From a virus (lineage: Duplodnaviria; Caudoviricetes), in the IMG/VR virus record IMGVR_UViG_3300037755_000503, positions 1 through 36,121 of that record: a stretch of 36,121 nt of DNA; one strand, given 5' to 3'. Both the position numbers and the translations under genes were made by a program. The notes beneath the pieces were generated by a model. That model made no database searches. It saw only the letters and a list, made by a program, of their open reading frames with translations, and had not been told where the DNA came from. Numbering within the stretch: the first letter of the stretch is position 1; each line of letters starts with the position of its first letter. Shown here one piece after another: positions 1 to 36,121 of the stretch.

Positions 1-127
1 GACATCTTCGACGTGTCCGTCGACGACTACGACGTGACCACGCACTCGTCGCCGGGCCAGTGGCGCGAGTTCATCGGCGGCCTGAAGGACGGCGGCACGC
101 TGACGGGGACGGTCCGGTACGACCCCG
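1..127. repeat. Terminal direct repeat identical to 35995-36121 (circular assembly overlap)
   Basis: Exact 127-nt match; the major tail ORF reads through the join in frame. Confidence 0.97.
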
Positions 128-318
128 CGATCCACGCCGCGATCCTCACCAACATCAAGACCACGCACGACATGCGGATCACGCTCCCCGACGCGGGCGC
201 CGCCACCATCGTGTTCCCCGGGTACATCAACAGCCTGACCAGCGTTGCGCCGCACGACGGCGCCCTCGAGGGCGAGTTCGGTATCAAGGTGGCCGGCCCG
301 CCGGTGCTGACGCCGTGA
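1..318 (+). CDS. Major tail (tube) protein, 3' part; gene starts at 35899 across the join (137 aa total)
   Basis: DVTTHSSPGQWREFIGGLKDGG motif typical of siphovirus tail tubes; between tail terminator and chaperones. Confidence 0.9.
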   Translation, partial: DIFDVSVDDYDVTTHSSPGQWREFIGGLKDGGTLTGTVRYDPAIHAAILTNIKTTHDMRITLPDAGAATIVFPGYINSLTSVAPHDGALEGEFGIKVAGPPVLTP

Positions 319-779
319 CCGACATCGACCACCTGGACCCCGACCTCGACGACTTCGACGACGACGAGGAAGGCCCGACGCTGCTCGACCGTGCGGCGAT
401 CATGCAGGCCACCTCGGCCGCGCAGGTCCGCACGGAGATCGTGCCCATTCCCGAGCTCGGCGGCTCGGTCAAGGTGCGAGAGCTGTCGGGCGCGCTCCGC
501 AACCTGTACGAGTCGGCGGCGATCCAGCTCTCCCAGGGCGGTGATGGGAAGTCGATGGGCAAGACCTACGTGCAGATGATCGCTGCGTGTGTGGTCGATG
601 TCGCCGGTCAGCCGATCCTGAAGGAGAACGATGCCAGACGGATCATCGTCAAACATCCCCGGGCAGCGACCCGTCTCCGGGAGGCCATCTTCAACATCTC
701 CGGCATGGACGCCGATGATGCGGAGGCGTTGGCCGAGGGTTTCGGGGACGACCAGAGCGACAGTTCCACTTCCGGCTAG
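315..779 (+). CDS. Tail assembly chaperone (gpG-like, 154 aa)
   Basis: GTGA overlap with the tail gene stop; position before tape measure; slippery heptamer near 3' end. Confidence 0.85.
   Translation: MTDIDHLDPDLDDFDDDEEGPTLLDRAAIMQATSAAQVRTEIVPIPELGGSVKVRELSGALRNLYESAAIQLSQGGDGKSMGKTYVQMIAACVVDVAGQPILKENDARRIIVKHPRAATRLREAIFNISGMDADDAEALAEGFGDDQSDSSTSG
737..743 (+). other. -1 programmed ribosomal frameshift site G GGT TTC
   Basis: X XXY YYZ phase in the chaperone frame; the -1 frame is open to the stop at 1066. Confidence 0.85.
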
Positions 780-1066
780 CGGCTCATCTCGGCGGGATGA
801 CGGTGGGCGAGATGCTCGACCGGGTCTCGTCGACCGAGTTGTCGGAGTGGGCGGTCCACGAGCAGGAGTACGGCCCGCTCGGCCCGCGCCGGGACGACAT
901 TCTCGCCGCTCTGGTCGCCTCGACCGTGGCCAACACCGCCTCGAAGACGAAGGTGAAGCCTGCCGATTTCGTCCCGAAGTGGGGTGGCCGCCGCCGGCAG
1001 TCCGGCGAAGAGCAGTCCTCGATCCTCCGCAACTTCTTCAGGCTCCCCCGGGGAGGTGACCAGTGA
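737..1066 (+). CDS. Frameshift extension of tail chaperone (gpGT-like, ~250 aa fusion)
   Basis: -1 frame reads GFRGRPERQFHFRLAAHLGGMTVGEMLDRVSSTELSEW, typical gpT-like sequence. Confidence 0.8.
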   Translation, partial: GFRGRPERQFHFRLAAHLGGMTVGEMLDRVSSTELSEWAVHEQEYGPLGPRRDDILAALVASTVANTASKTKVKPADFVPKWGGRRRQSGEEQSSILRNFFRLPRGGDQ

Positions 1067-3564
1067 GCACGATCGACACGTTGATGGTGAAGGTGGGCAT
1101 CGACGCGTCCGCGATCAAGGCCGGGGCCGAGCGGGTGAAGAAGGCGATCCGTGGGCTCGGCGCCGACGTCGAGAAGGACGGCGACGACGCCGGTCAGAAG
1201 CACGCGAAGAAGTTCCTCGACGGGTTCAAGAAGATGATGGGGGCGGGGGCGAAGGCGACCGCGATGACGGTCGCCACCGGGTTCTCGGCGACGTTCCTCG
1301 CTCAGCTCGGCGGCGCCCTGATCTCCGGGGTCGGGAAGTTGGCGCACGGGCTCGGCGCCGCGCTCGCGCTCCTCCCGGCCGCCGCGCTCGCTGGTGGTCT
1401 CGCCCTCGGCGCGCTCAAGATCGGGCTCCTCGGTGTCGGTGACGCGCTCAAGGCCGGGATGTCCGGCGACGCCGAAGCCTTCGCCGAAGCACTCAAGGGG
1501 CTGGCCCCGGAGGCGCAGAAGGTGGTCCGTGAGATCGCCGGGCTGAAGCCGGCGTTCGACCAGCTGAAGGGGGCGGTGCAGTCCAACCTGTTCGGCCCGC
1601 TCGTCGGCGACATCGCCCCGCTCGCGAACCAGTACCTGCCGACCATTCAACGGAACCTCGCCTACATCGCCGCCGAGTTCGGCTCCGCGGCGAACGCTGC
1701 GGTCGGGTTCCTGCGGATGCCCGGCACGTTCGCCCAGATCGCCGATGCGACGAACAACGCGAGCAGCGCCGCCGGGAACATGATCCGCGGGCTGGACGGG
1801 CTCCTCGCCGCGTTCGTGCCGCTGGTGGTGGTGGGCGCCTCGTTCCTGCCGGGCCTGACGTCCGGGTTCGATGGGGCCACGAACCGGCTGGCGGCGTTCA
1901 TGGTCGAGGCCCAGCGCACCGGCCAGCTCGCCGACTTCATTCAGGGTGGCCTCGACAAGCTCGCATCCCTGTGGGACACCACCATGCGGGTCGTCGCCAT
2001 CTTCGGTCAGCTCCGCGACATCGGTGCCACCATGTTCGGCGGGGTGTCGCTCGGCGCCGGTGGGCTGCTCGCATCCGTCGAGCGACTGGTCGCCAAGCTC
2101 GCCGAGTTCGTCGCCTCCGCCGAGGGGACGAAGACGATCGGGCTCATCTTCGGGACGCTCGGCGCGATCGTGGGTTCGGTCTTCGGGACGCTCGAACGTC
2201 TCGCCGGGGTGATCGGCCGGGTGTTCGGCCCGTACATCCCCCAGATCATGGAGTTCGTCGAAGCCTTCATGAACTTGAAGTCGGCGGTGGTCGACTCCGG
2301 GTTCGATGTGCTGGAGCCGGTACTGAAGGTGCTGGCCGCGGTGCTGCTCGGCGCGGTCCTGCCTGCGGTCACCTCCCTGGTGAACTGGCTGGCCAAGACC
2401 CGCCCGGCGCTCCTCGCTGTCGCGACGGTGATCACGACCCTTCTGATTCCGGCGATGGTCGTCTGGATCCAGAAGCAGGCCGCCGCGGTCGTGGCGCAGG
2501 GCAAGCAGATCGCGGCGAACGCCCGGCAGGTCGCGTCATGGACTGCGTCGGCGGCCTCGGCGGTCGCGTCGGCGGCCAAGACCGCCGGTGCCTGGGTCGG
2601 CGCCGGGGCCAAGGTGGTGGCCTCCCACGCGTCGATGGGTGTGTCTGCGATCGCAAACGGTGCGAGGGTCGCCGGGGCATGGGTGATGATGGCTGCGAAG
2701 GCGACCGTGTCCGCCACCGTCGGTTTCGCCCGGGCGGTGGCGACCACGGTGGCCGGTTGGATCGTGATGGCCGCTCAGTCGATCATCTCGGCCGCGATCA
2801 TGGCCGCGTCGTGGCTGATCGCGATGTGGCCGGCCATCCTCATCATCGCCCTCGTGATCGGCGCGATCGCGCTCCTCATCATCCACTGGGACACGATCCG
2901 GACCTTTGTCATCGCGGTGTGGGACGCCATCTGGGCGGCCATGAAGGCGGTATGGGACTGGATCTCGACGAACTGGCCGCTCATCCTCGCGATCCTGACC
3001 GGCCCGATCGGGATTGCAGTGTTAATGATTGTCAAACACTGGGATACCATCAAAGAGAAGGTCGGGATGGTGCTCGGCTGGATCAAGGACCGGGTGACCG
3101 ACGCCAAGAATTGGCTCGTCGACCGATTCAACGACGTCGTCTCGTTCGTCACCGGGTTGCCGGGCAAGATCTCCTCCGCTGCGTCCGGTCTGTTCGACGG
3201 GTTCAAGGACGCATTTCGTGCCGCCCTGAACTGGATCATCGGCAAATGGAATGACCTGTCGTTCAAGCTGCCCAGTGTCGAGGCGTTCGGTCAGAAGATC
3301 GGCGGTCAGACGTTGAGCACACCGAACCTGCCGAAGTTCGCCCGCGGTGGCATCGTCCGGGCGAGCCCGGGCGGGTCGATCATCAACGTCGGTGAGGGCG
3401 GCCGCGACGAGGCCATCGTGCCGCTGCCCCGTGGGATGCGGTCGATGGTCGGCGGCGGCGGCGGGGCGACGATCAATGTGGCCGGGTCGATCCTCTCCGA
3501 GCGTGACCTGGTGCGGATCGTCGAGAACGCGATGGCGTCCGGCCGGTTGCGGGGTGCGGGATGA
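1063..3564 (+). CDS. Tape measure protein (833 aa)
   Basis: Long Ala/Gly-rich helical protein with Trp-periodic repeats; follows the chaperones. Confidence 0.93.
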   Translation: MSTIDTLMVKVGIDASAIKAGAERVKKAIRGLGADVEKDGDDAGQKHAKKFLDGFKKMMGAGAKATAMTVATGFSATFLAQLGGALISGVGKLAHGLGAALALLPAAALAGGLALGALKIGLLGVGDALKAGMSGDAEAFAEALKGLAPEAQKVVREIAGLKPAFDQLKGAVQSNLFGPLVGDIAPLANQYLPTIQRNLAYIAAEFGSAANAAVGFLRMPGTFAQIADATNNASSAAGNMIRGLDGLLAAFVPLVVVGASFLPGLTSGFDGATNRLAAFMVEAQRTGQLADFIQGGLDKLASLWDTTMRVVAIFGQLRDIGATMFGGVSLGAGGLLASVERLVAKLAEFVASAEGTKTIGLIFGTLGAIVGSVFGTLERLAGVIGRVFGPYIPQIMEFVEAFMNLKSAVVDSGFDVLEPVLKVLAAVLLGAVLPAVTSLVNWLAKTRPALLAVATVITTLLIPAMVVWIQKQAAAVVAQGKQIAANARQVASWTASAASAVASAAKTAGAWVGAGAKVVASHASMGVSAIANGARVAGAWVMMAAKATVSATVGFARAVATTVAGWIVMAAQSIISAAIMAASWLIAMWPAILIIALVIGAIALLIIHWDTIRTFVIAVWDAIWAAMKAVWDWISTNWPLILAILTGPIGIAVLMIVKHWDTIKEKVGMVLGWIKDRVTDAKNWLVDRFNDVVSFVTGLPGKISSAASGLFDGFKDAFRAALNWIIGKWNDLSFKLPSVEAFGQKIGGQTLSTPNLPKFARGGIVRASPGGSIINVGEGGRDEAIVPLPRGMRSMVGGGGGATINVAGSILSERDLVRIVENAMASGRLRGAG

Positions 3565-3980
3565 TCCAGCTCGGGAACGCGGTCGAGGTCGAGATCCTGG
3601 CGGCGCTCCTCGCCGGCGACCACTCGCTGCGCCTGTTCCAGAACGACGTGGACGCCGGCATGACCGCGGCGCAGCGCAAGGCGATCACGAACGCCTCCTT
3701 CACGGAGGCCACGTTCGCCGGCTACTCAGCGGTGACCCTGACGTTCGCGTCGTGGACGATCACCGGTGGCCTCCCGACGGCGGCGGTCAACACGCTGCGG
3801 ACGTTCGAGCGGTCGTCGACCGGGGCGGCGCAGACGGTGCGTGGCTACTGGATCCGCCGGTCGTCGGACAGTCTGCTGCGCTGCTGGGAGAAGTTCCCGG
3901 GGCCGCTCACGTTCGAGTTCCTGGGTGACCGGTACCGGTTCACGCCGCGGCTCCCGGCGAAGGACGGCGACGATGGCTGA
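3561..3980 (+). CDS. Minor tail / virion protein (139 aa)
   Basis: ATGA overlap with tape measure; LRLFQND...FTEATFAGY pattern; position. Confidence 0.65.
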   Translation: MIQLGNAVEVEILAALLAGDHSLRLFQNDVDAGMTAAQRKAITNASFTEATFAGYSAVTLTFASWTITGGLPTAAVNTLRTFERSSTGAAQTVRGYWIRRSSDSLLRCWEKFPGPLTFEFLGDRYRFTPRLPAKDGDDG

Positions 3981-4326
3981 CCCGGAGCGGTTCACGGTGA
4001 CGTCGCGCGCCGAGCTCGTGGCCAACGCGGCGGAGTCGGCGACGGTCGCCCGGTCGAAGGGGTCGCAGCGGACCCGTGACGGTCGCCGGCTCGTGATGAC
4101 CGCTCAGCCGGTGCTGATCGAGAACCTGGCCGGCAAGGTGATCGGTGTCGAGTGCCGGGTCCGCCTGTACGACGAGGCCGGTGTCGAGGTGCCGATCGAT
4201 CCGGTGCGCCGGTTCGTGAACCCGCCGACCGTCCACGACGGCGTCACGGACCCGCTCGCCGCGCTGTGGTCGATCCTGTGGGACTCGATCGACGTCGCAC
4301 CCGCTCCCGACGCCTGGGTGCCGTAG
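3973..4326 (+). CDS. Hypothetical tail-region protein (117 aa)
   Basis: ATG at 3973 overlaps upstream gene; abuts next gene; genome-typical codon usage. Confidence 0.65.
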   Translation: MADPERFTVTSRAELVANAAESATVARSKGSQRTRDGRRLVMTAQPVLIENLAGKVIGVECRVRLYDEAGVEVPIDPVRRFVNPPTVHDGVTDPLAALWSILWDSIDVAPAPDAWVP

Positions 4327-7300
4327 ATGGCCGTCACCGTCGTCTTCGCCGGCACCGCGGACGGCGACATCTCCTCCTCGAGCGCCACCTACACGACCGC
4401 TTGGAACGGTGGCGGCACCGCCGGAGTGCCGGCGGCCACCGCCAACGACCTCCTCGTCGGTCAGCTCAACTTCGGCAACTACATCCTCTATCAGAGCTTC
4501 GTCGACTTCGACCTGTCCGCGATCAACCCGGGCCAGACCGTCAGCTCGGCGGTGATGCAGACGTGGTTGACGACCGACAGCTCGACGACGAACTGCACGG
4601 TGATCGCGGTCCTCCATGACTGGGGTGCGACGGTCACCTCGGCCGACTGGCGGATCGGTTCGTTCTGGACCGGTGAGACCTGGTGGACGACGATCGCCAC
4701 CAACGGGATCGGGTCGGCCGGGGCGTACAAGTCGTGGTCGGACACAGGCGATATCCGGGCGCTGTGCACCCTGTTCGCGGGCGGCGACCTCAACTTCGTC
4801 CTGTCGACCGATCGGATGGTCGCCGGTGTCGTCCCACCCGACTCCGAGTTCGTCGTCTGGGCCAACGCGAGCACCGCGGGGACGACGAACGACCCGAAGA
4901 TCACGATCACCCACGCCGAAGACCTGCTCGCCACCCAGGTCCCTGACGGTGGGATCATCCTCGGCGAGTCGACGGTCGGCGAGTTCATCCAGCCGAACGC
5001 CCCGGCCGGCGGGGTCCTGTCCGACATCGTCGTCGAGTGGGACTTCGACAACGACGGCGATTTCTCCGAGTCGGAGGAGGACATCACCGGGTACCTAATC
5101 GCGGCCGAGACAGTCACCGGCCGCGACTTCCCGAGTGGTTTGACCGGTGAGACGAAACCGGGCCAGCTCAAGCTCAGCCTGCTGAACACCGACAACCGGT
5201 TCTCCTACTTCGCCGGTGGCCCGCTGACCGTGGCGCCGTTCTCGTTGCGGACCGGTCGCAAGATCCGGGTGCGGACCTCGGGCGCGACGGTCGACGACCC
5301 GGTCCTGTTGGCGAGGGACCGGTTCAATCGGGCCGACGGGGCGCTGGGTGTCGCGGAGACGGGGCAGGCGTGGACGGCGCACACCGGGGCGTGGGTGGTC
5401 CGGGACCTGGTCGCCGCCGCCAACGACACCCTGTTCCAGCCGGACAGCGTCTTCGCCACGCTCGACACCGGTGAGACCGACCACTACGTGCAGGCCACCC
5501 TCCGCCAGCTCACCCGCTCCGACGCCACCACCCGCACGAACGGGGTCATCGCCCGCTTCACCGACATCAACAACTTCACCCGGTTCACGTACCTGACCGA
5601 TACTGGTCTGCGCATCATCGACCGGGCCGGGGGCGCCGACACGACGCTCGCCACCTACGCGGTCGACCTCTGGGAAGGCGTCGCGATCGGTGTCGGCATC
5701 GTTAACCAGACGGTCACCGGGTACATCGGCGGCGCCCCCGTCTGCACGGCGACGTTGACCGGCGCGATCGACGGGACCCGCGCCGGGCTCGCCTGCTCGT
5801 ACACCGACAACTCCGGCCGCTCCCCCGAGGTCGGCGACTTCGCCGTGTTCGACCAGGTCGCGGGCCCGGTCGACGGGGTCATCTGGACCGGTGACGTCTC
5901 CGACCTCCAGGTCACCGTCAACGTCGACAGGCCCAACACGGCGACCCTGACCGCTGATGGTCGCCTCGCCCGGGCCGCCGCCGTCGACGTCGCCTCACCC
6001 CGCCTCGCGATCGCCGGAGCCGCGACCGGCGCGGTGACCGGCGACATCCTCCACCGGGCCGGGCTCCTCCACCCACCGCACCCGCTCGACCTCGGCGCCG
6101 TCACCACCGGCTGCATCGGCATCGCCGACGGGCCGGCGCTCGCCATGGCCCGCATGATCGAGGACACCGAACAGGGCACGTTGGTCGAGACGAACGAGGG
6201 GCCGCTCTCCTTCCAGGACTCGAACGCCCGGGCGACGGCCGCATCGATGGCCTGGTTCTCCGACACGCCCGGTGTCGGCCAGTACCCGTACTTCTCGATC
6301 GTGCCGCTCGACCGCCGCAACCAGCTCGTCAACCGGGTCGTCGCCGGGGTCGCGCCCGGGTCGCCGATCGCGTCGGCCACCCTCGACTTCGGCGGCTCAG
6401 AGAACATCGTCCCGGTCATGCCGACCGTCGTCGAAGGTGACCTCCTGGTCGTGTTCATCGTCAGCTCGCACGACGGGAACCAGGACTGGGAGGCGCCGAT
6501 CTGGTGGACCGCCCACCGCGACCTCAAGGGCGGCCGCCGGGTCCGGGTCTACTCGCATCCCTGCAACGCCGCCGACGCAGCATCCCCGCCGACCCCGAAC
6601 TTCCGGACGTGGGACGGGTCCGAGGCCGGTATCTGGCTCGCGATCGTCGTACGGGTCCAGGACTGGTTCAAGGCCGCGGCCGGGGTGAAGATCGGCGACT
6701 TCGCCTCCGGGAACGACCCCGGTGCCCTGGTCCACGGATGGGGCCGCGCGCCGACCCTGTTCATCGTGATGAACGGAGGGATCAGGGGCAACGCCGGGTC
6801 GATGGTCCTCGACACCCCAACCGACCCGCCCGACGGGTACGGGCGCATCGGGGTCGGTGGGATCGTCACGTCGGGGGTGACGAACTACGACGTCGGCCAG
6901 ACGGTCGCCTACAAGGTCGACTGCACCGAATCCGAGGACCCGACCGCCTACGCCTCCCTCGCGAACGCGGTCGTCAACGAGTCCGTCGTCTTCGCCGTCA
7001 GGGGCTTCAACGGCAGCCATACGAAGCAGACGCTCCAGAACCCGAACAGCACCGGCGGTGAGGGCCGCTTCGTCAGGACCGACAACCTCACGTCGCAGGC
7101 CGACTACAACGCCGTGCTCAGCCACTCGGAGCCGTCGAACCTGTTCGCTACCGAAGCCGACGCCGAGGCCTACGGCGAGAGCATCGTCGCCACCTACGGG
7201 CAGGAGCGCCAGATCCTCGAGCTCTCGTTCCCGGCGCACAAGTCGGCGGCGTTGCGGGCTCAGGCGATCGCCCGCCGGGTCGGCGACAAGATCACCGTGA

Positions 7301-7419
7301 CCGCGACCGGGTCGACGGGGCTGGGGATCGAGGCCGACTTCTTCATCGAAGCCGGCAACCACAAGTTCAGCGACGGTGGCACGAAGTGGGAAGTCTCGTG
7401 GCAGCTCTCGCCCGCGTAG
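4327..7419 (+). CDS. Large modular minor tail protein (1030 aa)
   Basis: Beta-rich, Thr/Gly/Asp-rich; VEWDFDNDGDF and RVGDKITV segments resemble tail-tip proteins; position. Confidence 0.75.
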   Translation: MAVTVVFAGTADGDISSSSATYTTAWNGGGTAGVPAATANDLLVGQLNFGNYILYQSFVDFDLSAINPGQTVSSAVMQTWLTTDSSTTNCTVIAVLHDWGATVTSADWRIGSFWTGETWWTTIATNGIGSAGAYKSWSDTGDIRALCTLFAGGDLNFVLSTDRMVAGVVPPDSEFVVWANASTAGTTNDPKITITHAEDLLATQVPDGGIILGESTVGEFIQPNAPAGGVLSDIVVEWDFDNDGDFSESEEDITGYLIAAETVTGRDFPSGLTGETKPGQLKLSLLNTDNRFSYFAGGPLTVAPFSLRTGRKIRVRTSGATVDDPVLLARDRFNRADGALGVAETGQAWTAHTGAWVVRDLVAAANDTLFQPDSVFATLDTGETDHYVQATLRQLTRSDATTRTNGVIARFTDINNFTRFTYLTDTGLRIIDRAGGADTTLATYAVDLWEGVAIGVGIVNQTVTGYIGGAPVCTATLTGAIDGTRAGLACSYTDNSGRSPEVGDFAVFDQVAGPVDGVIWTGDVSDLQVTVNVDRPNTATLTADGRLARAAAVDVASPRLAIAGAATGAVTGDILHRAGLLHPPHPLDLGAVTTGCIGIADGPALAMARMIEDTEQGTLVETNEGPLSFQDSNARATAASMAWFSDTPGVGQYPYFSIVPLDRRNQLVNRVVAGVAPGSPIASATLDFGGSENIVPVMPTVVEGDLLVVFIVSSHDGNQDWEAPIWWTAHRDLKGGRRVRVYSHPCNAADAASPPTPNFRTWDGSEAGIWLAIVVRVQDWFKAAAGVKIGDFASGNDPGALVHGWGRAPTLFIVMNGGIRGNAGSMVLDTPTDPPDGYGRIGVGGIVTSGVTNYDVGQTVAYKVDCTESEDPTAYASLANAVVNESVVFAVRGFNGSHTKQTLQNPNSTGGEGRFVRTDNLTSQADYNAVLSHSEPSNLFATEADAEAYGESIVATYGQERQILELSFPAHKSAALRAQAIARRVGDKITVTATGSTGLGIEADFFIEAGNHKFSDGGTKWEVSWQLSPA

Positions 7420-7432
7420 GAGAATTAGCACT

Positions 7433-8818
7433 ATGACCGTTCTCGCTGATCTCCGCCCTGCCGGGCTGGACCTGTTGGTCCGGCCCGGGAACACGGTCAC
7501 GCTCACCCTGGACTGGCCTGCGGGGACGTTGGCCGGCCGGACGTTCACGTCGACCCTCGACCTCGTCGCCCTCGCTGTGCTGGTCGTCGGTGACACGATG
7601 ACGGTCACCGCCGACGACGTCATCACCGGCGCGCTCGACGTCGGAGTTCCCGCCCCGTGGCTGCTCCTGGAGGACATCGACGGGACCGACGAACCGGTCC
7701 TGGTCGGCACCTGGGTGCCGTCGAACGGCCCGGCCGCGATCGACGCCGCGACGCTGACGGTGACGGCCGGCGCCGCGACGGTGACGGTGACCTCGCTCGG
7801 CGGGGTCAGTGTCGCGCAGGTCGCCGAGCTCCTCGACCGGGCCAACCACACCGGCTTTCCCCTATCGCCGATCGTTCACGACTGGGACGTCGACGGCTGG
7901 ACCCCCTGGACCCCGAGGCGGATCAACCCCAGCGACGATGCCACCGTCACTACCTCGGTCGCGGTCCCCGGGCGAGGCCGGGTGACCGGCCACGCGACGG
8001 CGACCGGTGGAGGTATGCGCCAGGCGTACCTGCGCCAGGGGACCGAATGGGCGAACAGCAGGATCAAGGCGCTGTGGTGGGGCACCAACATCTACTCGGC
8101 CGCAACCGCAGCCCCGCAGATGGGCCTGATCCTGCGAGGCCAGATCGACGGCGACGGCGAGTTCATAGGCGTCGCGATCACCAACAACGTCTTCCTCTCC
8201 GACCCTGACGTCATCAACTGCAACCTTTGGTTCAGCGACGCCGCTGAGGACGGGTTCATCCAGGGTGACGTCCTCGGGCAGAAGACCTTCAACACGCCAC
8301 TCAACCGCAGCTTGGCGCTCGTGTCGACGATGCGGTTCAACTTCATCACCTGGATCAACAGTCACAGCGCCGTACCCAACCACCTGTACGGCCTCGCCCA
8401 GGGCGACCTGATCAACATCTCTTCCGGTGACGCCACCTTCAACGCGACGGCCGCGCCGTGCACGGGCGCCAACACCATAAGCGGCAGTGTCAGCCTCGAC
8501 GAGCTCACCGTCGGTCATCAGGTCGCCGTGGCATTGAAGACTGACACCGGCCTGATCACCCCGCCGGTCCACAAGAAGTTCTGGCCGATGTGGATGGTCG
8601 CCGAGCTTGTCGGCAACAACCTCCGCTTCAAGGTGTGGCGCTACCAGGACGAGGAGCCTGACTGGTCTTCGGCGGCCAATGTCCAGACCTACGACATCTC
8701 CGCCTCGACCACCCTCGATCATCCGGTTGGCCCCGGGTTCTGCGGGGTTATCGCCGCCCATCACCGCAACAGCAGTTACCAGGAGTTCGGCCACCTCGAA
8801 TTCACCCAACTCCCATGA
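7433..8818 (+). CDS. Tail fibre / receptor-binding protein candidate (461 aa)
   Basis: AGGAG upstream; baseplate-attachment-like N-terminus, LDRANHTG linker, beta-rich C-terminus; last gene before lysis. Confidence 0.65.
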   Translation: MTVLADLRPAGLDLLVRPGNTVTLTLDWPAGTLAGRTFTSTLDLVALAVLVVGDTMTVTADDVITGALDVGVPAPWLLLEDIDGTDEPVLVGTWVPSNGPAAIDAATLTVTAGAATVTVTSLGGVSVAQVAELLDRANHTGFPLSPIVHDWDVDGWTPWTPRRINPSDDATVTTSVAVPGRGRVTGHATATGGGMRQAYLRQGTEWANSRIKALWWGTNIYSAATAAPQMGLILRGQIDGDGEFIGVAITNNVFLSDPDVINCNLWFSDAAEDGFIQGDVLGQKTFNTPLNRSLALVSTMRFNFITWINSHSAVPNHLYGLAQGDLINISSGDATFNATAAPCTGANTISGSVSLDELTVGHQVAVALKTDTGLITPPVHKKFWPMWMVAELVGNNLRFKVWRYQDEEPDWSSAANVQTYDISASTTLDHPVGPGFCGVIAAHHRNSSYQEFGHLEFTQLP

Positions 8819-8839
8819 CCCCCATCGAAGGAGAACCCG

Positions 8840-9145
8840 ATGCCTGACTGGCTGACGAACCTGCGCGCGAGAGCGCGGGTCCTGCTCACCGCCTGGCCGA
8901 CCGTCGCGGCGTCGCTCACCGCGCTGATCGGCGTGCTCACCGCCGAGGTCGTGCCGCAGCTGGGCGGTTGGGCGCCGAAGGCCGCCGGGTTCCTCGTCGC
9001 GGCGGGGGCGTTCGTCGCGGCCGTCTCCGCCGCCGTGGCCCGGGTCACGCCGATCCTGTACCCGTCCGAGAAGGGGCTGCTCCCGCTACCCGAGCAGCCC
9101 GCGATGGAGTTCGACCCTGACCGGTTGCGGCCCGAGCGGCCCTGA
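8840..9145 (+). CDS. Holin candidate (two TM helices)
   Basis: AAGGAG RBS; two hydrophobic segments; immediately upstream of endolysin. Confidence 0.7.
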   Translation: MPDWLTNLRARARVLLTAWPTVAASLTALIGVLTAEVVPQLGGWAPKAAGFLVAAGAFVAAVSAAVARVTPILYPSEKGLLPLPEQPAMEFDPDRLRPERP

Positions 9146-9957
9146 TGGCCTGGCACGCCTACCAGGCCGACCTGTTCGACCACTTCGGTCTCGACGTCGA
9201 AGAGATGCCCGGCGCGCGCACCCGCGGCTCCCAACGGTTCGGTGGGCTCGGCGACGTGTGGCACGCCACCGTCACCCCGCCGAGCGTGCCAGACTGGCGC
9301 GTCGCCGAGCTGCTGCGCGACGGCCGCCCCGACCTCAACGGCCCCCTCTCACAGCGCGGCACCGCCCGCACCGGCACCGTCTGGGTGGTCGCCGCCGGCC
9401 GCTGCAACCACAACGGCTACGGCTACGGCGGCAACGACTGGTTCGGGAACGAGTTCTTCAACGACGGCTATGGCGAACTGCTCACCGCCGAGCAGATGCG
9501 CTCCGGTCTCATCCAGTCGTTCGCCCTCGCCCAGTACAACCGGTGGGCCAGGGACCAGGTGCTCGGCCACAAAGAGACCGACCCCAACCGCAAGATCGAC
9601 CCCCGCACGGTGTGGATGCCAGCTGTACGCGCCGACGTGCAGCACCTGCTCGACACCGGCCTCATCTCAGGAGATTTCGTCATGGACGCTGAAGCGAAAG
9701 AAGCCTTCCGGAAGCTGAACGAGCGGCTCGACCGGACCGACGTCCTGGTTGGTGAGATGTACCAGGATGTCCGCGGTACCCACATCCCGGACCTCGGCGA
9801 CCAGAACCCGCGGGCACGGGCCATCTCGACCCTCACGCGAGGTCTGTCGGCCGAGCTCGTCGGCGGGTCCGAGTCGAACCCGAACTCCCGCAAGAGCATC
9901 CTTCGCCGGATCTACCGCAACAACGAGGTGCCCGTCGAACCGCCACCAGGAGGGTGA
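9145..9957 (+). CDS. Endolysin, N-acetylmuramoyl-L-alanine amidase (Amidase_2-like)
   Basis: VWHAT, GRPDLNGPL, GNE and LGHKE...KIDP zinc-amidase motifs. Confidence 0.88.
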   Translation: MAWHAYQADLFDHFGLDVEEMPGARTRGSQRFGGLGDVWHATVTPPSVPDWRVAELLRDGRPDLNGPLSQRGTARTGTVWVVAAGRCNHNGYGYGGNDWFGNEFFNDGYGELLTAEQMRSGLIQSFALAQYNRWARDQVLGHKETDPNRKIDPRTVWMPAVRADVQHLLDTGLISGDFVMDAEAKEAFRKLNERLDRTDVLVGEMYQDVRGTHIPDLGDQNPRARAISTLTRGLSAELVGGSESNPNSRKSILRRIYRNNEVPVEPPPGG

Positions 9958-10017
9958 CCGGCACCAGTGGGAGAGGAACACGATGTGGCATCGAGACGGA
10001 ACAGAGCGGTTCGTCCG

Positions 10018-10194
10018 ATGAATATCAGGGTGCCCCGCGACACGCTCCTGTTCCTGGGAGGCCTGGCAGGCGCGGCACACGAGACGCTGATCGCGCCGGT
10101 GGAGCGGCCCACGCTGCTCATCTTGTTCGCCGGGATGATGGGGCTGCCGGCGTTCTTACGCGCTGACGAACGGAAGCAGGAGGACCGCGAGTGA
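10018..10194 (+). CDS. Small membrane protein of lysis cassette (58 aa)
   Basis: Two hydrophobic stretches and charged C-terminal tail; start uncertain. Confidence 0.65.
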   Translation: MNIRVPRDTLLFLGGLAGAAHETLIAPVERPTLLILFAGMMGLPAFLRADERKQEDRE

Positions 10195-10283
10195 TGATGA
10201 GCCGCTATCCGTTGTCGATGATGTACGCCTCGTCGCTGGCCGTCGCCGCGACCGTCGCGATGATCCTGGAGAGGCTGCTGTGA
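10191..10283 (+). CDS. 30-aa single-TM peptide MMMSRYPLSMMYASSLAVAATVAMILERLL
   Basis: Not in ORF track; GTGA overlaps at both ends; AGGAGG RBS upstream. Confidence 0.65.
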   Translation: MMMSRYPLSMMYASSLAVAATVAMILERLL

Positions 10284-10609
10284 GGTCGGTCGCCTGGCGG
10301 GTCAATCGGTTCCGGGAGAAGTGGCAGCTCACGATCGTCTCGGTTGGGCTGGTAGCGGTCGCTGCCGGGGGGTTCGCGCAGAACACTCAGGCGATCCGGG
10401 CCAGCCGGCAGGCGACGATCGACAACTGTGTCCGGGACCGGACCGATCTGGATCAAGGGCTGACCGCTGTAGCGAACGTCCTCATCGACACGTCCAAGTC
10501 GAGTCCCGACAATCAGACACCGGAGCGCCAGGCCGAGATCGAGGCGTATCGCAAGCGACTCATCCGCGACTTCAACGCCGGCTCCGCGGACCCTGAGGAC
10601 TGCGAGTGA
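10280..10609 (+). CDS. Single-TM protein with exported two-Cys domain (lysis accessory)
   Basis: N-terminal TM, helical C-terminus; last gene before terminator. Confidence 0.65.
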   Translation: MRSVAWRVNRFREKWQLTIVSVGLVAVAAGGFAQNTQAIRASRQATIDNCVRDRTDLDQGLTAVANVLIDTSKSSPDNQTPERQAEIEAYRKRLIRDFNAGSADPEDCE

Positions 10610-10626
10610 CGCTTGATCCCCCCAAG

Positions 10627-10674
10627 GACAACGGCCGCCCCTTCTTGCCGGGGGGGCGGCCGTTTGTCGTTTTC
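10627..10674. terminator. Intrinsic terminator, probably bidirectional
   Basis: 12-bp stem AACGGCCGCCCC/GGGGCGGCCGTT followed by TGTCGTTTTC, between convergent genes. Confidence 0.8.
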
Positions 10675-10849
10675 AGGGTCGGGTCTTCGCTCGGCGTTGC
10701 TCGTACATGCGCCGCTGTTCGGCGGAGTAGGCGGCGGCGCACTCGTCGCACACCGGTTCGCCGCGGCGGAGGTGGCGGCGGCGCCCTGCGGGGGTCCCGC
10801 AGGGCTGGGTGACCGGCCGGCCCCGACCTCGCCGCTCCTCGTCGGTCAC
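10673..10849 (-). CDS. Small basic Zn-binding, putative DNA-binding protein (58 aa)
   Basis: GTGA overlap with upstream gene; RGRGRP AT-hook-like motif and CGT...H..RGE..CxxC. Confidence 0.65.
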   Translation of the reverse strand: MTDEERRGRGRPVTQPCGTPAGRRRHLRRGEPVCDECAAAYSAEQRRMYEQRRAKTRP

Positions 10850-11064
10850 GCCTCGGTGACGTAGACCCGCCGGACTGGCTGGCACCACGGGAGGTTCTCC
10901 TGGCTGGCGTCGATGGGGTCGCCGTCGACGCTGATGACGATGATCCCGGTCGGGCCGGCGTCGAGCGACGCTGCAACCTGCTCGGTGGTGGCGGTACCGA
11001 TCCGGTCGGCGGTGTCGGCGTCGAGCAGGTCGTAGGTGCTGGTGGGGTTGCTGATCTCTGTCAT
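10846..11064 (-). CDS. Hypothetical protein (72 aa), leaderless
   Basis: ATG 6 nt after a near-consensus -10 box. Confidence 0.75.
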   Translation of the reverse strand: MTEISNPTSTYDLLDADTADRIGTATTEQVAASLDAGPTGIIVISVDGDPIDASQENLPWCQPVRRVYVTEA

Positions 11065-11108
11065 GCCTTGATTATGTCATTGAACTGGGTAGGTGTCAAT
11101 GACATAAT
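11065..11108 (-). promoter_or_regulatory. SigA-type promoter TTGACA-17-CATAAT with overlapping 13-bp inverted repeat
   Basis: -35 at 11094-11099, -10 at 11071-11076; arms ATTATGTCATTGA (11071-83) and TCAATGACATAAT (11096-108). Confidence 0.85.
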
Positions 11109-11110
11109 GC

Positions 11111-11485
11111 TCAGGGGTTGCAGGCGGCCATGTCGGCGTCGGGTGGCACGAGTTGGCCGTCGGCCCGGGCGTGCGCCTGCCAGACGCCGTCGCTGTATCC
11201 CCAGCCGGTGTCGTTCCACGAGAGCTTGCGACCGTCGGGGCAGTCGTAGGAGAACGTCGCGTTCAGGTTCAGGTTGCCGTCGGCGTCGGCGCAGCCGTTG
11301 TCGGTCACCTCTGTGGTGGGTTGGCCGACCAGCTCCGAGCACGGCTTCAGCTGGTCGCCGTCGGATTGGCGGGCGATCACGGCCGACAGCTTGTCATCGG
11401 CGCCGCCGCCTGTCTGCTGGCCGACGAGGACGCCGAGCGCGACGGCGAGGACCACGGTGAGGGCGATGACCCCGATCCGGGTCAT
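11111..11485 (-). CDS. Secreted or membrane-anchored Cys-containing protein (124 aa)
   Basis: N-terminal hydrophobic helix; four Cys in exported part. Confidence 0.75.
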   Translation of the reverse strand: MTRIGVIALTVVLAVALGVLVGQQTGGGADDKLSAVIARQSDGDQLKPCSELVGQPTTEVTDNGCADADGNLNLNATFSYDCPDGRKLSWNDTGWGYSDGVWQAHARADGQLVPPDADMAACNP

Positions 11486-11805
11486 CCTGCGTACGCCCCG
11501 TTCGACTCGTAGCAGTTGATGGCGGAGGCGTACTCAGCCCAACCGGTGAAGTGGGCGGGGCCGTGCCAGATGGGAACGTGCCGACGGTCGCCTTTGACGC
11601 CGACGAACGTGAGACCTCGTGGGTCGGGCGGGGGCGGATTCCAGTGAACGGCGAGGGTGTCGGGGTTCCACGCGACCGGGAAGGGCTCCTCCCACGGTTC
11701 GAGCCGGACGCAGCCGGACGGGTAGATCTCGCAGCCCGCCAGGCCGGCGGTGAGGGTCGCTACGGCGATGAGCGGTAGCAGGGTGAGGGTGAGTCGTCGG
11801 ATCAT
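11482..11805 (-). CDS. Lipoprotein (107 aa)
   Basis: MIRR + hydrophobic helix + LAGC lipobox; leaderless start at 11805. Confidence 0.75.
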   Translation of the reverse strand: MIRRLTLTLLPLIAVATLTAGLAGCEIYPSGCVRLEPWEEPFPVAWNPDTLAVHWNPPPPDPRGLTFVGVKGDRRHVPIWHGPAHFTGWAEYASAINCYESNGAYAG

Positions 11806-11881
11806 GCGCCCCACCGTACGCCGGTCAACGATCTGAAACAAGTACTTGACGGGTGTCGCAGGGTGGGAGCAAGATGACCCC
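11806..11881. promoter_or_regulatory. Divergent leaderless promoter pair
   Basis: Leftward TTGTTT-17-TACGGT-7-ATG; rightward TTGACG-18-CAAGAT-6-GTG; palindrome CAAGTACTTG at 11839-11848 bridges both -35 boxes. Confidence 0.7.
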
Positions 11882-12118
11882 GTGCCTCCCGAACCGTCCA
11901 CCCTTCACCGGCTCGCCGAGAAAGCCCTCGGCCGACCGCCAGGAGAATGGATCCACGAACGCAGGGCCGCCGGCCTGACCCTTCGCGAGGTCGCCGCCGA
12001 GTTGGACGCCTTCACCGGCGTCGACGACTTCGTCTCCTACGAGGCCATCCGCAGTTGGCACGCCACATGGCGCGAGGTCGTGGACCGGCTCGAGGCCGAG
12101 GTCGGTGGTGCCGCATGA
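11882..12118 (+). CDS. Cro-like HTH protein (78 aa)
   Basis: RRAAGLTLREVAAEL...VSYEAIRSW; first gene of rightward early operon. Confidence 0.75.
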   Translation: MPPEPSTLHRLAEKALGRPPGEWIHERRAAGLTLREVAAELDAFTGVDDFVSYEAIRSWHATWREVVDRLEAEVGGAA

Positions 12119-12435
12119 CGACCTCCACGCTGATGAAGACCGTCGAGGTCGCCGAGCTGTTCCAGGTCTGCCCCCGCACCGAGTCGCAGCTGAAGTCGCT
12201 CACCGAGCACGCCGTCGAAGCCCAGCTGTTCGCCGATGAGATGGAACGCAGCCACCCCGCCACCCACATCGCCAGCACGGCCCGAGGTGAGGCCCTCGGC
12301 TGGAAGCACGCCCTCCTCCTGATGGGCGGCACTATGCCCGACCTCGACAGCGGACCGGCCACCGTCTGCGTCTCGCACTGCTGTGGCGAGAACGACCCGC
12401 ACCCAGCGTGTGAGGCACACGGTGATGCCACGTGA
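12115..12435 (+). CDS. Hypothetical protein with excisionase/BldC-like N-terminal fragment (106 aa)
   Basis: LMKTVEVAELFQVCPRT then unrelated sequence. Confidence 0.55.
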   Translation: MTTSTLMKTVEVAELFQVCPRTESQLKSLTEHAVEAQLFADEMERSHPATHIASTARGEALGWKHALLLMGGTMPDLDSGPATVCVSHCCGENDPHPACEAHGDAT

Positions 12436-12605
12436 CCCCGCTCGCCCGCTGCCCCGTCTGCGACGGACCCGTCTGGTACGACACGACCGGCGCCGTCTCC
12501 TGCATCCGCAAGGGACGCGCGCACTTCCACATCCCCCGCGCCCATCAGCGTGTCCAGGCCGGCGAAACCCTCGCCGACGTCATCGCCGGGGCGGTGGCCG
12601 AGTGA
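12432..12605 (+). CDS. Small Zn-ribbon-like protein (57 aa)
   Basis: MTPLARCPVCDGPVWYD...; GTGA overlaps both ends; not in ORF track. Confidence 0.6.
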   Translation: MTPLARCPVCDGPVWYDTTGAVSCIRKGRAHFHIPRAHQRVQAGETLADVIAGAVAE

Positions 12606-12847
12606 CCTGCGACCGCAAGCTCCGCGTCGGGGCCATGACCATCGAGTGCGACGCCGAGGACGGCCACCTCACCCGTGGCATCGACATCAAGCACCAGGGC
12701 CAGGCCCCCGAGTCCGTCACCCGCGTCATCTGGCTGGAGGGTGACCGGCGCAGCTACACCGGCGAGTACGTCCCGTGCGGGCTTCCCGTCCGCCGTGGCC
12801 AGGTGTGCACGCTCCCGTTGCGCCATCACGGGAGCCACGTCGCATGA
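12602..12847 (+). CDS. Small Cys/His protein (81 aa)
   Basis: GTG start overlapping prior stop; C...CTLPLRHHGSH. Confidence 0.6.
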   Translation: MTCDRKLRVGAMTIECDAEDGHLTRGIDIKHQGQAPESVTRVIWLEGDRRSYTGEYVPCGLPVRRGQVCTLPLRHHGSHVA

Positions 12848-12957
12848 CCGGCCTCGTGCTCCTCGCCATCGTCGCCGTCCTGTTGGCCGGGCCTGACGTC
12901 CTGGCCACCGGTGCCTTCACCGCCGTGTTCTGGCTGATCGGCCGGGTGGCCCCGTGA
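12844..12957 (+). CDS. Small membrane peptide (37 aa)
   Basis: ATGA/GTGA coupling; hydrophobic. Confidence 0.55.
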   Translation: MTGLVLLAIVAVLLAGPDVLATGAFTAVFWLIGRVAP

Positions 12958-13418
12958 CCGCCCCGGGGCCTTACGACTTCCGCCGTGCCCGTGGGGCCAT
13001 CCGCCCTGCACCCGGCACCCCACCCGCCGAGGACGTCATCCGCCGCATCCGCGACCGAGCCCCGGACCCGTTCCCGCACCACCCCGGGGACTTGTCGGAG
13101 GCCGACCTCCGAGCCATGTCCGAGAACACCGAGCTGGATGCCGCCATCGCAGCACACCATTCGCTCGACGATGGGGACCGCGTCGTCATCGACGAGGCCT
13201 ACGACCTGACCGAGGCCGACCTACGCCGCGCCATCTGGACGCACGACGCCCCGCCCGAGCAGGTCGACATCGACGCCATGCACGCCTGGCAGGCCGTCCA
13301 GTGGCCACCCCATCCCCGCCGCCGGGCGGTCATCGCCTGGGTCGGGCTCGCCATCGGGCTCGCCTCCGTCGCCGCCATCTGCATCTCCATCGGCCTCCTC
13401 ATCGAATCGCACCTGTAG
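12954..13418 (+). CDS. Hypothetical protein with C-terminal TM (154 aa)
   Basis: Internal DL(S/T)EADLR repeat; C-terminal hydrophobic helix. Confidence 0.65.
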   Translation: MTAPGPYDFRRARGAIRPAPGTPPAEDVIRRIRDRAPDPFPHHPGDLSEADLRAMSENTELDAAIAAHHSLDDGDRVVIDEAYDLTEADLRRAIWTHDAPPEQVDIDAMHAWQAVQWPPHPRRRAVIAWVGLAIGLASVAAICISIGLLIESHL

Positions 13419-13492
13419 CCCGACCGCAACCAAACGTCAACCGGTGGCCGCACCCGGCCACCCGCCTTCAACGCGTCCCGAAAGGACACCTG

Positions 13493-13726
13493 ATGGACTA
13501 CATCCTCGGCAACCGCTGGCACGTAGTTGGGCTACTGAACGGTGACCCGGATGTCCCGCGCACGCTGTGCGGTGCCCGAGTCGACTTCACGCTCGGCACC
13601 GTCCGCACCGCACGCGACCTCGTCCGCACCAAGGCGGAACTCTGCCGCTCATGCGACAAGGCCACCGGGGCGCAGGCATCTGACGAGATCTACGCCACCG
13701 CACTAGGCGCAGGAGGTCAGCCATGA
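13493..13726 (+). CDS. Small Zn-finger-like protein (77 aa)
   Basis: GAAAGGA RBS; H...TLCG...CRSC. Confidence 0.65.
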   Translation: MDYILGNRWHVVGLLNGDPDVPRTLCGARVDFTLGTVRTARDLVRTKAELCRSCDKATGAQASDEIYATALGAGGQP

Positions 13727-14370
13727 CCAGGCTCCGTTCCCTCCTGACCCGCATCCGTGACACCCGGTCCGGTGCCACCACCGACCCGCTCGGCCTCGGC
13801 GAACCGGCCGAAAATATGCCAGCAGATATACCGGCCGAACCGCTCGAGCCGGAGTCCCCGCCGGTCGACCCGTGGCTCGACGCCATCACCCCCACGGTCG
13901 GCGAGGACACCGACCCGGGCGGCGCCGACCTCGCCTCACCCGACCCCGAACCGCACCACCGGGCCGGGGCCATCGTCACCGCCCAGACCAAGTACCCGGG
14001 CGGTCGCCGCTGCACCGTCGTCGGATGCGGCGCCCCCTGCGTCGCCGACGTGTGCGTGCCGTGCACCGCCGCCGGCCGGATCCCCGCTCACGTCAACGTG
14101 TACGTGGCGCCGTACTGCGAACGGATCCTGCCCGACCCGCCGCTCCACCTGCTCGACGGTGCCGGGTTCGTCCTTGAACCGCTCGACCTCGCCGACGGTT
14201 GGTTCGTCGCCGGTCCCGAGGATGACGCCGCCGATTTCGAAGAGGCCCGGGACCGGTTGCGGGGCGAGATCTTCGGCCGGATCCACCCGTCGATCGCCCC
14301 CGCCGAACAGGCACCGACCGTCGCCTACCTGAACCGGATGCTCGGAGTCGACGGCGGAGACGCAGCATGA
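13723..14370 (+). CDS. Hypothetical protein (215 aa), Pro/acidic N-terminus and Cys cluster
   Basis: AGGAGG RBS; ATGA coupling. Confidence 0.65.
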   Translation: MTRLRSLLTRIRDTRSGATTDPLGLGEPAENMPADIPAEPLEPESPPVDPWLDAITPTVGEDTDPGGADLASPDPEPHHRAGAIVTAQTKYPGGRRCTVVGCGAPCVADVCVPCTAAGRIPAHVNVYVAPYCERILPDPPLHLLDGAGFVLEPLDLADGWFVAGPEDDAADFEEARDRLRGEIFGRIHPSIAPAEQAPTVAYLNRMLGVDGGDAA

Positions 14371-14657
14371 GCGCCCCCGAGACGCGCGCCTACACGGTCT
14401 CAGTCCAGACGATCGACGCGTCACCTGACCTCGCCACCATCCGGCTACGCACCGCCACTGCCCTCTACGACATCGACGTCGAATGGCTGACTGCCCGATC
14501 CAGCGCCGCCCTCTTGGTGGACACCACGAGGGTCGTGCAGGTTCCCACCTGGGAAGGCGTCCAGATCCCGGACGACCTGACTGTCGGCCCAGTCGCTGCC
14601 CTCCTGTGCTGGAAGCGTGGAGTGACCGACGCCAACAGCGCGGGCGGTGACGCATGA
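14367..14657 (+). CDS. Hypothetical protein (96 aa)
   Basis: ATGA coupling; GGAG RBS. Confidence 0.6.
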   Translation: MSAPETRAYTVSVQTIDASPDLATIRLRTATALYDIDVEWLTARSSAALLVDTTRVVQVPTWEGVQIPDDLTVGPVAALLCWKRGVTDANSAGGDA

Positions 14658-14932
14658 CCGGCGTCCGGATGGTCACAGCGCAGATCACCGAGGACGGGCC
14701 GCTCCAGGGCGCCGAGGTCCGCATCTCGTGGCTCCCCAACGAGATCCGTCCGTTCGTCGAGGTGCACCTCCCCGCGATCGGCGACCACCCCGAACAGTGG
14801 ATCGCTATCCAGACCGCCGACCGGCTCATCACCAAGCTCACCGACGCCGCCGACCCGTTCGCCGAGGTCGCCGCCTCCCACGACGACCGAGCGGTCGCAC
14901 GCACGGAACGGCGGCTCCGCGATGCCGGCTGA
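14654..14932 (+). CDS. Hypothetical protein (92 aa)
   Basis: ATGA coupling; C-terminus shared with 15083-15484. Confidence 0.65.
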   Translation: MTGVRMVTAQITEDGPLQGAEVRISWLPNEIRPFVEVHLPAIGDHPEQWIAIQTADRLITKLTDAADPFAEVAASHDDRAVARTERRLRDAG

Positions 14933-14933
14933 C
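14852..14933 (+). repeat. Direct repeat copy 1 (21 bp + 27-bp extra + 34 bp)
   Basis: Both blocks match 15431-15485 exactly. Confidence 0.9.
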
Positions 14934-15086
14934 GCGCTCCTGATCATGGTGACGCTCACTGTCGCCGTCGTGGCGATACGCATCCTGCTCGACCTCGGCG
15001 CCCACGTCAGCCGGTACCGGCGCTACACGCGCAGCTACCCCGCCACGCGCTCGATGCGCGGCCGAGTGTGGCGGTCGACACGATGA
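14922..15086 (+). CDS. Small TM + basic-tail peptide (54 aa)
   Basis: MPADALLIMVTLTVAVVAIRILL...; stop overlaps next ATG; not in ORF track. Confidence 0.6.
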   Translation: MPADALLIMVTLTVAVVAIRILLDLGAHVSRYRRYTRSYPATRSMRGRVWRSTR

Positions 15087-15484
15087 CCGCCATCGAGATC
15101 CGGTACACCGACGTGCTCGACGTGACCGGCACCAGCGACCATCAGCTCTGCCACTGGGCACGCGACGGGTTCATCCCCGGCATGCCCGTGTGGCACGGGT
15201 CCGGGAGGCGACGCTCGTGGACCTACGACCAGATCCGCCACACCCGAACGCTCCGCCTCATCAGCGAAGCGAACCCCAACCTCAGCCGGTGGATGCTGCG
15301 TTCCATCAGCGACCGGCTCGCCGCCGCCCCCTGGACGATCCCGTTCGTGGAGCAGGTCTCCACCCACGTCCGCATGGTGGTCGACCTCCCGACGATCGAC
15401 ACTGAGGTCACCGAAGCCCTCGCCCGAGTGGACCCGTTCGCCGAGGTCGCCCGCACGGAACGGCGGCTCCGCGATGCCGGCTGA
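15083..15484 (+). CDS. MerR-family HTH protein (133 aa)
   Basis: VLDVTGTSDHQLCHWARDGFI...GSGRRRSWTYDQI. Confidence 0.75.
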   Translation: MTAIEIRYTDVLDVTGTSDHQLCHWARDGFIPGMPVWHGSGRRRSWTYDQIRHTRTLRLISEANPNLSRWMLRSISDRLAAAPWTIPFVEQVSTHVRMVVDLPTIDTEVTEALARVDPFAEVARTERRLRDAG

Positions 15485-15485
15485 C
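15431..15485 (+). repeat. Direct repeat copy 2 (55 bp)
   Basis: Identical to 14852-14872 joined to 14900-14933. Confidence 0.9.
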
Positions 15486-15707
15486 TCCCCGCACTTCTGT
15501 CACGCCCGCGAGTGCGACGTGAAGGTCGCACCGAAGCTGCTCATGTGCGGGCCGCACTGGCGGAAGGTCCCTCACCGACTGAGGCGTGCCGTGTGGGACA
15601 CCTACGTGCCCGGCCAGGAGATCAGCAAGCAGCCGTCGGGCGCCTACCTCCGTGCCGCCGAGGCCGCGATCGACGCGGTCGCAAGAGCCGAGGGACTGGC
15701 CTCGTGA
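15474..15707 (+). CDS. Small Cys/His protein (77 aa)
   Basis: HFCHARECD...LMCGPHW. Confidence 0.7.
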   Translation: MPADSPHFCHARECDVKVAPKLLMCGPHWRKVPHRLRRAVWDTYVPGQEISKQPSGAYLRAAEAAIDAVARAEGLAS

Positions 15708-16699
15708 CGGTCTCCGCGCTGGGCAACGCCCGGGTCGTCGCCGACGTACGCGACATGCCGCGCCCCGAGTGGCTAGCACTGCGGCGCACCGGGATCGGCG
15801 GATCCGACGCCGCCGCCATCTGCGGCCAGAGCCAGTACAAGAGCGCCCTGGAGGTCTGGCTCGAGAAGACCGGCGCCATCGGCGAGCAGCCCGACAACGA
15901 ACGCATGTGGTGGGGTCGCGAGCTCGAGGACAAGATCGCCTACAAGCTCTCCGAGAAGACCGGTGTTGAGCTCACCAAGGTCGGCGCGCTCCTGGCCCAC
16001 CCCGAACACGAATGGATGCTCGCCAGCCCCGACCGTGCCGCTTGGGACCCGAGGCGCATCGGGCTCGGAGCCGAGGTCGGAATCTCCGAGCTGAAGACTG
16101 CCGGCTACTTCCCCGGCCAGGAGTGGAAGGGGCGCGACGCCAAGGTGCCCGACGCCTACGTCCTCCAGGGCATGCACTACCTCGCCGTCTGCAACCTGCC
16201 GTTCGTGCTGTTCGGCTGCCTCATCGACTTCGAAGTTGTCCCGCTCATGGTCGAGCGCGACGACGAGCTGATCGCCCTCCTCATGGACCGTGAGGCCGAG
16301 TTCTGGGAGATGGTCACCGAACGCCGGCCGCCACCTCCCGACGGCAGCAAGGCGACCACCGACCTGCTCACGGCGCTGTACGACCTGAAGCCCGGCGCCG
16401 TAGTCACGCTCGACCCGGCTGAGGTCGAACCGATCGTGGAGATGCGCGCCATCGCCGCCGCCGCTGAGAAGGCCGCCAAGGCGCAGAAGGACGAGGCGAG
16501 CAACCGGCTGCGCCGGATGATCGGCGAACACGAGATCGCCAATGCACCCGACGGCCGGAAGCTTTTCAGCTGGAAGCAGGTCACGACCCACAAGGTCGAC
16601 ACCGGGCTGCTCGCCCAGGTCCACACCGAGATCGTCGAGGGCTTCATCCGCCCGTCGACGTACCGGACCATCCACGTCCCGAAGAGGAAGAAGGCCTGA
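15704..16699 (+). CDS. YqaJ-like (lambda-exonuclease fold) recombination nuclease (331 aa)
   Basis: WLALRRTGIGGSD, LASPD, ELKT, Y.LQ.MHY motifs. Confidence 0.92.
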   Translation: MTVSALGNARVVADVRDMPRPEWLALRRTGIGGSDAAAICGQSQYKSALEVWLEKTGAIGEQPDNERMWWGRELEDKIAYKLSEKTGVELTKVGALLAHPEHEWMLASPDRAAWDPRRIGLGAEVGISELKTAGYFPGQEWKGRDAKVPDAYVLQGMHYLAVCNLPFVLFGCLIDFEVVPLMVERDDELIALLMDREAEFWEMVTERRPPPPDGSKATTDLLTALYDLKPGAVVTLDPAEVEPIVEMRAIAAAAEKAAKAQKDEASNRLRRMIGEHEIANAPDGRKLFSWKQVTTHKVDTGLLAQVHTEIVEGFIRPSTYRTIHVPKRKKA

Positions 16700-17055
16700 T
16701 GAAGACGTACGTCATCTACGGCGCCAGCGACGACCTTGTCGAGGTCGAAGGCGCGATCCGCGAGGAGTACAACTGCTGGGACGAACACGGCGCCCAGCTG
16801 ACCCTGGCCTACGAGGTCGACACCGACCACATGCGCGGCGGTGTCCGCGTCCACGTGAAGTACGAACTCAGCGGGTGCTGGTCCGTCGGGATCTCCCCGC
16901 TGGACGAGGACATCCCGATCCCGGCCGACTGGACGTTCGAGCTCCGGCCCGGTTCCGAGCCCCGAGACGACGTCAGCGCTGGTCGGTACACGGCCGTCCT
17001 GTTCGCCACGGTGGACGACGACGTCAGCCTGACCCGGGACGGAGCCGAGGACTGA
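16699..17055 (+). CDS. Hypothetical protein (118 aa)
   Basis: YGASDDLVEVEG motif; TGATG coupling at both ends. Confidence 0.8.
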   Translation: MKTYVIYGASDDLVEVEGAIREEYNCWDEHGAQLTLAYEVDTDHMRGGVRVHVKYELSGCWSVGISPLDEDIPIPADWTFELRPGSEPRDDVSAGRYTAVLFATVDDDVSLTRDGAED

Positions 17056-18641
17056 TGGCCACCGATACCACCGACCTGAAGAACAAGCTGGCCCGCACCG
17101 ACGGCAACGGGCAGCCCGAAGAGAAGCCGCTCGCCACCGTCGTCCGCCAGGCCATCGACCGCCAAGCCGACGCCTTCCGCGCCGTGCTCCCCGCAGGCGT
17201 CGACGCCGACCGGTTCGCCCGCCTCACCATGGTCGCGATCAAGGCCAACCCGAAGCTCATGGCCGCCTTCAGCACACGGCAAGGTCAGACCTCCGTCCTG
17301 CTCGCCGTGATGCAGGCCGCCGCCCTCGGCCTCGAACCCAACACGCCGACCGAGGAGTGCTGGCTCCAGCCCCGCAACCGGAAGGCGAAGGACGAGCACG
17401 GTCGCGACGTCTGGGTCGCGGAGTGCGAGCTGTCGATCGGCTACAAGGGCTACAAGAAGCTGGTCCGCAAGGCAGCGGCCAGCAGCGGTACCCCGGTCAA
17501 GAACATCTTCGCCGAGGTGGTCCGCGAGGGCGACCTCTTCCGCTGGTCTCGTGGGATCGACGCCGACGTGCTCGAGCACACGCCCGTCGACGGGCCCGGC
17601 GATGAGGAGGCGCCGCTCACGCACGTCTACGCGGTGGTCCGGTTCGCCGACGGCACCAACGATTTCGTGGTGATGAACCGGACGCAGGTCTACAAGCGCC
17701 GGGCCATGTCCGACTCGTGGAAGCGCGACCAGAAGTACTCGGACCAGCCGCCGCGTTCGCCGTGGTTCCATTGGGAGCCGGAGCAATGGCGCAAGACCGG
17801 CATCCGGACGCTGTGCAAGCAGCTGAACCTGTCACCGCAGTTGGAGCGTGCGCTGCAGTCCGATGAGGCACGACTGGCGCTGGGTGACGGCGGCATCCAG
17901 GCGTTGCCGTATAAAAACACGGCCGGCGAGCTGGAGCAGGCGCCGTCGCAGGCTGCCCGGCGGCAGGCCTACGGGCTGGGGTTGGGTGGCGGCGAGGTCG
18001 TACCGGCCGACGTCGACCCGGAGACGGGCGAGATCGACCGCGTGCCGAGTGACATTGCCGGTGAAGATATTCCTGGGGATGTCACAGCCGACCACATCGA
18101 GGCCACGGCCACCGCTGATCCCCCACCGGCGGCTCCCCGCGTTGATGACGCGCGGGGGGCCGCCCCGGCGGATAAGCCGATGCTGCCGACCCAGCGGAAC
18201 AAGCTCTTCGCCCTCCTCGACGAACACAACATGCTCCGCGACGAGGACCGTCACGCCTACGCCTCAGCGACGCTCGGCCGCGAAGTGAAGTCCTTCACAG
18301 ATCTGACGAGAGGCGACGCCTCCGACCTCATCATCAAGCTCAAGGAGTTGCGGGTGAGGCCGGGGCCGGACGATGACGAGCCCGCTATGGAGGTCGATCC
18401 GGAGAGACCGGCCACCGACGAGCAGCGCAAGGCCCTGGTCCTGCTGCTGCGTGAAGCGGGACTCCACGGTCCGCAGAAGTTCTCGTGGTGCGGCGCCAGG
18501 ATCCGCCGGTCGATCAAGGACTTCACCAGTCTCACCCAGGCCGAGCTCGGCGTGCTGATGGAGGAGGCCGGCCAGCGCGCCGAAGCCAACGCCGCCCAGG
18601 CCGCCCAGGAACTGCCGTCGGACGGGGGTTCGAGCCAATGA
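17055..18641 (+). CDS. recT: RecT-family ssDNA annealing protein with long C-terminal extension (528 aa)
   Basis: AAALGLEP, IGYKGY, VVREGD.F, SPW...RKT.IR motifs; near YqaJ nuclease. Confidence 0.88.
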   Translation: MATDTTDLKNKLARTDGNGQPEEKPLATVVRQAIDRQADAFRAVLPAGVDADRFARLTMVAIKANPKLMAAFSTRQGQTSVLLAVMQAAALGLEPNTPTEECWLQPRNRKAKDEHGRDVWVAECELSIGYKGYKKLVRKAAASSGTPVKNIFAEVVREGDLFRWSRGIDADVLEHTPVDGPGDEEAPLTHVYAVVRFADGTNDFVVMNRTQVYKRRAMSDSWKRDQKYSDQPPRSPWFHWEPEQWRKTGIRTLCKQLNLSPQLERALQSDEARLALGDGGIQALPYKNTAGELEQAPSQAARRQAYGLGLGGGEVVPADVDPETGEIDRVPSDIAGEDIPGDVTADHIEATATADPPPAAPRVDDARGAAPADKPMLPTQRNKLFALLDEHNMLRDEDRHAYASATLGREVKSFTDLTRGDASDLIIKLKELRVRPGPDDDEPAMEVDPERPATDEQRKALVLLLREAGLHGPQKFSWCGARIRRSIKDFTSLTQAELGVLMEEAGQRAEANAAQAAQELPSDGGSSQ

Positions 18642-19078
18642 CGCCTCCACCCCTGTCCGACGGCCTGACCACCTGCCAGAGCCATGACCTCGAAGACGAG
18701 CGGCTGAACCTCACCGTGCAGCTCGGCGATGTGCGCTCGGCGCTCGCCGCCGTGAACGCTGAGATGCGCCAGATCCGGACGTTCAAGCCGACGGGTGGCC
18801 GGACGATGCTCACCGAGGCGGAACAGCGGCGAGCAGTCCTCGTGACCAAACAGGCCGACCTGGAAGTTGACCTCGCAGCGGTGAAACAGGACATCCGCGA
18901 CCGCCACCAGCCACTCGGGATCGACGACCCACGGCTGGAGGTGCTCCGTCTGCTGCGAACGATGGCCGACGAGTACGAACTGGTGCCCTTGCGCATCGCC
19001 AAGGAACTGCGGGAACTGGTCATAGACGACGTAAATGACGACGTGTCCGCTGATCTCCGGACATGGGCGAACCCATGA
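18638..19078 (+). CDS. Coiled-coil hypothetical protein (146 aa)
   Basis: ATGA coupling; heptad pattern. Confidence 0.65.
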   Translation: MTPPPLSDGLTTCQSHDLEDERLNLTVQLGDVRSALAAVNAEMRQIRTFKPTGGRTMLTEAEQRRAVLVTKQADLEVDLAAVKQDIRDRHQPLGIDDPRLEVLRLLRTMADEYELVPLRIAKELRELVIDDVNDDVSADLRTWANP

Positions 19079-19100
19079 CCACCGACCAGGGAGCTTGCCG

Positions 19101-19289
19101 ATGGCGCTCGTCCCGCTCGACCCCGACCTGTGCCCCAGCTGCGGCCTGTCCTGCGAGGTCGAGATGACCGGCCAACCCGCCCTCCTCCACCACGGCGGCT
19201 ACGGGCAGCAGGTCGTGACCACCGTCCGCTACTGCCCGTGCGGCTGGCACCTCGTGCACTCCATCGCCTCAGAAAGGCCACCCCGATGA
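19101..19289 (+). CDS. Small Zn-ribbon protein (62 aa)
   Basis: GGGAG RBS; CPSCG...CPCGW. Confidence 0.6.
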   Translation: MALVPLDPDLCPSCGLSCEVEMTGQPALLHHGGYGQQVVTTVRYCPCGWHLVHSIASERPPR

Positions 19290-19774
19290 TCGACGACCTC
19301 GGGTGTGACATCCCCACGAATAATATTTCCGGAAATGTCACACCCCGCCTGTTCCACGGCGGTGTGCCCGGCCTCGCCCACGGAGAACGCATCCGGCCCG
19401 GCCATCAGGACCTCAGGCTCCACGCCGACTGCCCGACCTGCCAGGCAAACGCCCGGGGCGAGCACGGCCCGTGGGGGCCGCCGACTCCGCCAGACCGCGT
19501 CTACGGCACGACGGATCGCCAGTACGCCCGCTGGTACGCGTCCCTGGTCGGCCTCGGCTGGCTCTACCGGGTGCGCCCGATCGGCGAGCTGCACGAGTCG
19601 ACCGAGGACCACTTCCCTTCGTTCTGGGCCGACGAGTTCGAAGTCGTCTCCGTGCTCGAACGTGCCGTCCGGCTGACCTGGCGGGAGCGGCGGCGCCTCT
19701 ACATCCGGTGGGGCGGTAACGAAACCGAGTGGCGAGCGATGCTCGCCCATCTCGGCGTGGCCGGTGTCCGATGA
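19286..19774 (+). CDS. Arr-like ADP-ribosyltransferase-fold protein (162 aa)
   Basis: LFHGG...G....PG, VYGTTD...A..YA, LYRVRPIG motifs in Arr order. Confidence 0.65.
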   Translation: MIDDLGCDIPTNNISGNVTPRLFHGGVPGLAHGERIRPGHQDLRLHADCPTCQANARGEHGPWGPPTPPDRVYGTTDRQYARWYASLVGLGWLYRVRPIGELHESTEDHFPSFWADEFEVVSVLERAVRLTWRERRRLYIRWGGNETEWRAMLAHLGVAGVR

Positions 19775-20202
19775 CCGACGTCGATCCGAACCTGTTCGGG
19801 CTGCCCGGCGCCGAACACATGCGCAACGACGAGGTCGACGTCTACGAGGCCGACATCGACGGTCGGACCACCGGCAACCCGGAAGAGGTCTGGATCATCG
19901 AGGAGTGGACGTGCGGTTCCGTCCGCTTCGGATCGAACACCGCCGAGTGCATGGCCGAGGACGCAGGCGAGAAGCTCTGCGACGACCTGGAGTTCGACGA
20001 GGACGGCGCAGACGCCATCGGCCGGGCAGCCGCTCACCCCGACGTGGTGGCGGCGTTCCAGGAGGCGCTGGACCTCCTCGCGAAGAAGGTCAACTACCGG
20101 ATGGCCGACAAGAAGGTCGCCGATCATCGGGTCACCTTCGACGCTGACGACGAACCGCTCCTCGACGGCGAGCCGATGTACCGCACGGTCGAGGCATCAT
20201 GA
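19771..20202 (+). CDS. Acidic hypothetical protein (143 aa)
   Basis: ATGA coupling; codon usage. Confidence 0.7.
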   Translation: MTDVDPNLFGLPGAEHMRNDEVDVYEADIDGRTTGNPEEVWIIEEWTCGSVRFGSNTAECMAEDAGEKLCDDLEFDEDGADAIGRAAAHPDVVAAFQEALDLLAKKVNYRMADKKVADHRVTFDADDEPLLDGEPMYRTVEAS

Positions 20203-20471
20203 CCGCCCTCCAGGTCACCGCCACGGTCACCGACGGGCCATTCCAGGGCCGCCGGCTGGTCGTGCGCTGGACAGCACCGGACCTGCGCGGCCAGTCCCAC
20301 TGCGATGTCCGGGTCGAGATCCGCGGCGAGATGGTGCCCGTGTCGGTCGCCGCCACCGTCCTCGCCCACATCGACCGGCGGACGTGTCCCTGCTTCGACG
20401 GTCCCCGAGGCGTCCCCTGCCACATCCACGAGATCGGCGTCGCCCACACCGAAAGGACCGGCACACCATGA
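20199..20471 (+). CDS. Hypothetical protein with SWIM-like CxC...CxxH (90 aa)
   Basis: TCPCFDGPRGVPCHIH. Confidence 0.6.
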   Translation: MTALQVTATVTDGPFQGRRLVVRWTAPDLRGQSHCDVRVEIRGEMVPVSVAATVLAHIDRRTCPCFDGPRGVPCHIHEIGVAHTERTGTP

Positions 20472-20617
20472 CCACCCATTATCCCGTCGAGGGCGTGCTC
20501 GGTCCGACCGACCTATGTGAGACCGATGAATTCGGCGACGGAGATCTCACGCTCGACATCCGGCTCGTCGACTGCGAACCCTGCAAGGTCGCGCTCGGCC
20601 TGAAGGCGCAGCCATGA
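20468..20617 (+). CDS. Small Cys protein (49 aa)
   Basis: GAAAGGA RBS; ATGA coupling. Confidence 0.6.
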   Translation: MTTHYPVEGVLGPTDLCETDEFGDGDLTLDIRLVDCEPCKVALGLKAQP

Positions 20618-20973
20618 CCGCTCACCCTGGCCCATGGCGGATCGACAAGTTCGGCTACTCGGCTGACCCGTGGCGCATCATCGACGCCAACGGCGCCGAG
20701 ATGTACCGCTACGTCCCCGACTGGCGGGAAGGTATGCCGCCGTACCCGGCACCGCTCGCCTACGCGACAAAGACCGCTGCCGTCGCAGCGCTCGGCGCGA
20801 TCGCCGGTGAGCAGGCAGCCGAGGTCGAACGGCTCGAAGCGCTCGTCGACGGCCAGGACCGCCGGATCGAGAACCTGATCGAACAGAACGTCGAACTGGA
20901 AGACCAGGTCGACGAACTGCGAGCCCAGGTCGCCTCCCAGAAGTCGGTCATCGCCACCGAAGGCGGGACCTGA
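20614..20973 (+). CDS. Hypothetical protein with C-terminal coiled coil (119 aa)
   Basis: HPGPW N-terminus; coupling. Confidence 0.7.
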   Translation: MTAHPGPWRIDKFGYSADPWRIIDANGAEMYRYVPDWREGMPPYPAPLAYATKTAAVAALGAIAGEQAAEVERLEALVDGQDRRIENLIEQNVELEDQVDELRAQVASQKSVIATEGGT

Positions 20974-21347
20974 TGGCCGGGCTCGCACAGCTGGAAGAGC
21001 GGATCGCCAAGCTCGAAGCGGCCGCCGCCGACATCCGTGAGGCGACCCGCGAGGCGCACGAGGCAATCGGCACGCTCCGTCTGCTGAAGAAAGACGTCGC
21101 TGGCCTGGTCGACGAGGTTCGACGGCTGCACGACGTCGATGGCCCGAAGCTCTTCAACGACATGGCCACGGAGCAGATCCGGGTGACGCTCGACGCCTAC
21201 CGCACCCAGATACGCGAGGCGCAGGACAGCGCGGTCGAGAAGGTCGGCCGCACGTTCGACGAGCTCGCCCGCATCTACCTCGAGGGGAGCGGCGGCAAGC
21301 ACCGTGACATCCCGCTGCCGACGCTCGCCGAGCGGGCACGACGGTGA
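20973..21347 (+). CDS. Helical hypothetical protein (124 aa)
   Basis: TGATG coupling. Confidence 0.7.
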   Translation: MAGLAQLEERIAKLEAAAADIREATREAHEAIGTLRLLKKDVAGLVDEVRRLHDVDGPKLFNDMATEQIRVTLDAYRTQIREAQDSAVEKVGRTFDELARIYLEGSGGKHRDIPLPTLAERARR

Positions 21348-21484
21348 TCGACGAGGTCCGGCATCTGACGTGGCGAGGTCGTCTGTCGATGCATGCGGGG
21401 CTTCTGATGGGCGACTCGATCCGATGGCTCACCGAGGTGGTCACGGGCGCCTTCCGTGACTGGTGGAGGTGCGGTCGCCGATGA
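21344..21484 (+). CDS. Small hypothetical protein (46 aa)
   Basis: Fills the gap with GTGA/ATGA overlaps; not in ORF track. Confidence 0.5.
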   Translation: MIDEVRHLTWRGRLSMHAGLLMGDSIRWLTEVVTGAFRDWWRCGRR

Positions 21485-21762
21485 CCTGGGAGGAGCAGCT
21501 CGTGGCCGCTCAGCGGCGCATGCGGGCAACCGGCGGACCCACCACACCCCGACGCCGGCCACGGCCGCACAGAGGCCGGGCGCAGCTCACCGAGCGGGAC
21601 GTGCAGCGGACGCTCGCTCGCGCCGGTACCGATTTCCCGACCGCAGATGAGGCGACGAAACCGGTAGTCGGGCCGCTCCAAGGTCACCGGACTCGCCCGA
21701 CCGAACGGGACCGCCGCCGCACCCTGCTGCGGCTCGCCGGCCCACCCACGGAAGCCGCATGA
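21481..21762 (+). CDS. Basic hypothetical protein (93 aa)
   Basis: GGAGG RBS; coupling. Confidence 0.55.
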   Translation: MTWEEQLVAAQRRMRATGGPTTPRRRPRPHRGRAQLTERDVQRTLARAGTDFPTADEATKPVVGPLQGHRTRPTERDRRRTLLRLAGPPTEAA

Positions 21763-22070
21763 CCCTCTTCGATCCCGGCGCCCCCGCACCGCCCCCCGAG
21801 AAGCTGTCGGCCGACCGGCGACGGACCATCCGCAACCGGCAGCTGATCGACGGTGGCACCCACCCAGTCACCCGGCTCCGCCTCGCCGACAACGGTGAGA
21901 CCTGCGGCACCTGCGAACACTCCGGCACCCAGGGCGGCGTCGCCGGCACCTACTGGAAGTGCGGCGCCCAGAACGGCCGGTACATCACCGGAGGCCCCGC
22001 CACCGACATCAGGCTCTCCTGGCCCGCCTGCGTGCTCTGGGGGCCACCTGAGCTGGACGGCTTCACATGA
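21759..22070 (+). CDS. Cys-rich hypothetical protein (103 aa)
   Basis: TCGTCEH...YWKC...WPAC. Confidence 0.7.
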   Translation: MTLFDPGAPAPPPEKLSADRRRTIRNRQLIDGGTHPVTRLRLADNGETCGTCEHSGTQGGVAGTYWKCGAQNGRYITGGPATDIRLSWPACVLWGPPELDGFT

Positions 22071-22276
22071 CCGCCGACCTGTTCCGCACCACCCGGCCGC
22101 TCCCCGAGGACCACGCACGGCTCCACGACCTCCGCCAGGCCCTCTACGACGCCGAACAGGCTCACGCCGCAGCCTCAGCGACGTCGGCCCGGGCCATCAA
22201 GGCTGCCGGCGAAGCGAACCAACGTGAGTGCGATGCCCGCGCCGCACTGAAGACGTTCCTCGGGCTGCCGAGATGA
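22067..22276 (+). CDS. Small helical protein (69 aa)
   Basis: ATGA coupling. Confidence 0.6.
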   Translation: MTADLFRTTRPLPEDHARLHDLRQALYDAEQAHAAASATSARAIKAAGEANQRECDARAALKTFLGLPR

Positions 22277-22629
22277 CCAACACCTACGCCACGACCCGCA
22301 AGGACGGGCTCATGTGGGCCGAGTGCTGGTGCATGGGCACCACCGTCCTCGTCACGCCCGGCGACGTCAGGGCTGGCCGCACCGGGTCCTGTGAGCGCCG
22401 TGACGGCCTGTGTGTGCCCGGGTACGAGCCGCCGGCCCCGCCGCCGCCGGCCAGGCCGGGGACGCTGTGGGCGGTCCTCGATTGCGCTCAGCCGAATCGA
22501 GTTCGGCGTGACGCATCGGAGTTCGGCTCCGCGATAGTCTCCGGGGAACGTGAAAGCCCCCGCGACGTTGGCTCGTCCGGGGGCGTTGGCCAGTCCCTCC
22601 TGAACAGGAACCAGCACCATGCAGAGTAG
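22273..22629 (+). CDS. Hypothetical Cys protein (118 aa); 3' half overlaps a structured leader
   Basis: ECWC...GSC...C; atypical codon usage after ~22480. Confidence 0.55.
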   Translation: MTNTYATTRKDGLMWAECWCMGTTVLVTPGDVRAGRTGSCERRDGLCVPGYEPPAPPPPARPGTLWAVLDCAQPNRVRRDASEFGSAIVSGERESPRDVGSSGGVGQSLLNRNQHHAE

Positions 22630-23257
22630 CAAGACCTCCGTCGCCGCCGACACCCCACCGCCCGTGATGGCGGCCGGTGACTGGTCGACCAATGGCGACC
22701 TCATCGCCGACGTCGCCCGCATCGGCTACATCCGGGGTACCGACCGCGTCCTCGACATGACCTACGGGCTCGGTGGCTGGTGGACCGAGTACCAGCCACC
22801 ACTGCTGGTCGCGTGCGACATCGACCCCGCCAAGTCGCGGATGGGCTCGGTCGACTTCACCGAGCTACCGCTCGCCTGGGAATCCCAGTTCGATGTTGTG
22901 GCGTTCGACCCGCCGTACAAGCTGAACGGCACCCCCGACCCTGCCATCGACGCCCGCTACGGCGTCCACATGCCCACCACCATCCCCGGACGGCACGGCC
23001 TCATGTGCACCGGCCTACAGGAGGCGGCACGGGTCGTCGTCAACCGTGGGGTCGTGCTGGCCAAGTGCCAGGACCAGGTTGCTTCCGGGAAGGTCTGGTG
23101 GCAGTCCGACATGCTCACCGCTGTCGGCGCCGAGGTCGGGCTGACCAAGATCGACGAGTTGCTCATGCCGTCCTACCGGGCCCAACCTCCGGGCCGCCGC
23201 CAGATCCACGCCCGGCGCAACTACTCGACGCTCCTCGTGTTCCGGAAGGAGGCGTAG
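22619..23257 (+). CDS. Amino (N6A/N4C) DNA methyltransferase (212 aa)
   Basis: Motif I VLDMTYGLG followed by motif IV FDPPY. Confidence 0.82.
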   Translation: MQSSKTSVAADTPPPVMAAGDWSTNGDLIADVARIGYIRGTDRVLDMTYGLGGWWTEYQPPLLVACDIDPAKSRMGSVDFTELPLAWESQFDVVAFDPPYKLNGTPDPAIDARYGVHMPTTIPGRHGLMCTGLQEAARVVVNRGVVLAKCQDQVASGKVWWQSDMLTAVGAEVGLTKIDELLMPSYRAQPPGRRQIHARRNYSTLLVFRKEA

Positions 23258-23839
23258 ATGGCCGTCAGCCGACGTCTCCGATTCGAGATCCTCCGCCGCG
23301 ACGGACACAGATGCCGCTACTGCGGCGCCACACCGGATGTGACCGAGCTGCACGTGGATCACGTCGTACCCGTGTCGCTCGGTGGTCTCGACGACCCCAC
23401 GAACCTGGTCGCCGCCTGTCGCGACTGCAACCGCGGCAAAGCCAGCATCGCTCCCGATGCCGAGATCGTGGCCGACGTCAACGCCGATGCACTCCGGTGG
23501 GCGGCCGCCATGGAACATGCCGCCGAACTGCGCCGGTGGGACTGGGCACAGATGGACGAGAAGATCGCTCGATTCGACCGGGAATGGCGGAGCTACAAGG
23601 TCAACGCCACCGGCGAGGAGATCGAGCGGGACGACGATTGGAGGGACTCGATCGAGCGGTTCCTCAACGCCGACCTCAACCACGACGACCTGGTCAGGCT
23701 CATCCGCCAGGCGATGCACAGCGGCATCGCCCGCGACCCCTGGCGGTTCTTCTGCGGGAAGTGCTGGGCTGAGATCCGCACCCGCCAGGAGTGGGCAGTC
23801 GAGTTCCTTCCGCCGTCCGCAACCGACGAGGCACGCTGA
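23258..23839 (+). CDS. HNH endonuclease-domain protein (193 aa)
   Basis: CRYCG...HVDHVVP...NLVAACRDCNRGK. Confidence 0.9.
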   Translation: MAVSRRLRFEILRRDGHRCRYCGATPDVTELHVDHVVPVSLGGLDDPTNLVAACRDCNRGKASIAPDAEIVADVNADALRWAAAMEHAAELRRWDWAQMDEKIARFDREWRSYKVNATGEEIERDDDWRDSIERFLNADLNHDDLVRLIRQAMHSGIARDPWRFFCGKCWAEIRTRQEWAVEFLPPSATDEAR

Positions 23840-24528
23840 TGGCATGGGTCAAACTCGACGCCGGATGGATCTTCCACCCGAAGGCCCGCGCCGCCGGTCG
23901 GGACGGTCGTGAGCTGTTCATCGCGAGCCTGTGCTGGGCGACCAGCAGCGAGACCAGGGGCGTCATCGCCACGCGCGACCTCCCACTGATCGCCACCGCC
24001 GCCGAGGTCAAGCCGGCCATCTCGAAACGGCTGGTCGAAGTCGGGCTGTGGGAGACCCATCCCGCGGGATGGCTGATCCACGACTACCACGACTACAACC
24101 CGACCCCTGAAGCCATCGAGGAGCGACGACGAAAGCGCGCTGAAGCCGGCCGGAAAGGTGGCCTGACTTCCCGTCCACCGGGAAGCAAACCGGAAGCAAG
24201 TGCTTCGGCAAACGGTGAAGCAAACCAGGAAGCAGACGAGAAGCAAACAGCGAACCCGTATTCGTTTTCGGTTAGTGGTTTACCTCCTCAAACAACCTCC
24301 AGTGGTAGCAAAGCCGACGCCTGGAGTGATGAAAGGAATCGAAACAGCACCCCGAGCCGCGAACCGGTGTCAGCCGAGCCGACGGCCGGTTCGCTGATCA
24401 GAGCCGCCGAAGCGACCCGCCAGGAACGTGCCGCCGACGCCCCTGCCGAGCTGGATGTGGACCGCGGTCTGGCTCACGTCGCCGAGATGAAAGCCGCCCG
24501 AGCCGCACTCACGAAGGAGACACCGTGA
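23839..24528 (+). CDS. Replication initiator (lambda O-analogous, 229 aa)
   Basis: MAWVKLD...HPK, LVEVGLW, IHDY.DYNP motifs; internal iterons. Confidence 0.75.
   Translation: MAWVKLDAGWIFHPKARAAGRDGRELFIASLCWATSSETRGVIATRDLPLIATAAEVKPAISKRLVEVGLWETHPAGWLIHDYHDYNPTPEAIEERRRKRAEAGRKGGLTSRPPGSKPEASASANGEANQEADEKQTANPYSFSVSGLPPQTTSSGSKADAWSDERNRNSTPSREPVSAEPTAGSLIRAAEATRQERAADAPAELDVDRGLAHVAEMKAARAALTKETP
24182..24300 (+). repeat. Iteron array GAAGCA(A/G)AC plus AT-rich tract: probable replication origin
   Basis: Copies at 24182, 24193, 24217, 24229, 24240 (degenerate 24205), 11-12 bp spacing, then a T-rich segment. Confidence 0.7.
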
Positions 24529-24779
24529 CCATCCAGTACCACGTCAACGCCACCATCGTCCTCACCGACCCGGTCGACACCCACACCATCGCCACACGCC
24601 TCCAGGAGACCGTCACCGACCTCATGCTGACCCGCGACCCAGACGGCTACGACCCCGCCTACGTCTCCGTCTCCATCACCACATTCGACGTCGACGACAC
24701 CGACGACGACGAGCCCGAGGTCATCGCCCACGAAGACATCGTCGGCGCGCTCTACAGCGGAGACGAACATGCCGCCTGA
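24525..24779 (+). CDS. Acidic hypothetical protein (84 aa)
   Basis: AAGGAG RBS; GTGA coupling. Confidence 0.7.
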   Translation: MTIQYHVNATIVLTDPVDTHTIATRLQETVTDLMLTRDPDGYDPAYVSVSITTFDVDDTDDDEPEVIAHEDIVGALYSGDEHAA

Positions 24780-25116
24780 CCCGTTCCCTGGACCCGACCT
24801 CACCGACGTCGCAGCGCAGCGACGCCGGACCATGGCCGACCTCGCCGCCATCGATGGCGAACCCGAGCCACCCATCGACCTCGTCCTGCGATGGCGAGAA
24901 GTGTGGGACCGCGAGGCCGACCGCCTCCAGACCACCGGACCCAACCCCCACCTCGTCGACCCCGAGCTCGACGAGTGGCGCACCACCTACGGCCGCCTCG
25001 ACATCCCCACCACCATCATCGACTGGCGCCCCATCGCCGCCGGCATCACCGCCATCGCACTCGCCCTCACCGCACACTGGATCACCACCCACCCAAGGAG
25101 AACCACCAATGGCTGA
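24769..25116 (+). CDS. Hypothetical protein with C-terminal TM (115 aa)
   Basis: GGAG RBS; hydrophobic C-terminus. Confidence 0.6.
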   Translation: MPPDPFPGPDLTDVAAQRRRTMADLAAIDGEPEPPIDLVLRWREVWDREADRLQTTGPNPHLVDPELDEWRTTYGRLDIPTTIIDWRPIAAGITAIALALTAHWITTHPRRTTNG

Positions 25117-25447
25117 CCTCGCAGCAACCACCGTGACCCTCGCCACACCCGCCATCCTCGAAAACATCGACGTCGCCGCAACCGTCTCCGGAGACACCGC
25201 ACCCATCGGCGACGACCTCATGCTCTTCATCAAGAACGGCGCCGGCACCACCACCACCGTCACCATCGCCACACCCGGCACCGTCGACGGGCTCGCCATC
25301 GCCGACGTCTCCATCGCCATCCCCACCCTGCTCTCGGCGCTCGTCCCGCTCACGCAGCCGCTCGCCTCCGGTGCCACCGGCCGAGCGAACATCACCTACT
25401 CGCAGGTCACGACCGTCACCGTCGCCGTCCTGCGCGTCCGCCGCTGA
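25109..25447 (+). CDS. Beta-rich virion-type protein (112 aa), paralogue of 33981-34328
   Basis: AAGGAG RBS; shared GDTAPIG...NG.G....T and VT.VT motifs. Confidence 0.75.
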   Translation: MADLAATTVTLATPAILENIDVAATVSGDTAPIGDDLMLFIKNGAGTTTTVTIATPGTVDGLAIADVSIAIPTLLSALVPLTQPLASGATGRANITYSQVTTVTVAVLRVRR

Positions 25448-25692
25448 TGCTCACGCCCAACGTCCCCCGCCAACCGGTGGACCTGGCCGTGGCAGCAGCC
25501 AACGAGATGCCGAAGCTCGGCGGCCTCGTCGACCCAACCCGGGCCGCATGGGTCGTAGTCGACGCACTGCGCAAGGCGGGATGGCTACACGCACCCGTCA
25601 CGATCCACATACATGGCCAGGTCCAGGGCGAAGACGACCTCGTGAAGAGTGTCTGCGACGCCGTCGCGAAGCACCGTCTCACCCGCGCCTGA
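25447..25692 (+). CDS. Hypothetical protein (81 aa)
   Basis: TGATG coupling. Confidence 0.6.
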   Translation: MLTPNVPRQPVDLAVAAANEMPKLGGLVDPTRAAWVVVDALRKAGWLHAPVTIHIHGQVQGEDDLVKSVCDAVAKHRLTRA

Positions 25693-25807
25693 GGCCGACC
25701 ATGGGGGACCCGATGACCGCCACACCCACCACCACGGACCATCCGCCGATGTCGGTCATCGGGCCCCACCGATTCGGACGCTGGCTCGACCGCCGACCGG
25801 TGACCCC

Positions 25808-26083
25808 ATGCCCCAGTACCGCAAGCCAGAAGGCCGGCCCTACCGACGGGCCAAAGCCCAGGTCCGAGCAACCGAATCCGTCTGCTGGCTCTGCGGTGGC
25901 GCCATCGACAAGGCACTCCGCTTCCCACACCCATGGTCCTTCAGCGTCGACCACGTCATCCCCGTCGAGATGGGTGGAGCACAGAACGACCGCAACAACA
26001 TGAGAGCCGCACACCTCCGCCACAACCAAGAACGAGGCATGGGCAAGGCCAAGCCACCAACGAGACAATCACGCCAATGGTGA
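25808..26083 (+). CDS. Packaging-associated HNH endonuclease (HK97 gp74-like, 91 aa)
   Basis: CWLCG...SVDHVIP...N...AH..HN; just upstream of terminase module. Confidence 0.85.
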   Translation: MPQYRKPEGRPYRRAKAQVRATESVCWLCGGAIDKALRFPHPWSFSVDHVIPVEMGGAQNDRNNMRAAHLRHNQERGMGKAKPPTRQSRQW

Positions 26084-26204
26084 CCGCGCAGCGCGCGAAG
26101 ACTCCCCTCCCCCGGGAGCCGGCCGGAAGCATGAGGGTTACGTTCGGTCTCTCCCCGGTCGAAATCTCCGGCTCCGTTCACTCTGAGTGCTTGAGGTTCT
26201 GGGC
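26084..26204. other. Probable genome end / cos region
   Basis: Non-coding gap between HNH and terminase module; switch from C/A-rich to G/T-rich top strand. Confidence 0.5.
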
Positions 26205-26438
26205 GTGATCTGGCGGACGAAGACCGCACGGGTCGCCGTGCTCGACGCTCTGGCCGAGGCGGACGGGTGGTGCTACGCCATCGACCTGCAACGGGCCACC
26301 GGCATGCGATGGGGTCTCCTCTACCGGGCGCTCTGGTCGCTTCACGCCGACGGCCGGGTCGACTCCACGCTCGAGCCCGCCGATCCCCGCACGCCGATCA
26401 GCCGCAGGCGGACCATGTACGCGCTGGTGGAGCGGTGA
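26205..26438 (+). CDS. PadR-like winged-helix protein (77 aa)
   Basis: VLDAL...YAIDLQRATGMRWGLLYRAL..L...G.V...RRTMYAL. Confidence 0.7.
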   Translation: MIWRTKTARVAVLDALAEADGWCYAIDLQRATGMRWGLLYRALWSLHADGRVDSTLEPADPRTPISRRRTMYALVER

Positions 26439-26758
26439 CGGATCGGTGCGGTGCCCCGACGAAGGCGGGGTCGCCGTGTCGGCGCACGGCGGGCCGGTGC
26501 CCGTCGCATCCCGACCTCGATGACGGCACCATCCGCTTCCAGGTGGACCGGGCGCTCGCCGAGATCCCGGATGACTGGCGGACGGCGGTGGCCCGCATGC
26601 TGGCCGACCAGCTGGACGGCGACGAGCCGAACGCGTCGATGGCCCGTGAGTTGCGGGCGGTGATGGCGCAGGTGACCGCGGAGACGCCGGCACCGGCCGA
26701 CACTGCCGATGAGCTGAGGAAGCGCCGTGCTGATCGGCAGTCGCGCGCCGCGGGTTAA
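26435..26758 (+). CDS. Terminase small subunit (107 aa) with N-terminal C3H knuckle
   Basis: ARELRAVM...DELRKRR C-terminus; overlaps TerL start. Confidence 0.75.
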   Translation: MTDRCGAPTKAGSPCRRTAGRCPSHPDLDDGTIRFQVDRALAEIPDDWRTAVARMLADQLDGDEPNASMARELRAVMAQVTAETPAPADTADELRKRRADRQSRAAG

Positions 26759-28178
26759 GTCGGTCCCGCTCCACGCCGAGGGTGCCACGTCAGGGCCGGA
26801 GGCTGTCGAGTACGCGGCGAGCGTCGGGCTTCACCTCGACCCGTGGCAGAGCGACTTCCTCGACGATGCGCTCGCCGAGATCGGGGCGGTCTGGGCTGCG
26901 TTCGAGGTGGCCGGGATTGTGGGCCGCCAGTCCGGCAAGGGTGCGATCCTCGAGGCGCGCGAGTTGTCGGGCGTCGAGATATTCGGTGAGCGCCTGATCA
27001 TGCACACGGCGCATGAGCTGAAGACCGCTGAAGAGGCGTTCCTGCGGATGGTGCAGCTGATCGAGGAGAGCGCCGACCTTGACCGCAAGGTGATGCGGGT
27101 CTCCCGGTCGAACGGGAAGGAGGCGGTGTACTTCCGTGGCGCGGGGCGTGGCACGTTCGGGGCCCGGATCAAGTACATCGCCCGGTCGGGCAAGTCGGGT
27201 CGTGGGTTCGCCGGCGCCGATCTGGTCGTGTTCGACGAGGCGATGTTTCTGGCGGCGGCGACGATGGGCGCGATCGTCCCGACGCTGACCACGTCACCGA
27301 ACCCGCAGATCTGGTACATGGCGTCCGGGCTGCTGGCGGAGAGCACGCACCTCGCCGAGCTTCGTGCTCGGGCGCTCGCCGGTGGCGACCGCTATCTCAT
27401 GCTCGCCGAGTGGTCCGCGAAGGAGGGCGCCGACCTGGACGACCGTCAGCAGTGGGCGGCGGCGAACCCCGGTCTCGGGTTCCGTACCACGGAGCGGTTC
27501 CTGGAGCGTGAGCGTCAGGCGCTCCCCGAGGATGAGTGGGCGCGCGAGGTGATGTGCCTGCATGGTGACGGTGGTTCCACCACGGTGATCGATCCGGACA
27601 GGTGGGCGGCGTTGGAGGACCGGGGGTCGCGGCCGGCTGATCCGGTGGCGTTCGGCCTTGAGGTGCCACCGGATCGCAGCACCGTCTGGATCTCGGTGTC
27701 GGGGACCCGGCTGGACAAGCGGAAGCACACCGAGCTGGTGGCGTGCTGCGTGTTCCATGCCGAGCAGGGTGGCCGGTGTGCCGGTACGGCATGGTGCTAC
27801 GCCCGGCTGGCCGAGTTGGACAAGCGGTGGAAGCCGAACGGGATCTTCCTCGATCCGTCGGGCCCGGCGGGTGCGCTGATCGTCGGTCTCACGAAGGCCG
27901 ATGTGGAGCTGGAGTTGGTGGGGGCGCGGGAGATGGCGCAGGCGTCGGGCGAGTTCTACGACTTGGTGTTGGCCAACGGGTTGCGTCATCTGGGTCAGCC
28001 GGAGCTGAACACGGCGGTTGGTGGTGCGCGGAAGCGGCCGTTGGCGGGTGCGTGGACGTGGCAGCCTGCGGATGCGTCGGTGAACATTGCGCCGTTGCGG
28101 GCGTCGACGTTGGCGGTGCACGGTGTGGACCGGCCGACGAAACGGAAGAGGCGTACGGGGCGGGCGATGGCAGTATGA
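26727..28178 (+). CDS. terL: Terminase large subunit (483 aa)
   Basis: LDPWQ, Walker A GRQSGKG, Walker B LVVFDEA, ANPGLG. Confidence 0.95.
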   Translation: MLIGSRAPRVKSVPLHAEGATSGPEAVEYAASVGLHLDPWQSDFLDDALAEIGAVWAAFEVAGIVGRQSGKGAILEARELSGVEIFGERLIMHTAHELKTAEEAFLRMVQLIEESADLDRKVMRVSRSNGKEAVYFRGAGRGTFGARIKYIARSGKSGRGFAGADLVVFDEAMFLAAATMGAIVPTLTTSPNPQIWYMASGLLAESTHLAELRARALAGGDRYLMLAEWSAKEGADLDDRQQWAAANPGLGFRTTERFLERERQALPEDEWAREVMCLHGDGGSTTVIDPDRWAALEDRGSRPADPVAFGLEVPPDRSTVWISVSGTRLDKRKHTELVACCVFHAEQGGRCAGTAWCYARLAELDKRWKPNGIFLDPSGPAGALIVGLTKADVELELVGAREMAQASGEFYDLVLANGLRHLGQPELNTAVGGARKRPLAGAWTWQPADASVNIAPLRASTLAVHGVDRPTKRKRRTGRAMAV

Positions 28179-28369
28179 GGCCGATGGACACAGCGCCGAT
28201 CCGGGCCTGGCTTGAGGGTCGAGCCATCGCGCCCTGCCCTGAGCGCGAGATGATCACCCAGTTGGTTGACGCGCTGGACCTGGTGCTCAACTGCGAGCAC
28301 GAGCACCAGACCAACTACGGCGAGGGCCTGATCTCCTGCACCGACTGCGGGGTCAGGTGGTGGTACTGA
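28175..28369 (+). CDS. Small Zn-ribbon protein (64 aa)
   Basis: ATGA coupling; CEH...CTDCG. Confidence 0.6.
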   Translation: MRPMDTAPIRAWLEGRAIAPCPEREMITQLVDALDLVLNCEHEHQTNYGEGLISCTDCGVRWWY

Positions 28370-28399
28370 GCGCGACGCGCTTCGCGAATCGCGTCGCGC
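28370..28399. other. 30-bp near-perfect palindrome
   Basis: GCGCGACGCG C TTCGCGAA T CGCGTCGCGC. Confidence 0.75.
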
Positions 28400-28516
28400 C
28401 AACTGGCCGTGACCGAAGTCACCAAAGTTCCTCGCGACTTTTCGCGGTCGGAGCGACCTATAAGGCGAGGGACGACGCCGATACAACCGGGGGCCGTGAT
28501 GGGGGACAATGTGCGG

Positions 28517-28756
28517 ATGAGCACCGGTGAGGTTGCCGCGATGATCGGCGGTCCCTGGGATGGTGAAGCGTTCCCCATCGAGGGGGTGCTGGACGTCGTC
28601 AAGCTGGTCGCCTCCGGCCCGGTTCGCTATGCCGTTCAGGTCTGGTCGGCCGAGGCGACCGACAGGCCGGAGATCGTCACTTACCGTCTCCAGTTCGAGC
28701 TGGGCGCGCCATCACGGGACGACCAGGGCCGTCTGCGGTACCTCATCCATCCCTGA
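28517..28756 (+). CDS. Hypothetical protein, GGPWDG motif (79 aa)
   Basis: GGP.DG motif common in small phage proteins; start uncertain. Confidence 0.6.
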   Translation: MSTGEVAAMIGGPWDGEAFPIEGVLDVVKLVASGPVRYAVQVWSAEATDRPEIVTYRLQFELGAPSRDDQGRLRYLIHP

Positions 28757-28788
28757 GATGGCTGGGCCACCCGGTATCTTTGCCGGGT

Positions 28789-30117
28789 ATGGCTCTCGCA
28801 ACCGCTGAGGCGCTCGACCTGGCACGCGAGCTCCACCAGATCCGCGAGAGCGAGTGCACCCGACTCGACCTGATCCACGAGTATCTGCGTGACGACCCGA
28901 ACGAGCGGCGCCTCGGCGGGCTCCCGGTGGGCGCACCCCCGGATGTGGTCCGCCTGGCCCGGATCGCCCGGGTCAACGTCCTGAAGTACACGGTCACGGC
29001 CCGGGTGCAGAACATGTACGTAGACGGGTTCCAAACCCCGATGTCGCCGGACAACATCGCGGCGTGGGACGTGTGGCAGCGGAACCGGCTCGACGCCCGC
29101 TCGATCGGTGTGCACCGGGCGGCTGTGTCGTTCGGCGCCGGGTACGTGACGGTGATCCCCGGTGACCCGGTGCCGGTGATGCGGGGGGCGTCGCCACGGA
29201 AGCTGACGGCCGCGTACGGCGATGACGACGACTGGCCGAGGGCGACGCTCGAGCAGCGCCGCAACAAGCGGTGGCGGATGCTCGACGAGACGTCCGTGTA
29301 CGAGCTGCGCGGCAACGACCACGGCGCCGGGTTCGAGCTGATCTCCACGTCGGACCACGGTGCGACGGCCGACGGGGAGCCGGTGTGTCCGGTCATCCGG
29401 TTCACCGACACCGTCGACCTGGACGACCCGGTGCGGGGGATCGTCGAACCGAACCTGTCGCTTCAGGATCAGATCAACATCACGACGTTCGGGTTGATGG
29501 TCGCGCAGCACTACGGCGCGTTCCGGCAGAGGTACATCCTCGGCTGGTTGGCCGAGACCGAAACGGCCGCGCTGAAGATGGGCGCGGCCCGGCTGATGAC
29601 GTTCGAGGACTCCTCGTCCGACATCTCGGTCGGCGAGTTCGCGCAGACGGACCTGCGTGGCTACATCGAGTCCCGTGAGGCGACGATCCGGCACCTGGCC
29701 ACCGTCTCCCAGACCCCGGTGCACGAGCTGCTCGGCCAGTTCATCAACCTTTCCGCGGAGGCGTTGGAGGCGGCGAGGGCTGGGCATCAGGCGGCGATCG
29801 ACGAGAACAAGACGGTGCTCGGCGAGTCGTGGGAGCAGGCCCTGAATCTGGCCGGCGAGATGAACGGCGTGCCGGCGGATCCGGCGGCGTCGGTGCTGTG
29901 GCGCGACACCCGGGTCCGGTCGCTCGGCGACGCCGCCGAGGCGCTCGGCCTCCTGGCGGAGAAGCTCGGTATCCCGGTCCGTGAACTGTGGAAGCGGATT
30001 CCCGGTGTCCCTCAACACGAGGTTGAGCGTTGGGAGGTCGCCGCCGACGAGCAGGGTGACGCCATGGGCGACCTCGAGCGGACGCTCGATCGGCAGTCCG
30101 TCGGCGCCGACGCCTGA
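28789..30117 (+). CDS. Portal protein (SPP1 gp6-like, ~442 aa)
   Basis: WQRNRLD, AFRQRYILG, NLSAEAL, LGESWE motifs; position. Confidence 0.92.
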   Translation: MALATAEALDLARELHQIRESECTRLDLIHEYLRDDPNERRLGGLPVGAPPDVVRLARIARVNVLKYTVTARVQNMYVDGFQTPMSPDNIAAWDVWQRNRLDARSIGVHRAAVSFGAGYVTVIPGDPVPVMRGASPRKLTAAYGDDDDWPRATLEQRRNKRWRMLDETSVYELRGNDHGAGFELISTSDHGATADGEPVCPVIRFTDTVDLDDPVRGIVEPNLSLQDQINITTFGLMVAQHYGAFRQRYILGWLAETETAALKMGAARLMTFEDSSSDISVGEFAQTDLRGYIESREATIRHLATVSQTPVHELLGQFINLSAEALEAARAGHQAAIDENKTVLGESWEQALNLAGEMNGVPADPAASVLWRDTRVRSLGDAAEALGLLAEKLGIPVRELWKRIPGVPQHEVERWEVAADEQGDAMGDLERTLDRQSVGADA

Positions 30118-31853
30118 TGGCCCGCACCGACGCAGGTGCGGCGCTCACGGCCCGTCATCACGGCCAGCAGGTCGCGGTGCGGTCCCGTGTGCTGGCGGCG
30201 CTGCTGCGGTTGTGGCGGTTCGTTGATCCGACGAACCTGGCCGGGACCATCAATCCGTTCTCGGCGGCGGCGGCGGCGCTCGTCCAGGCCGGTCACCGCG
30301 ACTCGGCCCGGACGGCGTCGGCGTACTACGTGGCGTTCCGGTCGGCGGAGGGTGCCCGTGGTGCCGTCGCGGTCGCGCTCGGCTCCCCGCCGGACGCCGA
30401 TCTGATCTCCATCGCGTTGCGCGCGGCGGGCCTGGCGGGGATCATCCGGGCCCGTCAGGCCGGCGCGACGCCGCAGGTTGCCGCCGATCGGGGGTTCGTC
30501 CGTGTGGCCGGTTCGGCGTCGAACCTGGTGCTCGACGGTGGCCGGCAGACGATCACCGACGCGACCGCCTCGGATCCGGCGGCGACCGGTCTCTGGCTGC
30601 GGGTCACCGACGCGGACCCGTGTGCGTTCTGCGCGATGCTCGCCGCGAGGGGCGCCGTGTTCTCCGCCCGCACCGCGAAGTTCGAAGCGCACGGTGCCTG
30701 CGTACTAGGAGCGACGACCGTAGGCGGTCCGAGGTTTGAGGCCGCGTTCCGACGGTGGTACGAGGGGGAACTCGTCATCATCGGCCTGCCCGACGGCGGA
30801 GAACTGGCCATCACCCCGAAGCACCCAGTACTGACCGATCGCGGGTGGGTTGATGCGGGTCTGCTCAGCAAGTCGGACCGTCTCGTCCACAGCGGCGCGC
30901 GTGGCCCTGGATCTGTTGCTCCAAATGAACACCATGCTCCATCCTCGATTGAGGATGTATGGCGTACGGGTCGCGTGAATGGGCTTGTATCCATGCCAGT
31001 TGCCGCCGAGGATTTCCACGGCGATGGAGTGGGAAGTCAGGGCGAAGTCGACGTTGTAACGCCCTATCGCCTTCTCCCTGGTGTAGCTGATGCCGCGGGT
31101 GTCGAGTTCCTTGCGGAACAGGTCCTCGCCCGTGCTGGTGACGCCGGGTCGGGGTCCGAGTCGTTCGCGCGTCGCGGCGGCCTGGGCCAGCTCGGCCTCG
31201 GTCTTCTTCCGGCCTCGGGCGGCTGCGTGTGCGGCCTCCAGCTTGGCGCTGATCTGTTCCGGGGTGAGGGTCGAAACGTGCAACCGGGAGGCATCCAGAG
31301 GGCCGCGACGCTCGACGTCGGCCTCGCTCAGCCAACGCGTGACCACGCCCCGGGCGACGCCATACCTGCCGGCGATCGACTTCTCACTCTCGCCGCTTCT
31401 GTAGGCCTCGATGAACGACCCGTCTGGAGGCTCGATACGCCCATTGCCCGGACGCTGACGGCGGGTCCTCGCTTTGATCCCCCGCCTGCCGAGGAAGGTG
31501 CGGACGGCGTTGGCGCCCAGGCCGACCTCGGCCGCCGCCTCCTTGAACGTCTTGCCGGTGGCGTACAACTCCGCCGCGTGGTCGATCTTCGCCGGGTCGG
31601 GGGCTGGTCTGGGCACGTGTTCAATCTCCGAACATCCGAGGGCTGGTATGCCGCCAACAGCCTAGTCGTATCCAACTGCTCGTGCCAGGCCGAGCCCGAG
31701 TTCGAGGGCTCGGTGCTGCCCGCGAAGTCGCTCGAGTTCGCCGATCTGTGGTCGCGCTCGACGCCCGGGCTGTCCGGGAAGGACGCCGAGAACGCGTTCC
31801 GGCGGGCGCTCGAAGGCCGGTCCTTCCCCGATGACCCGATCGCCGCCGCCTGA
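30117..31853 (+). CDS. MuF-like minor head / capsid-maturation protein precursor with intein (578 aa; ~252 aa spliced)
   Basis: W.RV....PCAFCAMLAARG; splicing restores FEAHGA-CSCQAEP (HxxCxC). Confidence 0.85.
   Translation: MARTDAGAALTARHHGQQVAVRSRVLAALLRLWRFVDPTNLAGTINPFSAAAAALVQAGHRDSARTASAYYVAFRSAEGARGAVAVALGSPPDADLISIALRAAGLAGIIRARQAGATPQVAADRGFVRVAGSASNLVLDGGRQTITDATASDPAATGLWLRVTDADPCAFCAMLAARGAVFSARTAKFEAHGACVLGATTVGGPRFEAAFRRWYEGELVIIGLPDGGELAITPKHPVLTDRGWVDAGLLSKSDRLVHSGARGPGSVAPNEHHAPSSIEDVWRTGRVNGLVSMPVAAEDFHGDGVGSQGEVDVVTPYRLLPGVADAAGVEFLAEQVLARAGDAGSGSESFARRGGLGQLGLGLLPASGGCVCGLQLGADLFRGEGRNVQPGGIQRAATLDVGLAQPTRDHAPGDAIPAGDRLLTLAASVGLDERPVWRLDTPIARTLTAGPRFDPPPAEEGADGVGAQADLGRRLLERLAGGVQLRRVVDLRRVGGWSGHVFNLRTSEGWYAANSLVVSNCSCQAEPEFEGSVLPAKSLEFADLWSRSTPGLSGKDAENAFRRALEGRSFPDDPIAAA
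30699..31676 (+). mobile_element. Intein (326 aa)
   Basis: Cys1 (CVLGATTV), block B ITPKHPVLT.RGW, block F GHVFNLRT, terminal VVSN, +1 Cys. Confidence 0.9.
30705..31616 (-). CDS. Antisense putative homing endonuclease: two HTH + NUMOD-like + DUF559/Vsr-like nuclease (303 aa)
   Basis: STGE...E..IGRYNVDFA....IAVEILGGNWH...GW...FIW; GGAG RBS 10 nt upstream of GTG. Confidence 0.82.
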   Translation of the reverse strand: MPRPAPDPAKIDHAAELYATGKTFKEAAAEVGLGANAVRTFLGRRGIKARTRRQRPGNGRIEPPDGSFIEAYRSGESEKSIAGRYGVARGVVTRWLSEADVERRGPLDASRLHVSTLTPEQISAKLEAAHAAARGRKKTEAELAQAAATRERLGPRPGVTSTGEDLFRKELDTRGISYTREKAIGRYNVDFALTSHSIAVEILGGNWHGYKPIHATRTPYILNRGWSMVFIWSNRSRATRAAVDETVRLAEQTRINPPAIGQYWVLRGDGQFSAVGQADDDEFPLVPPSERGLKPRTAYGRRS

Positions 31854-31931
31854 CCATCCCTGAAACAGATACGGTGATCAGATCTAATCTCTGGTGAAGA
31901 TCACGACCCGACAAGGGGATCCGCACCGGCG

Positions 31932-32519
31932 ATGGCAGATGACGACACGTCCGACACGGACACGAACGACGATCCGCCCGACACGGGCACCGACTGGGAG
32001 GCCGAGGCCAAGAAGTGGAAGCGCTACGCGCGACGCCACGAGACCCAGGCCAATGAGCTGAGGGCGAAGCTGGAAGAGCTGGAGAGTGACGGCGGCTCGG
32101 CCAACAAGTCCGACATGGACAAGCTGCGAGGCCAGATCGCCGATCTTGGCAAGGATCTGGCCGAGGAGCGTCGTAAGAATCTGGTCGCTGAGGTCGCTTC
32201 GAAGTACGAGCTGACCCCGGCGCAGGCGAAGCGGTTGTCGGGAACGACCCGCGAAGAGTTGGAAGAGGACGCCGACGACCTCGTCGAGTCGTTCAAGCCC
32301 GCCAAGGGCAAGCCCGCCAAGGGCGATGACGACAGCGATGACGACAGCGACAGCAGCGACGCTGACGGCAAGGCCTCCACGAACGGCAACGACGCCGGCA
32401 GTGGCCGGTCGAAGCCGAAGGAGAAGCTGCGTGGCGGTGCGTCGTCGGAGTCCGCAGACGACATGTCGGGCGAAGAGATGGCCGACGTGGTGTGGAAACG
32501 CAGCCACGGCGGGATCTGA
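31932..32519 (+). CDS. Capsid scaffolding protein (195 aa)
   Basis: DWEAEAKKWKRYAR, RLSGTTREELEEDA; acidic, coiled; precedes capsid. Confidence 0.88.
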   Translation: MADDDTSDTDTNDDPPDTGTDWEAEAKKWKRYARRHETQANELRAKLEELESDGGSANKSDMDKLRGQIADLGKDLAEERRKNLVAEVASKYELTPAQAKRLSGTTREELEEDADDLVESFKPAKGKPAKGDDDSDDDSDSSDADGKASTNGNDAGSGRSKPKEKLRGGASSESADDMSGEEMADVVWKRSHGGI

Positions 32520-32586
32520 CCCGACCACCACCCTTCCAATGTCCGCCGGGTCAGCCCGGCGACCCTGAGCCTGGAGGCTCCCCCTC

Positions 32587-33462
32587 ATGCCACTCGTGAC
32601 CGCTCAGGGCATCTCGCGCCTGATGATCCCGCTCCTGCGCCGCACCCTCGTGCTGCCGAACACGGTGGCCCGCCCGGCGGGCAACGAGTTCGCCGGCGAC
32701 AACGGCGACACGATCACCGTCCGGGTGCGTCAGCCCCGCACGGCGAACGTCCAGGCCGTCCCCGGTGCGAGCATCGCCGCCAACATCGACCCCATCAACG
32801 AGGTCGGTGTCGCCGTCGTGCTGCACCACCTCTACGACGCCGCCAGCATCACCGACGAAGAGCTGTCGATGGAGCTGATCGACTTCGGGATGCAGGTCAC
32901 CGAGCCGCAGGTGGCCGCCGTGGCGGCCGGCGCTGAGGACGAGTTGGCCGTCGCGATGAACGCGGTGGTCGCGGACCACGTCGACCTGACCTCGGCCAAC
33001 GTCGAGGCGTACATCCTGGAGGCCCGCGAGGTGCTGTCCGAGGCCGACGTGCCGCCCGGTGACCGGTTCTGTGCTTGCTCCCCCGCGGGTGCTTCGCTGG
33101 TCCTCGGCATCGACAACTTCCAGGACAACGTGGCCCGCACCGGCGACGACTCCGCTCTCCGCGAGGCGGTCATCGGTCGCTACTCCGGCTTCACGTTCGT
33201 CGAGTCGAACGCGCTCGACGGTGGCGCTCTCGATCAGGTGCTGAACTTCTACCACCGGTCCGGCTGGGCGTTCGCGAACCGGGCGCCCGTGGCGCCTCGG
33301 GGTGCGAACCAGTCGGCCTCCGTGTCCGACAGCGGTCTCGGTCTCCGCCAGATCTTCCAGTACGACACGACGACCCTGTCCGACCAGAGCGTCATCTCCA
33401 CGTTCGCCGGCGCCAGCCTCGTGGACGCCAACCGGACCTTCAAGGTCGAGGACGCCCCCTGA
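32587..33462 (+). CDS. Major capsid protein (291 aa)
   Basis: GDTITVR, AREVLSEADVP..DR, IGRYSGF patterns; GGAGG RBS; position. Confidence 0.9.
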   Translation: MPLVTAQGISRLMIPLLRRTLVLPNTVARPAGNEFAGDNGDTITVRVRQPRTANVQAVPGASIAANIDPINEVGVAVVLHHLYDAASITDEELSMELIDFGMQVTEPQVAAVAAGAEDELAVAMNAVVADHVDLTSANVEAYILEAREVLSEADVPPGDRFCACSPAGASLVLGIDNFQDNVARTGDDSALREAVIGRYSGFTFVESNALDGGALDQVLNFYHRSGWAFANRAPVAPRGANQSASVSDSGLGLRQIFQYDTTTLSDQSVISTFAGASLVDANRTFKVEDAP

Positions 33463-33686
33463 TGCATCCGACCTTCGCCGAGATGGCGGCCGACCTCATC
33501 CAGCTGTACCGGCCGGATGAGCCGACCGCCGACAAGCTCGACCACGTCCGCGACCTCTTCCAGGCGCTCGTGGTCGAGCTGGACGGCCTGGTGCCCGATG
33601 GCCCGGACGCCACGCTGGCGGCCCAGTCGCTGCACCGGGCGTGCCAGGACGTGATCTTCGCCATCGTCCACAACCAGGCCACCTGA
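33462..33686 (+). CDS. Acb2/Tad1-like helical hairpin protein (74 aa)
   Basis: Y.P......VR..F..L...LD.LVPDGPD.TLA...L......AI..N spacing. Confidence 0.5.
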   Translation: MHPTFAEMAADLIQLYRPDEPTADKLDHVRDLFQALVVELDGLVPDGPDATLAAQSLHRACQDVIFAIVHNQAT

Positions 33687-33698
33687 CCAGGAGACGTC

Positions 33699-33977
33699 AT
33701 GCGCTACCGCAACACCCGTACCGGCCGGGAGGTCGACCTCACCGCCGACGAGGCCCGAGCCTCGGGCATCCCTGGCCGGCTCCGGACGCCTCGCAAGGGA
33801 CCCCGCTGGGTCGAGGTCGTCGACGAGCCCGAGCCCGACGACAGCGACGAGCCGCGACCGGCCGAGGTGCGGGCCTGGGCCCGCGCCGAGGGTATCGACG
33901 TCCCGGCCCGCGGGAACCTCTCGACCGACCTCATCGACAAGTTCAAGGCCGCGAACGCCGGCCAGGAAGAGGACTGA
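33699..33977 (+). CDS. Protein with Lsr2-like C-terminal DNA-binding domain (92 aa)
   Basis: EVRAWARAEGIDVPARGNLSTDLIDKF; AGGAG RBS. Confidence 0.8.
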   Translation: MRYRNTRTGREVDLTADEARASGIPGRLRTPRKGPRWVEVVDEPEPDDSDEPRPAEVRAWARAEGIDVPARGNLSTDLIDKFKAANAGQEED

Positions 33978-33980
33978 CCC

Positions 33981-34328
33981 ATGGCCCTACTCGCTGTCCA
34001 GGATCTCGACGCCGATGGCGTCATCGCCACGTTCGCCGCGGCGACCGTCACCGAGGGTGACACCGCCCCGATCGGCGAAGGCAACTTCTTCATCGTCCGC
34101 AACGGGTCCGGTGGGAACGTCACCGCCACCTACCGGATCCCGGTCGCGGTCGGCGGGGTCCGGGTGCACGCCATCGTGATCGCGGCGGCCGGGGTCCACG
34201 TCATGCCGCTCGCCGAGCTCGGCGCCCTTCCCCAGGGTGCCGTCGTCCGGGACAACACGACCACGCTCGCCAAGGTCACGATGTCGGCGGTCACGTCGGT
34301 CACCCTCGGCGCGTTCAAGGCGCACTGA
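33981..34328 (+). CDS. Beta-rich virion protein (115 aa), paralogue of 25109-25447
   Basis: Position in head module; shared motifs. Confidence 0.7.
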   Translation: MALLAVQDLDADGVIATFAAATVTEGDTAPIGEGNFFIVRNGSGGNVTATYRIPVAVGGVRVHAIVIAAAGVHVMPLAELGALPQGAVVRDNTTTLAKVTMSAVTSVTLGAFKAH

Positions 34329-34335
34329 GGATCGC

Positions 34336-34737
34336 ATGGCCGGGCTCATCACCATCGACGACCTCGTAGCAGAGGGTGTCGACGTCGACCCCGGTCACGC
34401 GGCCGCGCTCATCAAGCGGGCATCCTCGGTCATCCGTCTCGCCGCCCGCGGTGCGCTCGATCTCGTCGACTCGCCGGATGCGCCGGATTACATCGAGTCC
34501 CTTGCGGTGACGCTGGTGCGGCGCGGGTCGGCGAACCCGATGGGGCATCAGTCCGAGACGCTCGGCGACTACTCCTACTCGGCGGGTACGTCGTTCGTCG
34601 CGACGATGGAGCTGACGGCCCGGGAGAAGCGCAACGTGCGCCAGGCGGTCGGGGTGCTCGGCGCCGGGTCGCTCGCCATGACGTCGGATCTGCCGATGCA
34701 GCCCTCGGAGCCGGCGGCCAGCGGGGACCTGTTGTGA
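34336..34737 (+). CDS. Head-to-tail adaptor (133 aa)
   Basis: LITIDDL...NP.G..SETLGDYSYS...LT..E. Confidence 0.85.
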   Translation: MAGLITIDDLVAEGVDVDPGHAAALIKRASSVIRLAARGALDLVDSPDAPDYIESLAVTLVRRGSANPMGHQSETLGDYSYSAGTSFVATMELTAREKRNVRQAVGVLGAGSLAMTSDLPMQPSEPAASGDLL

Positions 34738-35090
34738 TCGGGCATCTGATGACGCACCGGGCGACGGTGCACCGCCCGTCGACGGTGACGGACGAGGTCG
34801 GCGGCCAGACCGTCACGTACGCCGTCGTCGCCTCGGGGGTGCGGGTGAAGGTGGGTCAGCCGTCGGCGGAGGAACGGTTGCAGGGCGACCAGTGGGGTGC
34901 CCGGCTCACCCACGTCGGCCACACGTTCGTCACCGCGAACATCGGCCGAGGCGACGAGCTCGTCGTCACCCCGGCGCTGCCCGATGTCCCGGCCCGTGGC
35001 CGGCTCCGCGTGCTCGCCGTGTCCACCGACAGCCACGGCACCTACCGGCGGCTCGAGCTGGAGGCGTACCAGCCTGAGGGTGGTGCGTGA
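34734..35090 (+). CDS. Head-to-tail stopper / head closure (118 aa)
   Basis: TDEVGG...GDEL...LRVLAV; position. Confidence 0.8.
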   Translation: MIGHLMTHRATVHRPSTVTDEVGGQTVTYAVVASGVRVKVGQPSAEERLQGDQWGARLTHVGHTFVTANIGRGDELVVTPALPDVPARGRLRVLAVSTDSHGTYRRLELEAYQPEGGA

Positions 35091-35476
35091 TGGCCAAGTC
35101 GATCAAGGTGGTCGGGATCCCGAGGGCGCTCGGCCGGATCGACGCGCTGGCGCGCCATGAGTTGGCGGCGGTGGAGGAGGCGGTCGCGGAGGAGACGGCC
35201 GAGATCGCCCGGCAGATGCGCCGTGACGCCCCGGTCGGTGAGGCCCGTCAGGGTCATCGTGGGAAGCCTCCGTTGGCCGAGTCGATCGAGGAGGAGGTGT
35301 CCGGGCTGTCCGGTGTCGTGAAGGCCACGGCGAAGCACGCCTGGATCGTCGAGGACGGCACGTCGTCGCACAAGGCGCAGCCGTTCGCCCGCCCGGCCCG
35401 GGAACGTGCCCGACGGCGGTTCCCGAAGAGGATCACACGGAAGATCCTGAAGGCGAACCAGGGGGTGGCGACGTGA
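35087..35476 (+). CDS. HK97 gp10-like neck protein (129 aa)
   Basis: APV...L..SI...VEDGT....AQPF.RPA. Confidence 0.85.
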   Translation: MMAKSIKVVGIPRALGRIDALARHELAAVEEAVAEETAEIARQMRRDAPVGEARQGHRGKPPLAESIEEEVSGLSGVVKATAKHAWIVEDGTSSHKAQPFARPARERARRRFPKRITRKILKANQGVAT

Positions 35477-35895
35477 CCGAGGTCGACCCGTCCGAGGCGC
35501 TCCAGGTCGGTCTGTACGCGCTCCTCACCGCCGACGCCCCGCTGATGGCCCTGGCCGCCGTGTTCGACGAGCCACCGGAGAACCACCCCGGTGACTACGT
35601 CATCCTCGGGCCCCGCAAGTCGAGCGTCCCCGATGACGTGCACGGCGGCTCCGGCCGCCAGACCGTGATCACCACCGACACCTGGACCCGGGCCCGCTCG
35701 TCCATCCCCGGGGACCGGATCGGCGCACGGCTCGTCGCGCTCATCGCCCACCAGCACGCCGCCATCGACGCGCTCGTCGTCGGCCACAAGGTGTGGAAGG
35801 CCCGGTGGGAGTCGTCGCAGTCGGTCGACGACCCGGAGCGGGCGCTGCGGCGCCGTACCGACCAGTTCCGCATCCACACAGCACAGGAGGCCTGA
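35473..35895 (+). CDS. Tail terminator (DUF3168-like, 140 aa)
   Basis: LQ..LY..L..D..L....VFD.PP....YV.LG. Confidence 0.85.
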   Translation: MTEVDPSEALQVGLYALLTADAPLMALAAVFDEPPENHPGDYVILGPRKSSVPDDVHGGSGRQTVITTDTWTRARSSIPGDRIGARLVALIAHQHAAIDALVVGHKVWKARWESSQSVDDPERALRRRTDQFRIHTAQEA

Positions 35896-35898
35896 CCC

Positions 35899-36121
35899 AT
35901 GGCAGGAATTGACGCATTCGGTACGACCCTGGAGATCGACGTGGGTGACGACGCGTTCGCCACCGCGCTCGACGCGCTCGAGCTGGTGTCGGTCGACATC
36001 TTCGACGTGTCCGTCGACGACTACGACGTGACCACGCACTCGTCGCCGGGCCAGTGGCGCGAGTTCATCGGCGGCCTGAAGGACGGCGGCACGCTGACGG
36101 GGACGGTCCGGTACGACCCCG
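35899..36121 (+). CDS. Major tail protein, 5' part (continues to 318)
   Basis: AGGAGG RBS; MAGIDAFGTTL start; in frame with position 1. Confidence 0.9.
   Translation, partial: MAGIDAFGTTLEIDVGDDAFATALDALELVSVDIFDVSVDDYDVTTHSSPGQWREFIGGLKDGGTLTGTVRYDP
35995..36121. repeat. Terminal direct repeat identical to 1-127
   Basis: Exact match. Confidence 0.97.

What the first reader, a model, noticed from the sequence alone, without database searches (positions are those of the whole stretch)
30699..31676. Intein whose endonuclease is a separate gene on the opposite strand
Seen: the MuF-like ORF is interrupted at its HxxCxC motif (FEAHGA|C...VVSN|CSC) by a 326-aa intein with blocks A, B (TPKH), F and G. 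Its middle has no LAGLIDADG or HNH motif and reads like a Gly/Ala/Leu/Arg-rich shadow frame. The minus strand holds a 303-aa ORF (31616-30705) in exact codon register, starting at block F with its own GGAG RBS and a possible TAGGCT -10 (31659-64), and ending at intein codon 3. It has two HTH repeats, a basic NUMOD3-like segment and a DUF559/Vsr-like nuclease. Both frames stay open for 912 nt, and the nuclease ORF's tail shares DNA with the N-terminal splicing blocks. Known: canonical inteins carry the homing endonuclease in frame. Inference: a two-strand selfish element in which splicing rescues the head protein while the nuclease is expressed independently of late genes. Caveats: I recall a recent actinophage intein survey mentioning endonucleases in a separate reading frame, so novelty needs checking; the nuclease has EILGG where EVDG is usual, so activity is unproven.
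Basis: partly seen in the sequence, partly recalled or inferred. Interest (0 to 1): 0.92.

Follow-up and report, generated by a model that had tools for sequence, protein, structure and literature searches.

The report
Intein with backwards-encoded homing nuclease
A phage head-assembly gene carries an insert that likely splices itself out of the protein (an intein), and the opposite DNA strand of that insert encodes, codon against codon, a conserved protein predicted to be the DNA-cutting enzyme that spreads it; a 2025 preprint already described this layout, so this is a well-supported new example rather than a new kind of element.

Summary
Confirmed. A 326-aa class 1 intein (Hint fold, Z 11.5) splits the HxxC-x-C motif of a VG15/MuF-like head gene, and a 303-aa HTH-HTH-Vsr-like ORF (Vsr Z 9.7; I-Bth0305I top Foldseek hit) lies antisense in exact codon register. 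The host frame is stop-free in 189 of 190 loci, the nuclease frame in 165 of 165 complete ones, and selection switches strand: middle dN/dS is 0.26-0.48 for the nuclease frame and 0.7-1.3 for the host frame. The start codon is the block F His codon read backwards; SD and promoter-like boxes sit in block F/G codons, far above recoded controls. An independent metagenome contig lacks exactly these 978 nt. The architecture is published (Gosselin et al., bioRxiv 2025), and this scan found it before in at least 9 other genomes. Added here: the nuclease ORF runs through block B in 106 of 106 representatives; the family also sits in a metallopeptidase and a dCMP deaminase; a free-standing relative lies tail-to-tail with an intein-less MuF gene in Acinetobacter phages. 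The last Asp of the EDxHD motif is absent. Splicing, expression and cleavage are untested.

The parts
30117..30698 (+). N-extein (194 aa) of the VG15/MuF-like head protein, with CxxC (CAFC) and ending FEAHGA
   Evidence: Pfam VG15 E 9e-20; PHROG 193 head maturation protease E 1.5e-26; lies between portal and scaffold genes
30699..31676 (+). Class 1 intein, 326 aa: Cys1, block B T39-H42, block F H306, Ser-Asn326. Ordered about 1-99 and 255-326; middle 102-248 largely disordered in the model
   Evidence: Hint fold Z 11.5, rmsd 2.0, 108 aligned; 978-nt empty allele
31677..31853 (+). C-extein (58 aa), starting Cys+1-Ser-Cys
   Evidence: Aligns with intein-less homologues reading H..C.C
30705..31616 (-). 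Antisense ORF, 303 aa, predicted homing endonuclease. Its GTG start is the reverse complement of the block F His codon; its stop lies opposite intein codon 3
31317..31595 (-). Two helix-turn-helix repeats (aa about 8-46 and 67-100)
   Evidence: Pfam HTH models; model helices; HTH structural matches Z 5-6
30789..31151 (-). Vsr-like/DUF559 nuclease domain (aa 156-276) with E164, D190, E201, W207, H208, H214, R217; its last strands share DNA with intein block B
   Evidence: 1cw0 Z 9.7 rmsd 2.9 113 aligned; 3hrl Z 9.6; 3r3p Z 9.0; conservation
31626..31629 (-). Shine-Dalgarno GGAG, written in the block F Leu codon CTC plus the next base
   Evidence: SD in 81 of 106 representatives vs at most 40 in any recoded control
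31659..31670 (-). Predicted -10 region in block G codons: TACGAC at the family's usual place (lacks the last T) and TAGGCT 6 nt downstream
   Evidence: TAnnnT at the two usual registers in 75 of 106 vs at most 38 recoded; shifted box in 8 of 31 loci lacking it vs 1 of 75. The sigma70 scan finds no full promoter in the window

Best explanation
This is a likely self-splicing class 1 intein in a phage head gene whose predicted homing endonuclease is a separate gene on the opposite strand, in exact codon register. On the sense strand the 578-aa precursor would splice (Cys1, block B Thr/His, Asn326, Cys+1) to give a 252-aa head protein with its HxxC-x-C motif restored, and the middle 150 residues are a disordered by-product loop. 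On the antisense strand a promoter-like -10 in the block G codons, an SD in the block F Leu codon and a start codon that is the block F His codon read backwards would express a 303-aa HTH-HTH-Vsr-like protein. That protein likely cuts intein-less alleles at or near the HxxC|xC site in mixed infections, and repair (the phage encodes RecE/RecT-like proteins) would copy the 978 nt across. Shown: anatomy, both open frames, folds of the models, selection on each strand, precise empty alleles. Inferred: splicing, transcription, translation, cleavage, homing.
For: Folds. Host frame stop-free over the nuclease span in 189 of 190 loci found with the nuclease alone, GC 35-72%; the other four frames have median 6-9 stops. 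dN/dS on 39 disjoint pairs: nuclease frame 0.26-0.48 and host frame 0.70-1.32 in the middle; host frame 0.11-0.21 in the tails outside the ORF. Junction N|C in 108 of 108 and TxxH in 103 of 108. ATG/GTG/TTG opposite the block F His position in 97 of 106. SD 81 of 106, -10 75 of 106, TGn-extended -10 39 of 106 vs at most 10 recoded. TTGACA/TTGATA-N17-TATA(A/G)T in 6 of 14 loci inspected by hand. D190, E201, R217 in 108 of 108 and E164 in 96; D190 and E201 also in all 14 phage loci found without motif patterns. Empty alleles: a contig of independent run X2 skips exactly 978 nt; 16 intein-less VG15 homologues; only 70 of 500 phage records hit by the jerseyvirus gene region cover 80% of it, and most of the 60 rows shown have the empty site. 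RecE and RecT-like genes.
Against: No experiment, and no RNA data. The last Asp of EDxHD is absent (no acidic residue in aa 202-243); in I-Bth0305I, D222N prevents cleavage (PMC3239194). The general-base His (H208) is in 102 of 108, but my search patterns contained GGxW(H), and only 1 of 14 pattern-independent phage loci has W-H. No near-identical inteins in divergent exteins: pairs with intein DNA >=91% identical have exteins >=89% identical. Host classes cluster on the nuclease tree (5 changes vs 17 shuffled; quick tree), so much inheritance is vertical. The window's box at the usual -10 place lacks the last T, and no -35 signal is found in C-exteins. The penultimate residue is Ser, not His (71 of 108). 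Loci were found through the nuclease, which biases toward intact nuclease frames.
Confidence: 0.78

Rival explanations
1. The antisense gene is real and expressed but is no longer a homing nuclease; it is kept as a DNA-binding regulator or for another phage function, and the patchy distribution reflects old spread and repeated precise loss.
For: Last EDxHD Asp absent; general-base His lost in 13 of 14 pattern-independent phage loci; no recent-transfer pairs; host classes cluster on the tree.
Against: D190, E201, R217 invariant and E164 near-invariant, as expected of an active site. Occupied and empty alleles coexist among close relatives. The family reached unrelated hosts.
Confidence: 0.15
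2. The intein does not splice efficiently; the head gene is dispensable and only the nuclease matters.
For: Penultimate Ser; an unusual Gly-Ala at -2/-1 where intein-less relatives have Asp/Asn/Ser followed by His/Asn/Arg/Gly; weak intein HMM scores (TIGR01445 E 0.045).
Against: Host frame stop-free in 189 of 190 loci; splicing residues invariant (C1, H42, N326, C+1); host dN/dS 0.11-0.21 in the tails.
Confidence: 0.04
3. The antisense ORF is a shadow frame of a GC-rich gene.
For: The window is 67% GC and has many long spurious ORFs.
Against: Confident nuclease fold; open in loci down to 42% GC; variation concentrated at the nuclease's third codon position; the plus-frame middle is the disordered one.
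Confidence: 0.01

Closest known systems
Full inteins with anti-sense VSR-like homing endonucleases in actinobacteriophages (Gosselin, Arsenault, Gogarten, bioRxiv 10.1101/2025.01.02.630785)
   Same: Contiguous intein, VSR-like nuclease on the anti-sense strand, structural match to 1CW0 and 3R3P, no fold in the in-frame middle. The preprint says minor capsid inteins all have non-canonical nucleases, and names Angelicase (Angelicage in GenBank), Affeca, Keitabear, Sedona and REQ3, all of which my tblastn also hits.
   Different: [quoted passage not shown] Its main text has no occurrence of promoter, ribosome or start codon and covers actinophages only; the family also occurs in Salmonella, Pseudomonas, Klebsiella, Vibrio and Aggregatibacter phages and in non-head hosts. 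Its supplements were not available and may hold some of this.
EDxHD homing endonuclease I-Bth0305I and Vsr-like nucleases of fractured genes (Taylor 2011, PMC3239194; Dassa 2009, PMC2677866)
   Same: N-terminal repeated HTH-type DNA-binding modules plus a C-terminal Vsr fold; E170/D196/H213 equivalents and the Glu at the Vsr Phe62 position are kept.
   Different: The last Asp (D222/Vsr D97) is not acidic here. Those genes lie in group I introns or between split-intein halves, not antisense within a contiguous intein.
Anti-sense LAGLIDADG inteins (Synechocystis dnaX, Chloroflexus SpoVR-like; as cited in the preprint)
   Same: Homing nuclease on the strand opposite the intein.
   Different: Different nuclease family.

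Membership tests
Class 1 intein | N-terminal Cys/Ser, C-terminal Asn, +1 Cys/Ser/Thr | tested here: met
   C1, N326, C+1; invariant in 70 aligned
Class 1 intein | Block B TxxH and Hint fold | tested here: met
   TPKH; 103 of 108; Z 11.5, rmsd 2.0, 108 aligned to 1at0
Class 1 intein | Precise in-frame insertion against intein-less alleles | tested here: met
   978-nt skip 30698 to 31677 in run X2, one contig of depth 3
Class 1 intein | Protein splicing | not testable with these tools
   No assay
Anti-sense VSR-like nuclease inteins (Gosselin 2025) | Contiguous intein with a VSR-like ORF on the anti-sense strand and no in-frame nuclease fold | tested here: met
Anti-sense VSR-like nuclease inteins (Gosselin 2025) | Homology to the preprint's own clusters | tested here: inconclusive
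   tblastn hits phages that the preprint names, but its main text discusses four of them under the endonuclease VII paragraph and the supplementary table was not available
EDxHD homing endonucleases | Vsr-like fold with N-terminal HTH/NUMOD modules | tested here: met
   3r3p top Foldseek hit (E 1.6e-3), Z 9.0; two HTHs
EDxHD homing endonucleases | E, D, Glu at the Vsr Phe62 position, and H | tested here: met
   E164, D190, E201, H208 in the window, assigned by spacing and fold; the His is not kept across the wider family
EDxHD homing endonucleases | Last Asp (I-Bth0305I D222, Vsr D97) | tested here: not met
   No acidic residue in aa 202-243; the Asp of 3hrl aligns with H214
EDxHD homing endonucleases | Site-specific cleavage of the empty allele | not testable with these tools
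   No assay
MuF1 (Pfam Phage_Mu_F) host protein | Match to PF04233 | tested here: inconclusive
   The window host matches VG15, not PF04233; 23 of 60 homologous N-exteins match PF04233 and 15 match VG15 at the same H..C|xC site

The most novel reading that the evidence does not exclude
One old two-strand cassette arose when a free-standing Vsr-like nuclease, still seen tail-to-tail with an intein-less MuF gene in Acinetobacter phages, overprinted an intein aimed at the same site. Its promoter, SD and start codon are written in splicing blocks F and G and its last strands in block B, so neither partner can be deleted alone. It cuts with a non-EDxHD active site (Glu-Asp-Glu plus an invariant Arg) and has jumped to unrelated cysteine or metal-site genes (metallopeptidase, dCMP deaminase).
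Probability: 0.35. Interest if true: 0.65.

Novelty: new member of a known kind. Interest (0 to 1): 0.42.

Why it matters
Inteins read as mini or decayed may hide an intact nuclease gene on the other strand. About 126 GenBank phage records carry a homologue, and of the 14 first inspected only two annotate the antisense ORF. The element is a natural case of about 300 codons of antiparallel dual coding, with each strand's selection measurable. It also offers a test of how inteins acquire homing nucleases, and culturable Gordonia phages make the test feasible.

Tried and rejected
Single-sequence locus search found no relatives; the alignment did. The sigma70 scan found no two-box promoter in the window, and no -35 enrichment was seen in C-exteins. 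No RNA holder was listed, which is no evidence either way. No pair with near-identical inteins in divergent exteins was found among the top 60 pairs printed. Profile searches of PDB sequences reached 3hrl but not 3r3p or Vsr, so active-site equivalences rest on spacing and fold. The careful tree did not finish; only the quick tree was used. The MuF end beside the free-standing Acinetobacter nuclease differs from relatives, but relatives without the nuclease differ among themselves there too, so an altered target site is not shown. NUMOD3: no Pfam match. The motif tally was not used as independent evidence because the search patterns contained the motif. Literature searches found no other paper on this layout.

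Full report
Observation. The window is a whole 36,121-base virus record with direct terminal repeats. It has terminase, portal, scaffold, major head, tape measure, endolysin and RecE/RecT-like genes. The gene after the portal (30117-31853, 578 aa) matches Pfam VG15 over its first 195 residues; related actinophage genes are labelled MuF-like minor capsid or capsid maturation protease. Residues 195-520 (30699-31676) read C...TPKH...GHVFNL...VVSN, followed by Cys. The minus strand holds a 303-aa ORF, 31616-30705, in exact register.

The insert is an intein. A model built on 70 aligned sequences is confident for about residues 1-99 and 255-326 and mostly below pLDDT 50 for 102-248. All 32 rows at Z>=2 are Hint domains, best Z 11.5, rmsd 2.0, 108 aligned; Foldseek's top rows are also inteins, though none reaches E 0.001. 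Sixteen of 16 VG15 homologues returned in the 106-340 aa range read H..C.C without an insert; that length filter excludes intein-bearing forms. One contig (depth 3) of an independent soil run joins 30698 to 31677, skipping exactly 978 nt, with 19 differences in 139 letters. So a close relative has the empty site.

The antisense ORF is a real gene. Its model (27 sequences, mean pLDDT 86.7) has two HTHs, a helical linker and an alpha/beta domain. That domain matches Vsr (Z 9.7, rmsd 2.9, 113 aligned), NGO0050 (Z 9.6) and I-Bth0305I (Z 9.0); I-Bth0305I is Foldseek's first hit, E 1.6e-3. I collected 190 loci including the window: 80 of 138 viral, 15 of 15 genome and 80 of 122 metagenome matches, plus 14 picked from about 126 phage records. 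The exact-register opposite frame has no stop over the nuclease span in 189 of 190; the other four frames have medians of 6-9 stops. Both intein ends could be called in 165 loci; 25 were cut off or missed by the pattern. None of the 165 has a nuclease-frame stop between the start and intein codon 30, though finding loci through the nuclease favours that. Representatives at under 70% identity number 108; two with miscalled ends were dropped for later counts (106).

Selection by strand (39 disjoint pairs among 122 distinct DNAs, 62-99% identical; residue labels are one too low). In the HTHs, linker and nuclease core, dN/dS is 0.26-0.48 in the nuclease frame and 0.70-1.32 in the host frame. In the tails outside the ORF it is 0.11-0.21 in the host frame and above 1.4 in the other. 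In two overlaps (nuclease 1-22 and 236-290) both frames are below 1. The shared middle codon position inflates that, but host third-position differences fall from 0.41-0.53 in free tails to 0.29 in the block A/B overlap (25 more distant pairs), which points to constraint from the nuclease too. The ORF runs past block B in 106 of 106.

Expression signals. ATG, GTG or TTG lies opposite the block F His position in 97 of 106. An SD is present in 81 of 106, against maxima of 23-40 in three sets of 500 synonymous recodings; the Leu codon is CTC in 85 of 99 against 28% in exteins. A TAnnnT box lies at one of two registers in the block G codons in 75 of 106 (recoded maximum 38), with an extended TGn in 39 (maximum 10). 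The codon three from the end ends in A in 77% of cases, against 5-27% at most other tail positions. Of 31 loci lacking the box, 8 have one 6 nt further on, the window's TAGGCT among them, against 1 of 75 (Fisher p 2e-4, but relatives are not independent). Six of 14 loci inspected by hand have TTGACA or TTGATA, 17 nt, then TATAAT or TATAGT. So the promoter function, not one sequence, appears conserved. No RNA data test this.

Active site. E164 is in 96 of 108; D190, E201 and R217 in 108; H208 in 102; H214 in 92. By spacing and fold these match I-Bth0305I E170, D196, the Glu at Vsr Phe62, and H213 (passages of PMC3239194 and PMC2677866). The last Asp of EDxHD has no acidic counterpart, and D222N inactivates I-Bth0305I. 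The GGxWH motif was part of my search patterns. Among the 14 phage loci found by tblastn, all keep D190 and E201 but only one keeps W-H. I infer a Glu-Asp-Glu site with Arg217 as the basic residue; this is untested. I do not file the protein as EDxHD, though it likely works like one.

Mobility. For: occupied and empty alleles coexist (70 of 500 records cover 80% of a jerseyvirus gene region, and most of the 60 rows shown have flanks only). The window's N-extein is 63% and 54% identical to intein-less proteins but at most 47% to the hosts of its 12 nearest inteins. Of 60 N-exteins scanned, 23 are Phage_Mu_F, 15 VG15, 1 phage metallopeptidase, 1 dCMP deaminase and 20 unassigned. In L159 the flanks match PF18894 positions 2-90 and 91-128; in L189 the intein sits in PCVA|C. 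Against recent spread: intein pairs >=91% identical have exteins >=89% identical, and host classes cluster on a quick tree (5 changes vs 17 shuffled). The one locus with host-frame stops, Acinetobacter phage P1068, holds a free-standing homologue tail-to-tail with an intact, intein-less MuF gene; three records share this among 79 relatives hit. Whether it is ancestor or escapee was not determined.

Comparison with print. Gosselin, Arsenault and Gogarten (bioRxiv 10.1101/2025.01.02.630785; I read the abstract, the first third of Results, section 15 and search passages) report full inteins with anti-sense VSR-like nucleases, matched to 1CW0 and 3R3P, say all minor capsid inteins are non-canonical, and suggest horizontal transfer for two VSR-like clusters. 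The parts I read are computational. Its figures and supplements were not seen and may cover this clade. [quoted passage not shown] Arsenault 2025 (PMC11855218) has no VSR or MuF mention (term search only). Passages of PMC5576092 say MuF function is unknown and SPP1 gp7 binds the portal; PMC8425127 notes an intein in the jerseyvirus capsid morphogenesis gene (passages). Searches found no other report of the layout in this library. This scan noted the same arrangement in at least 9 other genomes, some with the SD and promoter. Searches of its notes for extein switches and for the Acinetobacter free-standing form found none holding all words.

Verdict. Confidence in splicing plus antisense homing nuclease is 0.78; interest 0.42.

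Noticed in passing
L191:462-2125 (Acinetobacter phage P1068; also IME285, BUCT629): Free-standing homologue of the nuclease on the opposite strand, overlapping the stop of an intact intein-less MuF gene, about 50 nt from the usual insertion site.
   Followed up: partly
L159:2070-3926 (-) and L098:2138-3562 (-): The same two-strand intein inside a phage metallopeptidase (PF18894), at HEL|CH and HIL|CH.
   Followed up: partly
L189:619-2025 (-) (virus Rctr197k): The same intein inside a dCMP deaminase zinc motif PCVA|C; GenBank calls the gene a head morphogenesis protein.
   Followed up: partly
L096 (-), intein next to 1623: Intein at NDQYGN|CTCA, which resembles a papain-like catalytic Cys motif (recalled; no Pfam match).
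   Followed up: partly
L183 (Mycobacterium phage Sejanus) and L184 (Rhodococcus phage REQ3): Sejanus has the intein at another site (KVWV|CTID) of a head protein. REQ3 starts with Ala (class 3 in the preprint) and has a short nuclease ORF without HTHs.
   Followed up: no
L067, L071, L074, L153, L174, L178, last 63 nt of the intein: Near-perfect two-box sigma70-type promoter on the antisense strand, wholly inside block F/G codons.
   Followed up: partly
L004:1402-2211: GenBank annotates the antisense ORF of Salmonella phage PK2 as a hypothetical protein inside the head gene.
   Followed up: no
window 15512-18641 and 25649-26083: RecE-like exonuclease and a 699-aa RecT-like protein; a small HNH ORF upstream of the terminase (weak Pfam match).
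   Followed up: no
L194-L196 against L191, MuF 3' end: Obolenskvirus MuF proteins are almost identical for 185 residues and then vary strongly around the insertion-site motif.
   Followed up: partly
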